Shown here one piece after another: positions 1-64,000 of a DNA stretch of 64,000 nucleotides. The stretch spans positions 32,001 through 96,000 of the forward strand of contig CAWDVR010000005.1 in the NCBI GenBank assembly GCA_963805975.1, read 5' to 3'. This DNA is from an uncultured Acidobacteriota bacterium. GTDB taxonomy: Bacteria > Acidobacteriota > Thermoanaerobaculia > Multivoradales > SZUA-115. The position numbers were made by a program, and so were the translations under genes. Positions within the stretch are counted from its first letter, which is position 1; each line of letters starts with the position of its first letter. The notes under the pieces are model-generated. The model was not told where the DNA came from. It made no database searches and saw nothing but the letters and a program-made list of their open reading frames with translations.

Positions 1-1611
1 GAAGCCGAGCTGGCGGTTCTCGGGCGCCCCGCGCCGGTCCACGTAGAGCAGGCTCGCCAGGCCGTCGAGCGCAAAGCCGCGCCGCTTCAGGTTGAGCACG
101 GCGGTGGTGACGTGGGGCTCGAAGTCGATCACGCCGGGGCCCAGGAGGCGGACGCGGGGATCGCGGCGGGAGAGCTCCTCGCCAGCCGCCCTCGCCAGCT
201 CGACGTACTCCTGGTGGCGCCAGACACCCCACTTGCTGCGGTTGATCGCCTGGCCGACCTGGAACGCCTGGCCGTAGGGCAGGAAGCGCTCGCCGAGATC
301 GGCCACGGCCGCGCGCCAGCCTTTCGGGTCTTTCACCAGCTCGCGGGTTTGAGGCAGGGAGAACGCGAGGTCGTACCCTCGCCCGGCGAGCTCGCGGGCG
401 AGCGCCTCCTCCTCCCTGTGCTCCCGCTGCCAGGGATGGAGCCGCAGCAACACGTGCCGCACCCCCAGCTCCTCGACCGCCGCGAGCAGGGCCTCCGGGT
501 CGTCGCCGTAGGGCCGGAGAGCGATGCCCGCTCCGCCCCACGGCCGGGGCTCCCGGAAGAGCTCGGCCCGCAGCTGCCGGAAGCGACGCCAGGCCCGCGG
601 CGCGGCGAGCGCCAGCACCAGGCCGGTCTCGAGGTGGGCGGGGGCATCGGCCAGCCGGACCAGGGCCTTTTCGAGCCGGCCGGCGTGCTGGTGGGGCTGG
701 TCCGAGAGCGGGTCCCAGACCACGCGGTCGCGGCGCGCGGCGCCGGCGGGAGGCGGCGGGATGTGGGCGTGCGCTCGCCGCGGAGCGAGCGCCGCCACCG
801 GCCGCCGCAAGCCCCGGAGCGGGCGCTTGGCTCTGCCCTTGAGCTCGAAGCCGGCCTGGTAGAGGCGGAAGAGGCGCCGCTTTCCGGGCGTCAGCTCCGG
901 CCCCCAGTAGGCGCCCAGCAGCCATTCCTCGAGCGCCGGCCGGGTGAGGGCCAACCGGCAGAGATCGCGGGTGCGCTGGCTGACCGAGAGCCGGCGCGGG
1001 AAACGGCAGCGGTTCAGATCCACCAGGTAGAGCCGGACGGCGCCTGCCGCCGGCTGGACGAGGACGTTGCCCACCGAGAGATCCCGGTGCCAGATGCCCC
1101 CGTCGTGCATTTTCCGCAACAGGCGGCCGAGCGCGGTCAGAAAGGCCTCGGGGCTTACGCCGCCGAGCTCCGGTGCCGAGAGGTCGGCGCCGGCCCGCGC
1201 CGCCCGCAGCAGGGGCCGGGCCTCGAAGGCGCCGTCGATCCGGCGGCAGAGGTAGAACGAGGGTCCTCCAGGCGCCACGGCCTCGACCGCCGCGATCGGC
1301 TCGGGCGTCGGGATCCCGGCCGCGGCCAGGGCGCGGGCCGCGGCGAAGCTCCGCATCCCCTTGCTGCCTCGGAGCCGTCGGGCAAGGCGCCGGCGGAGGC
1401 TCTCCTCGCGGAACTGCTTGACCACCACGGCGACCGCGCCGGCGGGCCCCTGGAGGGCGGCCTGGTAGAGGTAGTTGCGGCCCCAGTGCAGGGTCTCGAG
1501 CGCCGCGGCCGGATCGATCAGGCGGCGGATCTCGGTCTCGAGCTCCCGCGGACGGAATAGAGACGCGACCTCGCCGCGCCAGCCCTCGAAGGCGAAGCGC
1601 TCGCTCGTCAC
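1..1611 (-). CDS. Kdo/WaaP/InaA-type kinase domain fused to a probable glycoside-hydrolase-like C-terminal domain (3' end runs off the window)
   Basis: Absent from ORF track (no stop in window). GTG start overlaps the rng stop (GTGA). Manual translation gives VVVKQFR, MHDGGIWHRDLSVGNVLV and YLVDLNR kinase motifs, then FQVGQAINRSKWG and LLYVDRRGAPEN. Confidence 0.7.
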   Translation of the reverse strand, partial: MTSERFAFEGWRGEVASLFRPRELETEIRRLIDPAAALETLHWGRNYLYQAALQGPAGAVAVVVKQFREESLRRRLARRLRGSKGMRSFAAARALAAAGIPTPEPIAAVEAVAPGGPSFYLCRRIDGAFEARPLLRAARAGADLSAPELGGVSPEAFLTALGRLLRKMHDGGIWHRDLSVGNVLVQPAAGAVRLYLVDLNRCRFPRRLSVSQRTRDLCRLALTRPALEEWLLGAYWGPELTPGKRRLFRLYQAGFELKGRAKRPLRGLRRPVAALAPRRAHAHIPPPPAGAARRDRVVWDPLSDQPHQHAGRLEKALVRLADAPAHLETGLVLALAAPRAWRRFRQLRAELFREPRPWGGAGIALRPYGDDPEALLAAVEELGVRHVLLRLHPWQREHREEEALARELAGRGYDLAFSLPQTRELVKDPKGWRAAVADLGERFLPYGQAFQVGQAINRSKWGVWRHQEYVELARAAGEELSRRDPRVRLLGPGVIDFEPHVTTAVLNLKRRGFALDGLASLLYVDRRGAPENRQLGF

Positions 1612-3125
1612 ACTTCCTCGATCGTGAAGCGCTCCTGATGAAGCTCCGGGTCGCTCTGCACCAGGACGCCCACCGCGAGCGTCCGCTCCAGCTCGTCGAG
1701 GATGGCGCGCTCCTCCTGCTGCAAGGCGCGGGCGACCTCCGGATGCACCCGCACCAGGAGCTCGCGGCCCAGGATCTCGCCCTTGAGGCGCAGCACCTCG
1801 CGCCGCAGAGAGAGGCAGATGGTGGACACCGAACGGATGCGCGAGGTGCCGCCGCAGTAGGGGCAGGGCTGGGTCAGGAGACGCTCGAGGTTGGTGCGGC
1901 TGCGCTTCCTGGTGATCTCGACCAGGCCGAACTCCGAGATGTTGAGCATCTTGTTGCGCGCCCGGTCCTTGTGCAGCTCGGTGGCGAAGGCCTCGAAGAC
2001 CTCCTGCCGGTGCGCCTCCTCGGTCATGTCGATCAGGTCGACGACGATGATCCCACCCAGGTCGCGCAGCCGGATCTGGCGCACGATCTCGCCCACCGCC
2101 TCGAGGTTGGTCTTGAGCACCGTGTCCTCGAGGTTGCGGTCGCCGGTGAAGCGGCCGGTGTTGACGTCGATCGCCACCAGCGCCTCGGTCTGGTTGATGA
2201 CGATGTAGCCGCCCGATTTGAGCCACACCTTGGTGCGCAGCGCGGCCTCGATCTGGGCCGGCACGTTGAAGCGGTCGAAGAGCGAGCCCTCACCACGGTA
2301 GAGCTTGACGCGGCCGACGAGCGCCGGCTGCACCTGGTCCAGGAACTCGACGATCCGGGTGTAGGTCTCCTCGCCCTCGACCATCAGCACCGAGAAGTCG
2401 GCGTTGAACACGTCGCGCACCACGCGCAGCGCGAGGTCGAGGTCGCGGTGCACGAGGGTGGGCGCCGAGACCCGGCGGCTCCGCTCGTGGATCTCGCCCC
2501 ACAGCCGCCAGAGGTAGGCGACGTCGGCCTCGAAGTCCTGCCGCTGGCGGCCCTCGCCCAGGGTGCGGACGATCAAGCCGCCCGAGGGCGGCCCGAGGTT
2601 CTCGACCGCCGCCAAGAGGCGCTGCCGCTCGGTGTCGTCCTCGATGCGGCGCGAGACCCCGAAGTGGCGCACCGTGGGCAGCAGCACCAGGTAGCGGCCG
2701 GGGAGCGTCACCTGGGTGGTGATGCGCGCGCCCTTGTTGGCGAGCGGCGCCTTGACCACCTGCACCAGGAGCTCCTGGCCCGGCTTCAGGAGGTCGTCGA
2801 TCGACGGCGAGGGGCTGGCCGGGAAGCCGCCGCCATGGGTCTCGTCGAGGTCGAAGTGGGGCTCTTCGGCGACGGCGCCGGAGACCTCCTCGGTGACGTC
2901 GCTCACGTAGAGGAAGGCGTCGCGCTCGAGACCGATGTCGACGAAGGCCGCCTGCATGCCGGGCAGCACCCGCGTCACCCGCCCTTTGTAGAGGTTGCCC
3001 ACGATGCCGCGGTGGCGCAGCCGCTCGATGAAGATCTCGGTCAGCCGGTCTTCCTCCAGCACCGCGATCCCCGTCTGGTGGGGATCGCTCTCGACCAGCA
3101 TCTTGGACTGCAGTGCTTCGCTCAT
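1608..3125 (-). CDS. rng: Rne/Rng family ribonuclease (RNase G)
   Basis: GNLYKGRVTRVLPGMQAAFVDIG S1 domain, IDVNTG, RQIRLRDLGGIIVVD, CPYC; ATG overlaps rodA stop. Confidence 0.93.
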   Translation of the reverse strand: MSEALQSKMLVESDPHQTGIAVLEEDRLTEIFIERLRHRGIVGNLYKGRVTRVLPGMQAAFVDIGLERDAFLYVSDVTEEVSGAVAEEPHFDLDETHGGGFPASPSPSIDDLLKPGQELLVQVVKAPLANKGARITTQVTLPGRYLVLLPTVRHFGVSRRIEDDTERQRLLAAVENLGPPSGGLIVRTLGEGRQRQDFEADVAYLWRLWGEIHERSRRVSAPTLVHRDLDLALRVVRDVFNADFSVLMVEGEETYTRIVEFLDQVQPALVGRVKLYRGEGSLFDRFNVPAQIEAALRTKVWLKSGGYIVINQTEALVAIDVNTGRFTGDRNLEDTVLKTNLEAVGEIVRQIRLRDLGGIIVVDLIDMTEEAHRQEVFEAFATELHKDRARNKMLNISEFGLVEITRKRSRTNLERLLTQPCPYCGGTSRIRSVSTICLSLRREVLRLKGEILGRELLVRVHPEVARALQQEERAILDELERTLAVGVLVQSDPELHQERFTIEEV

Positions 3126-4273
3126 CGGTTGACGTGCCGCCGGAGGTCGACGCCCAGGATCAGCCCCGTGGCGAGAAAGTTGAGCAGAGTGAACGAGCCG
3201 CCGTAGGAGATGAAGGGCAGCGGGATGCCGGTGATCGGCACCAGGCCCACCACCATGGCCGTGTTGTAGAGCACGTGGAAGGCGAGCATGGAGAGCAACC
3301 CCGCCACCATCAGGATGCCGGCGCGGTCGCGGGCGCGCATGGCGACCACGGTGGCGTTGACGAAGAAGAGCGAGTAGAGCCCCAGAACGGTGATCACCCC
3401 CAGGAATCCCCACTCCTCCGCCACCACCGCGAACACGAAGTCCGTATGGCGCTCGGGCAGGAAGCGGAGCTGGCTCTGGGTGCCCTGCATGTAGCCGCGG
3501 CCGGTGAGCTGGCCGGAGCCCACCGCGATCTTGCTCTGCCGGACCTGGTACCCGGCGCCCTGGGGGTCGGCGCTGGGAGTGAAGTAGGTGAAGACGCGCT
3601 GGCGCTGGTAGTCCTTCATGCCGAGCGTGAAGACCAGGGCACCGACCACCAGCCCGATCGCGGCGAGGCCGAAAAAGGTCTTCAAGCGCATGCCCGCCAC
3701 CAGCGTCATGCCGGCAAAGATCGGCATGTAGAGGAGCGCTCCACCGAGGTCCGGCTCGCGGGCGATGAGCACCATAGGCACCGCCACCAGCACCAGGCCG
3801 ACAGTGATCTGGCGCAGGGTGAGGTAGCGCTGGTTCGAGAGCGCGAAGTAGCGGGCCAGGAGCAGCGTGGTCGCGAGCTTCATCATCTCCGAGGGCTGGC
3901 CGCCGAGGCCGCCCCAGCCGAGCCAGCTCCGCGCTCCACCGCGCACGTCGCCGAAGAACAGCACCAGCACCAGGGCGACCAGCCCCAGCCCGTAGAGCGC
4001 CGGCGAGAGATCCATCAGCACGTGGTAGTCGAGGCTGACGGTGAGCGCCACCAGCACCAACCCGAGCCCCACCCACAGCAGTTGCCGCGGCAGGTAGTCG
4101 TGGGTGAGCTCGGAGCTCGCGCTGTGCACGGTGGCGAGGCCGATGGCGGCGAGCAGCAGGGCGGCGACGAGCAAGACCCAGCGCACGCCCGCCAGGCGGC
4201 GCCCCTGCGTCCCTCTAGCCCCCGACGAGGGTAGGGCCAGGTTGGACGTCGACGCTCGCGAAGAAGATCTCAT
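3122..4273 (-). CDS. rodA: Rod shape-determining protein RodA (SEDS family); start uncertain, alternative GTG at 4186
   Basis: GARSW..QPSE, EPDLG, FLPERHTDFVFAVVAEEWG, GIPLPFISYGGS; follows mrdA. Confidence 0.93.
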   Translation of the reverse strand: MRSSSRASTSNLALPSSGARGTQGRRLAGVRWVLLVAALLLAAIGLATVHSASSELTHDYLPRQLLWVGLGLVLVALTVSLDYHVLMDLSPALYGLGLVALVLVLFFGDVRGGARSWLGWGGLGGQPSEMMKLATTLLLARYFALSNQRYLTLRQITVGLVLVAVPMVLIAREPDLGGALLYMPIFAGMTLVAGMRLKTFFGLAAIGLVVGALVFTLGMKDYQRQRVFTYFTPSADPQGAGYQVRQSKIAVGSGQLTGRGYMQGTQSQLRFLPERHTDFVFAVVAEEWGFLGVITVLGLYSLFFVNATVVAMRARDRAGILMVAGLLSMLAFHVLYNTAMVVGLVPITGIPLPFISYGGSFTLLNFLATGLILGVDLRRHVNR

Positions 4274-6017
4274 AGAGGGCCCTGGCGACCGGCGCGGCGT
4301 TGACCGAACCGGCGCCCGCGTGCTCGAGAAAGACCACCACCACCAGCTCGGGATGGTCATAGGGTGCAAAGGAGGCGAACCAGGCGTGGTCGCGGTGCTC
4401 GACCTTGAGCTCGGTGTTCTTGGTCCAGGTCTTCTGCGTCACCACCTGGGCGGTGCCGGTCTTGCCGGCGACCTCGATGCCGGGAAGCTGCGCCTGGCGG
4501 CCGGTGCCGTCCCCTTCGTTGACCACCGCCCACAACCCGCGGCGCACCAGCGCCACGGCCTTGGGGTCGAGCCCCAGGAGCTCCGGCTTCGGCACCTCGG
4601 CCCCCTGCACCAGGTGCGGGGTGGCGTAGCGCCCGCCGTTGGCCACCACCGCCGCCATCGCCGCCATCTGCAGCGGCGTGACCAGGAGCGGGCCCTGGCC
4701 GATCGCCACCGAGATGGTCTCGCCCGCGTACCAGGGATGCTTGCGGGCGGCGAGGCTCCAGGCACTGTCCGGCACCAGGCCGGCCTTCTCGCCCTTGATG
4801 TCGATGCCGCTCGGCCGCCCGAGATGGAACTTGCGGGCATAGCGCGCGATGCGCTCGATCCCCAGGCGCTTGCCCAGGTGGTAGAAGTAGACGTCACAGG
4901 AGTACTTGATCGCCCGGTGCAGGTCCACCGTGCCGTGGCCGCCCTGTTTCCAGCAGCGGTAGCGATGGTCGTAGAAGGTGGCGGCGCCGCCGCAGAACTC
5001 GGTATCGGAGGGATTGATGACCCCTTCCGAGATGCCGGCGACCGCCATCACGATCTTGAACACCGAGCCCGGCGAATAGCGGCTCTGCAAGGCGCGGTTC
5101 TGGAGCGGATGGTTGGGCCCCTCGATCAGCGTCCGCCACTCGTCGGCCGCGAGCGGCCGGGTGAAGAGATTCGGGTCGTAGGAGGGCGAGGAGGCGAGCG
5201 CGCGAATGGCGCCGTCGCGCGGATCGAGGGCGACGATCGCTCCCACCTTGCCCTCGAGCTGGCGCTCAGCCTCCTGCTGGAGCGCGAGGTCGAGGGTCAA
5301 GGTCAGATCCTTGCCCGGGTGCGCCGGCTTCTTGCCGTACTCCTCGAGCGCCTGGCCGCGGCTGTCGACTACCACGATGCGCTCGCCGTCCCGGCCGCGC
5401 AGGCTCTTGTCGTAGGTCGCCTCGATGCCCTTCCTGCCCACCAGGTCGCCGGGGACGTAGACCTCGGGCGCGCTCTTCAGATCCTCCTCGCTCACCTCGC
5501 CCAGATAGCCCAGCACGTGCGCCGTGCCGCCCGCCTGGCGGTAGATCCGCTGGTGGCCGATCTCGACCTCGAACTCGGGGTGCTCGAGGCTCGCCACGCC
5601 GAACCGCGAGACCTCGGAGAGCGAGAGGTTCTTGGCCAGGGTCACGGGCTGGAACTGGGGCAGCGAACGCACGCGCTCGAGGGTCGCCTCGAGGTCCGCG
5701 GGCGCGCGGCCGAGGATGCGGGCCGCGTAGGCGACGCTCGCCGCGAGGTCGTGGGCCCGGGTGCGGTCGAGCGTCAAGTCGTAGCTCGGCACGTTCTCGA
5801 CCAGGATGTTGCCGCCGCGGTCGAAGATCAGCCCGCGCGGCGCCTTGATCGGCACCTTGCGCAGGCGATTGTTCTCCGCCAGCTCCCGGTAATGATCGCC
5901 GCGCACCACCTGGGTGGTCCAGAAACCGGCGACGACGATCAGCAGCAGGGCGTGCAGACTGCCGACCAACCGCTGCACGCGGCCCACCAGCTCGTCCTTG
6001 TGCTCGCGGACGTTCAT
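4215..6017 (-). CDS. mrdA: Penicillin-binding protein 2
   Basis: APRGLIFDR, SxxK (PGSVFK), SCD, KTGTAQ, DHAWF; mre operon context. Confidence 0.95.
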   Translation of the reverse strand: MNVREHKDELVGRVQRLVGSLHALLLIVVAGFWTTQVVRGDHYRELAENNRLRKVPIKAPRGLIFDRGGNILVENVPSYDLTLDRTRAHDLAASVAYAARILGRAPADLEATLERVRSLPQFQPVTLAKNLSLSEVSRFGVASLEHPEFEVEIGHQRIYRQAGGTAHVLGYLGEVSEEDLKSAPEVYVPGDLVGRKGIEATYDKSLRGRDGERIVVVDSRGQALEEYGKKPAHPGKDLTLTLDLALQQEAERQLEGKVGAIVALDPRDGAIRALASSPSYDPNLFTRPLAADEWRTLIEGPNHPLQNRALQSRYSPGSVFKIVMAVAGISEGVINPSDTEFCGGAATFYDHRYRCWKQGGHGTVDLHRAIKYSCDVYFYHLGKRLGIERIARYARKFHLGRPSGIDIKGEKAGLVPDSAWSLAARKHPWYAGETISVAIGQGPLLVTPLQMAAMAAVVANGGRYATPHLVQGAEVPKPELLGLDPKAVALVRRGLWAVVNEGDGTGRQAQLPGIEVAGKTGTAQVVTQKTWTKNTELKVEHRDHAWFASFAPYDHPELVVVVFLEHAGAGSVNAAPVARALYEIFFASVDVQPGPTLVGG

Positions 6018-6518
6018 CGCGACAATCGCACCCGGTCGACACGGTCGATGCGCCGGCGCTCGCGCGCCCCGCGGAAGCTCTCGGTGGCGGCGTAGAAGGC
6101 TAAGGCCACCAGACCGTTGGCCGCCGCCGTCACCACCCACCACGGGGGCGCCTGGCCCTCGCGATCCCTCATCAGGGTCACGGTCAGCGCGAAGAGGATC
6201 GCCTGCTGGACCAGGGTGGCACCGAGCACGGTCGCCATCACCGCCGCCGGGCGCTCGATGATGAGCCGCTGACCGAGCCGCGCCGCGGAGTAGCCGATGA
6301 AGGTGTCGGCGAAGCCATGCAGGCCGTAGGGGCTGCCCGACAGGCCGTCGTGGACGAAGCCGCAGATGGCACCGCCGACCAGGCCGGCGAGCGGACCGCC
6401 GGCGAGGCCGTTCCCGACCGCGAGCACGGCGAAGAGGTCGACGAAGCGGGGGAAGTCCGGGGCCAGCGCCACCCCACCCATGTGGGCCAGGACGACGGCG
6501 GCGAGCCCGGCGGCGAAC

Positions 6519-6532
<14 letters not shown>
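6014..6532 (-). CDS. mreD: Rod shape-determining protein MreD
   Basis: Hydrophobic ~172 aa with GFVHDGLSG, between mreC and mrdA. Confidence 0.85.
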
Positions 6533-8557
<2,025 letters not shown>

Positions 8558-9997
8558 CTAAAACGTCTCGACGAACACCCGTTCCCGGCGTTCGATGGTG
8601 TTGCCCCGGGCGTTCTCGGCCCGTAACGTCACAAAGCTCCAACCCTCCTCGAAGACCTGGATGGTGGTGGTGAACGACCCGTCCGGCGCGACGGTGATCC
8701 GCTCGCCGTTGATCGTGAGCTCGGCACCCGGCTCGGTGGCGCCGCGGAGCATGAAGATATTGCCATACGAACTGACCGAATGGAGCTGAATTTCCAGCTT
8801 TTTTCCCTCGGCGGCGTCGTTGGCGAGCGCCGCCACCCGAAAGCGGCGCGGCGCGCTCCAGGGACCCTGCACGCCGTCGCCGTCGACCGCCGCCACTCGC
8901 CACTCGAAGCTGCCCTCGCCGCGCAGGCCGAGCGTGGCGCCGGTCCGCACCCGGTCCGGGGCATCGATCACCCGGTCGGTGAAGGCGCTGTCCTTGGCGA
9001 TCTGGAGGGCATAGCGGACGGCACCGCGGATCGGGCTCCAATCGAGCGTCATCTGCTGCGCCTTGCCGAAGTTGACCTGGAAGTTGTCGGCCGGGGCGAG
9101 GAGCTGGGGCTCGCCGGGCAGGTCGCTGGGCGGTGACAGCTCGGTGCCCACCTGCACCACCTGCTTGAGCGGTGCGACCTCGCGCCGCACCCCGCTCCTG
9201 GCCGCCACCTCGACGCTCCCCTCGTAGCTCACGAAATGGGCGGTGCCGGAGTCGCGGTCGTAGGACACCGCAGCCTCGGAGTCGCGGCCCACCCGGGCGT
9301 GCGCCTCGGGCGTCGAGACGCTCGAGTCGCGCTCGCTGGTCTCCATGTTCACCCAGCCGTATTGCATGCTGATCGCCTGCTCCGGGCTGCCGCCGGGCGA
9401 GCTGGTGCGATAGACGCGGAACATGGTGTTCGCCCGCACCACCGAGCGCGTGCCGTTGGCGAAAGCGATCTCCGCGCTGCCGCCGGGACCGGTACGCACG
9501 TAGTCGCCCGAGGAGAGGGCGGCGCCGTCGGCCGCCGGCTCCCAGTCGCCGCTCTCGCCACGGCTGTACTGGACGCTGCCGTCGACGGTCAAGAACCGGG
9601 CCTCGCCGAACGAGTCGCGGCGACCGAGCGAGACCTCGATCCACTCGAGCAGGCTCCTGGCGCTCCTGGCGCTGGTGAGCGCGCGGGAGTGGTCCCCCTC
9701 GTCGTAGCTCGCGCGGGCCTCGCCGGCGGTCCTCCTGGCGTCCTCGAGCTCGGCGCGATAGGAGCCCACGCCGACCTGTTGATCGAGCTCGGCCACCAAC
9801 CCCTCGACCGCGGCGATCGCGGCCTCCGCGGCGCGCTTGTCGAGACCCTTCTCCCAGGAGCGGAACCCGAAGGCTCCCGCCACCAGCGCCGCGGCCACGA
9901 GCCCAAGGGTCGTCCACGCTCGGAGGGAGTCCACCGAGATGCTGTACCAGTCATTGAGCCGGCGCTTTTTCTTGTCGGCCACTCTGTTCTCGGCCAC
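8558..9997 (-). CDS. Membrane-anchored FecR-domain protein with C-terminal Ig/FN3-like domains
   Basis: N-terminal TM; GDYVRTGPGGSAEIAF FecR-like motif; beta-rich C-terminus (WRVAAVD, GATEPGAELTING). Confidence 0.6.
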   Translation of the reverse strand: MAENRVADKKKRRLNDWYSISVDSLRAWTTLGLVAAALVAGAFGFRSWEKGLDKRAAEAAIAAVEGLVAELDQQVGVGSYRAELEDARRTAGEARASYDEGDHSRALTSARSARSLLEWIEVSLGRRDSFGEARFLTVDGSVQYSRGESGDWEPAADGAALSSGDYVRTGPGGSAEIAFANGTRSVVRANTMFRVYRTSSPGGSPEQAISMQYGWVNMETSERDSSVSTPEAHARVGRDSEAAVSYDRDSGTAHFVSYEGSVEVAARSGVRREVAPLKQVVQVGTELSPPSDLPGEPQLLAPADNFQVNFGKAQQMTLDWSPIRGAVRYALQIAKDSAFTDRVIDAPDRVRTGATLGLRGEGSFEWRVAAVDGDGVQGPWSAPRRFRVAALANDAAEGKKLEIQLHSVSSYGNIFMLRGATEPGAELTINGERITVAPDGSFTTTIQVFEEGWSFVTLRAENARGNTIERRERVFVETF

Positions 9998-10198
9998 TCG
10001 GTTTCGGCGAGATGGGGGTTCTCGGCCTGCACTAGGAGTTTTCTTCGGGACAAGCTTCGGGAATATACCACAAGTCTCTGTAAAAGCGAGGGTTAGGCGC
10101 CATTCGCGGCGGCTTCGCCGGTACCTTCTCGCCTTGCCCCGCGCCGCGGACTGCTGCTACAGTCCTGCGCCTCTCCGAATGGGGGGAAGGGGACAGCT

Positions 10199-12148
10199 AT
10201 GCTTCAGTGGACGCGCGACAACCTCAAGCATCTCAAGTGGACTCTCTGGCCGGTGATCCTCGCCTTCGTGGCCGGCTTTGTCGTCATTCCCCAGTTCGAC
10301 AGCGGTGGTGGCGGCGACGATCGGGTGGCGACGATCGGCGACGAGACCATCACCCAGGCCGAGTTCGAGCGCGAGTATCGCAATCTCCAGGATCAGTACC
10401 GGAGCTCGTTGGGCGAGCGCTTCACGCCCGAGCTCGCCCAGCAGTTCCGCCTGCCGCTGCAGGCGATCAACCAGCTCGCGGCCGAGAAGCTGATGGTGGA
10501 AGAGGCGCGGCGCGCGGGCCTCACGGTGACGGATGCCGAGCTCCGCCAGCTCCTCATCGACATGCCGGGACTGCAGGACGAGAGCGGCCGGTTCATCGGC
10601 TCCAGGCGCTACGCGGAGGTGCTCAGGGCGAACGGCTACCCTTCGCCCGCGGCTTTCGAGAGCGGGCTGCGCGAGAACCTGCTCGGCCAGAAGCTGCAAG
10701 CGGCGCTGGCCGCCGGCGTCTACATCCCGGACGCTGCGGTCGAGGCGCGCTATCGGCGGGACGTGGAGAAAGCCCAGATCCGCTACGTAGAGGTCCCCGG
10801 CTCCCGCTTCGCCGCCGATGTGAAGGTCGAGCCCGAGGAGGTCAAGTCCTTCTTCGACGCCCGGCGCGAGGAATACCGCCGCCCCGAGCAGCGCGTGGTC
10901 AGCTATCTGCTCGTCGACGCCAACCGCCTGGGCGCGACGCTCGAGGTCCCACAGTCGGAGATCGCCGACTTCTACGGACAGAACCAGGCCGACTACTCGC
11001 GAGAGGAGCAGGTCCACGCCCGGCACATCCTGATCAAGGTGGACGACAACCGCAGCGACGAGGCGGCGAAGGCCTTCGCCGCGGAGGTGCGCCGGCGGCT
11101 CGAGGGCGGGGCCGATTTCGCGGCCGTGGCCAAGGAGGTGTCCGAGGACCCCGGCTCGAAGCCGCGCGGCGGGGACCTCGGCTACCTGTCCCGCAACGGC
11201 GTGGTCCCGGAGTTCGGCGAGGCCGCCTTCTCCGCCACTCCCAACCAGCTCGTGGGCCCGGTGAAGTCCTCTCTCGGCTACCACCTGCTGGAGGTGCTCG
11301 ACCATCGCCCCGGCGGCCAGCGGCCGCTCGAGGAGGTCTCGAACCAGATCCGCCAGCGATTGCAGAACGAGCGCGCCCAGGCGCAGGCCGAGCAGAAGGC
11401 GGCGGCGCTCGCCGAGCGCATCGGGAAAGAGAAGCTCACCTCCGACGAGCAGTGGAAGGGGCTCACCGAGGGCGCGCCCTACATCACGGTCGAGAAGTCT
11501 CCGGCCTTCGGCCTGCAGGACAACGTGCCCGGCGTCGGTCGCGCGCCGGAGTTCCTGAGCACCGCCTTCGAGCTCGAGAAGGGCGAGGTCTCCGACCCCG
11601 TCCGGCTGCCTCGCGGCTGGGCGATCCTGCGCCTCGACGAGGCTCTCCCGCCTCGCCTTCCCGAGCTGACCGAGGTCGAGACGCAGGTCCGCCAGGCGCT
11701 CAACAAGCAGAAGCAGGACGGTCTCGCTCTCTCCCGCCTGGCGGCGGCGCGCCGGGAGCTCGATGCCGGCCAGAGCCTCGAGCAGGTGGCGAGCGGGCTC
11801 GGCGTCGAGGTCAAGGACAGCGGCGAGTTCGGCCATGGCCAGCCGGTCGCCGGGCTGGGCCCCAACCCCGGGTTGACCGAGGCGGCGCTCGCTCTCTCGC
11901 CCGGACAGACCGGCGGTCCGGTCGCCTCGCGGCTGGGCGCGGTCCTCTTTCAGGTGACCGAGCGCAAGAGCTGGGACCCGCAGGAGTTCGCCCGCGAGAA
12001 GAACTCCACCCGGCGGCAGTTGGAGGGCGAGCAGGCGCAGCGCCTCCTCGCCTCGAGGATCGAGAGCCGCATTCGCGAGGATCTGGACTTCAGCAAGCGG
12101 TTCATCGCCGCCTACGGGGCGCCTCCCGAGCCGGCGCAGAAGCGTTGA
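10199..12148 (+). CDS. SurA N-terminal / parvulin PPIase (PpiD-like)
   Basis: N-terminal TM, VHARHILIK, SEDPGSKPRGGDLG, GYHLLEV. Confidence 0.88.
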   Translation: MLQWTRDNLKHLKWTLWPVILAFVAGFVVIPQFDSGGGGDDRVATIGDETITQAEFEREYRNLQDQYRSSLGERFTPELAQQFRLPLQAINQLAAEKLMVEEARRAGLTVTDAELRQLLIDMPGLQDESGRFIGSRRYAEVLRANGYPSPAAFESGLRENLLGQKLQAALAAGVYIPDAAVEARYRRDVEKAQIRYVEVPGSRFAADVKVEPEEVKSFFDARREEYRRPEQRVVSYLLVDANRLGATLEVPQSEIADFYGQNQADYSREEQVHARHILIKVDDNRSDEAAKAFAAEVRRRLEGGADFAAVAKEVSEDPGSKPRGGDLGYLSRNGVVPEFGEAAFSATPNQLVGPVKSSLGYHLLEVLDHRPGGQRPLEEVSNQIRQRLQNERAQAQAEQKAAALAERIGKEKLTSDEQWKGLTEGAPYITVEKSPAFGLQDNVPGVGRAPEFLSTAFELEKGEVSDPVRLPRGWAILRLDEALPPRLPELTEVETQVRQALNKQKQDGLALSRLAAARRELDAGQSLEQVASGLGVEVKDSGEFGHGQPVAGLGPNPGLTEAALALSPGQTGGPVASRLGAVLFQVTERKSWDPQEFAREKNSTRRQLEGEQAQRLLASRIESRIREDLDFSKRFIAAYGAPPEPAQKR

Positions 12149-12738
12149 TCGGCTATCTCAAGGGCGTACCGCTCGCGGTGCGGCCGGACTCCGTCCTGCT
12201 CGACGTGGGTGGCGTCGGGTACGCCCTTTCGATTCCCCTCTCGACCTACTACGCCCTGGAGCGCGCGGGGGAAGGGCGGCCCGTGGGGCTCTATGTCCAC
12301 ACCCATCTGCGGGAGGACGAGATCAGCCTGTACGGCTTCTCGACGGAGCTCGAGAAGCTGCTCTTCGAACGGCTGATCGCGGTGTCGGGCGTCGGCCCTC
12401 GGCTCGCCCGCGTGCTCCTCTCCGGCATGCCGCCGGAGGAGGTCATCGCCGCTCTCGCCGCCGGCGACGCGACGCGCCTGACACGCATCCCCGGCGTCGG
12501 CCGCAAGACCGCCGAGCGGCTGGTGCTGGAGCTTGCGGACAAGATTCGGGAGCTGGGCCTCCCTCTACAGGCCCCACCCGCCATGGCGGCCGACGGCGAG
12601 GTGATCTCGGCGCTCGTCAACCTCGGCTACAAGATCGCCCTCGCCGAGAAGGCGGTGGCCGAGGCGCGGCGGCTGGCACCGGACGCCGAGTTCCACCAGA
12701 TCCTGAGAGCGAGCCTGCAGCGGCTGGCTCGCGGCTGA
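12145..12738 (+). CDS. ruvA: Holliday junction branch migration protein RuvA
   Basis: TTG start overlapping upstream stop; IGYLKG, DVGGVGY, LYGF, IPGVGRKTAERLVLEL, ALVNLGY. Confidence 0.95.
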   Translation: MIGYLKGVPLAVRPDSVLLDVGGVGYALSIPLSTYYALERAGEGRPVGLYVHTHLREDEISLYGFSTELEKLLFERLIAVSGVGPRLARVLLSGMPPEEVIAALAAGDATRLTRIPGVGRKTAERLVLELADKIRELGLPLQAPPAMAADGEVISALVNLGYKIALAEKAVAEARRLAPDAEFHQILRASLQRLARG

Positions 12739-12967
12739 GAGCGCTGCTTTTCCGAGGTCCCCACCTCGGCTGGTCCCGGAGTTACTTTTTCTCGACGGCA
12801 GGTCTTATACTCTTGTGTGCAGACATGGAGATGCCTTCGGAGTCTTCGCGGGTCGACCGGCGCCCAATGACCTGTCCCTGCTCGGTCGAGGCCCCGCACC
12901 TCTGAGGCATCAACGTCGGTGTCGGAACATTTCCGGCTGAACCCGGCTTCCTCATGGAGGGCTGGCC

Positions 12968-13063
12968 ATGCGTCTCCTGCTCTGGTTGCTTTCGCTGCTC
13001 GAAAATCCTCTCACCCCGTTCCGCGCCATCGAGGAGGGCTCCCTCAACGACCCCGATGGTTAG
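12968..13063 (+). CDS. Small peptide MRLLLWLLSLLENPLTPFRAIEEGSLNDPDG (31 aa), candidate signalling or precursor peptide
   Basis: GGAGG at 12956-12960, 7 nt before ATG; hydrophobic N-terminus, acidic DPDG C-terminus; below ORF-track cutoff. Confidence 0.6.
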   Translation: MRLLLWLLSLLENPLTPFRAIEEGSLNDPDG

Positions 13064-13132
13064 TGTCGCGCCCTACCCAGGCTCGCGAAATGGCACCTCG
13101 CGAGCGACTCCTGAGGTATAGTCGTGACAGTC

Positions 13133-13414
13133 ATGTCTGGGATCTACGCCGCGCGAGCGCGCGGCAGGAGCGCGACCGAGGGCAAGGCGGAAGGCCCCTT
13201 CGTCGAGTTCCTGCGCACGGTTCAGCCGAAGGCTACTCGGCTGATGGAGAGTTACTGCCTGGCGCCCGAGGCCACGTCCTCGATCTTTCACGACACGCTC
13301 GAAACTCTGGTGTGGAAGTGGGAGACGGTGCGAGATCGCGAGAGCTGGCTGCTGGCGGTCCTGCAACGCAAATGTGAGCTTCTCGCCCGCCCGCCCGGCG
13401 AGGTGCGGCGGTGA
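13133..13414 (+). CDS. Small protein resembling an isolated, degenerate ECF sigma region 2
   Basis: FVEFLRTVQPK...IFHDTLETLVWKWETVRDRESWLLAVLQRKC follows the sigma2 pattern; no sigma4; stop overlaps next start (GTGA). Confidence 0.55.
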   Translation: MSGIYAARARGRSATEGKAEGPFVEFLRTVQPKATRLMESYCLAPEATSSIFHDTLETLVWKWETVRDRESWLLAVLQRKCELLARPPGEVRR

Positions 13415-14703
13415 GCGGAGATCGATCTCTCCCACCGGAGCCTACACCTTTGGTGCCCGCGCTCCGGGCCCTCCCGGCGCCGCGCTCGACCGCACCTGCC
13501 GACGATCCCGCGGTCGACTACAACGCCGTCTTCGACCGGGTCTTTGCCGAGGCCGTGCGCCACGAGCGCAGCCTGGCTATGGAACGGGTGGAGGCGCTGG
13601 CGCTCGCCACCGAGCTCGAGGGCCAGCCGCCACGGCGGCGGCGCCTCCTGGTACGCAACAGCCGTCGCTACCAGACCTGGTCCATCTGCCAGGGCCTCAT
13701 CGACCGCAGCCACCAGCTCGGCTTCAACGAGCCCCAGGAAGGCCTTGACCTGGCCGAGCTCGCCACCGAGGTGGCCGAGCGGCTCGACGCCAGGCACTAC
13801 GGACCGATCCAGGTCCGGGACATGAAAGCCGCCGCCTGGAGCCAGTACGCCAACGCCCAGCGCGTAGTGTCCGACTTGCGTAAGGCGGACGAGGCGTTCG
13901 GCATCGCGGAGCACTTCCTGGCTGGCGGTACGGGCGACCTCCTGGCGCTCGCCCGCTTCTACGACCTCAAGGCGTCGCTGCGGCGCGCGCAGCGGCGGTT
14001 CGAGGAGAGCGAGGCCCTGCTGGGCTCGGCCATCGACCTCTATCGCCAGCTCCACGATTCCCGCCGCGAGGGCGGCGCGCTGATCAAGCTGGCGGCCGTC
14101 CGCGACCTGCAGGGCCGGCTCGAGAGCGCCATCGAGCTCGTGCAGCAAGGCTCCAGCCTGCTCGACCCGGTGGCCGACCTGCGCCAGATCAACCTGGCGC
14201 AGGCCAACCTCATCAGTCATCTCGCCGATGCCGGCCGCTGCCTCGAGGCCCAGGTCCTGCTGTCGCGCGCACGCCGGGCGCAAGTGGCCGAGGGGGACGC
14301 GATCCCGCTGCTGCGCTTGCGCTGGGTGGAAGGCAAGATCGCCGCCGGACTCGGCCACACCGCGCTCGCCGAGCGTGCCTTCAAGGACGCGCGGCAGGGC
14401 TTCGTCGACAACGGCCTGGGCTACGACGCGGCGCTGGTCTCGCTCGAGCTCGCCGAGCTCTTTGCGCGCGCCGGCCGCGCTGGCGAGATGAAGGTCCTCG
14501 CTCTCGAGATGCTGCCCATCTTCCGCTCCCGCGACGTGCACCGGGAGGCCCTCGCCGCGCTTCTGGTGCTGCGCCAGGCGATCGAGGCCGAGGCCGCCAC
14601 CACGGCGGTGATCGGTGAGGTGCGCACCTTCCTGCGCCAGGCCCGCGACAACCCGCGCCTGCGCTACGAGGGATCGGTATCCACCGTGGGCGCCACCGGT
14701 TGA
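13411..14703 (+). CDS. Tetratricopeptide-repeat-like helical protein
   Basis: Repeated helical motifs ([56 protein letters not shown]). Confidence 0.75.
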
Positions 14704-14764
14704 GCGCCCGCTCGCCGTTCCGCATCGAGCGCGGGCTCCGGCGACCCAGCCGCTCCCTGCCGCG

Positions 14765-15790
<1,026 letters not shown>

Positions 15791-15804
15791 TCTCCCGCCC
15801 AGCC

Positions 15805-17910
15805 ATGGCCCGGAGCCTCGACCCGATCTTCTCGCCGCGCTCGGTCGCCGTGATCGGCGCCTCGCGCCGCCGCGACTCGATCGGCTTCGCCCTGATCCGC
15901 AACCTGGTGGCCGGCGAGCTCAACGGCACTATCTTCCCGGTCAACCCCAACGCCTCGTCCGTCCACTCCCTCAAGTGCTACCCGTCGGTGGCGGCGATCC
16001 CCGACCCCGTGGACCTGGCGGTGATCGCGGTGCCGCGGCCGGCCGTGCAAGGGGTGGTCGAGGAGTGCCTGGCGCACGGGGTGCGCGGCTTGGTGGTGAT
16101 CACCGCCGGCTACGCCGAGACCGGCGAGGAGGGGGCGCGCCACGAGCGGTTGCTGCTCGACACCGTGCGCGCCGTGGGGGCGCGCATGATCGGCCCCAAC
16201 TGCATGGGCGTCATCAACACCGATCCCGAGGTGCGCTTGAACGCCACCTTCGCGCCGGTACCGGCGCTCGCCGGCTCGATCGGCTTCGTCAGCCAGTCGG
16301 GCGCGCTGGGGGTCGCCATCCTGAACGTGGCCTCCGACCTGGGTCTCGGCCTCACCCAGTTCGCCTCCATGGGCAACAAGGCCGACGTCTCCGGCAACGA
16401 CCTCCTCGAGCACTGGGAGGACGACGAGACGACGCGCGTGGTGGCGATGTACCTCGAGTCCTTCGGCAACCCGCGGCGCTTCACCGAGATCGCCAAGCGG
16501 GTGGGCAAGAGGAAGCCCATCCTGGTGGTCAAGTCCGGCCGCACCAGCGAAGGAGCCAAGGCGGCGAGCAGCCATACCGGCGCCATCGCCGGCGCCGACG
16601 TCTCGGTCTCGGCCTTCCTCGAGCAGTGCGGGGTGCTGCGCGCCGACACCATCGAGGAGCTGTTCGACGTCGCCCGCGCGCTCGACCGCTGCCCGCTGCC
16701 CCGCGGCGAAAGGGTGGCGATCGTCACCAATGCCGGCGGGCCGGCGATCATGGCGACCGACGCCTGCGTCAGTCTCGGGCTCGAGATGGCGGAGCTCGGC
16801 CCCGCGACCGTGGCCGAGCTGCGGAGCTTCCTGCCGCGCGAGGCGAGCTTCGGCAACCCGGTCGACATGATCGCCTCGGCCAACGACGTCAACTACGCGC
16901 GCGCCCTCCAGGCCGTCGCCGCCGATCCGGGCGTCGACATGGTGATGGTGATCAACGTCACGCCGCTCCAGTACCGGCCCGAGGACGTGATGGCGGCGGT
17001 CGCCCGCGTGGCCGGCGAGCAGCGGGAGCCGAAGCCGGTGCTGGCGGTGATGATGGCCACCGACGACTTCTACGAGGAGATGAAGCTCCGCGCCGGCGAG
17101 CCGCCGATCTACCGCTTCCCCGAGGCGGCGGCGCGCGCCATGGCCCAGCTCGCCCGCTACGCGGCCTGGCGCCGCCGGCCGGCCGACGAGGCGCCGCCCG
17201 ACTTCCCCATGGACGACGACGAGATCGGCCGCCTGCTGGCGGCGACCGGCGACGGCTACCTGCCCGCCGGCGACGCCTTCCGCGTGCTGGAGCTGGCCGG
17301 CATCCCGCTGGCCCCGTACCGGGTCGCGAACACCGCGGACGGCGCGCTCGCAGCGGCCTCCGAGATCGGCTACCCCGTGGCCGTCAAGGCCGACGCCGTG
17401 GGCCTGGTGCACAAGAGCGACGTGGGAGCGGTGGCCCTGGGGCTCGGCTCGAAAGAGGAGCTGGCCGAGGCGCTCCGGGCCATGGAGCAGCGCCTGAGCG
17501 AGGCGGGGTACACGGCGCGCTCCTTTGTCGTCCAGGAGATGGTGAAGGGCGGCCACGAGGTGATCTTCGGGCTCTCGACCGATCCGCGCTTCGGGCCGCT
17601 CCTGATGTTCGGCCTGGGAGGCAAGTACGTCGAGGTGCTGCGCGACGTGCGCTTCGGCGTGACGCCGCTCTCCGCCGCCGAAGCGGAAGAGATGGTCCGC
17701 GGCATCCGCGGCTTCCCGCTCCTCGCCGGCGTGCGCGGCGAGCGAGCGGCTGATCTCCCGATCCTGATCGAGATCCTCCTCCGCCTAGCCCAGCTCGGCC
17801 GGCGTTTCCCTGCCATCCGCGAGCTCGACGTCAACCCGTTCCTGGCTTCACCGGAGCGGGAGACCGCGGTGGCGCTGGATGCAAGGATTCGGGTGGAGGG
17901 AGGTCCGTAA
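15805..17910 (+). CDS. ADP-forming acyl-CoA synthetase (acetate-CoA ligase family)
   Basis: IFSPRSVAVIGAS, IGPNCMG, SQSGALG, SSHTGA phospho-His, ATP-grasp HKSDVG. Confidence 0.9.
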   Translation: MARSLDPIFSPRSVAVIGASRRRDSIGFALIRNLVAGELNGTIFPVNPNASSVHSLKCYPSVAAIPDPVDLAVIAVPRPAVQGVVEECLAHGVRGLVVITAGYAETGEEGARHERLLLDTVRAVGARMIGPNCMGVINTDPEVRLNATFAPVPALAGSIGFVSQSGALGVAILNVASDLGLGLTQFASMGNKADVSGNDLLEHWEDDETTRVVAMYLESFGNPRRFTEIAKRVGKRKPILVVKSGRTSEGAKAASSHTGAIAGADVSVSAFLEQCGVLRADTIEELFDVARALDRCPLPRGERVAIVTNAGGPAIMATDACVSLGLEMAELGPATVAELRSFLPREASFGNPVDMIASANDVNYARALQAVAADPGVDMVMVINVTPLQYRPEDVMAAVARVAGEQREPKPVLAVMMATDDFYEEMKLRAGEPPIYRFPEAAARAMAQLARYAAWRRRPADEAPPDFPMDDDEIGRLLAATGDGYLPAGDAFRVLELAGIPLAPYRVANTADGALAAASEIGYPVAVKADAVGLVHKSDVGAVALGLGSKEELAEALRAMEQRLSEAGYTARSFVVQEMVKGGHEVIFGLSTDPRFGPLLMFGLGGKYVEVLRDVRFGVTPLSAAEAEEMVRGIRGFPLLAGVRGERAADLPILIEILLRLAQLGRRFPAIRELDVNPFLASPERETAVALDARIRVEGGP

Positions 17911-18001
17911 GGACCGCCAGTGCTAGCATCGGCTCAAATTCCGAACCAGGGAAGGGCCGGTGATGGCGACAGGTGTCGTCGCTGCCGAGCGAGTGGAGCG
18001 C

Positions 18002-18934
18002 ATGACTCCCACCGTCGTCTACTTCATCCAGAGCCACCGCGACCCGGAGCAGATCTACCGCGTGGTGCGCACGCTGCGGCGGGGGAGCGAGCGGGGCGTG
18101 ATCGTGGTGCAGCACAACTTCGCCAGCTGCCCTCTCGACTGGGCGCCGCTGGCGGACGTGCCGGGGACCCACCTGCTGCCGGCCTCGGGAAGGCAGATCC
18201 GCTCGCACTTCTCCTGCCAGGTGCAGCCCTACCTCGACCTGATCGCCTGGCTGGAGCGCGAAGGGATCGCCTACGACTGGCTGGTGAACCTGACGGCACA
18301 GGACTATCCCGTCACGCCGGTGCCCGAGATCGAGCGCTTCCTGGGCGCCGCGAGCGCGGATGCGTTCATCCGCTACTGGGACGTGCTGTCGCCGGCGAGC
18401 CCGTGGTCCCGGCGCAAGGCCAGGGCCCGCTACTGGCACCGCTACTGGCGCTTCGCCGAGGGGAGCGAGCCCGCGCTCCGGAGGGTGCGGTTCCTGACCA
18501 AGCTGCTGCCGCTGCACTTCTATCTCGACTACGGGCCCTGGGTGGGCCTGCGGAAGCTCTCGACGCCGTTCTCGAACGAGTTCCGCTGCTACGGCGGCTG
18601 GGCGTGGTTCTCGTTGCGGCGGGAGGCCGCGCTCTACCTCAAGGATTTCCTGGCGTCGCACCCGGAGGTCGACCGCCACTACCGCGAGGTCAAGGTCCCG
18701 GAGGAGTCGCTGGTGCAGACGGTGCTCGCCAACAGCGGCCGCTTCCGCATGGTGGACGACGACCTGCGCTACATCGACTACGCGCGGGCCCACAAGGGCT
18801 CGCCGCGCGTGATGACCGTGGACGACCTGCCGCTTTTCGCCACGGGGCGCTACCACTTCGCGCGCAAGTTCGACCTCGGGGTCGATGCGGTGGTGCTCGA
18901 CCGCATCGACCGCGAGCTGCTGGGGATGGCATGA
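18002..18934 (+). CDS. Core-2/I-branching (GT14-like) glycosyltransferase
   Basis: YFIQSHRDPEQ, NLTAQDYP, GWAWFSL, PEESLVQT, DDDLRYID, FARKFD. Confidence 0.8.
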   Translation: MTPTVVYFIQSHRDPEQIYRVVRTLRRGSERGVIVVQHNFASCPLDWAPLADVPGTHLLPASGRQIRSHFSCQVQPYLDLIAWLEREGIAYDWLVNLTAQDYPVTPVPEIERFLGAASADAFIRYWDVLSPASPWSRRKARARYWHRYWRFAEGSEPALRRVRFLTKLLPLHFYLDYGPWVGLRKLSTPFSNEFRCYGGWAWFSLRREAALYLKDFLASHPEVDRHYREVKVPEESLVQTVLANSGRFRMVDDDLRYIDYARAHKGSPRVMTVDDLPLFATGRYHFARKFDLGVDAVVLDRIDRELLGMA

Positions 18935-18985
18935 GAGGGCGCACGCCGTGCGCCCCGACGAGACGGCCGGCACGGGGGCCGGCCG

Positions 18986-19612
18986 CTACGGCTTGATCTC
19001 GGCCTTGGTGATCACGATCGGGTCGACCGGAACGTTCTGGTGGGGGCCGCGGTTCCCGGTCGGGACCTTGGCGATGGCGTCCACCACGTCCATGCCCTCG
19101 ACCACGCGGCCGAACACGGCATAGCCCCAGGGATCGCGATCGGGCGAGGGATCGAGCCCCTTGTTGTCGACCAGGTTGACGAAGAACTGGGAGGTGGCGC
19201 TGTTCGGGTCGGGGGTGCGCGCCATCGACAGCGAGCCGCGCACGTTCTTGAGGCCGTTCTTCGCCTCGTTCTCGATGCCTGCCTTGGTCGGCTTCTGCTT
19301 CATGTCGGCAGTGAAGCCGCCGCCCTGGATCACGAAGCCTGGCATGACGCGGTGGAACACCGTGCCGTCGAAATGGCCGGAGCGGGTGTAGGCGAGGAAG
19401 TTCTCGACCGTCTTGGGCGCCTTGGCGCTCTCGAGCTCGATGACGATGTCGCCCTTCGAGGTATGAAACACCACCTGGGGGTTGCTCACGCTGGGCTCCT
19501 TGGCCGTGGTCTGGGTCGTCGCCGGGGTGCCGGGCTTGGGCGGCTGCGGGCTCGGGGCCGGCGCCGCAGGCAGTGCCATGGCGAGGACGAGAATGGAAGC
19601 TACGAAGCTCAT
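18986..19612 (-). CDS. Exported cyclophilin-type peptidyl-prolyl isomerase
   Basis: Signal peptide; APKTVENF, FHRVMPGFVIQGGG, SATSQFFVN, GYAVFGRV. Confidence 0.93.
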   Translation of the reverse strand: MSFVASILVLAMALPAAPAPSPQPPKPGTPATTQTTAKEPSVSNPQVVFHTSKGDIVIELESAKAPKTVENFLAYTRSGHFDGTVFHRVMPGFVIQGGGFTADMKQKPTKAGIENEAKNGLKNVRGSLSMARTPDPNSATSQFFVNLVDNKGLDPSPDRDPWGYAVFGRVVEGMDVVDAIAKVPTGNRGPHQNVPVDPIVITKAEIKP

Positions 19613-19671
19613 GGGGTTCCTCCGCGGATACTGCGCTCGTGGGGACCGAGCGGATGAGTGAGAATCCTAGC

Positions 19672-20265
19672 ATGCGACCCGGTGCCATCCCGCCCGCCGG
19701 CGTGGTGCTGGCGGGCGGAGAATCGCGGCGGCTGGGCCGCGACAAGGCGGCGCTCTCTTTCGCCGGCGAGCCGCTGGTGGCGCGGGCGGCGGCGAAGCTC
19801 GCCGCGCTCGTCGAGCCGGTGGTGATCGCCGACCGCGGCCGGCGCTATCTCGAGGGCTTTCGTTCCGTGACGGACGGCCCGGGGGCAGGCCCGCTCGCCG
19901 GCCTGCTGGGTGCCGCGGCGACTCTGCCGGGGCGCTCGCTCCTGGCCCTGGCCTGCGACCTGCCGCTGCTTCCCGCCGCGCTGCTCGCGGCCTTGGCAGA
20001 GGAGACCGCCTTCGACTGGGTGCTGGCGAGGACCGGGCGTGGCACCGAGCCGCTCTGCGCCCTCTACTCACCGGCGGCGCTTACGCGCCTCGAGCGCCGC
20101 GCCGCCGCGGGCGTCTACTCGCTCCACGACCTCGACACCGAGCGCGGGCTCTCCGTCCTCTGGCTGGGACCCGACGAGCTGGCGCGGTTCGGCGATCCGG
20201 CGCGGATGTTCCTCAACATCAACCGCCGCGAGGACGTCGCGGCGCTCGCGGCCGAGGATCTCTAG
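19672..20265 (+). CDS. mobA: Molybdenum cofactor guanylyltransferase
   Basis: VLAGGESRRLGRDKA, GPLAG, ACDLP, EPLCALY, FLNIN. Confidence 0.88.
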   Translation: MRPGAIPPAGVVLAGGESRRLGRDKAALSFAGEPLVARAAAKLAALVEPVVIADRGRRYLEGFRSVTDGPGAGPLAGLLGAAATLPGRSLLALACDLPLLPAALLAALAEETAFDWVLARTGRGTEPLCALYSPAALTRLERRAAAGVYSLHDLDTERGLSVLWLGPDELARFGDPARMFLNINRREDVAALAAEDL

Positions 20266-20573
20266 GCGCTGACCGGCGTCGGGTCGATGTCGCGCAGGAA
20301 GTCGTAGCGGTAGATCCCCGTGCCGTGCCCGTCGGAGAACACCAGCGACAGGCCGTAGTTGCCCACCGGCTGAATGGCCTTGAGATCGACGCTCGACGCC
20401 GGCGGACGGAAGATGATCTCGGTCGCCGTGTGGCCCTGACAGACGGCGCAGGGGCAGTAGCCGCGCAGGTAGTCGTAGTCGTAGAGCGCGGTACGGCCGT
20501 CGTTCCAGGTGAGGGCGAGGCGTCGCTCCTCGGGCAGGCGGCGCGCTTCGGTCAGGTAGAGGGGGGCGGCCAC
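20262..20573 (-). CDS. DUF971 (GBBH-like N-terminal) protein
   Basis: YLRGYCPCAVC, PVGNYGL, FSDGHGTGIY. Confidence 0.85.
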   Translation of the reverse strand: MAAPLYLTEARRLPEERRLALTWNDGRTALYDYDYLRGYCPCAVCQGHTATEIIFRPPASSVDLKAIQPVGNYGLSLVFSDGHGTGIYRYDFLRDIDPTPVSA

Positions 20574-20617
20574 GCCGGCGATGGTAGCATTCTCGCCGGA
20601 CACCACAGGAGCCTTCC

Positions 20618-21259
20618 ATGCGCAACCGCGTTGCACCCTTGCTCATCGCCCTCGCCGCTCTCGCGCTCTTGCTTCCCGGGATCGCTCAGGCACAGGCCGG
20701 CGGCCGCTTCGAGCTCACCCCGACCCTGATCTACCGCGGCGTGGGCGACGTGGACGTGGAAGACATCGACATCTTCGACGACTCGCTCGAGATCGACGAG
20801 GGCACGGCGCTGGGGGTCCATCTCGGCATCCCTCTCGGCCGCATGGTCTCGCTCGAGCTCCTGGCCAACCGGCAGGAGACCGAGCTCCTGGCCGATGGTG
20901 GCCTGTTCTCGGAAGAGACGGTGATCGCCGACGTCGACATCTCCTACTACCACGTCGGGCTCGCGCTCCAGTTCGGCAACGGCCAGGTGCATCCGTTCGT
21001 CGCCGGCAGCCTGGGCCTGGCCCGCATCGAGGTGGACCTGCCCGGCACGACCGACGTGGACCGTCCCTCCGCCAGCCTGGGCGGCGGCGTCAAGATCTTC
21101 TTCGGCGAGCACTTCGGGTTGCGGCTCGAGGGCCGCGGCTACTACATCGCGCTCGACGACGACGAGGACCGCGACGACGATCGGGACCACGATCGCTGGG
21201 AGAACGAGGACTCGGTCACCCAGGCCGAGGCCTCGGTGGGCCTGATCTTCAGTTGGTGA
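20618..21259 (+). CDS. Outer-membrane beta-barrel protein
   Basis: Signal peptide, alternating beta strands, terminal aromatic (GLIFSW). Confidence 0.75.
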   Translation: MRNRVAPLLIALAALALLLPGIAQAQAGGRFELTPTLIYRGVGDVDVEDIDIFDDSLEIDEGTALGVHLGIPLGRMVSLELLANRQETELLADGGLFSEETVIADVDISYYHVGLALQFGNGQVHPFVAGSLGLARIEVDLPGTTDVDRPSASLGGGVKIFFGEHFGLRLEGRGYYIALDDDEDRDDDRDHDRWENEDSVTQAEASVGLIFSW

Positions 21260-21269
21260 GGCGGGCCGG

Positions 21270-22508
21270 CTAGTCCCGGCCGTGGTCCGCTTCCACGTCG
21301 TGGGGCCGGCGCGCCAAGATCAGCGCCTGGCCGACCTCGCCCATGCGGCGGAAGCCCAGCAGGTGGAAGATCTCGAGCGCGTACCAGCGGGCGATGCGCA
21401 GGCTCACCAGGTAGGTCGCCGGCTGCTCCGGGTGGCGGCGCACGCCGGGCAGCCAGTGCACGATCGAATCGACCCGCATCCTGCGCAGCCAGGCGGAGAG
21501 CTTGAGCCACGCCGGGTGGAAGCCGCGCACCAGGAAGAAGCCGTCGTCGCCGAGCCGCTGGTAGAGCGGCATCAGGATCAGCCCGCGCTCGGGCACGCGG
21601 ACCGGTCCCCGGCGGTCGTGGGCCACCACCTGCCCCTTCTCGACCGCCTGGAAGCTGGTGAAGCCGGGCAGCATGCGGAACTCGTCCGGCGGCGTGATGG
21701 CGTGCCGGTAGCGCACCTCGACCACCGGCGGCAGCGCTGCGGACGCGGTGGCGAGCAGGCGGCCGAGACGGGCCGGGCGAGGGATCTTGCCCGGCGCCAG
21801 GAGCCCCGCGCTCTCGAGCGCGATCCAGATCGCGGTCTCGGCATGGTCGACCGTCGTCGGGCCCTGGTGCTGGCCGCCCTCGAAGGCCACCGTCACGTGA
21901 CCGCGGTCCGAGCAGTAGGCGAGGAGCGTGCCCTCGAGCTGCTCCTCGAGGCCGAGCACGACCGGCGCCGGGATGCGCGCCGCGAACGCCCGGTTGCGCA
22001 ACGTGTCGGCCAGCACCACGAAGGGCGCGCCGCCGCCCGAGGTGGAGTGCAGGTCCAGAATGTAGGTGCGGCCGCGGGCGCGGCCGAAGACGGCCTCGAG
22101 CTCCTGCGCCAGCTCGAGCTGCTCGCGATCCTCTTCGACGAGCGTCTCGCGCTCGGCGCGGCGCTCGATGGCCTCCAGCCGCCGGCGGGTCCAGGAACGG
22201 TTGAGGTCGCGAGACCGATAGCGCACGCCCTCGGCGAGCGCCTGGCGGTTGCCGGAGAGGGCCACCAGCTCGCCGGCCAACAGATGCTCCCGACCGGACA
22301 GCTCGGCGAGCACCCGGGCCAGGGCGGCCGGACCGCTGGGCTCGTTGCCGTGCACGCCGCCGATCACCACCAGGGTGGGCCCTGGACGTGCTCCGAGGAC
22401 CCGCCCCAGCACCCGGGCCGGAAGCGCCGGCGTGAAAACGCCCTCCTGGCTGGAAACGTTTTCCATCTCGCCCGCATCCCGCCGCTCGAGAACTGCCATC
22501 GCGCTCAT
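21270..22508 (-). CDS. Succinylglutamate desuccinylase/aspartoacylase family hydrolase
   Basis: GGVHGNE, DLNR, LDLHST, FEGGQH. Confidence 0.85.
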   Translation of the reverse strand: MSAMAVLERRDAGEMENVSSQEGVFTPALPARVLGRVLGARPGPTLVVIGGVHGNEPSGPAALARVLAELSGREHLLAGELVALSGNRQALAEGVRYRSRDLNRSWTRRRLEAIERRAERETLVEEDREQLELAQELEAVFGRARGRTYILDLHSTSGGGAPFVVLADTLRNRAFAARIPAPVVLGLEEQLEGTLLAYCSDRGHVTVAFEGGQHQGPTTVDHAETAIWIALESAGLLAPGKIPRPARLGRLLATASAALPPVVEVRYRHAITPPDEFRMLPGFTSFQAVEKGQVVAHDRRGPVRVPERGLILMPLYQRLGDDGFFLVRGFHPAWLKLSAWLRRMRVDSIVHWLPGVRRHPEQPATYLVSLRIARWYALEIFHLLGFRRMGEVGQALILARRPHDVEADHGRD

Positions 22509-22538
22509 CTTAGACCTCGATCAAAGTCGCGCACCCTA

Positions 22539-24107
22539 TCATGGCGCGAGCCGCCGTGAGAGGACGCAGGCGTTGATGCCCCCGATGCCCATCGAGAGCT
22601 TGCCGGCCAGGCCTTCCGGCACCGGGCAGCCGGTGTCGTAGACGAAGCCCTGATGGACGCGGGCGATCTCGAGGTTGAGCTCGTGCTCGGCGAGCGGCGT
22701 CGGGAACAGGCTGCCGCGCGCGTAGCCCAGGTACTGCGCCGTCAGCTCCCAGCCGCCGGCCGCGCTCATGCCGTGACCGAAGGTCCCTTTGCGGGCCGTC
22801 ACCAGCACCGTCTCCGGGAAGACACCGCGCAGGGTCTCGACCTCCAGATAGTCGCCCGGCGTGGCGGTGGCGTGAAGGTCCCAGCTACCGACCTCCGCCG
22901 GCACCACGCCCGCTTCGGCGAGCGCCAGGCGGACGGCCGCCGTGGGCCCCTCTTTGGACGGCGTGATGATGTGGTCGGCATCCGCGGTCACGCCCACGGC
23001 GAGCGGCTCGAGCCCCAGGGGCCGGAACCCCCGGCCAGTCATGTGCTCGAGGTCGCCGACGATCCAGGTCACGGAGCCGCCGGCAACGTGCGTGCCGCGC
23101 AGACCCGAGAGCGGCTTCGACACCGAGCCGTCGGCGGCCGTCACGCGCGCGTTGTAGAAGGCGCCGACGGTGAGCGGGTGGGGCGGCGGGTCCGTCGCGC
23201 CGATCACCACCGCCTTGGCCTCGCCGCGGCGGATGGCGTCGATGGCGAGCTTCAGGGTCACGCCGAAGGTGGCGCAGGCCGCCACCGGGGCGAAGGCCAT
23301 GCCGGTGATGCGGCCGAGCATCGAGATCTGCGACGCCGGGGTGTTGGGGATGTTCCACAGGAGGTTGGGGGAGACCGCCTTCCACGGCGGATCAGGCGCC
23401 TCCCAGCGCTGCTTCAGCCGCAGGTAGCGGCGCTGCTTCTCCTTGATCACCGACAGCTTGCCGGCCTCGACCTCGCCCTCGACGGACAGCGACTCGATCT
23501 CCTTGAGCTCGGAGAGGTACTGCCGCAGCTGCTCCGACCTGGGCGCCCAAAAGGCCCACCATGCCTCCTCGGCGTCATCCTGCTCCTCGGGCGTCGCGGT
23601 GGCCGGGTCGGCGGGAAGCGGCGCCCCTGCCTCGGCTCGCGAGCCCTCGTGGTGGGCGCGCAGGGCGGCGTTGCGCCGCTCGTCGGCCCAGAAGCGGTTC
23701 CAGCGCCGCTGCGCCCGGTAGAGCTCCAGGCTCGCCCGCTCGATGGTCGGCAGGCTCCCCAGGCCGGTGCCGTAGTAGACGTGGGCGCGCGATCCCAGCC
23801 GCTCCAGCTCCTCCTCGAGGCCGGGGTTCTGGCCCAGGGCCTGGATGAACGAGCCGATGGCGAACAGGCTCGAGGGATCCATCTTCTCGACGAGCTGCGG
23901 GTAGCGGTTGGGGCGGAAGCGCTCGTCCACCCAGGGCTTGTAGGCCGCGAAGGAGAACTCCGGCGTGCCGACCAGGAAGTTGTCGGCGCCGAAGCCGTTG
24001 AACGGGGCGAGCCAGGAGCCGCCGGCCGCCAGGTTGGCCTCGAAGCGCTCGATGTTCGGCGAACGAGGACCGACGATCCCCCAGCCGAAGATGCCAACCC
24101 TACGCAC
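22539..24107 (-). CDS. Standalone beta-ketoacyl synthase (KAS I/II fold) with large insertion
   Basis: Catalytic C (AACATFG), H (DLHATATPGD), H (FGHGMSAAG); C-terminal SMGIGGINA. Confidence 0.8.
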   Translation of the reverse strand: MRRVGIFGWGIVGPRSPNIERFEANLAAGGSWLAPFNGFGADNFLVGTPEFSFAAYKPWVDERFRPNRYPQLVEKMDPSSLFAIGSFIQALGQNPGLEEELERLGSRAHVYYGTGLGSLPTIERASLELYRAQRRWNRFWADERRNAALRAHHEGSRAEAGAPLPADPATATPEEQDDAEEAWWAFWAPRSEQLRQYLSELKEIESLSVEGEVEAGKLSVIKEKQRRYLRLKQRWEAPDPPWKAVSPNLLWNIPNTPASQISMLGRITGMAFAPVAACATFGVTLKLAIDAIRRGEAKAVVIGATDPPPHPLTVGAFYNARVTAADGSVSKPLSGLRGTHVAGGSVTWIVGDLEHMTGRGFRPLGLEPLAVGVTADADHIITPSKEGPTAAVRLALAEAGVVPAEVGSWDLHATATPGDYLEVETLRGVFPETVLVTARKGTFGHGMSAAGGWELTAQYLGYARGSLFPTPLAEHELNLEIARVHQGFVYDTGCPVPEGLAGKLSMGIGGINACVLSRRLAP

Positions 24108-24214
24108 GAAGCCCGGTCTCCTCCGTTCCGCGACAGCTCGCCTGAATTCGCGAGATGTTATCCGAGAAGGCGCCGGCGGCGCTGGTCAGGGATGGAGAGC
24201 GAACCGTAGCGCTC

Positions 24215-24541
24215 TCACGGTGGATCGATCGTGCCCGCAGAGGTCCAGGGGCCGCAGCGCGCCACGCGGCCCGCAGCGCGCAGGCCGCCCCGTAGCGCAC
24301 CGTGCTTGCCGATCGCCCCCGCGGCGTAGTGGCTGCAGGTCGGGGTGAAGCGGCAGCGGACGCCCAGCGCGGGCATCCGGGGGGACAGGGTGCGCTGGTA
24401 GAGGTGGATGCCGGCGAGGAGCGCCCGCGCCGAGACCTGGCGCTCCGGGGCCTGGAGCTGGTCGGCGGCAAAGAGAAGCAACGCGACCGCGGCGGCGATC
24501 ACGGCGCGCCGGCGGCCCCTGGTCATGCGGCCCCTGGTCAT
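24215..24541 (-). CDS. YidD-like membrane protein insertion efficiency factor paralog
   Basis: YQRTLSP, CRFTPTCSHY, RVARCGPW, IDPP. Confidence 0.85.
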   Translation of the reverse strand: MTRGRMTRGRRRAVIAAAVALLLFAADQLQAPERQVSARALLAGIHLYQRTLSPRMPALGVRCRFTPTCSHYAAGAIGKHGALRGGLRAAGRVARCGPWTSAGTIDPP

Positions 24542-24936
24542 GGCGGCAGCGTGCCGGCCACCAGCCGGTAGAGCCACAGGCCGCCAAAGAGCGCCAGGTG
24601 GACGAGCGCCAGGGAAAGCTCCCACCGCTCGGCGGCGAGCGCCTTGCCGCGCAGGATCACGGTTCCCCAGGCGAGCCACAGCAGCGCCCCCTCGGCCGCG
24701 AGGAGCGGCGCCAGCGGGTGCATCCGCACGGCCGCGGCGAGATCTCCCTGCGCCATCAGCGTGAAAGCGCGCGTGAGGCCGCAGCCGGGACAGGCGAGAT
24801 GGGTGTGGCGGCGGAAGAGGCAGAGCGAGCTCTCGACGGCGCCGCTCGGCGTCCAGTGGGCGAAGACCAGCCAGGCGAGGGCGGCGAGGGCCGCCGCGCC
24901 GGCCCAGAGGGCGAAGCGGCTCCGGCCGACCTGCAC
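24538..24936 (-). CDS. DUF2752 membrane protein (start approximate)
   Basis: CLFRRHTHLACPGCGLTRA...HPLAP. Confidence 0.8.
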   Translation of the reverse strand: MQVGRSRFALWAGAAALAALAWLVFAHWTPSGAVESSLCLFRRHTHLACPGCGLTRAFTLMAQGDLAAAVRMHPLAPLLAAEGALLWLAWGTVILRGKALAAERWELSLALVHLALFGGLWLYRLVAGTLPP

Positions 24937-24955
24937 CGGAGCCGCGGTCGAGTCA

Positions 24956-25339
24956 CTAGAAGCGATCAGCGTACTGGCTGATGCCGGGGACGATGACACG
25001 CTGGCCGTTGACGCCCTTGATGATGCAGAAGATGTGGAGAATGATCACCGCGAGCCAGATGAAGAGGCCCAGGATGCCGGTCAGGCAGCCACCGACCCCG
25101 TGGGTCACCGCCGCGGCCACCATCTGCACCACGAAGAGGCCGATCCAGAGGATGAACTCGGCCACCATCAGCACGATGCCGTGCTTGGCGTGCCACTGCA
25201 CCTCGCGGTCGTCCTTCTCGACCAGGAGCGGGATCAAGGCCAGCAGCCAGAGGTACGACAGCACGATCATGATCCCGCGGTTCTGGCTCACGGCGCCGCC
25301 GGGGGGAGGCGGAACAGGGGGAATGCCGGGTTCGGTCAT
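24956..25339 (-). CDS. DUF4870-like small membrane protein
   Basis: LSYLWLLALIPLL, VQWHAKHG, three TM helices; GGAGG RBS. Confidence 0.75.
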   Translation of the reverse strand: MTEPGIPPVPPPPGGAVSQNRGIMIVLSYLWLLALIPLLVEKDDREVQWHAKHGIVLMVAEFILWIGLFVVQMVAAAVTHGVGGCLTGILGLFIWLAVIILHIFCIIKGVNGQRVIVPGISQYADRF

Positions 25340-25487
25340 CGCTTGGGACCCTCCGATTCAGAAGTTGGACGACGCACTCTCGAGAGCCGTGCGGTCGGGG
25401 ATGGGATCGATAGGCGTCAGTCTATCCAAGGCCATACGGGCCGACAAGGCTCACCACGGCGACAGAGCTGGCCGGCTTGCACGCAAG

Positions 25488-25574
25488 GTGGGGCAGCCGA
25501 GGGAGCCGGGGAGCAGCGCAGCGTGACCCGAAGGGGGCGTCGAGCAGCGGACCAGGCTCCCTCGGCTGCCCCAC
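25488..25574. repeat. Perfect 20-bp inverted repeat with 47-bp spacer (REP/MITE-like)
   Basis: GTGGGGCAGCCGAGGGAGCC (25488-25507) and GGCTCCCTCGGCTGCCCCAC (25555-25574). Confidence 0.8.
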
Positions 25575-26226
25575 TCACCCTTCCCATGCTCGACAAATCG
25601 CCTCGCGAGGGGCCGTCACCTCACACCGTGCTTCGAGCCCGAGCTCCGCCAGCGCCTCCTCGAGCCGGGGGCGCTCCGCGGCCCAGACCCGCAGGGTCAG
25701 CTCGACTCCCTCGCCATAGCGCTCGGACAGGATCTCGATCGCCGGTGGATGGAGCAGGCGCTTGACCGCGCCCAGGCGCTCGTAGGGGAGCGACACCGCA
25801 AGCTCCACCGTCGGCACGCGGAGCACCCGTCGCGAGGCCGGCCAGCGCCTCGCGGACCGCGCCGGCATAGGCGCGGGCCAACCCGCCCTTACCCAGCTTG
25901 GTGCCGCCGAACCAGCGCACCACCACGGCGAGGACGTCCGACAGATGGGCACCGCGCAGCACCCGCAGCATCGGCATGCCGGCCGTGCCCGCGGGCTCGC
26001 CGTCGTCCGCGCTGCGCTCCTGCGGCTCGGCACCCAGGCGCCAGGCCCAGCAGTGGTGCGTGGCGTCGGGAAAGCGCCCGCGCAGGGCTTCGATCTCGGC
26101 GCGGGCCTCGGTCGCGCCGGCGACGGGCAGCACCAAGGCCAGGAAGCGGGAGCCCTTCTCGCGCAGCTCGGCCTCGGCCGAGCCGGCGGGCGCGCGATAG
26201 CCAGCCTCAGCCGGCGACCCGCTCAT
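25575..26226 (-). pseudogene. yigZ: YigZ/IMPACT family protein with apparent frameshift near 25828 (possibly a sequencing error)
   Basis: N-half KGSRF, DATHHCWA, DDGEPAGTAG, RWFGGTKLGKGGL in one frame; C-terminal domain VSLPYERLG...YGEGVEL in another. Confidence 0.75.
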
Positions 26227-27370
26227 AGATGCGGCGGTACTGGGCCACCACGGCCTCCTGCCCGAAGCGCTGGATCGCCTGTCTCCGCGCTTCCTCGCCG
26301 AAGCGCCGGTGGCGCTCCGGATCGGCGAGCAGGCCGACGGCGGCCTCGGCCATGCCGTCCACGTCGCCCACCGGCAGGAGGTAGCCGGTGACGCCGTGCT
26401 CGACCACCTCCGGCAGGCCGCCGGCATGTGCACCGACCACCGGCACTTTGCAGGCCATGGCTTCGAGGGCCGAGAGACCGAAGGACTCGGCGTCCGAGGT
26501 CAGGAGGAAGAGGTCGGCGCCCACCAGCACCTCCTCGACCAGCGGCAGGTTGCCGATCAGGGTGATCGAGTCGCAGATGCCCAGCTCCCGGCAGCGCTGC
26601 TCGACCTTGGGGCGCTCCGGGCCGTCGCCCACCAGCAGCAGGCGCGCCGGTGTCCGCCGCCGCACGCGGTCGAAGGTCTCGATCACGTCGAGCACCCGCT
26701 TGACCGGCCGGAAGTTCGAGATGTGGACGAGGATCTTCTCCTCCGGCCGCGCCCAGCGGCGGGCGCCCGGCAGAGGTGCCGCGCGCTCGTAGCGGCCGGG
26801 GTCGACGAAGTTCCCCACCACGTCGATCTCGGCCTCGATGCCCAGCTTCTCGGCCGTCATCCGCCGCAGCCACTCGGAGACCGCGGTGACCGCGTCGCTC
26901 TCCAGGATGCCGAAGCGGGTGGTCTCGAGATAGCTGGGATCGTTGCCCACCAGGGTGATGTCCGTGCCGTGGAGCGTGGTGACCACGGGCAGCGCCTGCG
27001 GCTCGAGGATCTGGCGCGCCAGCACCGCGGAGACGGCGTTCGGCACCGCGTAGTGGACGTGCATCACGTCCAGCCGCTCGCGCCGCGCCACCTCCACCAT
27101 CTTGGTGGCGAGGGCGAGCGAGTAGGGGGGGTACTCGAAGAGCGGGTAGTTGGCCACCACCACCTCGTGGTAGTGGAGGTTGGCGTAGAGCTCGGGCGGC
27201 GGCGCGGTGGCGAGCGTGCGCAGGCTCCCGCAGAGGCTCGAGAGCCGCGACGGCAGCGCATAGCTGATGATGTGGACCTGATCGCCGCCGGCGGCGAGCG
27301 CCATGGCGAGCTCGGTCGCCACCACGCCCGAGCCGCCGTAGGTGGGGTAGCAGTTGATGCCGATCCTCAT
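26207..27370 (-). CDS. bshA: N-acetyl-alpha-D-glucosaminyl L-malate synthase
   Basis: MRIGINCYPTYGGSGVVATELA, YPLFEYPPY, HVHYAVP, TTLHGTDITLVG, HISNFRPVKR. Confidence 0.93.
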   Translation of the reverse strand: MRIGINCYPTYGGSGVVATELAMALAAGGDQVHIISYALPSRLSSLCGSLRTLATAPPPELYANLHYHEVVVANYPLFEYPPYSLALATKMVEVARRERLDVMHVHYAVPNAVSAVLARQILEPQALPVVTTLHGTDITLVGNDPSYLETTRFGILESDAVTAVSEWLRRMTAEKLGIEAEIDVVGNFVDPGRYERAAPLPGARRWARPEEKILVHISNFRPVKRVLDVIETFDRVRRRTPARLLLVGDGPERPKVEQRCRELGICDSITLIGNLPLVEEVLVGADLFLLTSDAESFGLSALEAMACKVPVVGAHAGGLPEVVEHGVTGYLLPVGDVDGMAEAAVGLLADPERHRRFGEEARRQAIQRFGQEAVVAQYRRIYERVAG

Positions 27371-28104
27371 CGCACGCCCCCGGGGAGAAGGGCGAGCGGG
27401 TCGCGCACCGCGAGCGGCTGCCGGCTCCAGAAGGGCTCGCCGAAGGTGGCGCCCACCAGGGCCCCGAAGTGGCGGGCCCGGCCTTCGACGGCGAGGCGGA
27501 AGTCCTCGGTCGCCACCTTGGTGATCGGCTCGGCGCGCTTCGCACCGGCCTGGTGGAGCTGGCTCCGGTAGGCGTCGAGCGAGGCGACCTTGGCCGGCCA
27601 GGCAGCCGTCACGTCCACCACGAAGCTCACGGCGAAGGAGTCGTGCTGCATGAACGAGAATATTGCTCCTGGCCGATGGGGCGTCGCCGGCCGATGGGGC
27701 GCCCCCGCTCCCCGGTGCCTGAGGCCCGCGTAGAAGCAGGCGGCCTCGACCAGGGCGTGGGCCCGCCCGTGGTCGGGGTGGCGGTCGGCGGGCGTGGGGG
27801 AGAGCACCAGCTCGGGCTGCAAGCGCCGCAGCACGGCGATCAGCGCGTCCTCCTCCGCCTCGCCGGTGCGCAGCCGGCCATCGCCGCAGTCGAGAAAGTC
27901 GAGCGTCGCGGCGCCGAGCGTCGCGGCGGCCCTCTCGGCCTCGGCCCGGCGCTCCTCGGCGGTGCCCCGCGTGCCGGCCTCTCCGCGCGTCAAGTGGACG
28001 ATGCCCACCCTCTGCCCGCGGCTGGCGGCGAGAGCCAGCGTGCCGCCACAGCCGAGCTCCACGTCGTCCGGATGCGCGCCGATGGCCAGGATGTCGAGGT
28101 GCAA
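27367..28104 (-). CDS. bshB1: Bacillithiol biosynthesis deacetylase
   Basis: GAHPDDVELGCGGT, TRGEAGTRG, DRHPDH; between bshC and bshA. Confidence 0.9.
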   Translation of the reverse strand: MHLDILAIGAHPDDVELGCGGTLALAASRGQRVGIVHLTRGEAGTRGTAEERRAEAERAAATLGAATLDFLDCGDGRLRTGEAEEDALIAVLRRLQPELVLSPTPADRHPDHGRAHALVEAACFYAGLRHRGAGAPHRPATPHRPGAIFSFMQHDSFAVSFVVDVTAAWPAKVASLDAYRSQLHQAGAKRAEPITKVATEDFRLAVEGRARHFGALVGATFGEPFWSRQPLAVRDPLALLPGGVR

Positions 28105-28122
28105 GGGGATCTCCTTCCCGGC

Positions 28123-29769
28123 CTAGATCCGCACGATCTGGAGCCGCTCGGCGTCGAGCTCCACCTGCTCCCAGAACGCGTCTGCGAAGCGGTCGCCGTA
28201 GCGGGCGAAGAACGAGGCGGTGGCAATCGCCCGCTCCTGGAGCTTGCCGCCCGGCAGGCAGACGGCGCGGAGCTGCTCCACGCGGCGGCGGGTCTCGCCG
28301 TCGGCGCGGGCGGCGGCGGCGGTGGCCTTGTCCGAGAAGGTGGCGAGCGCGCGGTCGATGGTGTCGCGGGTCTTCTGCCACGGCGACTCAAGGTTGCGAT
28401 CGACGGCGAGCGCCTGCTCGCGCAGAGCGGCCAGCTCGCGCTCGACGAGCGCGCGGAGCGGCGCCGCGATCTCGCCGCCGTGGCGGGCCACGAGCTTGCG
28501 GTCGAGCTCCGTCTCGGGAGCGAAGAGGTCCGCGAGCTCCAGCCCGAGGCCGGCGAGCCAGCCGCAGTGCCGCTCTTCGAGCACTACCACCTGGGGGCGG
28601 AGCGTGGTCCAGGGCGCTTCGATCCCCAGCACGGGATAGACCGCCGCGGTCTGGGCCATGTAGGACATCTCGCCCGGCCCCAGCACTTGCAGGGTGGTGC
28701 CGAGCACCGCGTCCTGGATCGCGGGCCGCGCCAGCACGCCGGGGCTGACGCGCTCCGGTTCGGCCTCCAGGATGGCCAGGAGCTCGGCCAGGGGTGCCGC
28801 GGGCCGCTCACTGCCGCGGAGCGCATACTCACTCTCGCCACGCCACGCGATGCGCCGGCGCGCGCCTTCTTCGAGCAGGAAGAGCGGGGAGACACCGCGC
28901 TGGGGCGCCACCTGCAGGCGGTAGCCACGCTCGCCCACGCGAGCGTCGGCGGCCTCGTAGGCCGACTCCACCGCGGTACGCCGTTCGATCAGCAGCTTCA
29001 GCCACGGCCGCTCGGCCTCTTTGAGGGCGGGCAACTGCGAATCGAGGAGCAGCGGGCAGCGCTCGCCCAGGAAACGGACGAGGAGGGCCGAGAACGCCTC
29101 GCCGAAGCCCGCCTCCGGCCGCGAGAGAGAGGCCACGCGCCGCCACTCCTCGGCCCAGCCGGGGCCGCCGCCGAGGGCCTCGATCTCGGCCAGGACCGCC
29201 TCGACGCCGGGCCCTAGGGGGCGCAGGCCGAGCGGCGCGAGGGGCGACGGGTCCGGCCCGAGGTCGAAGGTTCGGGGGCCACCCGAGGTGAGCACCGTCG
29301 CGGTCGCGGACTCGGCCCAGTCGTGGTCCTCGGTCGCCACCCAGAACACGGCCACGGCCGGCTGGCCCGCCGCCTCGAGCGCCTCCGCCCAGCGTGCCGC
29401 GGTCACGGCCTTCGAGAAGGCGTAGAGCGGGCCGCCGAAAAGCCCCGGCTGCTGGCCGGTGACCACCACCCGCGTCTCGGGCGCGGCCAGCTTCGCCGCC
29501 AGGCGGTCTGCCGCCGGGTGGCCGTAGCCGCGGTTGGCGGCGGCGAGCGCCGCGGCGAGCGCCGTGCGATCGGCCGCCGGCGGCGGGCCTTCGGGGAGCT
29601 TGCCCGGGCGCAGGAAACGGAGCGGTGCGAGGAGATCGAGATCGCGCCCGGCGAGCAGGGCCGAGGGCAGGGGGCCGAGAAGCCCGAGCTCGTCGAGCGA
29701 CAGGTCGCCCGGGCGACAGGCAGGCTCCTCGGAGAGTGCCAGAGTCTCAGGCAGGGTCGTGGTGATCAC
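28123..29769 (-). CDS. bshC: Bacillithiol biosynthesis cysteine-adding enzyme
   Basis: VVTGQQPGLFGGPLY, VFWVATEDHD, SPGVLARP, GPGEMSY, LQER; GTG overlaps methyltransferase stop. Confidence 0.9.
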   Translation of the reverse strand: MITTTLPETLALSEEPACRPGDLSLDELGLLGPLPSALLAGRDLDLLAPLRFLRPGKLPEGPPPAADRTALAAALAAANRGYGHPAADRLAAKLAAPETRVVVTGQQPGLFGGPLYAFSKAVTAARWAEALEAAGQPAVAVFWVATEDHDWAESATATVLTSGGPRTFDLGPDPSPLAPLGLRPLGPGVEAVLAEIEALGGGPGWAEEWRRVASLSRPEAGFGEAFSALLVRFLGERCPLLLDSQLPALKEAERPWLKLLIERRTAVESAYEAADARVGERGYRLQVAPQRGVSPLFLLEEGARRRIAWRGESEYALRGSERPAAPLAELLAILEAEPERVSPGVLARPAIQDAVLGTTLQVLGPGEMSYMAQTAAVYPVLGIEAPWTTLRPQVVVLEERHCGWLAGLGLELADLFAPETELDRKLVARHGGEIAAPLRALVERELAALREQALAVDRNLESPWQKTRDTIDRALATFSDKATAAAARADGETRRRVEQLRAVCLPGGKLQERAIATASFFARYGDRFADAFWEQVELDAERLQIVRI

Positions 29770-30497
29770 GTCTTCCTCGCTACCAGGATCAAACGCTCGC
29801 TCGCCGCCGAGTAGGCCCGGCCGTCGAAGTCGCCGAAGGTCGAGAGCAGCTCGAAGCCGGCCCACAGCAGGCCGTTCTTCACCTCGTCGAGGCGGTAGGC
29901 GCGCACGCTCTCGAGGAAGGTCCGCGCTGCGCCGCCGGGCGAGCTCAGGCGGATGCGCTTGTTGAGCCGCTGGGTGGCGGCATCGTACCAGCGCTCGATC
30001 TCCACCACCCGCCCGTCGACGGTGCGGGTCTCGCGCGGCTTGAGGCCGGCGATGGCAGGCTCCGGGTTCAGGAGGTCGAGGAGGAAGCTGCCGCCGGTCT
30101 CGAGCACCCGCGCCACTTCCTCGAGCACCAGGAAGTTCTCGCGCTCGCTCTCGAAGTAGCCGAAGGAGGTGAAGAAGTTGAGCACCCAGCCGAAGGTGCG
30201 GTCGGCGAACGGCAGGCGGCGCATGTCCCCGCCCACCCGCGGCAGGTCCGGCCGGCGGGCGAGCAGCGTGAGCGAGAGGTCGATGCCGAGCGCGCGGTGC
30301 CCCCTTCGGCGCAGCACCTCGGTATGGCGGCCGGCGCCGCAGGCCAAGTCGAGCACGGCACCCCCTTGGCGGTCGGGGAGCCGGGCGTCCCCCAAATGAC
30401 GCTCGACGAAGTCCACGTGCAGCTCGGCCTCACCGCGGTCGCGGTGCGCATAGAGGTCCATGTACTCGTCGCCGAACCACTCCCGATACCAGGCCAT
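29766..30497 (-). CDS. Class I SAM-dependent methyltransferase (candidate bacillithiol N-methyltransferase)
   Basis: VLDLACGAGRH, GDMR, NFFTSFGYF; coupled to bshC. Confidence 0.85.
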   Translation of the reverse strand: MAWYREWFGDEYMDLYAHRDRGEAELHVDFVERHLGDARLPDRQGGAVLDLACGAGRHTEVLRRRGHRALGIDLSLTLLARRPDLPRVGGDMRRLPFADRTFGWVLNFFTSFGYFESERENFLVLEEVARVLETGGSFLLDLLNPEPAIAGLKPRETRTVDGRVVEIERWYDAATQRLNKRIRLSSPGGAARTFLESVRAYRLDEVKNGLLWAGFELLSTFGDFDGRAYSAASERLILVARKT

Positions 30498-30556
30498 GGG
30501 CGGCGATGATAGCCCGAGCGGCCGGCGCGCGCGGGCCGCGATATCCTTGCCGGATC

Positions 30557-30826
30557 ATGCCCGGCCGGAGCAGCAAGCGGATTCTTCTCTGGAGCGCCTT
30601 CGCCGGCTTTCTGCTGCACACGGCCGCGGCGCTCCTGGTCTGGACCCGCTGGGGCCAAGGCGCGCGCGGCCTCTACCTGGTGTGGATGGACCTGCCGCTC
30701 TCGTTCGCCTGGGCCGGCGAGTACGGGCGGGCGCTCCTGGTGTGGAGCCTCACCGTGGGCGGTGCCTGGTGGGCGGCCCTCACCGCGCTTCTGGCGTACG
30801 TTTTCGGCCGCATTGGTCGTCGATAG
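30557..30826 (+). CDS. Small hypothetical membrane protein
   Basis: Hydrophobic segments; fills gap before dusB. Confidence 0.55.
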   Translation: MPGRSSKRILLWSAFAGFLLHTAAALLVWTRWGQGARGLYLVWMDLPLSFAWAGEYGRALLVWSLTVGGAWWAALTALLAYVFGRIGRR

Positions 30827-30832
30827 GCTCCC

Positions 30833-31815
30833 ATGCTGCAGCTCGGCAGGTCACAGTCGACCCACCCCTCTTCCTGGCGCCGATGGCGGGCGTCACGGAC
30901 CGCGATTTCCGCCTCATCGTGCGGCGCATCGGCGGCGTGGGCGTGGTGACGATGGAGTTCATCTCCGCCAAGGGCCTCGCCGGGGGCGACCGGCTGGCGA
31001 CGAGCCTCATGGTGTTCTCCGCCGAGGAGCGGCCGCTCTCCATCCAGATCTACGGTGCGGACGCCGCCACCATGGCGGAGGCGGCGCGCATCGTCGAGGC
31101 CTCCGGCGCCGACCTCTGCGACATCAACATGGGCTGCCCGGCGAACAAGGTGCTCGCCGGCTGCGCCGGCGCGGCGCTGATGGGAGACCTGGGGCTCGCC
31201 GAGGCGATCGTGCGCGAGGTGACGCGGGCGGTCTCGATCCCGGTGACGGTCAAGTTCCGCCTCGGGCTCGACGACCGCCGGCTCGCCTACCTCGACCTCG
31301 GTCGCATCTGCGAGGCGCACGGCGTGGCTGCGGTGGCGATGCACGGGCGAACCGCGCGGCAGGGCTTCTCGGGGCGCGCCGACTGGGAGCCGATCGCGCG
31401 CCTCAAGGAGACCGTTGGCATCCCGGTGATCGGCAACGGCGACGTCGGGACGGCCGACGACGCGGTGAGGCTGCTGCGCTCTACCGGCTGCGACGGCGTG
31501 ATGGTGGGCCGCGCCGCCACGCGCGACCCCTGGGTGTTCCGGCAGATCGCGGCCCGGCTCGGCTACCAGGCGTTCCGTGAGCCGACGCTCGCCGAGCGCG
31601 GCACGCTGATCCGTGACCACTTCGCGACCGTGGTGCGCCGTGAGCCCGAGGGCGCCGCACTCCACAAGCTGCGGCTCTTCACGCGCTGGTACAGCCAGGG
31701 GCTGCCCGGCGGCCAGCGCCTGCGGCGCCAGATCCAGGAGCTGCCGACGACCGCCGCGTTCCTCACCGCCATCGACAGCTTCTTGGGCGAGCTCGACCTC
31801 GAGGCGGCGGCTTGA
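30833..31815 (+). CDS. dusB: tRNA-dihydrouridine synthase B with apparent 1-nt deletion near 30847
   Basis: LAPMAGVTD, DINMGCP, HGRT, IGNGDV, MVGR; ATG 30833 (MLQLG) is out of frame with QVTVDPPLFLAPM. Confidence 0.85.
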
Positions 31816-32282
31816 GCGCCGGGGCGGGCAGCGCGCCGGGGAGTAGCCTGGTTCGCGAGCTCCCGGTTTCCGTCGAGCGGGCGCGCGCGGCCGTGACCGA
31901 GGCCGCCGAGCGCTGGGGCGCGGACTGGGACCCCGAGACGGGCACGATCTCGCTGCCGCTCGCGGCCGGCCTGCGCGTCGGCGTGGGCCGTGGCTCGCTC
32001 GCCGTCGAGCCGCGGGGCAACGGCTCACACGTCCGCCTCGCGATCACGGAGCAGACCTACTGGGTGCGCTGGAACGCGGTCGTGGTGCTGCTCCTCGCCG
32101 CGGCCGGCGGTGTCGTCTGCGGGCTCTGGCCCTTCCTGCCCCGGCTCCTGCCCTGGGCGCCCTTCGGCGCGGTGCTCGCTCTCCTGGGCTGGTTCCTGGT
32201 GGTCTCGAGGCTGGTGACCAACAGCCCGGGGGAGTTTCTCGACACCATGGCGGAGCTCTCGCAGGAAGAGGCGCCGGCCTGA
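31812..32282 (+). CDS. Hypothetical membrane protein
   Basis: TTG start overlaps dusB stop; two C-terminal TM helices. Confidence 0.6.
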   Translation: MSAGAGSAPGSSLVRELPVSVERARAAVTEAAERWGADWDPETGTISLPLAAGLRVGVGRGSLAVEPRGNGSHVRLAITEQTYWVRWNAVVVLLLAAAGGVVCGLWPFLPRLLPWAPFGAVLALLGWFLVVSRLVTNSPGEFLDTMAELSQEEAPA

Positions 32283-32285
32283 AAT

Positions 32286-32314
32286 TTGAGCGCGCCCCTC
32301 GGTGTTGCTAAGCT
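32286..32314 (+). promoter_or_regulatory. Sigma70-type promoter for tmRNA
   Basis: TTGAGC-17bp-TAAGCT with TGn extension. Confidence 0.6.
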
Positions 32315-32378
32315 GCGGCCGTAAGGCTGGCCCACAAGGCTGACTAGGTCCGGCTCGACAGGTTCTTTCACAATCGAT

Positions 32379-32737
32379 GGGGGCGTACCGGTTTCGACGG
32401 GGAACAGGCGGGGCGAAGGCTGCGTGTCGAGTTTCGGCTCGTAACAACCGAAACCAAAGCACAACTGCCAACGACAACTTGGCCCTCGCGGCTTAAGAAC
32501 TAAGCGGCGACGTGCCGCCGCGAAGTGTGATTCGCGGCTTGCGGCGGCATGCAACCCTACGCGAATCAGAGGACGTGGATCGCTCCGCGCCACGTCCTGA
32601 CACCTAGCGGAGATAGCTGTGGCAGCGGGTGCCTTCTTCCCCGCGGCCGACGGCGAAACTAAAGAAGAAGGCTACACATGTAGACGCTTTCGTGACGCGT
32701 TTCTCGGACGTGGGTTCAATTCCCACCGCCTCCACCA
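32379..32737 (+). ncRNA. ssrA: tmRNA, tag (A)ANDNLALAA
   Basis: 5' GGGGGCG...GGTTTCGAC; tag ORF 32467-32496; 3' GGGTTCAATTCCCACCGCCTCCACCA with G-U acceptor stem. Confidence 0.96.
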
Positions 32738-33786
32738 CCCTTCACCAACAAGCTCTTCTCATAGGGCGGCAGGAGCACGCCGGCCTCGGTGACGATCGCC
32801 GCGATCAGCTCGTGCGGCGTGACGTCGAAGGCGAGGTTCAGAGCGCGCGCGCCTTCCGGCGTGATCCTGCGGCCGGCGAGCCGCGTGACCTCCTCTTCCG
32901 CACGCTCCTCGATCGGGATCTCGGCGCCGCTCGCCGTCGCGAGATCCACCGTCGACAGCGGTGCCGCCACGTAGAACGGAATGCCGTGCCGGGCGGCGAG
33001 CACCGCCACCGTGTAAGTGCCGATCTTGTTCGCGGTGTCGCCGTTGGCGGCGATACGATCCGCGCCCACCACCACCCGATCCACCCTCCCGGCTGCCATC
33101 AGTGCCCCGGCGCTCGAGTCCGTGATCACCTGGAAGGGCACGCCCAGCCGCTGGAGCTCCCAGGCCGTCAAGCGCGCACCCTGGAGCAGCGGGCGCGTCT
33201 CGTCCACCCACACGTGGGCCACGGCACCGCGCCGCCAGGCGGCGTGGATCACGCCGAGAGCGGTGCCGATGCCGGCGGTGGCGAGCGCGCCGGTGTTGCA
33301 GTGGGTGAGCACGCGGTCGCCGCTCGCGAACAGCCGGGCGCCGTGCTCGCCGAGGGCGCGGTTGGCTGTCACGTCCTGGCGGTGGAGATCCTCGGCCCAG
33401 GCGAGGAGCGCCGCCCGCGTCGCCGCGACGCCTTCGCTTCGAGCCGCCTCGAAGACCGCGCGCCCGCGGTCGAGCGCCCAGCGGAGGTTGACAGCGGTGG
33501 GCCGCGTCGCGGCGAGCAGCGCCGCCCCCGCCTCGAAGCGCGCCTCGAGATCCTCGCTGCCGCCGGCCCCGGACACCGCCAGCACCAGGCCGTAGGCCGC
33601 CGCCACGCCGATCGCCGGCGCTCCGCGCACCGCCAGGCGACGGATCGCAGCGCCCACCTGCTCCGGATCTCGGCAAGAGATCCAGACCTCCTCGGCCGGC
33701 AGAAGGGTCTGGTCGAGCAGCCGCAGGGCGCCGTCGCGCCAGACGAGGGGTGAGAGCTCGGCGGCGGAATCGGTGGCCGTGCTCAT
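32716..33786 (-). CDS. mtnA: Methylthioribose-1-phosphate isomerase
   Basis: LLDQTLLP, VRGAPAIG, RPTAVNL, THCNTGALAT, NGDTANKIGTY, FDVTP. Confidence 0.95.
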   Translation of the reverse strand: MSTATDSAAELSPLVWRDGALRLLDQTLLPAEEVWISCRDPEQVGAAIRRLAVRGAPAIGVAAAYGLVLAVSGAGGSEDLEARFEAGAALLAATRPTAVNLRWALDRGRAVFEAARSEGVAATRAALLAWAEDLHRQDVTANRALGEHGARLFASGDRVLTHCNTGALATAGIGTALGVIHAAWRRGAVAHVWVDETRPLLQGARLTAWELQRLGVPFQVITDSSAGALMAAGRVDRVVVGADRIAANGDTANKIGTYTVAVLAARHGIPFYVAAPLSTVDLATASGAEIPIEERAEEEVTRLAGRRITPEGARALNLAFDVTPHELIAAIVTEAGVLLPPYEKSLLVKGGGGGGN

Positions 33787-33872
33787 GGGACTGGGCTCAT
33801 CAGGGACACCTCCCGGAGACACCCCATGCTACGGCAAGCTAGAATCCGCCGGTTCATCTTGAGGGAGGACGC

Positions 33873-35033
33873 GTGAAAGGAAACCCCAGCCGCATGCGCT
33901 TCGCGACCCGTGCCATCCATGCCGGCCAGCCGCCGGAGGCGGTCACCGGGTCGGTGGCGACACCTATTTTTCAGACCTCGACCTACGTCCAGCCGGAGTT
34001 CGGGCGCCACACCGGCTACGAGTACGCACGCGTCCAGAACCCGACCCGCGAGGCGCTGGAGGCCAACGTCGCCTCGCTCGAGGGCGGCGCCTCCGGCCAC
34101 GCCTTCGCCTCCGGCATGGCCGCCACCTCGGCGATCCTCACCCTGGTCGGCAGCGGCCAGCGGGTGGTGGCCTCGCGCACCGTCTACGGCGGCACCTACC
34201 GCTACTTCACGCGCGTCCTCGACCGCACGGGGATCGACTTCGTGTGGGTGGACACGACCGACCTCGCCGCGGTCGAGGCGGCGACCACCGACGCCACCCG
34301 CCTGGTCTTCGTCGAGACCCCCACCAACCCGCTGATGGAGGTCACCGACCTCGCCGCCGTCGCCGAGATCGCCCACCGCCGCGGCGCGCTCCTGGTGGTC
34401 GACAACACTTTCATGAGCCCCTTCTACCAGCGGCCGATCGAGCTCGGCGCGGACCTGGTCATGCACTCGGCCACCAAGTTCCTCAACGGTCACAGCGACT
34501 CGGTCGGCGGACTGGCGGTCGCGGCCCGCGCCGAGGAAGGGGAGTGGCTCAAGTTCGTGCAGAAGTCGGCCGGCGCCATCCTCGGGCCGTTCGACTGCTT
34601 CTTGGTGATGCGCGGCATCAAGACCCTCGCGGTGCGCATGCCGCGGCACGAGGAGAACGCGCGCGCCTTGGCCGAGTACCTCGCCCGCCATCCCAAGGTG
34701 AAGCGGGTGCTCTATCCGGGACTCGCCAGCCATCCCGGGCACGAGATCCACAAGCGCCAGGCCACGGGCTTCGGCGCCGTGATCACCTTCGACCTCGGCA
34801 ACCTCGAGGCCGTGGGCGCATTCCTGAACCGGCTGGAGCTGCTCTATCTGGCGGAGAGCCTGGGCGGCGTCGAGACGCTGATCTCGCACCCGGCCTCGAT
34901 GACGCACGCTTCCGTGCCGCCCGAGCAGAGGGCGGTCTCCGGCATCACGGACGGCCTGGTGCGGGTGTCGGTGGGGATCGAGGAGATCGACGACTTGATC
35001 GCGGACGTCGAGCAGGCGCTGGCCTATTCGTAG
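33873..35033 (+). CDS. Cystathionine gamma-synthase/lyase family PLP enzyme
   Basis: PIFQTSTY, YARVQNPTR, ETPTNP, VDNTF, HSATKFLNGHSD, AESLGGVE. Confidence 0.92.
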   Translation: MKGNPSRMRFATRAIHAGQPPEAVTGSVATPIFQTSTYVQPEFGRHTGYEYARVQNPTREALEANVASLEGGASGHAFASGMAATSAILTLVGSGQRVVASRTVYGGTYRYFTRVLDRTGIDFVWVDTTDLAAVEAATTDATRLVFVETPTNPLMEVTDLAAVAEIAHRRGALLVVDNTFMSPFYQRPIELGADLVMHSATKFLNGHSDSVGGLAVAARAEEGEWLKFVQKSAGAILGPFDCFLVMRGIKTLAVRMPRHEENARALAEYLARHPKVKRVLYPGLASHPGHEIHKRQATGFGAVITFDLGNLEAVGAFLNRLELLYLAESLGGVETLISHPASMTHASVPPEQRAVSGITDGLVRVSVGIEEIDDLIADVEQALAYS

Positions 35034-35395
35034 GCCAGCTCTTCCTCGTCTTCGTCGTCCTCGTCGTCGAACTGGGCGTCCTTGTCCACACAGTCCTCGA
35101 TCCAGCCGAGGAAGCTCTTGTCGCCCTTGGCCACACTGAAGGAGAGGATCTCGGGAAGCTCGTAGCTGTGCAGCTCGCGGATCGTGGCGGCGACCGCCTC
35201 GAACTCCGACTCCGCGGTCTTCACCACCAGCATGAGCTCATGGTCCTTGCAGATCTTGCCCTTCCAGCGGTAGATCGAGCGCACGGCCGGCAGCACATTG
35301 ACGCAGGCCGCCTGCCGGCGTGCCACTAGCTCGCGCGCGATCGAATAGGCCTGATCCTCGTTGCCGACGGTGGTGACCACACAGATCGCGCGCAT
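35024..35395 (-). CDS. cutA: Divalent-cation tolerance protein CutA
   Basis: AACVN, SIYRWKG, HSYELPEI. Confidence 0.9.
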   Translation of the reverse strand: MRAICVVTTVGNEDQAYSIARELVARRQAACVNVLPAVRSIYRWKGKICKDHELMLVVKTAESEFEAVAATIRELHSYELPEILSFSVAKGDKSFLGWIEDCVDKDAQFDDEDDEDEEELAYE

Positions 35396-35435
35396 CGCTC
35401 GACGTTACTCCAGGCCGCGAGGGCAGTCAAACTCT

Positions 35436-36038
35436 CTACTTTCGCCGCCATCTCTCTTCCTCGCGGTCGTAGACCAGGATGCGCACGCGGCCCGTGCGGT
35501 TGACAACCCGCACCGCCACGAGCTCTTCGCGCCGGTCGGTCAGGTAGACCGTGCCGGGCGTGGCCGTGCCGAGGTTCGAGAACGAAGCGATGTCCGACTG
35601 GTTGAAGCGGATGGGATCGTCCAGACGGGTGAGCCGCCGGTGCGGGTCGCTGGGATCGACGGGGGCCGGTGGTGGCGGGAAGCCGAAGCCAACGCCGGGG
35701 CCGAGCGCCGAGAGGCGCCGCGGCAGGCCGATCGCCGGGTCGGTGCCGGCGGCGATGTCGGCGGAGAGCACGCCGTCCCCGTCGCCGTCCTGGTAGAGAG
35801 TGAAGGTGACGCTCTCGTCCGCCGCGGTACGGAACTTGATCCCGACGTTGGCGCTCATCCTGACCGCCGTGTGTCGCGCGAGCTGTAGCGCCCCGGCGAG
35901 CTCCGAGGCGCCGAGCAGCACGCGCTGCTCTGCCGTGCTGCCGAACAGGTTCGGCACCGTGAGGGCCGCGGCGAGGCCGAGGATGGCGACGACAATAGTG
36001 AGCTCGGTGAACTGAAAACCCTGTTGGTGGTGTCTCAT
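35436..36038 (-). CDS. GspH/FimT-like pseudopilin
   Basis: Class III signal QG/FQFTELTIVVAILG; C-terminal VVNRTGRVR. Confidence 0.75.
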   Translation of the reverse strand: MRHHQQGFQFTELTIVVAILGLAAALTVPNLFGSTAEQRVLLGASELAGALQLARHTAVRMSANVGIKFRTAADESVTFTLYQDGDGDGVLSADIAAGTDPAIGLPRRLSALGPGVGFGFPPPPAPVDPSDPHRRLTRLDDPIRFNQSDIASFSNLGTATPGTVYLTDRREELVAVRVVNRTGRVRILVYDREEERWRRK

Positions 36039-36115
36039 GGCGGAGAGCTCCGTGGGAGGGAGGGCGAGGCGAGGTGGCGAGGACCGCTCCTCGCCACCTC
36101 GAGCTCGCGCGCTGC

Positions 36116-36457
36116 CTAGCCCTCGGCTTGCCCCTCCGTCTTGCGGGTGGCGCGGACCTTCACGGTCAGGGTGGTGGGGCCGGAGACCGTCACGTAGGGA
36201 GCGATCAGCTCGAAAGTCTTCTCGCCGATGCCACGCACCAGCATCAGCTCCTCGGGCTTCTTGAACTGGCCGCTCTTCTCGCGGTGCTCGATGATGCGCA
36301 GTGCCACCGCCGGGCCGACCCGCGGCAGGAGGGCGAGCTGCTCGCCGCTCGCGGTGTTCAAGTTGACCTTCCCGGAGTCGGCCGCCATCGCGGGCAGCGA
36401 AAGGATGGCGAGCGAGAGGGCGACAAGAGCGGCGACGAAACGGTGCGAGTGCTTCAT
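36116..36457 (-). CDS. ComEA family helix-hairpin-helix DNA-binding protein
   Basis: Signal peptide; VNLNTAS, LPRVGP, VRGIGEK. Confidence 0.88.
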   Translation of the reverse strand: MKHSHRFVAALVALSLAILSLPAMAADSGKVNLNTASGEQLALLPRVGPAVALRIIEHREKSGQFKKPEELMLVRGIGEKTFELIAPYVTVSGPTTLTVKVRATRKTEGQAEG

Positions 36458-36883
36458 GGTTTTCTCCTTGATCTGGGTCGAACAGTGGGTTTGGGTTTTT
36501 CGATCGAACAGTGGGCCCCGAAGGGCCCGGGTTCCTTACCGTCTTTCCTGTTGTCGATTGGGCCGTGTCTGCTGCGCCACCTCCTTTCTCCGGTTGACGT
36601 TCGGCAGACCCCTAGTCCAAAGCCGGTGCCAGGCGTGCCAGATAGAGCTAACTATCTGAGGAGAAACGACTTGCCGGGTCTTTCACGGCAGAGGGTTCCA
36701 GCGGCGATGTCAAGCGATTGCGCGCTCGACCGCCGCCAGAGGGCGCGGCAAGGCGAGAAAACGGGCTGGGAGAGAGCTGAGGGCGGAGGGAAAGAAATTT
36801 TGACGAGCGCGCAATCCCTTGACACCCGCCAGGGACGCACGCCCCTAGGCGGGTTCTCGGGGGCTGAGGTACATTACGCGCCC

Positions 36884-37591
36884 ATGGACGAGGGCAAGGG
36901 GAAGGTTCGCGAGACGATCGAGGCGCTGTTGATCGCCGTGATCTTCCTGCGCTTCGCCAACACCTTCGTCGCCCAGACCTTCTACATCCCGAGCGGCTCG
37001 ATGGAGGAGACGCTACAGGTGGGCGACCATCTGTTCGTCAACCGTTTCATCTTCGGCCAGGAGGGCTTTCTCGGCGACAATCCGCTGGTTCCTGCCCGGG
37101 CGGTACAACGTGGTGACGTGGTGGTCTTCCGCTCGGTCGAGGATCCGACCGTGGACGTGGTCAAGCGCTGCGTCGGTCTGCCGGGCGACAAGGTACGGAT
37201 CGAGGACAAACAGCTCTACCTGAACGGGCAGCGTGTGGACGACGACGCCTATGCGATCCACAAGCTGGCGGGCGAGCAGGGGGGCCAGTCCCAGCTCCAG
37301 ATCAGAGCCTACGTCCGCAGGCGCGACAACTTCGGGCCGGTCGAGGTGCCCGGCGGCCATTACTTCTGCATGGGCGACAACCGCGACAACTCCCACGACT
37401 CGCGATTTTGGGGCTTCCTGCCGGCGCACCTCATCAAGGGGCGCGCCTTCTTCGTCTACTGGTCGTACGGCGGCGGCACGCCGGACGGCAGGTGGCGCGG
37501 TTGGGGCCCCAAGCTCGCACAGCTCGGCCGCACGGCCGCTGGTTTCTTCACCAAGACGCGCTGGGATCGAACCTTCCTCCTGGTCCGTTGA
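36884..37591 (+). CDS. lepB: Signal peptidase I
   Basis: IPSGSM (Ser), VVKRCVG (Lys), MGDNRDNSHDSR. Confidence 0.93.
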   Translation: MDEGKGKVRETIEALLIAVIFLRFANTFVAQTFYIPSGSMEETLQVGDHLFVNRFIFGQEGFLGDNPLVPARAVQRGDVVVFRSVEDPTVDVVKRCVGLPGDKVRIEDKQLYLNGQRVDDDAYAIHKLAGEQGGQSQLQIRAYVRRRDNFGPVEVPGGHYFCMGDNRDNSHDSRFWGFLPAHLIKGRAFFVYWSYGGGTPDGRWRGWGPKLAQLGRTAAGFFTKTRWDRTFLLVR

Positions 37592-38241
37592 TGGCTCCGC
37601 CGGGAGGTGCCGGCGCGGGCGGGGCGGGGCGCCGGGTGCTGCCGGTCCTCCTGACCGCGTTGGTGCTGGCCGTTTTTACCCGCACTTTCGTACTGCAGGG
37701 CTTTCGCATTCCGAGCTCCTCGATGGCGCCGGGTCTCCTGGCCGGCGACCACGTTCTAGTCGACAAATTCATCTTCGGCGCCTCGGCTTCTGCGCTCGCC
37801 GCGCGGCTCCTCCCCTTGCGGCCGATCCGGCGCGGCGACGTGGTGGTCTTCAAGCTCCCGGCCGAGCCGCGGCGCGCCTTCGTCAAGCGCTGTGTGGGGC
37901 TGCCCGGCGACACGATCGAGATCCGCGACCGGCTGCTGTGGCTGAACGGCCGGCCGGTGGACGAGAGGGGCTATCTCTCGCCCGCGAGCGGAGCTCCGCC
38001 CGGCGACCGCCGGCGGCCGCGCGACGACTTCGGCCCGCTGACCGTGCCTCTGCGCCAGTACTTCTGCCTGGGTGACAACCGGAACGACTCGGACGACTCG
38101 CGGTTCTTCGGCACGGTGCCGGCGAGCTACGTCCAGGGCCGGGTGGTGCTGGTCTACGCGTCGGTTGCGACCGGGGAGAGGGGCCGGCATGGCCTCTTCA
38201 CCCGCCTCCGCTGGCAGCGGATCGGAAGGCTGGTGCGCTGA
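37591..38241 (+). CDS. lepB: Signal peptidase I, second tandem copy
   Basis: IPSSSM, FVKRCVG, LGDNRNDSDDSR. Confidence 0.9.
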   Translation: MAPPGGAGAGGAGRRVLPVLLTALVLAVFTRTFVLQGFRIPSSSMAPGLLAGDHVLVDKFIFGASASALAARLLPLRPIRRGDVVVFKLPAEPRRAFVKRCVGLPGDTIEIRDRLLWLNGRPVDERGYLSPASGAPPGDRRRPRDDFGPLTVPLRQYFCLGDNRNDSDDSRFFGTVPASYVQGRVVLVYASVATGERGRHGLFTRLRWQRIGRLVR

Positions 38242-38290
38242 GGGCACGGCGGCGGTAGACTAAGGGCTCTTGATCCGAGGAGGTCCGGCG

Positions 38291-38659
38291 ATGCGCAGTC
38301 GATCTGGCCAGCGAGGCGATGGCAATGTGGGTTGCTTCTTCTGGTTGCTGGTCCTGGTCGTCGTCGGCATGATTCTGTGGAAGGCGGTGCCGGTCAAGAT
38401 CGCGACCGCGGAGCTCTACGACTACTCCCTCGAGCTCACCAAGTTCAGCGCCAAGGCTTCGCAGGAAGAGCTCCGGCGCCGCATTCTCGAGAAGGCCAAG
38501 GAGCTGAACCTGCCGCTCAACCCCAAGCAGGTCGAGATCGTGAAGAGCAGGGAACGGATCCGCATCCACCTGAACTACATGGTTCCCCTCGACTTCCCGG
38601 GCTACACCTACGAATGGAAGATCGAGGACGAGATCGACCGCCCGATCTTCTACATCTAG
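38291..38659 (+). CDS. Small membrane-anchored protein (DUF4845-like position and shape)
   Basis: GAGGAGG RBS, SQRG + TM helix, downstream of lepB. Confidence 0.6.
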   Translation: MRSRSGQRGDGNVGCFFWLLVLVVVGMILWKAVPVKIATAELYDYSLELTKFSAKASQEELRRRILEKAKELNLPLNPKQVEIVKSRERIRIHLNYMVPLDFPGYTYEWKIEDEIDRPIFYI

Positions 38660-38684
38660 CGCCGGGCGAGCTCCGGGCCGATCC

Positions 38685-40439
38685 GTGACGCTCCTCGGGC
38701 GCTGGCGGGTCCCCAACGGCTGGCTGATCGCCGCCGCCTGCTTCGCGCCGGGGGCGATCCTCGGCCTGCTCTTCGCTCAGCTCCTCTTCTTCCTCAACCC
38801 GCACCTGCCGCTCGCGGCACCGACCATCGCGCGGGCGATGGTCGCCTACGGCGGGACCGGGGGCCTGGCTAGCCTCCTGCTCCTGGCTGCCGCGAGCGGT
38901 GGCCGGCGGCGGCGGGCGGCGAGGCTCCTGCCCTGGGCGCTCACGGTGGCGCTGGTGCTGGCGGCGGTGCTGGGATGGGTGCTGCCCTCGTACTTCGCCT
39001 ACTACCTACCTCCCGGCATCAACGAGCGGCTGATCAAGGCCGCGTTGTGGATCACGGCGGCGGCGGTCGTCTGCTTCTACACGGCGCTGCTCCATGCCAT
39101 CTACCGGCGGCGCTACGGCACGAACAGCCGGGTAGGCTTGGTGCTCTGCGCCTTGGTTTCCGTCCTCGCCATGGCGGAGCGCAGGGGAGCCTTTCCCCCG
39201 TCTGCCGAGACGACCTACCGGCCGACGCTCCTGGAGCACGGGGAGAGCCCGCCGCGCCTGCTGGTGATCGGCCTCGACGGCGCCACGCTCGACGCCGTGC
39301 TGCCGCTGGCCGAGCAGGGCCTGCTCCCCTTCTTCGCGCGGTTGCTCGAAGGCGGCAGCCACGGGCACCTGGCCTCGCTGGCGCCGACCCGCTCCGGGGC
39401 CGTATGGACCACGCTCGCAACCGGCAAGCTGCCCTATCGGCACGGGGTGGTGGCGAGCCGGGTGTTTCCGCAGCCCGCCCTGGGCCGGGGAGTCGAGCTC
39501 AAGCTGGTGCCGCCGTTGCCCCCGTTCTACGACTGGGCCCGGCTGGGGGTCTTCGGTCGGCTGGCCGACGGCGGCGAGCGGCGGGTGCTGGCGCTGTGGG
39601 AGATGTCGAGCCGCCTCGGCCTCGACACCGCGCTGGTCTCCTGGCCGGTGAGCAGCCCTCTTTCGGCGGAGCTCTCCGCCGGGGTCTCGGATCGCTTCTT
39701 CTCGCGGAGCCGCTTGGCCGAGGCCCTGCGGCCGGAGGACGCGCGGCCGCTCGCCCTGGGCCTGCGGGCCAGAGAGGAGGCCGAGCGAGGCAAGGAAGGC
39801 ATGACGGCGGTCGATCCGCGATTTGCGGTCGAGGTCGGGCAGGCGCTGGCCGGCGACCGGCTCCGGCTCGAGATCGCGGCCTGGACCCTGGCCGAAGAGC
39901 CGACCAAGGAGGCCGTCTTCCTCGTGCTGCCGGGGCTGCGCACGGTTTCGGCGCGCACCTTCGGCGGCTACAGCGCGGTCGAGTTCGAAGGCATTCAGCG
40001 CTCGCCGTACCTCGAAGCCGCCAGAGCTCTCGAGGCTTACTACGCTCAGCTCGATGCGCTGCTCGCGGCGTTCTGGCAGGAGCACGGCGAGGGTGCACTG
40101 CTCGCCGTCGTCTCGGCGTTCGGCACCGAGCCGGCTGCCGGCTGGCAGCGGGTGCGCGCCGAGCTCTCCGAGAGCAAGTCGCTCTCCGGCTACTTCTCGG
40201 GCGCTCCGGACGGCGTGCTGATTCTCTATGGCGAGGACGTTCGCTCCGGCGGCCGGCTGGAGAACGCGCGGCTGGTGGACGTCGTGCCGACGCTCCTCTA
40301 CGGGTTGGGCTTCCCGGTGCCCGGAGACCTCGACGGCCAAGTGCTTCGAGACGCCTTCACGCCCGACTTTCTGGCCCGCCATCCCCTGACCTTCGTATCT
40401 TCCTACGAAGCCCTCTCGGGGCCAGGCCCAAGCGATTGA
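38685..40439 (+). CDS. Membrane protein with alkaline phosphatase/phosphodiesterase-family domain
   Basis: About 5 TM helices then VIGLDGAT, WTTLATGK..HGV, DVVPTLLY, DLDGQVL. Confidence 0.8.
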   Translation: MTLLGRWRVPNGWLIAAACFAPGAILGLLFAQLLFFLNPHLPLAAPTIARAMVAYGGTGGLASLLLLAAASGGRRRRAARLLPWALTVALVLAAVLGWVLPSYFAYYLPPGINERLIKAALWITAAAVVCFYTALLHAIYRRRYGTNSRVGLVLCALVSVLAMAERRGAFPPSAETTYRPTLLEHGESPPRLLVIGLDGATLDAVLPLAEQGLLPFFARLLEGGSHGHLASLAPTRSGAVWTTLATGKLPYRHGVVASRVFPQPALGRGVELKLVPPLPPFYDWARLGVFGRLADGGERRVLALWEMSSRLGLDTALVSWPVSSPLSAELSAGVSDRFFSRSRLAEALRPEDARPLALGLRAREEAERGKEGMTAVDPRFAVEVGQALAGDRLRLEIAAWTLAEEPTKEAVFLVLPGLRTVSARTFGGYSAVEFEGIQRSPYLEAARALEAYYAQLDALLAAFWQEHGEGALLAVVSAFGTEPAAGWQRVRAELSESKSLSGYFSGAPDGVLILYGEDVRSGGRLENARLVDVVPTLLYGLGFPVPGDLDGQVLRDAFTPDFLARHPLTFVSSYEALSGPGPSD

Positions 40440-40450
40440 TTCTAAAGATC

Positions 40451-40843
40451 TTATCGGTTTCTGTCGGCGATCCTCGTCACTTCGGCACCGTCCCCGGAAC
40501 CGACCTGCATGGTGCAGCGTCCCTCGAACTGCGCCCCGTTCTCGATCACCAGCGCCGGGGTGAGGATCTCCGCGTAGACCTTGCCCGTGGGAGCGATCTG
40601 CACCTTGCGCTCCGCCTGGATCGTGCCGCGCACGGTGCCGGCGACGAAGACCTCGCCGGCGCGGATCTCGCCCTCGACCTCCCCCGCCTCGCCGATGATC
40701 AGGCTGCCATGGGAGGTCACGATGCCGTCGACCCGGCCCTCCACCCGGAAGCTGGTCTCGAACTTGAGCTCGCCCGCGAGATGGCTTCCGCGGTCGACGA
40801 AGCCGTTGAGCTCGCCGCCGGAGCTGTCCGACTTGAACTTCAT
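40451..40843 (-). CDS. Bactofilin (polymer-forming cytoskeletal protein)
   Basis: VEGRVDG, IGEAGEVEGEI, IENGAQFEGRC. Confidence 0.88.
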   Translation of the reverse strand: MKFKSDSSGGELNGFVDRGSHLAGELKFETSFRVEGRVDGIVTSHGSLIIGEAGEVEGEIRAGEVFVAGTVRGTIQAERKVQIAPTGKVYAEILTPALVIENGAQFEGRCTMQVGSGDGAEVTRIADRNR

Positions 40844-40847
40844 GCTC

Positions 40848-41696
40848 TCAACCTTTCTCCATCAGGCGGTCGTAGAGCCTCATCAGCTCTTCCTCCGAGT
40901 GAAAGCGGATGCGGATCTCGCCTCCCCGCCGGCGGCGCTGAATCTCCACCTTGGTCATCAGGCGCTGGGTGAGCTTCTCCTGGGCGGCGGCGGTGTGGGC
41001 GTCGGGAAGGGCTCGCAGCCGTTTCGGGCGCGCGGGCCTCGCGGCCGGGCCGGCGGCCATCTCCTCGAGCTGCCGCGCGGTGAGCCCTTCCTCCACCGCC
41101 CGCTGCGCCAGCCGGACCTGGGCCTCCGGGTCGTCGATCGCGAGCAGCGGCCGGGCCTGGCCCGCCGTCAACCGGCCCTCGCGCAGCAGATCCTGCACCT
41201 CGGCCTGGAGCTTGAGCAGGCGCAAGGCGTTGGCGATCGTGGCGCGGGTCTTTCCGACCTTGAGGCCGATGTCCTCCTGCGAGAGCTGGAAGTCGTCCCG
41301 CAGCATGCGGTACGCCTCGGCCTCTTCGAGCGGGTTGAGGTCGGCGCGCTGGAGGTTCTCGACCAGGGCGAGCTCCAGGAGCTCGCGGTCGCTCTCCACG
41401 CGCCGGACGACGACCGGCACCTCGGCGAGGCCGGCGCGCCGCGCCGCGCGCCAGCGGCGCTCGCCGGCCACGATGGTGTAGTGGCCGTCCGCGTCCGCGG
41501 TGACCACGATCGGCTGCACGACGCCCTGGGCGCGGATCGACTCCGTCAGCTCGGCCAAGTCCGGCTCGGCAAAGTGGCTCCGCGGCTGGCGGCGGTTGGG
41601 CTTCAGCAGGTCGATCGACAGGCTGTTGACCGCCGCCTGCGGCTCGCCGAGGAGCGCGTCGAGCCCACGGCCGAGGCCGCGCTTCTTGGTCGTCAT
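40848..41696 (-). CDS. parB: Chromosome partitioning protein ParB
   Basis: KRGLGRGLDALL, QPR, IVAGERRWRAA, ENLQRADLNPLEEA. Confidence 0.96.
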   Translation of the reverse strand: MTTKKRGLGRGLDALLGEPQAAVNSLSIDLLKPNRRQPRSHFAEPDLAELTESIRAQGVVQPIVVTADADGHYTIVAGERRWRAARRAGLAEVPVVVRRVESDRELLELALVENLQRADLNPLEEAEAYRMLRDDFQLSQEDIGLKVGKTRATIANALRLLKLQAEVQDLLREGRLTAGQARPLLAIDDPEAQVRLAQRAVEEGLTARQLEEMAAGPAARPARPKRLRALPDAHTAAAQEKLTQRLMTKVEIQRRRRGGEIRIRFHSEEELMRLYDRLMEKG

Positions 41697-42451
41697 GCCG
41701 CACGCCCCAGGATCTCGCGGCCGAGGGCGAGGTAGGCCTCGGCCCCTCGGCACTTGATGTCGTATTGGATCACCGGCTTGCCGTGGCTCGGAGCTTCCGC
41801 CAGGCGGACGTTTCTGGGGACGATGGTCTTGAACACCTTGTCTCCGAAGTGGCGGCGGATCTCGTCGACGATGTCGCGCGACAGGTTCGTGCGGTCGTCG
41901 TACATGGTGAGCAGGATGCCGGTGATGGTGAGCCGCGGGTTGAGCCCGCTCTGCACCCGCCGCACGGTCGAGACCAGCTCGCTCACGCCCTCGAGCGCGA
42001 AGTACTCGCATTGCAGCGGCACCACCACCCCGTCGGCGGCGGAGAGCGCGCCCACCGTCAGATGGCCCAGCGAAGGCGGGCAGTCCAGCAGGATGTAGTC
42101 GTAGCGCCCGACCACCGACTCGAGGGCGTTCTTCAGGCGCTGCTCCCAGCCCGGATTGCCCACGAACTCCACCTCGACGCCCACCAGGTCGCGATCGGCC
42201 GGAACGAGGTCGAGGTTGGGAAAGACGGTCGCGCGGGCCACGGACTCGAGCGTGCAATCCCCCGACAGCGCGTGGTAGAGGTTCTGGGGTCCGGCCTTCT
42301 CGCCGAGGCCGCGCGTGGCGTTGCCCTGGGGGTCTCCGTCCACCAGCAGCACCTTGCGCTCGAACGCCGCGAGGGCTGCACCCAGGTTGATGGCGGTCGT
42401 GGTCTTGCCGACCCCGCCCTTCTGATTGGCCACTGCCAGAATGGTTCCCAT
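41693..42451 (-). CDS. parA: Chromosome partitioning ATPase ParA/Soj
   Basis: NQKGGVGKTT, DPQGNAT, DCPPSLG, PRNVRLAEAPSHG. Confidence 0.96.
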   Translation of the reverse strand: MGTILAVANQKGGVGKTTTAINLGAALAAFERKVLLVDGDPQGNATRGLGEKAGPQNLYHALSGDCTLESVARATVFPNLDLVPADRDLVGVEVEFVGNPGWEQRLKNALESVVGRYDYILLDCPPSLGHLTVGALSAADGVVVPLQCEYFALEGVSELVSTVRRVQSGLNPRLTITGILLTMYDDRTNLSRDIVDEIRRHFGDKVFKTIVPRNVRLAEAPSHGKPVIQYDIKCRGAEAYLALGREILGRAA

Positions 42452-42464
42452 CCCGTCGTCCGCC

Positions 42465-43109
42465 TCAGTTCGTTCTTCGGCGCAGTTCCACGATACGTCG
42501 CCGGCTGGAGCCAGGGATACGGACCTCCGTTCCCAGTTCGAAGCCCTGCGGAGGCTCTGGCGCCTCCTCTCCCACCCAGAAGAGCATGCGGCCGTCGCGG
42601 GAGAGACGCTCTCCGAGAGCGGAGAGCAGCTCGGCAGGGAGCTTGAGCGCCCGCGCGGTCACGAGGTCGATCGTCGGCGCGAGATCGGCGGGCAGCGAGG
42701 TGCCGACTCTAACATTGAGGCATCGACAGTCCAACGCCGCCTTACGGGCGGCGGCCTCGAGAAAAGCCCACTTGCGCTGCCGAGCTTCGATCAAAGTCAC
42801 TCGCGCTCCGGGCAGGGCCGCGGCGAGCACCAGCCCCGGAAAGCCGGCGCCGCTGCCCAGGTCGACGATCTCCCGGCACGCCGGCTGGACGAGGGGCAAG
42901 GCGGCCAGGGACTCCCCGTAGTGCCGTGCCAAGACTTCGTCGATCGTGCCGGGACCGATGAGTGACAACGAGCGATTCCAGCGTCTCAGTTCCTGGTAGT
43001 GAGCATGGAGTGCTTCGAGAGCCTGGCCGCTCAACGAGACCGGGCTCGAAGCCGAGATCTGACGGGCGAAGGGGCGGAGATCGAGATCTGGAAGATCGTG
43101 ACGGGGCAT
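42465..43109 (-). CDS. rsmG: 16S rRNA m7G527 methyltransferase
   Basis: WNRSLSL, RHYGESL, DLGSGAGFPG, VTARAL. Confidence 0.92.
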   Translation of the reverse strand: MPRHDLPDLDLRPFARQISASSPVSLSGQALEALHAHYQELRRWNRSLSLIGPGTIDEVLARHYGESLAALPLVQPACREIVDLGSGAGFPGLVLAAALPGARVTLIEARQRKWAFLEAAARKAALDCRCLNVRVGTSLPADLAPTIDLVTARALKLPAELLSALGERLSRDGRMLFWVGEEAPEPPQGFELGTEVRIPGSSRRRIVELRRRTN

Positions 43110-43172
43110 TTGAGGATCGACCGAAGCCAACGCTATTACAAAAGCTCGACAAGAGGCAGCTCGACAAGAGGG

Positions 43173-43259
43173 ACGTTTCACGCGAAACTCCACGGTGAAA
43201 CAGCGCTCGATCCGGAGTCCTCGGCGTGCACGTTTCACGGGAAACCCTACGGTGAAACA
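43173..43259. promoter_or_regulatory. Two parS-like palindromes, each followed by an extra half-site, in a duplicated 30-bp unit
   Basis: GTTTCACGCGAAAC and GTTTCACGGGAAAC vs consensus TGTTTCACGTGAAACA; upstream of rsmG-parA-parB. Confidence 0.75.
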
Positions 43260-43599
43260 ACCCCAGAACCCGGCGGACCTCTCCCTCTTCGACGCCGGAT
43301 TCTTCATTGGCATCCTGGTTGGAGAGGGGCATTTCGGTGGAGATGGGAAGCAACCGCAGCTCACCCTGCGGATGCACGTGGATCACGAGCCGCTGTTTCG
43401 CTGGCTCGAAAGAACCTTCCCCGGCGGAAAGCTCTACGGCCCCTACGATCACGGCGGCCGGCACTACTTTCAGTGGATGGCCCGCGGCGCCTATCTGAAG
43501 GAGGTCTTGGTGCCGCTGCTCGACCAGCACCTCACTCCCGACCTCGACGCCAAGGCGTGCTCCCGCTACCGGGAGATGAAGGAGAAGTACCGCCTCTGA
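43252..43599 (+). CDS. Small single-motif LAGLIDADG-like protein (alternative GTG start at 43195)
   Basis: FDAGFFIGILVGEGHF helix then beta strands (QLTLRM, HYFQW); host-like codon usage. Confidence 0.65.
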   Translation: MKQPQNPADLSLFDAGFFIGILVGEGHFGGDGKQPQLTLRMHVDHEPLFRWLERTFPGGKLYGPYDHGGRHYFQWMARGAYLKEVLVPLLDQHLTPDLDAKACSRYREMKEKYRL

Positions 43600-44541
43600 C
43601 TAGGTGTTGGTGCTCAAGAGGTTGTTCACCCTGGAGAGGGGTGGTAGTCCGCCCAAGGCGGAATGGGGTCGATGTTGATTGTAGAAGTGGAGCCATCTGG
43701 GCAGCATCTGGGTTCGGTCCAAGGAGCTCGGGTAGGGGCGGCCGTAGGCCCATTCTCGCAAGGCGGTTTGGATGAAGCGTTCGGCCTTGCCGTTGGTTCG
43801 AGGTCGATAGGGCCGGGTGCGGCTGTGGCGTAGTCCTGCTTGTTGGCAGTTTCGGGCGAAGAGGTGAGAGCGGTAGGCCGAGCCGTTGTCGGTGAGCAGA
43901 CGTCGGATCGGTACGCCGAGCTGGTCAAACCAGGCTACAGAGCGCTGTAGGAAAGAGGCTGTGGTTTCGGCCCGTTCATCGGGCAGGATCTCGACGTAGG
44001 CGAGTCGGCTGAAATCGTCGATGGCGACGTGGGCAAACTCCCAGCCCACTCCCCGAGCGCGCTTGTTGCGTTGGCCGGTGATGCGATGGCCGATTCCGTC
44101 GATCTTGCCGAGTTTCTTGATGTCGAGGTGCAGCAGGTCGCCAGGAGCCTCCCGCTCATAGCGCACCACAGGGACTGGGGGTTCCAGGTCGCGGAGCCGC
44201 GACAGGCCGTGCCGCCGAAGGATACGGCCTATGGTAGCTCGCGACAGACCCAGAGATCGGGCCAGGGCCAGAGCGCACAGACGGTGCTTCCGGCGTAGAT
44301 CCAAGACCTTCTGCTCTTGCAAGGCCGGCAGACGATGAGGCGAGCGGCAGGGGCGCGAGGAGCGATCCAGGAGGCCGGCTTCGCCCTCGAGACGGTAGCG
44401 CTGGAGCCACTTGGCTACCGTACGCACCGACAGGCCGAGGGCTTCTGCCGCCTGACGGCGGCTCCAGCCCTCGGCCTCCACCCGCTCAATCAGCAGGGCT
44501 CGACTTTCGGGGGTCGTTTTTGCTCTTCTATGGATGTTCAC
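43600..44541 (-). CDS. IS481 DDE transposase
   Basis: NIHRRAKTT, LHLDIKKLG, AIDDFSR, TDNGSAY, TNGKAERF; GGAGG RBS. Confidence 0.95.
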   Translation of the reverse strand: MNIHRRAKTTPESRALLIERVEAEGWSRRQAAEALGLSVRTVAKWLQRYRLEGEAGLLDRSSRPCRSPHRLPALQEQKVLDLRRKHRLCALALARSLGLSRATIGRILRRHGLSRLRDLEPPVPVVRYEREAPGDLLHLDIKKLGKIDGIGHRITGQRNKRARGVGWEFAHVAIDDFSRLAYVEILPDERAETTASFLQRSVAWFDQLGVPIRRLLTDNGSAYRSHLFARNCQQAGLRHSRTRPYRPRTNGKAERFIQTALREWAYGRPYPSSLDRTQMLPRWLHFYNQHRPHSALGGLPPLSRVNNLLSTNT

Positions 44542-44626
44542 CCGGGGAGCCTCCGTGGGATGCCAGGTCTTCGACAAACCCAGCTTCCCACAGCTGCCCG
44601 GGTGAACAACCTCCTGAGCACTCACA
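43605..44626. mobile_element. IS481 family insertion sequence, 1022 bp
   Basis: TGT...ACA ends, 26-bp imperfect terminal inverted repeats, 6-bp target duplication ACTAGG (43599-43604, 44627-44632), lower GC. Confidence 0.95.
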
Positions 44627-44627
44627 A

Positions 44628-45488
44628 CTAGGCCGGAAGGACGGTGACCCGCTTGAAGTACCCGTCGCCCTCGCTCTCCGTCCGCACGCCAGGCTGATCG
44701 GCCAGGGTGAGGTGGACGATGCGGCGCTCCGCGGGGCTCATGGCCTGGAGGCGGACCGGCTGGCGGGTGTCGCGCACCGACGCGGCGGTCTCCAGGGCCA
44801 GGCGGAGAAGCTCCTGCTCGTGACTCTCGCGAAAGCCGTCGGTATCCACGTGGCAGTGCAGGCTCTCGCCTTCGACGCGCGCCAGCACGCGCTGGAGCAG
44901 GTGCTCGATGGCGCGCAGCAGCTCCGCCTCGTCGTCGAGCAGCAGCTCGCGGTCCGGGCCCGAGAGGTTGATCCGTACCTCCCCACCCTCCATCCGCACG
45001 TCGTACACGAGCTCCAGGCCGGCCAGGCGAAGGACGAGCTCGAGCGTGCTGCGGGTCCGACCGACGATCGCGGCCGGGGTATCGGCCGAGGGCGAGGGAG
45101 GAGGCTCGCTCGCCACGGGGGGCGCAGGGGGGACGGTCGGGTACGCCGGAGTGAGGCGCGGTGCCTCGCGAGGAGGAGGTGCCGCCTGCCGCGGGGCCGC
45201 CGGGGCGGGGAAAGGCTCCTGCTCGCCCGCGCGAGGGAGTGCGGCGCCTGGCGCCGTGGGAGGTAGAGCAGCTTTGGGAGTCTCGGCCGCCGCCGGGGCC
45301 TGCTGCTTGCCCGGGCTCGCGGGATCGATGTCGAGCACCACGCGCCGCGGGAACCGCAAGAAGCCGTGACGCTTCTCCACCAGGCGATACGCGATGCTCC
45401 CCGGCTCCATCCGGTGGTAGCGCGCCGCCAGCACCAGCGCCTGCTCGATCGAGTTGCCTGCGAAAAACCGTCGCTTGCGAACGTTCAT
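44628..45488 (-). CDS. jag: Jag/EloR (KhpB) R3H-domain RNA-binding protein
   Basis: Jag-N domain, Pro/Ala linker, MSPAERRIVH, TESEGDG; downstream of yidC. Confidence 0.85.
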   Translation of the reverse strand: MNVRKRRFFAGNSIEQALVLAARYHRMEPGSIAYRLVEKRHGFLRFPRRVVLDIDPASPGKQQAPAAAETPKAALPPTAPGAALPRAGEQEPFPAPAAPRQAAPPPREAPRLTPAYPTVPPAPPVASEPPPSPSADTPAAIVGRTRSTLELVLRLAGLELVYDVRMEGGEVRINLSGPDRELLLDDEAELLRAIEHLLQRVLARVEGESLHCHVDTDGFRESHEQELLRLALETAASVRDTRQPVRLQAMSPAERRIVHLTLADQPGVRTESEGDGYFKRVTVLPA

Positions 45489-45496
45489 TCCTCGCC

Positions 45497-47221
45497 TCAG
45501 GTCGCCTTGACCGCTCCGGCCTTGCCCGCCGCGGAGAGCGGCCGCTTCTTCAGCCGGTTGTAGACCGTCTGCTGGATGATCGAGAGCACGTTGTTGGTCA
45601 GCCAGTAGAGAACCAGGCCGCTGGGAAAGCCCACGAAGAGGACGGTGAAGACCAGCGGCATGGCCATCATCATCTTCCGCTGCGCCGGGTTGCCGATGGC
45701 CGGCATCATCATCTGCTGCGCGAACTGCGTCGCTCCCATGACGATGGGCAACACGTAGTACGGGTCGTGAGCCGAGAGGTCGTGGATCCACAGGATCCAG
45801 GGCGCATGCCGCAGCTCCACCGAGGCGGGCAGGATGTTGTAGAAGGCGATGAACACGGGAAGCTGCATGAGGATCGGCAGGCAGCCGCCCATGGGGTTGA
45901 CGCCCTCGCTCTTGTAGAGGGCCATCATCTCTTCGTTCATCTTGCGCTGCGTCTCGAGGTTCGGTCGCCCCTGCTTGTCCTTCATCTTGCCGGCGTACTT
46001 GCTCCGCACCACCTGCATCTTGGGGTTCAGCCCCTGCATCTTCGCGGCCGAGACCATGCTGGTGTGGGTGAGCGGCAGGAGCACGATCTTGATCAGCGTG
46101 GTCATCAGCACGATCGCCCAGCCGTAATTGCTGACCACGTTGTGGTAGATCCACTGCAGGCCGAACATCAGGGGCAGGGCGAGGAAGCGGAACCAGCCGA
46201 GCTCGATCGTGCGGTCGAGATCCTGGCCGAGCTGAGCGAGGCGGGCGTATTGCTTGGCTCCGAAGTAGGCCGCGGCCTCGAGGCGCTCCGCCTCCGGCTC
46301 GAGGAGGACCAGGAAGTCCCGCTTGAGCCCCTTCTGGTCCTTGCTCAGTTGGGATTCCGGCGGCAAGGGGCTGTAGCGCGCCACACCGGTGGCCTGATCC
46401 GGCTGGACGAGCACCGGCAGGAGACGCATCTGCTGCAGCGGTGTCGACGGCAGGAGGACCGAGAGGAAGTAGTTGTCGTCGAGACCGACCCAGGAGAGGC
46501 CGCCGCCCGGCAACGTCGTCGGCTCCTCGGCCTTCCCCGCATCCAGGCGCTCCACCTCGCCGTTCGCGCGGTAGACCGCGCGGCGTACGGCGAGCTTCGC
46601 CGAGGATTCCTCGCTCGAAGGGTTGCCGAGCCCCGGGCCCAGGAGCAGGCTCCAGTTGCCAACCCGCACAGCCTGCACCGAGACGTCGAACTGGCCGCCC
46701 TCGCCGAAGGAGAAGCGCTTCTCGACCTCACCGGCCGGTCCCCGGTAGCGGAAGGTGAGCGCCTTCGCGGCAGCGTCCTCTTCCACGACGAACAGGGCGT
46801 CGTTGACGGCCAGGGACTTGCCGTCCGCGCCGGTGAGTGCAAAGGGGTACGGCCCGTCCGCCCGCGCTCGAACCAGGTCGAGCACCTCGCCGGTGCCGGT
46901 GGTGTGCTCCTTCAACTGGAATGAGACGAGCTGCGCGCCGCGGTTGGTGAACTCGGCCACGGCGGTCACCGTCTCGAGGCGGAACCGCTGCTCGTCACCA
47001 GCCGTCACCACCGGCGAGGAAGCCTCGATCTCGGGGCCTGCCGGCACGATTTGCTCGCTGGCGGCGGCCGGGGCGTCGCTTGCCGGGGCCGGCGATGTGC
47101 CCGTGACCTCCGCCGGCGCTGTCGCTCCGGGTTGGGTTTTTTTCGGCGCCAGAAAGCGCCCCCAGAGCAGGAGCACGGCGATCGACAGCACCACGGCGAG
47201 GAGCAACCGGCGATTTTCCAC
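45497..47221 (-). CDS. yidC: Membrane protein insertase YidC
   Basis: NYGWAIV, NPMGGCLP, WIHDLSAHDPYYVLP, PSGLVLYW. Confidence 0.96.
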   Translation of the reverse strand: MENRRLLLAVVLSIAVLLLWGRFLAPKKTQPGATAPAEVTGTSPAPASDAPAAASEQIVPAGPEIEASSPVVTAGDEQRFRLETVTAVAEFTNRGAQLVSFQLKEHTTGTGEVLDLVRARADGPYPFALTGADGKSLAVNDALFVVEEDAAAKALTFRYRGPAGEVEKRFSFGEGGQFDVSVQAVRVGNWSLLLGPGLGNPSSEESSAKLAVRRAVYRANGEVERLDAGKAEEPTTLPGGGLSWVGLDDNYFLSVLLPSTPLQQMRLLPVLVQPDQATGVARYSPLPPESQLSKDQKGLKRDFLVLLEPEAERLEAAAYFGAKQYARLAQLGQDLDRTIELGWFRFLALPLMFGLQWIYHNVVSNYGWAIVLMTTLIKIVLLPLTHTSMVSAAKMQGLNPKMQVVRSKYAGKMKDKQGRPNLETQRKMNEEMMALYKSEGVNPMGGCLPILMQLPVFIAFYNILPASVELRHAPWILWIHDLSAHDPYYVLPIVMGATQFAQQMMMPAIGNPAQRKMMMAMPLVFTVLFVGFPSGLVLYWLTNNVLSIIQQTVYNRLKKRPLSAAGKAGAVKAT

Positions 47222-47260
47222 GACTGGGATCTTCCTCTTACGAATTACGAATGAATGGGA

Positions 47261-47467
47261 TCAGGGTACGTCGATACCGCCGGGGTGGAAGGGATGACAA
47301 CGCAGGAGCCGGCCCACCGCCATCACCCCGCCGCGCATCGCGCCGTGCTTACGGATGGCGAGGCTCGCGTATTCGGAGCAGCTCGGCGCAAAGCGGCAGG
47401 CGCGCGGCAGGAGCGGTGACAGCCAACGCTTGTAGAGGGCCAGCATTTCGCGTAGGAGTCGGCTCAT
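47261..47467 (-). CDS. yidD: Membrane protein insertion efficiency factor YidD
   Basis: [30 protein letters not shown]. Confidence 0.93.
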
Positions 47468-47871
47468 CGCTCGGCCCGCGAGCCGGGAAGCAGCCTCGTC
47501 AATACTGTTGCCAGCTCGGTCGAGATCTCGGCAAAACGCCCCTTGGCCGAGGTCGGCTTGAGGTGGACGACCACGTCGACTCCCGGCAAGCGGCTGCGCT
47601 CGCTCCAACGGCGATAGATCTCGCGCACCCGGCGCTTCAAGAGCTGGCGCACCACGGCACCTCCGACCTTGCGGCTGGCCGTGATGCCGAGACGCGGGTG
47701 CGGAAGCTGGTTGGGTGCGAAGTGCAGGGTCAGTAAAGAACCGTGCAGGCGGCGCCCCCGCTGGTAGCACCTCTGATAGTCGACCCGGCGCCGCAATCTG
47801 TGCTCCGGGGCCAGGCCCTCGCTGCCGCGGACGGCGGCAACCGACGGCTCCGGCCCGAGCGCATCAGACAC
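47464..47871 (-). CDS. rnpA: Ribonuclease P protein component
   Basis: [33 protein letters not shown]. Confidence 0.9.
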
Positions 47872-47998
47872 TGAGCCGCTTGCGGCCCTTGCGGCGGCGG
47901 GCGGAGAGCACCGCGCGGCCTTGGCGGGTACGCATGCGGACGAGGAAGCCATGGGTCCGCTTGCGCCGGCGGTTGTTCGGCTGAAAAGTTCTCTTCAC
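47864..47998 (-). CDS. rpmH: 50S ribosomal protein L34
   Basis: Manual translation [44 protein letters not shown]. Confidence 0.96.
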
Positions 47999-48134
47999 GG
48001 TCGTCTGCCTTCTATACTCGAGGTCATCGGGGTGCTCGCGGGCAAGCCTCAGGCTGCCGCACGACGCGGGTCGCGAACGAATCTCGTAGGTTATTCGAGT
48101 ACGGTCCTGGGGTCAAACACCTCCCTCCCCGAAG

Positions 48135-49295
48135 ATGCCGCCGCCGCTCCGCCTGCGGGCCACGTCTTGGTTCGGCGATGCCGTCCTGGCGATGGCGGGG
48201 GTGCCCGCCCCGGGGCGCCTGCCGCCGCCCGCACCGGGTCCGCCCCACCCTCCCCGCTCGCTCGCCGAGCTCTGGACCGCAATCCGGGTCATTCCGCGCG
48301 CCGGCTCCGCGCTCGGCGGTTTGCGCGCCACCCTGAGCGCAGTGCGCGGAGACCTCCTCCGGAAGCAGCTCGACCAGCGGCCCGGCTTTGCCGGCCGCGG
48401 CTCGCCGCCACCCGGCTTCGGCGAGATCGACGGCATCGAGGTCGAGCCGGGCCGTTCGCCTCTCCATGCCTGGATCCATCCGCCCGCGGCCGGCCGGCCG
48501 GTTCTGTTCGTGTTGCACGGCCTCTACGACAGCCGGCAGAGCGGCTACGTCCTCCGCACCGCCGAATGGCTGGCCGGCCTCGGCTTCGGTGTCGTGGCGC
48601 CGGACCTCCGCTGGCACGGCAGGCTTTTCGGCGCCGAGCACATGCCGACTCTCGGCCTCCTCGAAGCCCGGGACCTCATCGCCTGGAGCCGCTTCCTCCA
48701 CGCCCGGCATCCCGGCCACCCGCAGGGCCTCCTGGGTTTCTCGCTGAGCACCCTAGCTGCGGCTCACGCCCTGGCTTCGCCGGAGGCCGCGACCCTGTTC
48801 GCGAGCGGCGGGGTGCTGGTCTCGCCGCCGGGTCCGCTCGCCCAGGCCCTGGACCTTCTCGACAAGGTTTCCCTCTTCGCCCATCCCCCGGGCTCCGGTG
48901 TGGTGCCGTTTCTCTTTCGCCGGCTCCTGGTCGAGCGCATGGAACGGCTGGGGCTGGGGAGAGCCGAGCACCGTCCCTTCGCGGCTCTCCTGGCAGAGGT
49001 CGGTCGACGACGGCCGCTAGGGGCGTTGCTCACGCCCGCCGAGCTCCTGGCCGAGGCCGATCACCTGCCGGCGCTCGCGCGTGCCCGCCGGCCGCTCCTG
49101 CTGCTGTGCTCGGAGGACGACCCCATCTTTCCCGCGCCGGCGCCCGTACAGCTCGCGGAGGCAGCGGCCGGCAACGAGCGCGTGCTCGTCCTGCCCTCAC
49201 CCTCTGGCGGCCACCTGGGGCAGCTCGCACTCCATTCGCAGTGGTTCGCCGACGTAGTCGCCCTGTTCGCGACCCACTCGGCCACGCTCGAGTGA
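48135..49295 (+). CDS. Alpha/beta hydrolase
   Basis: LHGL, DLRWHG, GFSLS nucleophile elbow, EDDP, GGH. Confidence 0.75.
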   Translation: MPPPLRLRATSWFGDAVLAMAGVPAPGRLPPPAPGPPHPPRSLAELWTAIRVIPRAGSALGGLRATLSAVRGDLLRKQLDQRPGFAGRGSPPPGFGEIDGIEVEPGRSPLHAWIHPPAAGRPVLFVLHGLYDSRQSGYVLRTAEWLAGLGFGVVAPDLRWHGRLFGAEHMPTLGLLEARDLIAWSRFLHARHPGHPQGLLGFSLSTLAAAHALASPEAATLFASGGVLVSPPGPLAQALDLLDKVSLFAHPPGSGVVPFLFRRLLVERMERLGLGRAEHRPFAALLAEVGRRRPLGALLTPAELLAEADHLPALARARRPLLLLCSEDDPIFPAPAPVQLAEAAAGNERVLVLPSPSGGHLGQLALHSQWFADVVALFATHSATLE

Positions 49296-49332
49296 GGTGA
49301 AGCTGTCGGGGGGACTTCGGTGCAGGGGGAAA

Positions 49333-49423
<91 letters not shown>

Positions 49424-49438
49424 AGGTCTGGCAAGCAT

Positions 49439-49528
<90 letters not shown>

Positions 49529-49544
49529 ACGGACTTCTCAAAGA

Positions 49545-50042
49545 TCAAGGCCGGCTAGCAGGCGCACCGCTCGCGCGGCGCCTCAGGGCGGCAAAAAACT
49601 CTTTCAACAAGGCCCCGCACGGCTCGGCGAGAACCCCGCCCTCGACTGCGAGGCAGTGATTCAAGCGCGGATCGCGAACCAGATCGCCCAAGGTGCCGCA
49701 AAAACCGGCCTTGGGGTCGCTCGCGCCGAACACCAGGCGTCCAACCCTGCTGTTGACCAGCGCCCCCGCGCACATGGCGCAGGGCTCGAGAGTGACGTAC
49801 ATCGTCGTTCCCTCGAGCCGCCAGCCACCGATCGCCGCCGCCGCCTGTCGGATGGCGATCAGCTCTGCGTGAGCCAGCGGATCCCGGTCCAGCTCCCGCC
49901 GGTTGTGCCCGCGGCCGATCACCTGGCCGCCGCTTACGATCACGGCACCGACGGGTACCTCGCCCAGCGCCGCGGCACGCACCGCCTCCGCCAGAGCGAG
50001 GCCCATCCAATCACGGTCCTCGTCCACTGACGGCGGCAGCAT
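49545..50042 (-). CDS. tadA: tRNA adenosine(34) deaminase
   Basis: GEVPVGAVIV, AHAE, VTLEPCAMCAGA, DPKAG. Confidence 0.95.
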   Translation of the reverse strand: MLPPSVDEDRDWMGLALAEAVRAAALGEVPVGAVIVSGGQVIGRGHNRRELDRDPLAHAELIAIRQAAAAIGGWRLEGTTMYVTLEPCAMCAGALVNSRVGRLVFGASDPKAGFCGTLGDLVRDPRLNHCLAVEGGVLAEPCGALLKEFFAALRRRASGAPASRP

Positions 50043-50095
50043 GATGCTCCCGCTTTCGCGGGCCGCCGATCATACCGGAAGGCCAGGGAGAAGGT

Positions 50096-50119
50096 AAAAC
50101 GGCGGCTCGGGCCGCCGTT
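50096..50119 (-). terminator. Probable intrinsic terminator of the S8 protease gene
   Basis: 9-bp stem AACGGCGGC/GCCGCCGTT ending in a short U-run on the minus strand. Confidence 0.5.
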
Positions 50120-50183
50120 GGGTAACTACCGAGGAGGAGGAAGTGGCGGCCCGCGCTCCCCTGCGCGCCGCCACTCGGGAGGG

Positions 50184-53100
50184 CTACGGCACCGTCAAGG
50201 TCCAGGCCGAGGTGTTGCCGGTCTCGAAGCCGTCGCTGAATACCGAGTCGAGGCAGGACTGCACGGCCACCTCGTCGATGTACCAGCCTTCGTGGTCGAC
50301 CGAGCTGTCGGTGGCGTGACGGAAGCGCAGGTTCACGGTCTGGCCGGCGAAGGCGGACAGGTCCGCGATCACCTTCGTCCAGTCCTGCGGGTCACCGCAC
50401 CAGACGGTCTGGCTGGCGAGCGGGTTCGAGAAGGTGGTGGAGACCGGCCCGTCGTACGGATCGACCAGGATCTCCGTCTGCAGGCGCGTGTAGTTCACGC
50501 CGTCGGTCGAGATGTCGATCACCGCGGCGTCGAAGCAGCCGGAGGGGGGCTGGTCCTCGATTGTCTGGTGCTGCCAGAAGACCAGGCTGATGGGCTGCCC
50601 GGCAGCCGGCGGCAGAGTGATCGCCGGGCTGTGCGCGCGCTGGTCGGAGACCTCGTCCGGGCTGCTCGCGTGGTACGAGACCGTGCCGGCGTGGGCCCGC
50701 GCGGTGGAGGTGGCCCAGGTGTCGCCCGTGCCGTGGTGCGTCCAGCCCGTGGCACCCGACTCGAAGCTCTCGAAGTAGTGGACGGTGGGCGTGAGACCGA
50801 TCTGGCAGTCGCCCGGCGCCGGGATGGTGGTGAAGGTGAAGGTCGCCGAGTTGGAGCTCGTGCCGCAGGCGTTGGTGGCCCGCACGCGCCAGAAGTAGAC
50901 CGTGTTGGTGTTGAGCGGCGACGCCAGGGTGGCGGAGGTGCCGGCAATGCCGCTCACCGTGGCCACGATGCTCGTGAAGCCGCTGTCGGTCGCCACCTCG
51001 AGCGTGTAGGTGTCGGCCTGCGTGGCGGCCGACCAGGTGAAGTTCGGCGAGGCCGCGACGTTCACGGCGCCGTTCGCCGGCGCAGTGAGGGTGGGAGTGC
51101 CGGGGGTCGCGGTGTAGAGCTCCAGCCCCACGTTCCGGCTCTGGGTGATAGCGCCCGAGACCCCGTCGATCTGCAACGTGTAGGTGCCGGGGGTGCCGGA
51201 GCCGGTGTTGCCGATGGTCAGCGTGCTGGTGCCGGGCGGCGTCACCGGGTTGGTCGAGAAGAGCGTCGTGGTGCCGGCCGGGTTGCCGCTCACCGACAGG
51301 GTCACGGGGTCCGTGAAGCCCAGGATCGAACCGATGGTCAGGTTGTAGACCGCGTTGGTGGGCGCGCAGATCTCGAGCGCCGTGGGGGCCACCTGCAACG
51401 TGAAGGTGGGCTCCTCGACGCAGTTGAAGCAGACGATGGCGAAGTCCTGATCCGTCGCGTCACCGCTTCCCGGCACGCCGTCGCCGGCGATGTTCGCCGC
51501 CGTGACCGTGATCTCGATCGCGCCCGAGGCCCCGGGCTGGACGAAGATCGCCTCGTAGTTGTTCAGGCTGTCCGACAGGCCGCCGCTCACGCTCCACTGG
51601 GAGGAGAAGACGTTGCCGTGGTACGAGGTGCCGGCCACCGTGGCGTCGAGGTTCAGGTTGTTGACCTGCGGGCTGGTGCCGATGGCGCCGGCCTGGTCGG
51701 TGTACACCAGGGCGATCCGCACCGGCTTGGTGTTGTCGGCCACCGCGCCGCTCCAGGTCCAGGTCTCGCCGGTGGCGCCGAAGACCTCGCTCTGGTCGAG
51801 TATGTACTTCGGCGTGTCGTCGAACATCAGGCCCATGTTGGGCATGCCGTAGCCCTGGACGTTCGAGGGCAGGGTGTCGTTGGCCGCGGTGCCCGTCAGA
51901 TAGGTGGGATGGGCAAGCAGGTAGGCCTTGGTCATCGCCGGGCTGGGAGCCGTGCCGAGCCCGTTGACCTGGTCGTTGTCGAGCCACCAGTGGACGAGCG
52001 AGGCGAGGCCGGCCACGGCCGGGGTCGAATGGCTGGTGCCGGAGGAGGCCGCGAACACGGTCTGGGAGCCCGGCCGGAACTGGTCGCAGACCCCGCTGCC
52101 GTTGTAGCTCGCGTTGGTGCTGGCGGTGCCTTGGATGTGGGTGCCGGGGGCGATCACTTCCGGCTTCTTGCGGTTGCCGGGGGCCGGGCCGCGGCTCGAG
52201 AAGCTGATCACGTCCATGACGTTGTTGGCGCCCGTGGGGCCGATGCCGCAGCCGTCGGTCCAGCTTCCGCTCTCGTCGCTCGGGCGGTTGTTCTCGGAGG
52301 CGCCGACGGTGATCATGTTCTTGCCGTTGCCCGGCGAGCCGATGGTGCCCGCCCCGGGGCCGGAGTTGCCGGCCGAGAAGACGATGGTCAACTGCTGGTT
52401 GCCGCCGGCCGTCAGGTCGGCGTCGCGGATGCCGACGTCGTAAGCCTGCGAGGAATCGTCATAGGTTCCGGCGCAGCCCGAGCAGCCCCAGGAGTTGGTG
52501 TTGATGCGGGCGCCGTTCAACCAGATCGAGCGGATCATCCCGGTGTCCGTGCCGCCGCAGGCGCTCTCGTCAAAGCCCGGTCCGAAGACGCGGGTGCCGG
52601 CGATGCGGCCGAACGGGTTGACGCCCATGCCGCGCTGATAGCCGTCGGGATCACGGAACGGGAAGCCGCTCCGGGTGTCGTAGCCGCCCACGATCGAGGT
52701 GTTGATGTGGCCGTGCCCGTCCGGGCCCGCGCCATTGGCGGCGGCGGTGCAGTTGGCGACGTAGGCGAGGCGCGTCGGGTTGCTCGTGCTGCCGCCTTCG
52801 TGGAAGGTCGGGTCCAGGGAGTTGACGAGGCCGTTGCCGATGCCGTCGTCCGTGATGTCGACGATCGGATAGTCCGCCTGCGCGGTGGAGAAGCCGAGGC
52901 CGGTCAGGAACGCGAGGTAGCCCGGGCTGGTCGCGCCGCCGCCGGTGATGGCGCCGGCCATGACCTGGTTCTGCATCTCGTCGTTGAGCTCACGCGGGAG
53001 GCGCTCGCCGATCCAGGAGATGGCGCCGAGCCGGGAGAGCGCCTGGAGGTCGCCGGCGCGGACCTCGGCCACTATGTTCTGGTACTCGAGGATCGCGGTC

Positions 53101-53780
53101 CAGGCGGAGAGGCGGCGCTGCGTCAGCTCGACGATCGCCGCCTCCGTGGTCTGCTGGCCCTGGTGACGGACCATCTGGATGGTCACCGGGATGACCTCGT
53201 CCGGGTTGAAGGTGCGGTCTTTGGTCTCGAAGCGGGCCCGGATCGTCGGGCTGAGCTTGAGGTACGGCGGCAAGGTGGCGCTCCACTGCAGCACGTCGCC
53301 GGCTGCGGCCAGATTGGCGAGCGCCGCCCGGCCCGCGTCGTCGGCCCACACCAGATAGCCCTGGTTGGCCACGTAGTGAATCGGCCGGGCGCCGGTGGCC
53401 CGCACCTCGTCCAGCCACTGGTCCTTGATCGGCCCCACGAACTGGATGATCTGGAGGGCGCCACCGTGCGCCGGCTCGGCCGCGAAGGCGCTCGGCACCG
53501 AGAGGCGATCACGGAGGGGCTCGAAGGTCCGTGCATCGAAGAGGATCCGCTCGTCCAGCACGGAGACCGCGCTCCGCGCCGCGGGCGGCAGCGCCCGCAA
53601 CGAGGTCTCGGGAACGCGGTAGAGCCCGAAGGCGCCGTAGTCGTGCAGCAGCGCGGCGCCCGCGGCCGTCTCCAGGGTCCGCGGCGGAGCGATCACTTTC
53701 ACCGTGCCTGCCGGGGCCGCGGTCGCTGGAGATCCGGCCGCCAGGCACAAGGTGGCGGCAACGAGAACCGATTGTTGCAT
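50184..53780 (-). CDS. Secreted S8 (subtilisin-like) serine peptidase with accessory beta domains (start uncertain, up to 53840)
   Basis: Signal peptide; DITDDG (D), DGHGH (H), SAGNSG, SGTSHSTP (S); C-terminal FSDGFETGNTSAW. Confidence 0.9.
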   Translation of the reverse strand: MQQSVLVAATLCLAAGSPATAAPAGTVKVIAPPRTLETAAGAALLHDYGAFGLYRVPETSLRALPPAARSAVSVLDERILFDARTFEPLRDRLSVPSAFAAEPAHGGALQIIQFVGPIKDQWLDEVRATGARPIHYVANQGYLVWADDAGRAALANLAAAGDVLQWSATLPPYLKLSPTIRARFETKDRTFNPDEVIPVTIQMVRHQGQQTTEAAIVELTQRRLSAWTAILEYQNIVAEVRAGDLQALSRLGAISWIGERLPRELNDEMQNQVMAGAITGGGATSPGYLAFLTGLGFSTAQADYPIVDITDDGIGNGLVNSLDPTFHEGGSTSNPTRLAYVANCTAAANGAGPDGHGHINTSIVGGYDTRSGFPFRDPDGYQRGMGVNPFGRIAGTRVFGPGFDESACGGTDTGMIRSIWLNGARINTNSWGCSGCAGTYDDSSQAYDVGIRDADLTAGGNQQLTIVFSAGNSGPGAGTIGSPGNGKNMITVGASENNRPSDESGSWTDGCGIGPTGANNVMDVISFSSRGPAPGNRKKPEVIAPGTHIQGTASTNASYNGSGVCDQFRPGSQTVFAASSGTSHSTPAVAGLASLVHWWLDNDQVNGLGTAPSPAMTKAYLLAHPTYLTGTAANDTLPSNVQGYGMPNMGLMFDDTPKYILDQSEVFGATGETWTWSGAVADNTKPVRIALVYTDQAGAIGTSPQVNNLNLDATVAGTSYHGNVFSSQWSVSGGLSDSLNNYEAIFVQPGASGAIEITVTAANIAGDGVPGSGDATDQDFAIVCFNCVEEPTFTLQVAPTALEICAPTNAVYNLTIGSILGFTDPVTLSVSGNPAGTTTLFSTNPVTPPGTSTLTIGNTGSGTPGTYTLQIDGVSGAITQSRNVGLELYTATPGTPTLTAPANGAVNVAASPNFTWSAATQADTYTLEVATDSGFTSIVATVSGIAGTSATLASPLNTNTVYFWRVRATNACGTSSNSATFTFTTIPAPGDCQIGLTPTVHYFESFESGATGWTHHGTGDTWATSTARAHAGTVSYHASSPDEVSDQRAHSPAITLPPAAGQPISLVFWQHQTIEDQPPSGCFDAAVIDISTDGVNYTRLQTEILVDPYDGPVSTTFSNPLASQTVWCGDPQDWTKVIADLSAFAGQTVNLRFRHATDSSVDHEGWYIDEVAVQSCLDSVFSDGFETGNTSAWTLTVP

Positions 53781-53927
53781 TCTAAGAATGCATGAACTTC
53801 TGTTTCCGCTTGGCATGGTGCGTACCCCCATTCCCGTCACTGCGGGCGGCCATTTTTACAGATGCAGAAAAGGCTCCCCATCATAGTGGAGTGCTCAGCG
53901 GCCTGGAAGCCCCGGAGCCCGGTCCGC

Positions 53928-53956
53928 TTTACATACCCTCCCGGGCCGCATAGCAT
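53928..53956 (+). promoter_or_regulatory. Sigma70-type promoter for SRP RNA/dnaX
   Basis: TTTACA-17bp-TAGCAT just upstream of SRP RNA. Confidence 0.65.
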
Positions 53957-53964
53957 CGAGCGTC

Positions 53965-54096
53965 GGCAGTGGCAGACGAAGGGTTCGGGTCCTGTGCATC
54001 GGCCGATTCCGAACCTCGTCAGGCCCGGAAGGGAGCAGCGATAAGGTCTCCGGCCGAGTGCCGCAGGGAAGCCGGAACCCTTCGTCCGCTACTGTC
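53965..54096 (+). ncRNA. ffs: Signal recognition particle RNA (small type)
   Basis: TCAGGCCCGGAAGGGAGCAGC domain IV motif in a long hairpin; upstream of dnaX. Confidence 0.9.
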
Positions 54097-54105
54097 CACG
54101 CATCC

Positions 54106-55872
54106 ATGGCCTATCAGGTGCTCGCCCGCAAGTGGCGGCCGCAGGATTTCTCTTCCTTAGTCGGCCAGGCCCCGATCGTCACCGCGCTGACCAACGCGCT
54201 CCGCGAGGGACGGATCGCTCAGGCCTATCTCTTCTCGGGGATTCGTGGGGTCGGCAAGACCTCGACCGCCCGCCTGCTGGCCAAGGCGCTCAACTGCGAG
54301 CAAGGGCCGACCGGAACGCCTTGTAACGAATGTGTCCCCTGCCGCGAGATCACCCGCGGCAGCGACCTCGACGTGCTCGAGGTCGACGCCGCCACCTACT
54401 CCAAGGTCGAGCAGGTCCGCGAGCTCACCGAGAGCCTGCGCTACGGCCCGGCCCGGGACCGCTTCAAGGTGCTGATCCTGGACGAGGTCCACCGCCTGTC
54501 GCGGCAGGCGTTCGACGCGCTGCTCAAGATCGTCGAGGAGCCGCCGCCGCACGTGGTGTTCATCTTCGCCACCACGGAGAGCGAGGCGGTCCCGGCGACC
54601 ATCCTCTCGCGCTGCCAGGAGTTTCGCTTCCGGCGGGTGACGGCCCAAGACCTGACCGCCCACCTGAAGGAGATCGCGCGGTCCGAGTCGATCACTGCCA
54701 GCGACGCGGCGCTGCGCCTGATCGCCCGCGCCGGTGAAGGCAGCGTGCGCGACTCGGTCGCCCTCCTCGACCAGCTCGCCACCTTCGGCTCCGGCACCAT
54801 TCGCGACGACGACGCGGCCCGCCTCGCCGGGGGGCTCGACGCCGCGCTCTTCCTCAGCCTGCTCGAGGGCATCCTGGCGGGCGATGCCGCGGCGGTCTCG
54901 ACCATCGCCGCCCGCGTCGAGGACGAGGGCTGGGACCCGCGCCACGTCTACCCGCAGTTCCTTTCCTTTTGCCGCGATGCCTTGCATCTCGCGACCGGCG
55001 GTGGAGCGGAACGGGTCGACCTGCCGGTCGACGACGCCGCGGCGCTCGCCAAGCTCGGCCGCGGCGCCGGCTACGAGAACCTGCTGCGCCTGCTGCAACT
55101 GCTGCTGGCCTCGGAAGAGTCGGTACGCCGCAGCGAGGCCTCGGCCATCGCGCTCGAGATCGCCTGGCTGCGGGCAGCCGAGCTGCCCAAGCTGATGCGC
55201 GTCGAAGAGCTGCTCGCGGGAGGGGGACTGTCGGGGGCGAGAGCTCCGACAGCGGCGCCTCCCCGGCCGACCGCACCTGCCCGCCCGGCGTCCGCCCCGG
55301 CAGCTTCTGCCCCGGCGCCTCCGCCGCCCGCCCGTGCGCCCTCACCGCCGCCCACGCCGGCGCCGCCCACACCGGTCGAGCCATCTTCCCGCCAACCTGA
55401 GGCCTCCAGGGAGCCCGCGGTCAGCGACCCGAGCGCGAGCGCGCGTCCCGCCGCCGACCCTCTCACCGCGTTCCTGGAAGAGGTGAGGACCCACCGCCAG
55501 CCGCTCGCGGCGCACCTCGAGGCCGCCGAGCGCCTGGCCTTCGAGGGCGGCGAGCTGCTCGTATACTTGCCGGCCGGCAAGGAAGGCGAAGTCTTGAAGC
55601 GCGCTCTCGAGCGGCCCGGCAACCGCTCGGCGCTGGACGAGGCGGTGGTCCGTGTGGGCGGCGCCGAGGCGCGCTGGCGGGCGCTTCCGGGCAGCGGGAC
55701 CGCCGCCTCGCCGCGCCCCGAGGCGCGTCGCGCCGAGACGCCGGATGACGAGGCAGGACAGGCGAAGGCGCTCGCCGAGGTGGGGCAACTGCGCATCCTC
55801 GACGACCTGGAGGATGCCTTCGGTCCCACCAAGGTAACGATCAGGCCCCGCGACGAGGGGCAGGAGGAATAG
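54106..55872 (+). CDS. dnaX: DNA polymerase III subunit gamma/tau
   Basis: MAYQVLARKWRPQ, GIRGVGKTS, DEVH, ILSRC. Confidence 0.96.
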   Translation: MAYQVLARKWRPQDFSSLVGQAPIVTALTNALREGRIAQAYLFSGIRGVGKTSTARLLAKALNCEQGPTGTPCNECVPCREITRGSDLDVLEVDAATYSKVEQVRELTESLRYGPARDRFKVLILDEVHRLSRQAFDALLKIVEEPPPHVVFIFATTESEAVPATILSRCQEFRFRRVTAQDLTAHLKEIARSESITASDAALRLIARAGEGSVRDSVALLDQLATFGSGTIRDDDAARLAGGLDAALFLSLLEGILAGDAAAVSTIAARVEDEGWDPRHVYPQFLSFCRDALHLATGGGAERVDLPVDDAAALAKLGRGAGYENLLRLLQLLLASEESVRRSEASAIALEIAWLRAAELPKLMRVEELLAGGGLSGARAPTAAPPRPTAPARPASAPAASAPAPPPPARAPSPPPTPAPPTPVEPSSRQPEASREPAVSDPSASARPAADPLTAFLEEVRTHRQPLAAHLEAAERLAFEGGELLVYLPAGKEGEVLKRALERPGNRSALDEAVVRVGGAEARWRALPGSGTAASPRPEARRAETPDDEAGQAKALAEVGQLRILDDLEDAFGPTKVTIRPRDEGQEE

Positions 55873-56169
55873 ATGAGCTCGATCCGCCAACTGATGAAGC
55901 AGGCGCAGCAGATGCAGGAAAAGCTGCAACGCGAGCTCGCCGATCTGATCGTCGAGGCCACGGTCGGCGGCGGCATGGTCACGGTGAAGATGAGCGGCCA
56001 CAAGCAGGTGGTGGCGGTGAAGATCGACCCCGAGGTCATGGACCCCAAAGACCCCTCGATGCTCGAGGATCTGATCGTCGCCGCGGTCAACGAGGCCGGC
56101 CGCAAGGTGGAGGAGACCATGCGCGGCCGCGTCGGCTCGCTCGCCTCGGGTCTGCCGATCTCCTTCTGA
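55873..56169 (+). CDS. ybaB: YbaB/EbfC nucleoid-associated protein
   Basis: MKQAQQMQ, GGGMVTV, LEDLIVAAVNEA. Confidence 0.93.
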   Translation: MSSIRQLMKQAQQMQEKLQRELADLIVEATVGGGMVTVKMSGHKQVVAVKIDPEVMDPKDPSMLEDLIVAAVNEAGRKVEETMRGRVGSLASGLPISF

Positions 56170-56182
56170 CCACCCGCCCTCG

Positions 56183-56767
56183 ATGTCCGATCCTCTTGCC
56201 CGGCTGATCGGCGAGCTCGCGCGGCTGCCGGGCATCGGTCCGAAGACGGCCTCGCGCCTCTCCCACCACCTGCTCAAGGTGCCGGCGAACGAGGCGCGCT
56301 CGCTGGCCGAGGCCATCGTCGAGGTCAAAGAAAAGCTCTTCCACTGCTCGCGCTGCAACGCGATCACCGCCATCGATCCCTGCCGCCACTGCCGCGACCC
56401 GGGGCGCCGGCAGGACCAGATCTGCGTCGTCGAGGAGCCCTTCAACATCGAGCCCATCGAGCGCACGGGCGAGTATCATGGGCTCTATCACGTGCTCCTG
56501 GGAGCTCTCTCTCCGCACCGCGGCGTGGGGCCGGACCGTCTGGCGATCGACGGCCTCCTCACCCGGCTCGACGGCGTCCTGGAGGTCATCGTCGCCACCA
56601 ACCCCAATGTCGAGGGCGAAGCCACGGCCCTCTACCTCGCCCGGCTGCTCAAGGCGCGCGGTGTCAGAACCACCCGCCTCGCCTTCGGCATGCCGGTCGG
56701 GGGCGACATCGAGTACACCGACGAGGTCACGCTCGGGCGGTCGCTCGCCGGCCGCCGCGAGATCTAG
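56183..56767 (+). CDS. recR: Recombination mediator RecR
   Basis: LPGIGPKTA, C4 zinc finger, NPNVEGEATALY. Confidence 0.96.
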   Translation: MSDPLARLIGELARLPGIGPKTASRLSHHLLKVPANEARSLAEAIVEVKEKLFHCSRCNAITAIDPCRHCRDPGRRQDQICVVEEPFNIEPIERTGEYHGLYHVLLGALSPHRGVGPDRLAIDGLLTRLDGVLEVIVATNPNVEGEATALYLARLLKARGVRTTRLAFGMPVGGDIEYTDEVTLGRSLAGRREI

Positions 56768-56773
56768 CTGCCG

Positions 56774-58120
56774 ATGCCCGGCCTCGCCGAAACCGCCTCG
56801 CCGGCCAGGCGAGCCACGTTGCGGCGCGGAGACCTGCCGCCGCGCGTAGTCGAGGCGCCCCCCGGCCGCGAGTCGCGTGCGCTCTCCCGCCTCCTGGCGC
56901 AGTACGAAGCTCCGTCCGTGAACACGCTGGCCGGCGAACCGACCATTCTGTGGGCCGAGGCGCGCGGCGCCAACGTGCTCGACGTCGACGGCAACGTCTA
57001 TGTCGACCTGACTTCCGGCTTCGGCGTCGCCTCGGTCGGCCATCGCAACCCGCGGGTAGTCGCGGCCGTGCGGCGGCAGAGCGGCCTGCTGCTGCACGGC
57101 ATGGGGGACGTGGCCGCCCATCCGGCGCGGGTGGAGCTCGCGGCGGCCCTCTGCCGGCTGGCACCGGTGGACGAGCCGCGGGTCTTCTTCGCCGCCTCGG
57201 GCGCCGACGCCGTCGAGGTCGCCCTCAAGACCGCGGTGCTGGCGACCGGGCGGACAGGGATCCTGGCTTTCGATCCCGGATACCACGGCCTGACCCTGGG
57301 AGCGCTCGGCGTCACCTCGCGGGAGGAGTTCCGGCGGCCCTTTGCCGCCCTTCTCGCCGCGCGGGTGGAGCGCCTGCCGTTCGGCTGCCCGCTCGCGACC
57401 CTGGAGCAGGCCTTGCGGCGTTCGACGCCGGCCTGTGTGATCGTCGAGCCGGTGGTGGGGCGTGAGGGGGTCATCCTGCCGCCGGCCGGCTGGCTCTCGG
57501 GCCTGGCCGAGGCCTGCCGCCGGCACGGGGCCCTGCTCGTCGCCGACGAGATCCTGACCGGCTTCGGCCGCACGGGCCGCTGGTTTGCGGTCGACGAGGA
57601 AGGCGTGCGGCCGGACCTCCTGTGCTGCGGCAAGGCGCTCGGCGGCGGGCTGCCGCTCGCCGCGGTGATCGGCCGCCGCGAGCTGATGGACGCCTGGCGG
57701 CGGCGGGGCGAGGCCCTCCACACCTCGACCTTCCTCGCCCACCCCCTGGCCTGCGCCGCGGCCCTCGCCACCCTCCGGTTCATGGTCCGCCAGCGGCTCC
57801 TGGAGCGCCTGCCGCCCCTGGCCGCGGCGCTCGGCGAGCGCCTGGCGGCCTGGAAGCGGGACTTTCCCGGGGTCGCCGCCGTTCGCGGGCGGGGCCTGCT
57901 GTGGGGCGTGGAGCTGAGATCGAGGCGCCTGGCTCAAGACTGGGCGAAGGAGTGCCGGTCCCGCGGAGTGCTGATGCTCGCCGGTGGCCCGCGAGGAAAC
58001 GTGGCCCAGCTCTGCCCGCCGCTGGTGATCACGCGCGCCCAGCTCGCCGCCGCTCTCGCCGTGCTGGAGGACGCCCTCGCGGCCGTCGCACGGCGGCCGC
58101 GGCGAGGAGGGCTGCGATGA
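56774..58120 (+). CDS. Class III PLP aminotransferase
   Basis: DVDGNVYVD, YHGLT, IVEPV, ADEILTGFGRTG, GKALGGG. Confidence 0.9.
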   Translation: MPGLAETASPARRATLRRGDLPPRVVEAPPGRESRALSRLLAQYEAPSVNTLAGEPTILWAEARGANVLDVDGNVYVDLTSGFGVASVGHRNPRVVAAVRRQSGLLLHGMGDVAAHPARVELAAALCRLAPVDEPRVFFAASGADAVEVALKTAVLATGRTGILAFDPGYHGLTLGALGVTSREEFRRPFAALLAARVERLPFGCPLATLEQALRRSTPACVIVEPVVGREGVILPPAGWLSGLAEACRRHGALLVADEILTGFGRTGRWFAVDEEGVRPDLLCCGKALGGGLPLAAVIGRRELMDAWRRRGEALHTSTFLAHPLACAAALATLRFMVRQRLLERLPPLAAALGERLAAWKRDFPGVAAVRGRGLLWGVELRSRRLAQDWAKECRSRGVLMLAGGPRGNVAQLCPPLVITRAQLAAALAVLEDALAAVARRPRRGGLR

Positions 58121-59040
58121 AGACCGCCGGCGCCGCCAGCGCGAGCGGGCTCGGTGTCGTGGTAGTCCACTACGGTGACCCGGCACCGACCCTCGCCTGC
58201 CTGGCCTCGGTGGCCGCCGACCCCTCGCCCGTGGCGCGCACGATGGTGGTGGTCGACAACTCGGCGAACCTTGCTCGCGGCGCGCTGCCGGCCGAGGTCG
58301 CCGTCCTCTCCTGCCCCGACAACCCCGGCTTCGGCGCCGCCGCCAACCGCGGCGCCCGCCTGCTGGCCGAGCGCGGCACGCTCGCCGGCTATGTCCTGCT
58401 GAACGGCGACGTGGAGCTCCTGCCGGGCTTCCTGGCGGCGGCGGCGGCGGCTTTCACCGCGGGGGCGGGGGCGGCGGGCGGGCCGCTCTATCTCGATCAC
58501 GAGGGCGGTGCGCTGTGGTACGCCGGCGGCCGCATCGACCGCTTCACCGGCACCGTGCGCCAGAAGCGCACCACCGAGGAGGCCGTCCGGGCGAAAGAGG
58601 TGACCTTCATCCCGGGCACGGCGATCGCGGTGTCGGCGCCCGCCTGGGAGGCGGCCGGGGGGTTCGATCCCCTCTTCTTCCTCTACAACGAGGACGTGGA
58701 CCTCTGTCTGCGGCTGGTGCGGGCCGGTTTTCGCTTGCGTTTCGAGCCCGGGATGCGCGCCGTCCACCGCGTGGGCGGCGCCACCGGCTCGCGCGGTCGC
58801 TCGGCGCTCTACCTCGAGCACCTCACCCGCACCCGCCTGCTGCCCTATCCTTCGCGCAGCCATCGGCTCTGGCTCGCCCTCCTGCACACCGGCTGGGTGG
58901 GCTGGCGCGCCGGCGCCCTGCTGGTGCGGCGCGGACGCGCCGGCCGGCCCCTCCTGGCTGCCCTGCTGCGCGGCCACCGCGACGCCCTGGCGAGCGTCTG
59001 GAGCCGCCGCCTGCCAGCCAAGGAAGAACCTTCGCGGTGA
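58117..59040 (+). CDS. Family 2 glycosyltransferase
   Basis: VVVDNS, NPGFGAAAN, LLNGD, FFLYNEDVDLC. Confidence 0.88.
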   Translation: MKTAGAASASGLGVVVVHYGDPAPTLACLASVAADPSPVARTMVVVDNSANLARGALPAEVAVLSCPDNPGFGAAANRGARLLAERGTLAGYVLLNGDVELLPGFLAAAAAAFTAGAGAAGGPLYLDHEGGALWYAGGRIDRFTGTVRQKRTTEEAVRAKEVTFIPGTAIAVSAPAWEAAGGFDPLFFLYNEDVDLCLRLVRAGFRLRFEPGMRAVHRVGGATGSRGRSALYLEHLTRTRLLPYPSRSHRLWLALLHTGWVGWRAGALLVRRGRAGRPLLAALLRGHRDALASVWSRRLPAKEEPSR

Positions 59041-59606
59041 GCGTCCCCGAGCCCTTCAAGATCGCCTTCGTGGGCAGCCACGGCGTGGGCAAGACGACGC
59101 TCTGCTACGGGCTCGCGGCGCGGCTCAAGGCGCGCGACCACTCCTGCGAGCTGGTACACGAGATCGCCCGCCGCTGCCCGTTGCCGATCAACCTGGAGAC
59201 CACCGCCGCGGCCCAGGGCTGGATCCTGCACACCCAGGTCGCCGAGGAGCTGGTGGCAGGCGCCCGCTACCGGATCGTGCTCTGCGACCGGAGCGTGCTC
59301 GACAACTACGTCTACCTGCTGCTCGCCTCCGGTGCCGACCCCACGCTCGAGGCCCTGGTGGACGCCTGGGTTCTGACCTACGGCCTGCTGGTCGAGGTGC
59401 CGATCCTCGACCGCCCCTCACCGGACGGCGTGCGCGCCGCCGACCCGGCGTTCCAGCGCGCGGTCGCGGACCGCCTGCGGCGCGAGATCGATCGCCGCTC
59501 TCTCGCCACCCTGCGCCTGGACCCGGCGGACCGCAGCGGCTGGCTCGACCGTGTGGAGAGCGCCGCTCTCGAGCTGCTCGCCCCGCCGCAGCTTTCCCTG
59601 ATCTAG
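59037..59606 (+). CDS. P-loop ATPase/kinase (AAA_28/NadR-like)
   Basis: KIAFVGSHGVGKTT, CDRSVLDNYVY. Confidence 0.8.
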   Translation: MSVPEPFKIAFVGSHGVGKTTLCYGLAARLKARDHSCELVHEIARRCPLPINLETTAAAQGWILHTQVAEELVAGARYRIVLCDRSVLDNYVYLLLASGADPTLEALVDAWVLTYGLLVEVPILDRPSPDGVRAADPAFQRAVADRLRREIDRRSLATLRLDPADRSGWLDRVESAALELLAPPQLSLI

Positions 59607-59640
59607 AATTCCCGGGTTTCTGGTACCCCCGATCCTCGCC

Positions 59641-60639
59641 ATGGACGTCGCCGCCACCCTGACGCGCTCCGCCGCGTTCTCGCACCTGACCGAGGCCGAG
59701 CTCGCGGCCCTGGCACCCCGGCTCGCAGTCGAGCGGATCGCTGCCGGCTCCGTCATCGTGCGCCAGGACGACGCCACGCACGACGCCTACCTGCTGGCCG
59801 AGGGCGGCGTGCGGATCGAGCGCGAGACGCCGTTCGGCCGCTATGTCCTGGCCGAGCTTCCGGCCGGCGGCCTCTTCGGCGAGGCGAGCTTCGTCGACGC
59901 CAAGGGCCGTTCGGGGGACGTGCTCGCCACCGTCGACAGCGCGCTGGTGGTGTTCAACCACCAGGCTCTCGACCCGTTCCTGGAAGAGGACGACCGGCTG
60001 AGCCTCGCCCTCTACTGGGCCTTCTGGAAGAGCCTTTCCGAGAAGCTGCGGCGGGCCAACCAGCACCTGGTGGAGTTCTTCACCGAGCCTTCCGGCCGGC
60101 CGGCACCGGTGGCCGGTGACGACCGCAGCCCCACGGGCCAGTTCCAGGTCGGCATCGCGGCCAAGAAGCTGCTCTTCGAGGAGCAGACGCTCTCCCCGAT
60201 GGAGATCAACTTTCTGACCTCGCTCTCCAAGGCCAAGCAGCTCGAGCCCGGGGAGGTGATCTTCCGTGAGGGCGAGCCCGGCGACCGCATGTACGTGGTG
60301 CTCGAAGGCCGAGTGATGATCAGCAAGCACATTCCCGGGGTGGGGGAAGAGGCGCTCGCCTTCCTCGAGCGGGGCGACTACTTCGGGGAGATGGCGCTGA
60401 TCGAGAACCTGCCGCGCTCGGCCGAGGCCAAGGCCCACGCCGGGTCGGCGGTGGTGCTGTCGATCCCCCGCGACGTGGTGGCGGGAGTGCTCGACATCCG
60501 CAAGGTCTCCTCGCTGCGCCTGCTCAAGCTGCTGTGCTCGCTGATCGCCAAGCGCCTGCGGGAGATCGACGAGAAGATCGTCGGCTGGTTCATGCTCGCC
60601 GGCGGCGGGGCCGGGGCCGGCCGGCCCCCGGGCCGTTGA
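59641..60639 (+). CDS. Tandem cyclic-nucleotide-binding domain protein
   Basis: Two cNMP domains (LFGEASF..RSGD; YFGEMAL..PRSA). Confidence 0.85.
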   Translation: MDVAATLTRSAAFSHLTEAELAALAPRLAVERIAAGSVIVRQDDATHDAYLLAEGGVRIERETPFGRYVLAELPAGGLFGEASFVDAKGRSGDVLATVDSALVVFNHQALDPFLEEDDRLSLALYWAFWKSLSEKLRRANQHLVEFFTEPSGRPAPVAGDDRSPTGQFQVGIAAKKLLFEEQTLSPMEINFLTSLSKAKQLEPGEVIFREGEPGDRMYVVLEGRVMISKHIPGVGEEALAFLERGDYFGEMALIENLPRSAEAKAHAGSAVVLSIPRDVVAGVLDIRKVSSLRLLKLLCSLIAKRLREIDEKIVGWFMLAGGGAGAGRPPGR

Positions 60640-61738
60640 TCGGCGGGCCGCTAGCCGCCGCGGCGCGGAGTGCCTTGCCCACCAGCGACGAGAGCGGGAG
60701 CGCCTCCCGCTCCCGGGCGTCGAACCAGCCCGCCTCGACGTTATCCTCGACGACCCCCGTGCCCGCGAGGCACGCGGACACTACCTGCGCCTCGATGTCG
60801 CGATGGGTGATGCCGTGCCGAACCGTCGCCAGCTCGCGCCCGATCTGCCAGGCTCCGCCATAGCGCGCGGTGAGCCCCGCCGCGGCGCGGGACTCTGGCC
60901 CGGCCCCCTCCTCCCCCTCTTCCTCGATCTCCACCCACGGCAGCTCCCAGGTACCGGCCAGCAGGGCCGAATCCTCGGGCCGCCTGAAGAGCAGCGCCCG
61001 GCCTTCCTCTTCGACCAGCGCCACCAGCAGCTTGACCCGGGTCGCGGCGCGCCGGCGGCGCGCCGGCGGAAAGCGCTCCGGATCGCCGGCGGCGAGAGCC
61101 GCGCAGCCGTCGGCCAAGGGGCAGAGCAGGCAACGGGGGCGTTGCGGGAGGCAGAGCGTCGCCCCGAGCTCCATCAGTGCCTGGTTCGAGTCCCCGGGGC
61201 GCGCGGCGTCGAGGAGAGTGGCGGCGGTGGCGCGCAGGCGCTGACGGGCACGCGCCGTCTTGGGGTCTTCTTCGAGCGCCAGCAGACGGCCGACCACGCG
61301 TTCGACGTTACCGTCCACTACCGGCTCCACCACGGCAAAGGCGATCGAGGCCACGGCCGCGGCGGTATAGGGGCCGATGCCGGGCAAGGCTTCTAGACCC
61401 GCCACCGTGCGCGGGAACGCGCCCTGCTCGACGATCAGCCGCGCGGCGGCGTGCATCTGGCGGGCGCGGCGGTAGTAGCCGAGGCCCGACCACGAGGCCA
61501 GGACCTCGTCGATCTCTGCCTTCGCCAGCGCTTCGACGGCGGGAAAGCGGGCCAGAAACCGCTCGAAGTAGGGGATGACGGTCTCGACCCGGGTCTGCTG
61601 GAGCATGATCTCCGAGACCCAGATGCGATAGGGGTCCTGGCTTCGACGCCAGGGAAGGTCCCGGCGGTGCCGGTCATACCAGGCGAGAAGGAGAGGGGCG
61701 AGAGGGCCGGGGACCAGCAGATCTTGCCGGCAGCTCAT
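60590..61738 (-). CDS. mutY: A/G-specific adenine glycosylase
   Basis: RDLPWR, SEIMLQQT, WSGLGYYRRA, VDGNVERV, CLPQRPRCLLCPLADGC. Confidence 0.93.
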   Translation of the reverse strand: MSCRQDLLVPGPLAPLLLAWYDRHRRDLPWRRSQDPYRIWVSEIMLQQTRVETVIPYFERFLARFPAVEALAKAEIDEVLASWSGLGYYRRARQMHAAARLIVEQGAFPRTVAGLEALPGIGPYTAAAVASIAFAVVEPVVDGNVERVVGRLLALEEDPKTARARQRLRATAATLLDAARPGDSNQALMELGATLCLPQRPRCLLCPLADGCAALAAGDPERFPPARRRRAATRVKLLVALVEEEGRALLFRRPEDSALLAGTWELPWVEIEEEGEEGAGPESRAAAGLTARYGGAWQIGRELATVRHGITHRDIEAQVVSACLAGTGVVEDNVEAGWFDAREREALPLSSLVGKALRAAAASGPPINGPGAGRPRPRRRRA

Positions 61739-62039
61739 GCCGGATTGAGTATAGGGCCAATCTGGCATGCGTTTCCGGCACAGGCCAAGACTGCCCTCTG
61801 CCGTCAGGAGGGGTTAGATCAGGGAATCTTTGGCTGAAAAGGGAAAATCCCCCTTCTGGAGGGGGAAATACGGGGGGAGGTCCCGTCGAAGGTGGGCTGG
61901 TTTGAGGATTTACCCCTGTTGCATAGGGGATTTTGGCTGGATCGTAGAGGGGAGGCTTTAGGCCTCGATGTAGGTGAGAAGTTGGGTGGTGGGGTGGAAC
62001 CTCCCTCGTATCGTTGTTAACAGGTCGTTAACGCTTCTG

Positions 62040-62055
62040 CGTTCCACGTGAAGCA
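62040..62055. promoter_or_regulatory. parS-like site
   Basis: CGTTCCACGTGAAGCA, near consensus, origin-proximal. Confidence 0.6.
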
Positions 62056-62226
62056 AGCGACGTGCCAGGCTCGATGGAGGGCAGATCCAGGGCGGCCAGG
62101 TAGGGTTACCACGGCGAGCGCGAAAACTTTGTTTGGAGGCTTGAACGGCGCGGGGGCTGCTGGTATCATCCCTCTTCTCGCCGGCAAAGCAGTCCCAGCC
62201 TGGCTCCAAAGGGAAAAGTGTAAGGG

Positions 62227-62258
62227 TTTTCCGCAGGTTGTGGAAAAGGTGTGGAAAA
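62227..62258. promoter_or_regulatory. Three DnaA boxes upstream of dnaA
   Basis: TTTTCCGCA 62227, TGTGGAAAA 62239 and 62250. Confidence 0.7.
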
Positions 62259-62304
62259 TCGCGTCTCTTGCCGTTTCCGTGAATCCTGAATCGAGCCGCC
62301 GACC

Positions 62305-63585
62305 ATGACCTCAGCCTGGCCACAGCTCGAAAGCGCTCTGCGGGCCAAGCTGGGCGCGGATGAGTTCGCCACCTGGTTCGGCAATCTCAAGGTGCGCTCC
62401 GACGAGAACGGCCGGCTCGTCCTCCAGGCGCCCAACAAGCGGGTGCTGCACACTCTCGAGACCAGCTATCGGCCGCTCGTCGATCGCGCCATCGCAGGGC
62501 TCGGCGGCAGGCCGCTCGAGGTTCTCTTCACGGTCGACGCCGACAAGCCGGCAGCGCAGACCCGTGGCGCTGCCCAGTTCAACCCGCGCTACCTGTTCGC
62601 CAACTTCGTCGTCGGCTCCTCCAACCAGTTCGCACACGCCGCGGCGCGCGCCGTGGCGGAGAAGCCCTCTCACAGCTACAACCCGCTCTTTCTCTACGGC
62701 GGTGTCGGCCTCGGCAAGACGCATCTGCTGCACGCCGTCGGCCACGAGATCCTGCGCCTGCACCCGCACCTCGAGGTGCGCTATCTGGCGGCCGAGCAGT
62801 TCGTCAACGAGCTCATCAACTCGATCCGCTTCGACCGCATGCCGGTCTTCCGCGAGCGCTACCGCAACATCGACGTGCTGCTGGTCGACGACATCCAGTT
62901 CCTCGCCAACAAGGAGCGCACTCAAGAGGAGTTCTTCCACACCTTCAACACCCTGTACACCAGCCAGAAGCAGATCATCCTCTCCTCGGATTCCTCGCCG
63001 CGTGACATCCAGACCCTGGAGGAGCGGCTGCGCAGCCGCTTCGAGTGGGGCCTGATCACCGACATCCAGCCCCCGGAGCTCGAGACCAAGGTGGCGATCC
63101 TGCGCCGCAAGGCCGACCTCGAGGGGACGACCCTGCCCGACGATGTCGCCCTCTTCATCGCCCGCCAGGTGCGCTCCTCGATCCGCGAGCTCGAAGGCCT
63201 GCTCAACCGGGTGGTCGCCTTCGCCTCGCTGACCGGCAAGCAGTTGACCGTCGACCTCGCCAAGGAGACGCTCAAGGACATCGTCTGGCAGGCCGGGCCC
63301 CGCTTCACCGGCGCCGACATCATCAAGCACGTGGCCCGCCACTACGGGCTCAAGGTCAGCGAGATCAAGAGCCGCAACAACGCCAAGCCGATCTCCTTCC
63401 CCCGCCACGTGGCCATGTACCTGTGCCGCCGGCTCACCGAGCTCTCGCTGCCCGAGATCGGCAAGCAGTTCAACAACAAGCATCACTCGACGGTCAAGTA
63501 CTCGATCGACAAGATCGAGGAGCTGCGGACCAAAGACGAGGATCTGGACCGTACCCTGCGCCAGCTCGCCGAGCATTTCTCCTGA
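62305..63585 (+). CDS. dnaA: Chromosomal replication initiator DnaA
   Basis: YNPLFLYGGVGLGKTHL, DDIQF, QEEFFHTFN, RLRSRFEWG. Confidence 0.98.
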   Translation: MTSAWPQLESALRAKLGADEFATWFGNLKVRSDENGRLVLQAPNKRVLHTLETSYRPLVDRAIAGLGGRPLEVLFTVDADKPAAQTRGAAQFNPRYLFANFVVGSSNQFAHAAARAVAEKPSHSYNPLFLYGGVGLGKTHLLHAVGHEILRLHPHLEVRYLAAEQFVNELINSIRFDRMPVFRERYRNIDVLLVDDIQFLANKERTQEEFFHTFNTLYTSQKQIILSSDSSPRDIQTLEERLRSRFEWGLITDIQPPELETKVAILRRKADLEGTTLPDDVALFIARQVRSSIRELEGLLNRVVAFASLTGKQLTVDLAKETLKDIVWQAGPRFTGADIIKHVARHYGLKVSEIKSRNNAKPISFPRHVAMYLCRRLTELSLPEIGKQFNNKHHSTVKYSIDKIEELRTKDEDLDRTLRQLAEHFS

Positions 63586-63836
63586 GCCCGAGTCGCGCCC
63601 GGAAAATCCTCCGGAAAGCCTGTCGAAAAGCTGTTCTTCAGCTTGCGGATAGTCTTCACCTCGGAGCTTTCCGCAACCGCTCCGCAGCCCCTCCACAGGC
63701 GAAACCCGCGTTCTGCGGAGAAGACTAAGCTCTTGCCGGCGCAGCCACTTGGGAGGTTTCTCCCGCTTTCCGCAGCGCCTTCTACGACGGCTTCTGTGGT
63801 GTTATATTTCAAACTCTTTTCGGGAGAGGGGAGACG
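63586..63836. other. Probable oriC (dnaA-dnaN intergenic)
   Basis: About 7 DnaA-box-like 9-mers, then GC spacer, trio-like TTC TAC GAC and AT-rich stretch 63801-63820. Confidence 0.75.
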
Positions 63837-64000
63837 ATGGAGATCCGACTGAACCGCGCCGACTTCTTGACCGAGCTCGGTCCGATGCAGGGCATCGTCG
63901 AGCGCAAGACGACCATTCCGGCGCTGGCTCACATCCTGCTCACGGCCAAGGACGATCGCCTCACCCTCTCCGGTACCGACCTGGACGTCTCGCTCACCTC
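63837..64000 (+). CDS. dnaN: DNA polymerase III beta clamp (partial)
   Basis: MEIRLNRADFL...VERKTTIPALAHILL...GTDLDVSL downstream of dnaA. Confidence 0.93.
   Translation, partial: MEIRLNRADFLTELGPMQGIVERKTTIPALAHILLTAKDDRLTLSGTDLDVSLT

Follow-up and report, generated by a model that had tools for sequence, protein, structure and literature searches.

Genes and signals between ruvA and ruvB

The window analysed here is a stretch of 64,000 nt in which ruvA and ruvB are separated by 2,026 nt holding three ORFs, each on the + strand (Table 1): a peptide gene, a gene for a protein confined to sigma region 2 (sigma2-only) and a TPR gene. An earlier note on this DNA had described three co-oriented ORFs splitting ruvA from ruvB, and this arrangement is real, the Pfam matches of the flanks and the ORF coordinates being in agreement. 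The strong ribosome-binding site assigned to the 31-aa ORF is likewise borne out by the GGAGGG before its ATG, and the coupling of the 430-aa ORF to the sigma2 ORF by a 4-nt overlap of the sigma2 stop and the TPR start (GTGA). The GC content of the module matches that of the rest of the genome (70% GC).

Table 1. Features of the ruvA-ruvB region, in window positions
Feature	Position	Strand	Remarks
ruvA	12145..12738	+	Flank, outside the module; Pfam RuvA_N, HHH_5 and RuvA_C above cut-off
Candidate -10 TATACT for the peptide gene	12806..12811	+	156 nt 5' of the peptide ATG; rare hexamer
Shine-Dalgarno GGAGGG of the peptide gene	12956..12961	+	6 nt 5' of the ATG (from sequence)
Peptide ORF, 31 aa	12968..13063	+	C-terminal G-x3-DPDG; orthologs at the same locus
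Conserved -10 TATAGT	13117..13122	+	10 nt 5' of the sigma2 ATG
Sigma2-only ORF, 93 aa	13133..13414	+	Aligned to family ECF by hhalign
TPR ORF, 430 aa	13411..14703	+	TPR_12; TPR superhelix model
ruvB	14765..15790	+	Flank, 61 nt 3' of the TPR ORF; Pfam RuvB_N/C above cut-off

The TATACT at 12806, previously proposed as a -10, is present, rare (110 copies on both strands of the 5.36 Mb genome) and plausible in that role, but a consensus scan called no full promoter and found no -35 with it. Of 180 TATA[ACG]T sites, 115 are located no more than 250 nt upstream of a called gene, and TA[TG]ACT occurs 158-162 nt upstream of three of the six other peptide genes of the clade described below (distances by eye), close to the spacing of 156 nt found here. 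A second -10, the TATAGT at 13117, was overlooked by the earlier note and is better conserved than TATACT: TAnnnT precedes the sigma2 start by 10-11 nt in all five ruvA-ruvB orthologs that have the peptide and the TPR gene, and therefore the sigma2-TPR pair likely has its own near-leaderless transcript. In contrast to the structured leader that had been supposed, the leader folds no better than shuffled sequences (z -1.14, 26 of 200 shuffles as good), and no Rfam family comes near its cut-off. A weak 7-bp hairpin about 30 nt 5' of the peptide start (12919-12938) is common to five leaders (the window and L029, L006, L011 and L026), whose alignment contains only one covarying pair.

A scan between the TPR ORF and ruvB returned zero terminator-like sites. 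In one soil RNA run, only 0.06 of the words were matched; in contigs of a near relative, portions of the TPR gene are covered and its end is joined to ruvB, no contig lies over the peptide or sigma2 genes, and such contigs cannot show transcription. A functional tie to Holliday-junction repair was rejected, position being the sole evidence for it. In G017, ruvA and ruvB are 149 nt apart and the module is absent. At L133:2085-2807 (G023), no ruvB is found within 1.5 kb after ruvA and a convergent gene, which we take to be rnpA-like, stands there instead, so the ruvA-ruvB adjacency is not universal within the order.

A stripped clade of the module

In a quick, unfinished tree, the window copy falls in a group of seven loci from one family (SH-aLRT 91). 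All seven carry a peptide of 31-35 aa, a sigma2-only protein and a TPR protein devoid of the ZAS anti-sigma domain. In the window copy, all three working ends are missing: the export signal (as judged by the crude rule given below), the ZAS domain and sigma4/DAED. The module is kept at ruvA-ruvB in five of the eight family genomes (G000, G001, G004, G005 and G007; ruvA of the G005 locus is on a different contig), while the remaining three have a sigma fragment and no peptide, either alone at ruvA-ruvB as an 86-aa ORF (G002 and G003) or on a contig that ends just after sigma2 (G006). Peptide orthologs of 31-35 aa are present in four relatives at the same locus and at two paralogous loci. Four genera share the conserved three-gene layout, and a duplicate copy, beside a presumably ntrY-like gene in G005 and G007, has kept all three parts.

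Compared with G001, rough dN/dS values from this one genome pair are 0.15 for ruvA and 0.13 for ruvB, and higher for all three module genes (about 0.25 for the peptide, about 0.38 for sigma2 and 0.38 for TPR). As judged from the sequences, the peptide, sigma2 and TPR genes are retained under purifying selection. The RuvA+RuvB species tree leaves G002, G003 and G006 unresolved (44% bootstrap), so that one loss is indistinguishable from two. Module carriers are located on both sides of the family-tree root, so that it is simpler to assume that peptide and receptor were lost jointly, which again couples the peptide with the receptor. The window clade represents a natural deletion experiment, in which the genes were kept although export signal, anti-sigma domain and sigma4 had been lost together.

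The sigma2-only protein

The earlier label of the 93-aa protein as sigma-region-2-like finds no echo in Pfam or NCBIfam (zero matches) or in a PDB sequence search with its profile (chance matches only). It is upheld by hhalign, which aligns the ORF to a family ECF, itself matching Sigma70_r2 (98.2%, E 5e-14), and by a weak Foldseek search of the model (three helices, pLDDT 85), in which ECF sigma2 domains occupy the top 13 rows, none at E<=0.001. Its derivation from the family ECF is therefore supported at the level of sequence comparison. The ORF ends about 7 aa past sigma2 and thus has only one of the two ECF domains, sigma4 being absent, and the DAED core-binding motif is replaced by ATSS. 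DAED-like motifs are found in three of 30 sigma2-only proteins versus 45 of 63 full ECFs. According to the extract of PMC8999054 at hand, the DAED motif binds RNAP beta-prime, and EcfP, having lost it, cannot work without phosphorylation. The most conserved part of the fragment is the region 2.3-2.4 face, with W61, W63, R67, R69, W72 and R79 invariant in 13/13 sequences.

A pseudogene reading of sigma2 was rejected, as its length and stop are conserved. The fragment persists alone at ruvA-ruvB and as orphans, so it appears to have a role apart from its neighbours. With sigma4 and DAED absent and the fragment surviving where no peptide or TPR gene adjoins it, the direct transcriptional output that had been proposed for it is unlikely. 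Four full family ECFs, three of which are clustered together, and four sigma2-only proteins (two of them orphans) are encoded in this genome. Orphan genes of this type, encoding 81-89 aa with no adjoining TPR or peptide gene, were observed at G000:C5:412395-412640, G000:C4:146601-146870, L109, L112 and L118; in L112 and L118, they are located just upstream of an unrelated-looking ECF/anti-sigma pair. At G000:C1:1249506-1251374, three full family ECF genes lie in tandem beside what we assume to be a metK-like gene, and no TPR or peptide gene was detected nearby. The dispersed ZAS-TPR paralogs likely have these tandem ECFs as their targets. Metagenomes were scanned twice for the sigma2 protein and yielded no confirmed locus. 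The stripped clade suggests that conserved sigma2-only regulators, of which 30 distinct ones were found, form a separate class.

The TPR protein

The TPR-like label of the 430-aa protein holds, the TPR_12 match being barely above the Pfam cut-off (30.7 vs 30.1 bits) and the model being a confident soluble superhelix of about eight helix pairs (pLDDT 91.8). In the fold comparison, which was made by Foldseek alone, eukaryotic LGN/Pins ranks first and, among bacterial proteins, complexes of Rap with peptide match best (4gyo, TM 0.56; Rap matches about 0.55); the fold thus points to a TPR of the peptide-binding type and not to RRNPP in particular. No match was obtained with RRNPP family profiles (Rap, Rgg, NprR, PlcR, PrgX and AimR; fold TM about 0.55), and no RRNPP protein appears among the best 60 of 112 PDB sequence matches. 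Searches with Pfam/NCBIfam-type profiles gave no catalytic-domain match either. Conserved polar residues, including N148, R151, N266, R302 and W305, are twice as frequent on one helix of each pair as on the other, at 22 of 136 positions compared with 11 of 131. Such clustering on alternate helices would be the expected look of a groove for an acidic peptide, the groove face being assumed from TPR geometry. Prediction of a complex between residues 31-424 and the peptide gave a median of 0.27 against a mark of 0.32 (runs 0.27, 0.43 and 0.02), values that speak neither for nor against binding.

ZAS zinc domains follow the spacing H-x(23-26)-H-x3-C-x2-C. This N-terminal domain is absent from the window protein, whereas HxnCxxC is present in 66 of 100 homologs. 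There is no transmembrane segment in the window protein, and a hydrophobic segment is found in 0 of 100 homologs.

The peptide

The window peptide has a hydrophobic to amphipathic N-half and a G-x3-DPDG tail; it starts at the hydrophobic helix, the basic n-region being absent. Judged by hydropathy and charge under a crude rule, in place of SignalP, the peptides of the window clade lack a Sec-type signal, and because of this the exported propeptide of the earlier note has no support in the window copy, in contrast to most family peptides by the same rule. The hydrophobicity of their N-halves would suffice for a route like that of SHP, at most one of the seven has a positive N-terminus, and several are neutral or acidic. 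Signal-less short peptides are also located beside ZAS-like or full-ECF loci (G000:C1:60831-60938, L076:3456-3563 and L073:2159-2245), so that signal loss is not confined to the ruvA-ruvB clade. Of 47 family peptides, 43 have D or N at the third position of the core (core at 13049-13060 in the window). Asn-Gly and Asp-Gly each form succinimide/isoAsp readily; as a speculation, the D and N versions could converge on one aged form, although a tight beta-turn explains them equally.

The peptide-TPR-ECF family

The window copy belongs to a larger family, whose typical member consists of a secreted propeptide and a soluble ZAS-TPR protein, sometimes with a full ECF sigma. About 15 TPR paralogs are present in this Thermoanaerobaculia genome (14 loci by tblastn, 16 by another genome search), and matches occur in 27 of 31 related genomes, with up to 48 per genome. 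In a phylum-wide sample in which six candidates were scored per genome, a match at 1e-30 was obtained for 10 of 251 genomes, every one of them belonging to the class. In total, 6,041 clusters (50% identity) score E<=1e-30; Atlas clusters are unnamed or labelled TPR only and are mostly from Acidobacteriota, and the homologous loci come from Thermoanaerobaculia/Acidobacteriota MAGs.

The earlier note had proposed testing whether the homologs have a conserved neighbouring ORF ending in DP[DNW]G, and the outcome is positive. Among 99 TPR homologs with full flanks, 34 have such a small ORF upstream on the same strand, compared with three downstream on the same strand, zero upstream and one downstream on the opposite strand, and one in a background of 2,467 ordinary genes. 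The 99 homologs derive from 113 TPR ORFs in 98 loci at the top of the match list, so that close homologs are overrepresented, and related loci do not count as independent; at 50% identity, 24 of 64 homolog clusters carry the ORF. About 62 of the 99 have no strict-motif peptide within the tested flanks. With the motif as widened in the course of the analysis (DP[NDHWY]G), only 12 of the 11,932 intergenic small ORFs of this genome have such an end, and seven of the 12 precede a same-strand match to a TPR paralog, at 129-394 nt upstream of it. A Gly at -4, for which no selection was made, is found in 39 of 47 adjacent peptides collected with the wider motif, including that of the window, so the core is G-x3-DP[DN]G. 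The proposal of a peptide, TPR and sigma module is sound regarding the family-wide pairing of peptide with TPR and the layout shared by four genera; as a stand-alone system it gives way to a derived variant of a larger family. The peptide tail is quite probably the ligand for this TPR family.

By the crude rule, 33 of the 47 family peptides look signal-bearing, and nine carry 2-6 cores; the long precursors consist of a signal, a Trp/Leu amphipathic helix, a linker and the core(s). Family-wide, cores do not significantly track receptor identity (a Mantel test gave rho 0.12, a value reached by 176 of 2000 permutations, and 0.08 for pairs below 45% identity). The peptide gene directly adjoins the TPR gene in many paralogs, complete peptide-ECF-ZAS/TPR operons are found in L020, L024 and L138, and no modifying enzyme recurs beside 14 paralogs. 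A profile of 50 paralog N-termini, picked for HxnCxxC, matches ChrR (E 4e-7) and DdvA (E 8e-7), and zf-HC2 is matched in 15 of these 50; by eye, a few homologs show an apparent XRE-type HTH in place of ZAS. Four TPR paralogs of G000 (C1:961897-962679, C3:213167-213901, C4:69130-69828 and C6:96533-97438) have an opposite-strand neighbour resembling, by eye, an XRE-type HTH regulator.

Distant homologs from another order of the same class are located in full ECF and ZAS-TPR operons (L188, L189, L190, L196, L197, L198 and L201, from G289, G305, G319, G332 and G356). By eye, these seven of 19 loci have ORFs of 53-87 aa after the operon, on the same strand or convergent, in which the N-terminus resembles a signal, an amphipathic helix is basic and the tail is in most cases rich in Pro (DPWP, WPRP, PPKP or FPPG) rather than DP[DN]G.

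A literature search of result listings found no description of this family. The name Acidobacteri is absent from the available portion of PMC12700828, and in the part of the PMC7826278 main text at hand it is not tied to such an ECF group, of which the supplements might hold one. As far as searched, the family is unpublished, and the window copy is a real and distinct stripped variant of it.

A possible intracellular modulator and its alternatives

In a typical family member, the propeptide would be exported by Sec, cut to its core, re-imported and bound by the soluble ZAS-TPR protein, which in its peptide-bound state would hold or free an ECF sigma. At the window locus, the signal-less peptide would stay cytoplasmic or bound to the inner membrane, and its G-x3-DP[DN]G tail would likely bind the TPR groove within the producing cell, gating a ZAS-less TPR protein that would in turn hold or release the co-translated sigma2 fragment. 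Once free, the fragment may occupy ZAS domains on the receptor paralogs and thereby release the four full family ECFs of the genome. Neither protein seems capable of activating or blocking transcription as such proteins normally do, and the fragment is retained where its neighbours are absent; we therefore favour, tentatively and at a little under an even chance, an intracellular peptide-gated modulator in which the sigma2 fragment is a decoy for family anti-sigmas, not a working sigma. The peptide-TPR linkage (34 of 99 versus none on the opposite strand upstream) and the unselected Gly agree with it, as do the ChrR/DdvA matches of the ZAS profile, the complete operons of the family and the EcfP precedent for DAED loss, and in DdvA the ZAS binds sigma2 as well as sigma4 (PMC11506125, from an extract). 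Against it, cores do not significantly track receptor identity, most homologs have no strict-motif neighbour, and, with ZAS gone, the TPR protein has no known surface for holding sigma2; the 4-nt overlap might have been left over from an ancestral ECF-anti-sigma operon, and the module dN/dS values exceed those of ruvA and ruvB in the single genome pair. The absence of a signal also depends on the crude rule, and the hydrophobic N-halves would allow a true cell-to-cell circuit along the lines of the earlier note, which we consider unlikely, whereby the peptide would exit by a non-Sec route, return, bind the TPR protein and act via the sigma fragment. The fixed length of 31-35 aa in 7/7 clade peptides, a core identical in motif to that of secreted paralogs and two class-5 peptide-binding proteins in the genome would fit such a circuit, and export of SHP through PptAB offers a precedent (PMC10075063, in part). 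Nevertheless, several clade N-termini differ from the SHPs of the same extract in being neutral or acidic, no exporter or peptidase gene was found at the locus, and the cell is diderm (Omp85 is present), so that two membranes would have to be crossed, twice.

It is quite improbable that the family small proteins are, rather than pheromones, secretion-coupled regulators, cytoplasmic when export stalls, or modified-peptide precursors, with the TPR protein as a chaperone or reader: the layout of signal, amphipathic helix and one to six cores is precursor-like and peptide-receptor covariation is weak, but no modifying enzyme recurs beside the paralogs, the TPR protein matches no catalytic domain and tandem cores are known from Phr propeptides (PMC11343458, in part). 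We give still less weight to the sigma2-only protein being half of a split sigma, recognizing the -10 with a separate sigma4 partner under TPR gating. This would account for the conservation of the 2.3-2.4 face, and RsoA binds its partner through a region 2.3-like segment, as stated in the title of reference 59 of PMC7826278; however, DAED is lost, and the family sigma4 profile detected no short sigma4-only ORF, all 12 matches being at least 191 aa in this 96%-complete genome, from which a distant partner could escape. The least probable reading, and a very improbable one, is that of a decaying relic of a peptide-ECF-anti-sigma operon after deletion of sigma4 and ZAS, kept for a promoter driving ruvB. 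While the three missing ends, the absence of peptide and TPR from the locus in G002 and G003 and the lack of a terminator before ruvB would suit a relic, the frames are open, lengths, starts and overlaps are conserved in four genera, dN/dS is below 1 for all three genes and the G005/G007 duplicate retains its three parts.

Extending the modulator to the whole class, a doubtful picture would be a multi-channel peptide network of Thermoanaerobaculia, in which re-imported G-x3-DP[DN]G peptides control ECFs via ZAS-TPR proteins and this locus, with its non-exported peptide, effector-less receptor and sigma2 decoy, serves as a private cell-internal node that sets the threshold and is fixed in the ruvAB operon. 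If true, this would be a network design so far described only in Gram-positive bacteria. The family also raises the question of how a peptide crosses two membranes and returns.

Comparison with known systems

In PhyR, a sigma-like domain with sigma2- and sigma4-like parts is joined to a receiver domain and titrates the anti-sigma. The PhyR/NepR/EcfG system thereby provides, in a non-transcribing sigma-like domain that titrates an anti-sigma, the role proposed for the sigma2-only protein, and the PhyR-NepR structure 4qic is a weak match in the Foldseek search of the sigma2 model; here, in contrast, sigma2 stands alone and the decoy role is a proposal. The SigO-RsoA system of Bacillus subtilis also includes a free-standing sigma2-bearing polypeptide (PMC7826278, in part), whereas no sigma4-only partner was found here with the family sigma4 profile and the fragment is linked to a TPR protein and a peptide.

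On the anti-sigma side, the zinc domain of the family matches ChrR and DdvA among the ChrR, RsiW and DdvA-DdvS (Myxococcus xanthus) systems. DdvA is the nearest anti-sigma architecture, with a zinc anti-sigma domain joined to TPRs and accompanied by an ECF, although it is membrane-bound: in the extract of PMC11506125, it is a transmembrane protein with a periplasmic TPR-CHAT domain. The family proteins, in contrast, are soluble, have no CHAT and are accompanied by a peptide gene, and the window copy has no ZAS.

The closest overall resemblance is to RRNPP(A) of Bacillota, including Rap-Phr without HTH and Rgg-SHP without a Sec signal, where a small peptide gene adjoins a cytoplasmic TPR protein of 250-500 aa. 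The extract of PMC10075063 lists five features of RRNPP: a propeptide of 10-100 aa, secretion of Sec or SHP type (PptAB), a receptor of 250-500 aa, TPRs, and genes that are direct neighbours. The window module has the propeptide size, the receptor size and the TPRs; its peptide and TPR genes are 347 nt apart with the sigma2 gene between them, and the Sec-type signal that its clade lacks by the crude rule is present by that rule in the 33 of 47 family peptides noted above. By analogy, with three of the five features shared, the module would work like RRNPP, of which it is at most a candidate member. The family further resembles RRNPP(A) in its interchangeable N-terminal effector (ZAS, XRE-HTH or none), its many paralogs per genome, its tandem cores and Rap as the best bacterial fold match, and differs in its diderm Acidobacteriota host, its sigma/anti-sigma output, its G-x3-DP[DN]G core and, at this locus, the sigma2-only gene between peptide and receptor. 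An ECF output is not among the RRNPP types described in the portions of the sources at hand. Should the function of the family match its appearance, intracellular peptide sensing would extend to a diderm phylum, wired to ECF sigmas.

Follow-up and report, generated by a model that had tools for sequence, protein, structure and literature searches.

The 31-residue open reading frame between ruvA and ruvB in the window (the whole stretch of DNA that was analysed, 64,000 nucleotides) is, judging from substitutions among related genomes, a real and conserved gene under purifying selection. We hypothesize that its product is a ligand of the adjacent TPR protein, recognized through the acidic core at its C-terminus, and that the family to which this pair belongs couples peptides to the control of ECF sigma factors through TPR anti-sigma proteins; we regard this reading as somewhat probable. 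The acidic D-P-D-G end of the 31-mer is predicted to bind the groove of the cytoplasmic TPR protein, and binding would switch this regulator. The TPR family would control ECF-type sigma factors, as suggested by the N-terminal zinc motif of most members and by the position of many of them after a sigma gene. The short copy, which has no Sec signal, would either stay in the cytoplasm with its receptor or leave by a non-Sec route. The evidence consists of genomic linkage, selection, joint loss and the receptor fold, from which we infer binding, processing, compartment and output.

The peptide gene and its cassette

The open reading frame, its 31-residue sequence, the GGAGG motif and the 7-nt spacer are all as given in the original prediction (Table 1). 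Its description as unannotated is right only in the sense that it is unnamed or "hypothetical" in a public protein collection, where gene callers had already called the exact peptide and five of its six homologues. The peptide matches nothing in Pfam or NCBIfam, and a promoter and terminator consensus scan of the locus returned no full promoter and no terminator.

Table 1. Features of the cassette and its flanks (window positions)
Feature	Position	Strand	Remark
ruvA	12145-12738	+	left flank
TATACT, -10-like hexamer	12806-12811	+	candidate promoter, upstream of the peptide gene
Shine-Dalgarno GGAGG	12956-12960	+	7 nt ahead of the peptide ATG
31-aa peptide gene	12968-13063	+	ATG to TAG; hydrophobic N-terminal helix, linker, C-terminal core
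Hydrophobic run, residues 3-11	12974-13000	+	probable counterpart of the post-signal helix in long precursors, not a Sec signal
Core decapeptide E-E-G-S-L-N-D-P-D-G	13031-13060	+	fits the family consensus except for Asn at a usually hydrophobic position
TATAGT, -10-like hexamer	13117-13122	+	candidate separate promoter, 10 nt ahead of the sigma2-only start
93-aa sigma2-only protein	13133-13414	+	region 2 homologue of a Thermoanaerobaculia ECF sigma family; without region 4
430-aa soluble TPR protein	13411-14703	+	candidate receptor; start overlaps the sigma2-only stop
ruvB	14750-15790	+	right flank

Homologous frames of 31-33 residues, ending in DP[DNE]G with zero to four further residues, are found at six loci in four relatives: at the equivalent site in G001, G004, G007 and G005, and also in the second cassette that G007 and G005 carry at another site. 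The frame, whose loss in relatives would have spoken against the original prediction, is kept at all six, and purine-rich Shine-Dalgarno-like sites precede the homologues. M1, D28, P29 and G31 are invariant in all seven short peptides. The dN/dS ratios across orthologous loci, also proposed there as a check, are 0.25 for the present genome (G000) against G001, and 0.19 and 0.30 for two G005/G007 pairs; over these three independent pairs the pooled Fisher p is 9e-7, and G000/G001 alone, the pair that includes the 31-residue frame itself, gives p 0.006. Third codon positions hold 37 of the 73 differences (p 0.002), and the coding identity of 0.66-0.83 in the three independent pairs exceeds the flank identity of 0.49-0.67. 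Deeper pairs are weaker, with dN/dS of 0.61 (G000/G004) and 0.48. Overlapping frames (152 residues at 12919, 55 residues at 12954 and 31 residues on the minus strand) were set aside: the substitutions point to the peptide frame, and the two alternative plus-strand frames of G001 run into stops after 76 and 66 codons. DPxG is the type of autocleavage site found in Rhs proteins. Such a site was rejected for the peptide end, which has a single motif followed by a stop and no core or toxin domain.

In one Thermoanaerobaculia family, represented by eight genomes in the searched set, a cassette with the order peptide, sigma2-only, TPR lies between ruvA and ruvB. The peptide gene is separated from the TPR gene by 347 nt, with the sigma2-only gene in between; at many paralogous loci precursor and TPR genes are direct neighbours. 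Peptide and TPR are both present in five of the eight genomes and both absent from three (G002, G003 and G006), where ruvB directly follows the 93-residue frame; the sigma2-only gene is found in all eight, just upstream of the TPR gene or of ruvB. In a tree of PpiD and RuvA from seven family genomes and nine outgroups (G005 was left out, its contig having neither ppiD nor ruvA), the three peptide-less genomes group in a single clade (100/99), which lies within the peptide-bearing genomes and excludes G007. They therefore record one joint loss of peptide and TPR and not three, and neighbouring genes can be deleted together without their products binding each other. The whole cassette, with its own peptide, is present again at a second site in G005 and G007. 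Neither a sigma2 nor a TPR match was found upstream of ruvB at any of 37 outgroup loci (ruvA in view at 28), which argues against ancestral presence at this site across the order, and therefore the cassette entered between ruvA and ruvB in the ancestor of the family. Elsewhere in the window, a 479-residue protein that carries a FecR domain and, at its C-terminus, an Ig-like match is encoded upstream of mreB (8558-9997, minus strand).

The D-P-x-G precursors and the question of export

Frames that end in the motif exceed chance, as the original prediction required. Among 122,601 stop-terminated six-frame segments of G000, five end in DP[DN]G, compared to one over the 11 other orderings of DPDG and one over the 23 other orderings of DPNG. 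Six segments end in DP[DNW]G, three of them upstream of a TPR paralogue and three elsewhere. For linkage we counted Shine-Dalgarno-led frames of 20-170 residues with DP[DNW]G in the last 45 residues and no more than 950 nt upstream of a TPR or control gene; such precursors stand upstream of 6 of the 14 G000 TPR loci and of 0 of 990 control long frames (p 2e-12). With a looser motif, picked post hoc, the counts are 12 of 14 and 20 of 990.

Of 41 genomes from the order, 32 have the TPR family, with at most 41 matches in any one of them. Most precursors have 70-160 residues and consist of a Sec-type signal, a W/F/L-rich helix and one to seven cores; the majority of genome copies are signal-bearing precursors of 90-130 residues, often with two to four cores. 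Short frames ending in the motif, as described in the original prediction, do exist and are a minority in G000. The recurrence of G-x-x-x-D-P-x-G beside TPR and sigma genes in Thermoanaerobaculia is supported, and the proposed link to CHAT genes is not: of 22 CHAT matches in G000, none comes closer than about 32 kb to a TPR locus (14 in all), none is on the peptide contig, and the cassette itself contains no CHAT gene. These 22 matches are spread over contigs C1-C4 and C6, and several cluster at C2:97,799-118,675.

From 51 cores in 29 long precursors of other genomes, selected by a rule that includes D-P-x-G, we derived the consensus [DKE]-[AED]-G-x-x-[IML]-D-P-[ND]-G. Glycine is found at -4 in 45 of the 51 cores. 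The asparagine before D-P in the 31-mer departs from this consensus, which counts against the ligand reading. A matrix of the long-precursor cores ranks the last ten residues of the peptide 10th of 78,389 G000 segments, and 10 of the best 25 segments are TPR-adjacent precursors; together with the invariant D28, P29 and G31, this rank supports the earlier view that the C-terminal residues, about ten in number, are the conserved part. The 31-residue frame is absent from the best 27 matches of an HMM of the long precursors (helix and core). A profile of the seven short peptides matches a 100-residue, four-core precursor at residues 20-45, that is, helix and first core, with an E-value of 4e-5 that sums four repeats. 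Among the 18 matches of this profile, at least the four large ones scanned are unrelated Ig/PKD/WD40 repeat proteins, and therefore the D-P-x-G motif alone is weak evidence.

The last point touches the possibility that the peptide is a small membrane-associated or metal-binding molecule, co-inherited with the TPR protein and not bound by it, in which D-P-D-G forms a turn or a calcium-type motif. DPDG-type strings recur in Ig/PKD/cadherin-like repeats and the net charge of the 31-mer is -3, both of which would fit such a role, but the close pairing with a single TPR family, repeated throughout the order, the joint loss of the two genes and a hydrophobic run too short to span a membrane make it decidedly improbable.

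The conserved C-terminus had also been described as a possible modified core peptide. A RiPP precursor with chemical modifications in its C-terminal core would share the leader-plus-core layout and the multi-core precursors seen here. Asx-Gly pairs are prone to isoaspartate formation, a general tendency that would favour this explanation as well. The cassette contains no RiPP-type modifying enzyme, however, the sigma2-only and TPR genes being the only ones beside the peptide (enzymes could be encoded elsewhere); the ATP-grasp gene past ruvB is of the acyl-CoA synthetase type and is retained in peptide-less genomes; and the third motif position in the long-precursor cores tolerates L, Y, W, E and G. 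We consider modification highly improbable.

The motif is not obligatory for the family. Of 18 loci where a TPR gene comes after an ECF gene, 13 have a precursor-like frame directly upstream of the sigma gene and none was found at the other five; in four of the 13 the helix is kept and D-P-x-G is gone. Four signal-bearing precursors with the W/F/L helix that have lost D-P-x-G (L147, L155, L156 and L159) come from genomes of family f9 that have one match to the peptide-associated ECF family. Signal-less forms of 25-36 residues also adjoin full-length ECF genes in four other families, represented by seven genomes (G010, G022, G025, G057, G071, G093 and G141); the short form therefore recurs and is not the product of local damage. 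G000 probably encodes a second signal-less precursor at C1:60938 (plus strand), of about 35 residues and ending in a D-P-V-G motif, with a TPR match downstream at C1:61315. A dispersed DNA repeat of the same genome also reads as a similar short DPDG peptide (C1+315173, C1-62438, C2-744462, C3-833516 and C5+131078); it is likely a repetitive element outside the precursor family.

Could the N-terminus of the 31-mer serve as a minimal export signal, as originally proposed? We judged this by composition. The first five residues are net positive only in the G000 peptide (one of seven), an A-x-A site is found in none of the seven short peptides, and the hydrophobic run comprises about nine residues, several of the seven being amphipathic with acidic residues in the helix. 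Moreover, this run aligns with the W/F/L-rich helix located after the genuine signal peptide of the long paralogues. The proposal is thus unsupported, and by this alignment the short peptides may be read as a long precursor minus its signal peptide, with the 31-mer comprising helix and core.

A secreted cell-to-cell signal, in which residues 1 to about 20 direct Sec export and are cut, and the freed C-terminal decapeptide is imported again and sensed, is therefore quite improbable. It would draw on the M-R start with its nine hydrophobic residues, on the long paralogues with clear Sec-type signals and tandem cores, which resemble duplicated Phr propeptides as described in the accessible text of PMC11343458, and on two family-5 peptide-binding proteins of G000 as possible importers. 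Against it stand the N-terminal composition and alignment just described, and the finding of no SbmA/BacA in G000, which is 96% complete.

Re-import across two membranes would not be needed if the precursors monitored the export machinery or the membrane and were sensed in the cytoplasm before export. Long forms would then pile up at a stalled Sec system and bind the TPR protein, the short form would define the set point as a ligand that is either constitutive or partitioned to the membrane, and no intercellular signal would exist. The helix is the most constant feature, retained even where D-P-x-G is lost, and signal-less forms recur in several families, both of which would fit. Precursors with as many as seven tandem cores, and genomes with a dozen diverged pairs, are better explained by released, pair-specific signals, however, and we consider such a monitor improbable.

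Returning to the ligand reading, a peptide with no Sec signal is made in the compartment of its receptor and may act there. If the reading holds, action without export is somewhat more probable than export by a non-Sec route.

The candidate receptor and known peptide-receptor systems

The 430-residue protein matches TPR_12 at 30.7 bits, just above the cut-off of 30.1. Its predicted model (pLDDT 91.6) has one long helix at residues 37-70 followed by TPRs. The model resembles TPR superhelices that bind peptides: superposition on known structures gives a Z-score of 23.3 for LGN (rmsd 4.8 over 301 residues), 21.2 for RapI (5.0 over 310), 21.0 for NprR-NprX (5.7 over 311) and 20.9 for a phage Rap (3.8 over 280). 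Because the best matches are eukaryotic LGN/Pins, and because identities are 9-14% to Rap/NprR (9-19% overall), the fold match is generic. No helix-turn-helix family was matched in the protein, and the Rap matches begin near residue 91. No hydrophobic stretch of membrane length (19-mer above 1.8) was found in any of 120 TPR sequences.

Conserved residues of the TPR protein (W143, N148, R151, K187, R191, R258, N266, R302, W305, H377 and R378) are located on alternate helices. This basic, asparagine-rich set would suit an acidic extended peptide, and TPR geometry suggests that it faces the groove. In two loci (L053 in G007 C169 and L058 in G005 C99) a D-P-E-G peptide pairs with glutamate at the position of the conserved Asn266. 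The pairing is one shared event, and may be a lead for a contact. A metagenome scan with the TPR protein returned 15 loci, all at the paralogue level (30-48% identity).

The arrangement resembles the RRNPP(A) systems (Rap/Phr, NprR/NprX, PlcR/PapR and AimR/AimP), for which the accessible text of PMC10075063 lists a propeptide of 10-100 residues with a Sec signal or of the SHP type, and an adjacent TPR receptor of 250-500 residues; the receptors carry an N-terminal effector that is a helix-turn-helix or a three-helix bundle, according to the accessible text of PMC9765709. Here too a small peptide gene lies near a cytoplasmic TPR protein, and both sizes are within range. The conserved C-terminal core is shared, as are the tandem cores that some precursors contain (PMC11343458, accessible text), the many diverged pairs per genome and the fold, with Z-scores of about 21 for RapI, NprR-NprX and phage Rap. 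On the other hand, the acidobacterial host is diderm and belongs neither to the Bacillota nor to their mobile elements, a sigma-like gene separates peptide and TPR, and the 31-mer lacks the Sec-signal features that its long paralogues have. The TPR protein shows no helix-turn-helix match and has 9-14% identity, and the N-terminal module of its family is usually a zinc anti-sigma motif, which is absent from the 430-residue copy. By analogy we would call the pair RRNPP-like and not a member, as it departs from the accessible criteria of PMC10075063 in Sec signal, direct adjacency and host.

A parallel for the short form is offered by the streptococcal SHP and LCP peptides, which take non-Sec routes and act on cytoplasmic TPR-fold receptors (PMC10075063 and PMC10518010, accessible text). 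Rgg/SHP and RopB/LCP share with our locus a short hydrophobic peptide without a Sec signal and a cytoplasmic TPR-fold receptor, here a candidate (accessible text of the same sources). They differ in that SHP-type propeptides have basic N-termini and use PptAB, while six of the seven copies here have no basic n-region; LCPs are eight-residue mature peptides, compared to 31 residues with an acidic tail; and Rgg and RopB bind DNA. The 31-mer and its TPR protein are likely a signal-peptide-free version of a peptide-receptor design so far described in Gram-positive bacteria.

In the literature searched, which mostly excluded subscription papers, we found no description of a D-P-x-G peptide/TPR system, and the accessible sources place peptide signals with cytoplasmic TPR receptors in Bacillota and the phages that infect them. 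If our hypothesis is true, a parallel form of peptide signalling exists in diderm Acidobacteriota, wired to ECF sigma factors and not to DNA-binding domains or phosphatases. Peptide signalling would then have a wider distribution, and one would have to ask by what means a peptide gets back through two membranes. The present locus would be the handiest test case, with a single 31-mer and a single soluble receptor, and with six homologous pairs and deletions that occur naturally.

The sigma-region-2 neighbour and the output

The 93-residue frame matches a full-length ECF sigma factor from the same organisms over residues 15-78 of the latter (hhalign 95%, E 3e-8), and this relative carries Sigma70_r2. 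Pfam returned nothing for any of ten short sigma2-only members, NCBIfam nothing for the 93-residue frame, and Foldseek only weak sigma matches (E 2-4). The frame stops after the region-2 match at ten of ten loci, which leaves no region 4. We counted 32 short sigma2-only homologues of 70-128 residues. The dN/dS of the sigma2-only gene is 0.07-0.34, with 0.07 in genomes without peptide and TPR. Relatives with the frame are titled Thermoanaerobaculia or Acidobacteria, and the nearest atlas clusters are commonest in Acidobacteriota. A metagenome scan with the sigma2-only alignment gave 115 pattern matches, of which none was confirmed.

A -10-like hexamer is located 10-11 nt ahead of the sigma2-only ATG at all seven peptide-bearing loci, which suggests that this gene has its own promoter and counts against a leader role for the peptide frame. 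In all seven the gene appears nearly leaderless (window 13117-13135). A leader peptide acting in cis on the sigma2-TPR pair, or a decaying remnant of a long precursor, would explain why the frame is directly upstream and why all three cassette genes look shortened compared to full-length paralogues. Nevertheless, the purifying selection acts at the amino-acid level, the hexamer separates the peptide from the sigma2 gene at all seven peptide-bearing loci, and the shortened form is kept in 18 TPR and 32 sigma2-only homologues, so that either version is very hard to credit.

Under the ligand reading, the output of the 430-residue protein is the weakest step, because this protein lacks the zinc motif and the gene next to it encodes only half of a sigma factor. 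An N-terminal HxxxCxxC motif is present in 82 of 102 other family members and in none of the 18 closest TPR proteins, the 430-residue one included; an RsrA anti-sigma match in two TPR paralogues is weak and below the cut-off. As the sigma2-only gene is also under selection in genomes without peptide and TPR, the three products need not form one pathway. RsrA-like zinc anti-sigma/ECF pairs are similar in that HxxxCxxC opens the sequence of most TPR paralogues and a full-length ECF gene precedes many of them; the family described here differs by the fusion to a TPR superhelix and by the peptide gene, and at the 31-mer locus both the zinc motif and sigma region 4 are missing. A stand-alone region-2 protein can be functional, as in SigO-RsoA of Bacillus subtilis (PMC8103513, accessible text), although our cassette provides no region-4 partner. 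In its accessible text, the ECF reclassification names TPR only for ECF42 and ECF267 (PMC7826278), and the sigma family may already be classified in its ECF group supplements.

Extending the hypothesis, Gram-negative Thermoanaerobaculia might run a large undescribed peptide language, in which D-P-x-G cores are read by cytoplasmic TPR zinc anti-sigma receptors over at least a dozen private channels per genome and which evolved apart from RRNPP. The 31-mer locus would then be a rewired, cell-internal channel, comprising a peptide without export signal, a receptor without zinc module and a sigma factor without region 4, and the half sigma factor would be a decoy or a co-factor linking channels. 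We offer this tentatively, and consider it rather unlikely in this full form.

Two further sigma-region-2-only frames are present in G000 (C5:626269-626090 and C4:146795-146616), so truncation recurs in this sigma family; one of the two lies between a precursor and a zinc-motif TPR gene and the other has no TPR match nearby. The same genome carries a tandem of three members of this ECF sigma family at C1:1249821-1251215 with no adjoining TPR paralogue, and these are candidate targets of the TPR proteins.

Follow-up and report, generated by a model that had tools for sequence, protein, structure and literature searches.

The parS slot beside parAB was found to be occupied, in the window analyzed here (a stretch of 64,000 nucleotides from an uncultured Acidobacteriota bacterium), by a gene for a small LAGLIDADG-like protein preceded by two rewritten copies of parS. 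These repeats replace canonical parS, which is almost always missing genome-wide from carriers of the gene, a point that an earlier sequence-only reading of the locus had missed. The position of the gene at the parS slot, the rewritten parS copies and the almost invariable loss of the normal site together make a selfish element likely. The gene probably encodes a free-standing endonuclease with canonical parS as its cleavage site, and it probably brings along replacement sites that are immune to the enzyme and also overlap the promoter of the gene. We also lean towards seeing it as a centromere-drive element, in which a minimal meganuclease would cut the widely conserved parS and turn it into a composite centromere that resists cutting and at the same time serves as the operator of the nuclease gene, and which would have invaded chromosomes of many phyla.

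The LAGLIDADG gene lies on the forward strand (43252..43599), and the stop codon TGA of its open reading frame ends at 43599. The single-LAGLIDADG frame of 115 amino acids described previously is real; this length fits GTG 43252, the most likely start, whereas the in-frame GTG at 43195 that had also been proposed gives 134 amino acids. As stated before, the gene is divergent from three host genes on the reverse strand, namely, rsmG (gidB; 42465..43109), parA (41693..42451), in which a Walker-type VANQKGGVGKT motif can be read, and parB (40848..41696), whose product has the canonical parS-specificity residues R151 and G179. The spacer between rsmG and the LAGLIDADG frame measures 142 bp. Between the rsmG start and the first parS-like unit, a word of 12-13 bp is directly repeated in two copies (43145-43172), and one close-strain contig shows an 18-base deletion in this region. 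A sigma-70 scan of 43050-43320 found no promoter, and only a weak hint came from a TTGAC-like word that 10 of 82 loci have 13-14 nt 5' of their first unit, the control comparison for it being faulty. A recent IS481 element (43600..44631, reverse strand) sits immediately 3' of the stop codon, and beyond it lies a convergent jag-yidC-rnpA block that begins with the host gene jag (R3H domain; 44628..45500, reverse strand, start approximate). We rejected the IS481 as a part of the element, since it occurs in only 1 of 84 loci, has four copies in the genome (99.3-100% identity, CTAG at both ends) and is missing from close-strain contigs (runs X1 and X2), which join 43598 directly to 44627. No empty allele in near-identical strains was present among the joints listed, and these contigs show presence only.

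No Rfam family matched over 42000-45000, and the gene is intergenic between intact host genes, which argued against an intron or a structured RNA as its host. The view that the gene sits outside any intron or intein was thus upheld, and a protein of 115 amino acids without an extra domain, encoded in an intergenic region, is not an intron- or intein-encoded homing endonuclease. Elsewhere in the window, the forward strand carries at 36900-38250 two tandem frames that, as read from their translations, presumably encode signal peptidase I-like proteins, and tRNA-like sequences were seen on both strands at 49000-49520, near a deaminase-like frame (49545-50042).

The predicted model of the 115-aa protein reached a pLDDT of 93, and its top Foldseek matches were all LAGLIDADG proteins. 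The same held for a VIA structure search, where the best match had a Z score of 13.6 and an rmsd of 1.9 A over 103 residues and the best unrelated chain had a Z score of 4.4. Fold prediction and structure search, which had been proposed as the check on the LAGLIDADG claim, thus place the protein, by predicted fold, in the LAGLIDADG superfamily, with one motif. Profile searches of Pfam, NCBIfam and PHROGs gave no match for the window protein, and a sequence search of solved structures gave no LAGLIDADG match; PF14528 was matched weakly by 6 of 54 relatives (best E 0.0014), and the Atlas clusters of the protein are named LAGLIDADG-like with a score of 0.97. An alignment of 93 sequences contains 44 near-invariant columns. 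Both G24 and E25 are invariant in 93/93; E25, the acidic residue taken to bind metal, ends the helix 12-25 at the base of the motif helix, and it was assigned to the catalytic position via motif and secondary structure, not via superposed coordinates. Position 33, in the beta1-beta2 loop, is K/R in 92/93, position 101 is K/R/H in 71/93, and R105 is invariant; these candidate basic residues of the active site may include an equivalent of K43 of I-DmoI. It is established that a single-domain LAGLIDADG protein acts as a dimer on a palindrome, as passages of PMC3315327 describe, and a relative with two fused LAGLIDADG copies (P0121) is in line with a dimer. The longer relatives P0121/P0275, P0209 and P0223 (229-301 aa) have two tandem domains, and the second motif of P0121 reads REAHF. 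The family has no name, and GTDB genomes contain at least 558 of its members; a comparison with proteins of similar length gave 3633 relatives, the best 120 of which share 67-87% identity, and the family has 337 representatives at the 50% level. The closest relatives are labelled Thermoanaerobaculia.

Upstream of the gene, a conserved 29-bp unit, TGTTYCAC-GKGNNACMTKACG-GTGAAACA, was found in 82 of 84 loci, these being the best 80 of at least 558 GTDB relatives (a high-identity and biased subset) plus four more; the remaining 2 loci had less than 71 bases of flank. In this unit, parS is interrupted at its dyad by 13 bp, and both outer arms are parS halves. Since the insert begins by half-restoring the palindrome, the left part of the unit is itself a near-parS. 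The ACGGTGAAACA part is invariant, and the strand of the unit is that of the gene in 144/145 units. In the window, unit 1 (43174..43202, forward strand) differs from parS by one mismatch in its left 14-mer, with the centre CGC, and has the 13-bp insert and an intact right half; unit 2 (43231..43259, forward strand) also has one mismatch in the left 14-mer, with the centre GGG, and includes GTG 43252. Words within two mismatches of parS numbered 3 in the window, versus 0.04 expected, the third one (62041-62054, two mismatches) being located about 19 kb from the units. The parS consensus used here matches the palindrome that passages of PMC4368675 give for P. aeruginosa. Even when 3 mismatches were allowed, the unit occurred at only two places in its own genome. 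Units scattered around the chromosome were rejected, since in 10 genomes there were 1-2 units each, all beside the gene. At two loci there were four units upstream of the gene, within about 1.4 kb in L135 (G520) and about 0.5 kb in L131 (G494), which resembles the multi-parS arrays of some non-carriers. The GTTTCAC variant of parS was confirmed by its occurrence next to parAB in non-carriers.

As had been reported, each of the two window units has a GTG codon in its GGTGAAACA half, at 43195 and at 43252, and the two share a reading frame at a distance of 19 codons; the positions stood, and the significance given to the shared frame did not. Indeed, in the 57 loci with two or more units, the spacing modulo 3 was even (18/20/19), and both GTG codons opened in frame in only 5, so that two alternative in-frame starts were rejected as a designed feature and the in-frame state of the two codons is due to chance. 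The GTG of the last unit was in frame in 40/82 loci (p 0.005 versus one third), and that of the first unit was in frame in 16/57 (p 0.48). In about half of the loci, the start codon lies within a unit, and unit 1 of the window likely overlaps the promoter; this arrangement suggests autorepression, in which the protein would bind the units where they cover the promoter and the start codon of its gene and would thereby keep its own expression low.

We then compared carriers and non-carriers of the gene. Canonical parS was present in 3/51 carrier genomes and in 312/332 non-carriers of three host orders, kin not being independent in these counts. The genome of the window has no exact GTTYCACGTGRAAC. 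In its own order (131 genomes, 32 carriers), canonical parS was found in 1/32 carriers versus 92/99 non-carriers and the exact unit pattern in 30/32 carriers versus 0/99 non-carriers, the two carriers missed by the exact pattern having variant units. The corresponding values were 2/10 carriers versus 120/131 non-carriers in the order of G420 (labelled Acidimicrobiales, 141 genomes), where one of the 10 carriers is a weak match and the unpublished G550 is among the 131 non-carriers, and 0/9 versus 100/102 in the order of G421 (labelled Longimicrobiales, 111 genomes). Among 50 further carriers, taken from those of the 80 best GTDB loci that fall outside Thermoanaerobaculia, canonical parS was matched in 4. 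Moreover, non-carriers of the same genus or family have 1-2 canonical parS in the jag-rsmG gap, the slot of the gene and units in carriers. Such a state, intact parS in empty alleles and disrupted parS in carriers, is the pattern of a homing target, if parS is indeed the target. In the jag-rsmG gap of one non-carrier, L110 (G005), a seeming relic right half of a unit lies beside two canonical parS and is possibly a trace of loss and reversion.

The canonical 14-mer is kept in 7/101 carrier genomes, which counts against a parS-cutting element. Two of these carriers, in which canonical parS lies beside parAB and the unit has decayed, speak for such an element: in G556, canonical parS follows the stop codon by 18 bases and the protein deviates most among the 93 (6/44 conserved columns changed), and in G474, canonical parS comes after parB and the protein is at 52% identity. 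The canonical matches of G390 and G429 fall inside long open reading frames, and that of G693 is at a second parAB locus, the bin being probably mixed. Two others weigh against cleavage, namely, G721, which has a unit with a perfect left part, and G720, in which the mnmG gene of another contig contains the full 16-bp palindrome.

The units are parS-like by position, near parAB, and by sequence they are one-mismatch variants with an extra half-site. Compared with the nearest canonical parS, the left 14-mers of 145 units had no mismatch in 1, one in 107, two in 33 and more in 4, and comprised 49 different variants. Units had either a changed centre (GGG, GAG or GCG) or a changed arm and seldom neither; a GTG centre and an RAAC arm occurred together in 2/145 units versus 35 expected, the centre and arm types being partly clade-linked. 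The specificity arginine and glycine, which according to the accessible part of PMC7383237 define the parS preference of ParB, were present in 31/31 ParB proteins of carriers, and no ParB column was carrier-specific (best p 0.003, uncorrected, over about 300 columns), so that an altered ParB specificity in carriers was rejected. A complex prediction of the LAGLIDADG protein with ParB gave a score of 0.00 and hence no answer. On these sequence patterns, the simplest reading would be selection to stay a ParB site combined with selection against the perfect palindrome. According to passages of PMC4368675, a single mismatch in parS makes ParB binding slightly weaker than at perfect sites. The exclusion of the target from carriers would be an indirect pointer to site-specific cleavage.

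The same avoidance is expected if the protein is a non-cleaving parasite or a passenger of the parAB cassette that binds perfect parS tightly and blocks ParB, hosts escaping by one mismatch. LAGLIDADG binding and cleavage can be uncoupled, and one change in I-CreI allows binding without cutting (described in part of PMC3315327). However, such a blocker has no route of spread and gives no reason for Glu25 or for purifying selection on the whole protein, and we consider it very improbable. Avoidance also bears on a domesticated fourth partition component, which would bind the unit without cutting, tune ParB loading or rsmG-parAB transcription and have displaced canonical parS with a composite site that is sufficient for its function. 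The ACGGTGAAACA part is invariant, as expected of a site bound by such a component, and the invariant ACGG before the right arm is unexplained by cleavage alone. In contrast, mere redundancy would not drive the left site away from perfection (2/145 versus 35 expected), ParB has no carrier-specific column, and Glu25 is invariant, unlike in WhiA, which is itself the precedent for domestication (PMC3384342, consulted in part).

In the preferred reading of a parS-cutting element, the LAGLIDADG gene and one to four rewritten parS units would occupy the parS slot of the host, and a homodimeric endonuclease would read the 14-16-bp parS palindrome, with ACGT as the central four bases. A single changed base, either at the centre (GGG, GAG, GCG) or within the right arm, would stop cutting while ParB still loads, and the units would serve as cut-resistant substitute centromeres. 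Consistent with this notion, LAGLIDADG cleavage is most likely to be blocked by changes among the four central bases, according to passages of PMC13619312, and the I-CreI change that binds without cutting is in line with it as well. When origin-region DNA moves between cells, the parS of the recipient would be cut and then repaired from the carrier allele through the flanking genes (jag/mnmG, rsmG, parA) and the two intact parS arms of the unit, which would match the two broken ends of the cut parS, the gene and units being copied in as they are in the intronless homing of T4.

We further investigated the distribution of the gene. The link of homologs to parS/parAB loci, which had been named as a check, was clear, with parA within the fetched flank in 80/84 loci and the unit in 82/84. 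The gene was found in both orientations and at several insertion positions around parAB, i.e., before rsmG in either direction, in the rsmG-parA gap, after mnmG and after parB. On the ParA tree, hosts comprised Thermoanaerobaculia, Acidimicrobiia and other Actinomycetota, Gemmatimonadota, Chloroflexota, a Binatia-like group and single others. Host assignment rests on this tree, since the labels of L019 and L038 disagree with it; in L019, L038 and L170, record labels do not fit the position of ParA on the tree or a second parAB locus of the same bin, and these bins are probably mislabelled or mixed. Across the 83 rows of a ParA tree, the gene changed state at least 17 times. When 8 independent pairs were compared, parS moved opposite to the gene in 6.4 and together with it in 0 (sign test, p ~0.03), a result favoured by the way in which the non-carrier loci of the tree had been collected, with their parS as the anchor. 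In the order of G421, all nine carriers form one clade and thus represent one event.

The vertical and selective signals were those expected of a domesticated component. The gene is single-copy in its own genome and in every carrier of the three-order survey (51), beside parAB; it has long vertical runs, such as 17/20 genomes of family f3; and no match with an internal stop was found among the 51 carriers. The 44 near-invariant columns and a dN/dS of about 0.04-0.24 in close pairs indicate purifying selection, whereas homing genes usually decay, as stated in part of PMC13619312. AU tests on the protein tree did not reject host-clade monophyly (p 0.22, 0.43 and 0.45), so that horizontal transfer is unsupported by the tree. 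Cross-phylum identity was 0.63-0.68 for the LAGLIDADG protein versus 0.51-0.54 for ParA, and this high identity could be saturation. A mobile vector was rejected, since plasmids, phages and viral contigs contained no copy of the gene. The purifying selection, missing pseudogenes, vertical runs, AU results and lack of plasmid or phage copies all count against a parS-cutting element. Against domestication, the gene is absent from 332/383 sampled genomes of the three orders and has been gained or lost within genera.

Undecayed genes, purifying selection and avoidance of perfect parS would also be accounted for by a restriction function kept by the host, in which an active parS nuclease would cut incoming DNA with canonical parS, such as origin regions of relatives or mobile elements with chromosomal-type parS, the own sites having been rewritten as immune and homing being secondary. 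Free-standing endonucleases of phage T4 are known for marker exclusion (PMC2988022, accessible part). Restriction does not require the parS slot, yet 80/84 loci adjoin parA, and we regard this role as quite unlikely. The missing pseudogenes, vertical runs, AU results, absence from plasmids and phages, and ACGG leave it that small share and leave the domesticated partner somewhat more, although we think the latter rather unlikely as well.

If the parS-cutting reading is true, a selfish element is aimed at the bacterial centromere, which would account for some genomes with intact parAB yet apparently no parS. A homing enzyme would then persist across phyla through a conserved non-coding target, paid for by a substitute site, and the protein, with its 115 aa, would be a very small meganuclease whose palindromic target can be predicted. 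Should it prove to be a domesticated partner instead, an undescribed fourth ParABS component would exist in hundreds of species. A literature search gave no report of such an element, and supplementary lists of homing genes could include the family; the main text of PMC13619312 contains no occurrence of parS or ParB, and the accessible part of PMC8987985 has nothing relevant to the parS-slot element.

Among the three readings offered from sequence, the free-standing homing element fits best, and the WhiA-like regulator is weakened because the acidic residue that WhiA lacks is invariant in the protein. WhiA/DUF199 proteins share with it a bacterial chromosomal LAGLIDADG fold outside introns (Z 5.5-8.7), and passages of PMC3384342 report that WhiA regulates parAB2 in Streptomyces and is without acidic active-site residues. 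However, WhiA has two LAGLIDADG domains and, at its C-terminus, a helix-turn-helix, whereas the parS-slot protein has one domain, no helix-turn-helix, Glu25 and a patchy distribution; identity with WhiA/DUF199 was rejected, since E25 is invariant in a single-domain protein of 115 aa. By its fold, the protein is a LAGLIDADG member that is predicted to be an active enzyme and would behave like a free-standing homing endonuclease. It has its fold in common with the homodimeric, single-motif enzymes I-CreI, I-MsoI, I-CeuI, I-Vdi141I and I-TnaI (Z 9-11, rmsd 2.0-3.4 A), with one motif per chain and an acidic residue at the helix base. The targets of I-CreI-type homodimers are pseudo-palindromic (PMC3315327, in part). 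The differences are that those of the enzymes listed as intron-encoded reside in group I or archaeal introns and the parS-slot protein is free-standing, that their solved chains have about 126-207 residues versus 115 here at 8-17% identity, and that they target rDNA, whereas the target here would be a centromere. The intergenic, intronless setting is shared with Seg and Mob of T4, where gene conversion puts the carrier allele in place of the cut one, as part of PMC2988022 describes. Those enzymes are GIY-YIG or HNH proteins encoded by phages, and they cut at a distance from their genes, whereas the parS-slot gene is a chromosomal LAGLIDADG gene that lies at its presumed cut site, with a putative functional substitute for the cis-acting site that it would remove. 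I-TevI provides the precedent for autorepression. Finally, the unit shares with parS of ParABS systems its slot, its usual copy number (1-2) and a left 14-mer within one mismatch of parS in 108/145, and it differs from parS in its 13-bp dyad insert, its gene-linked strand polarity (144/145) and a palindrome that is almost never perfect.
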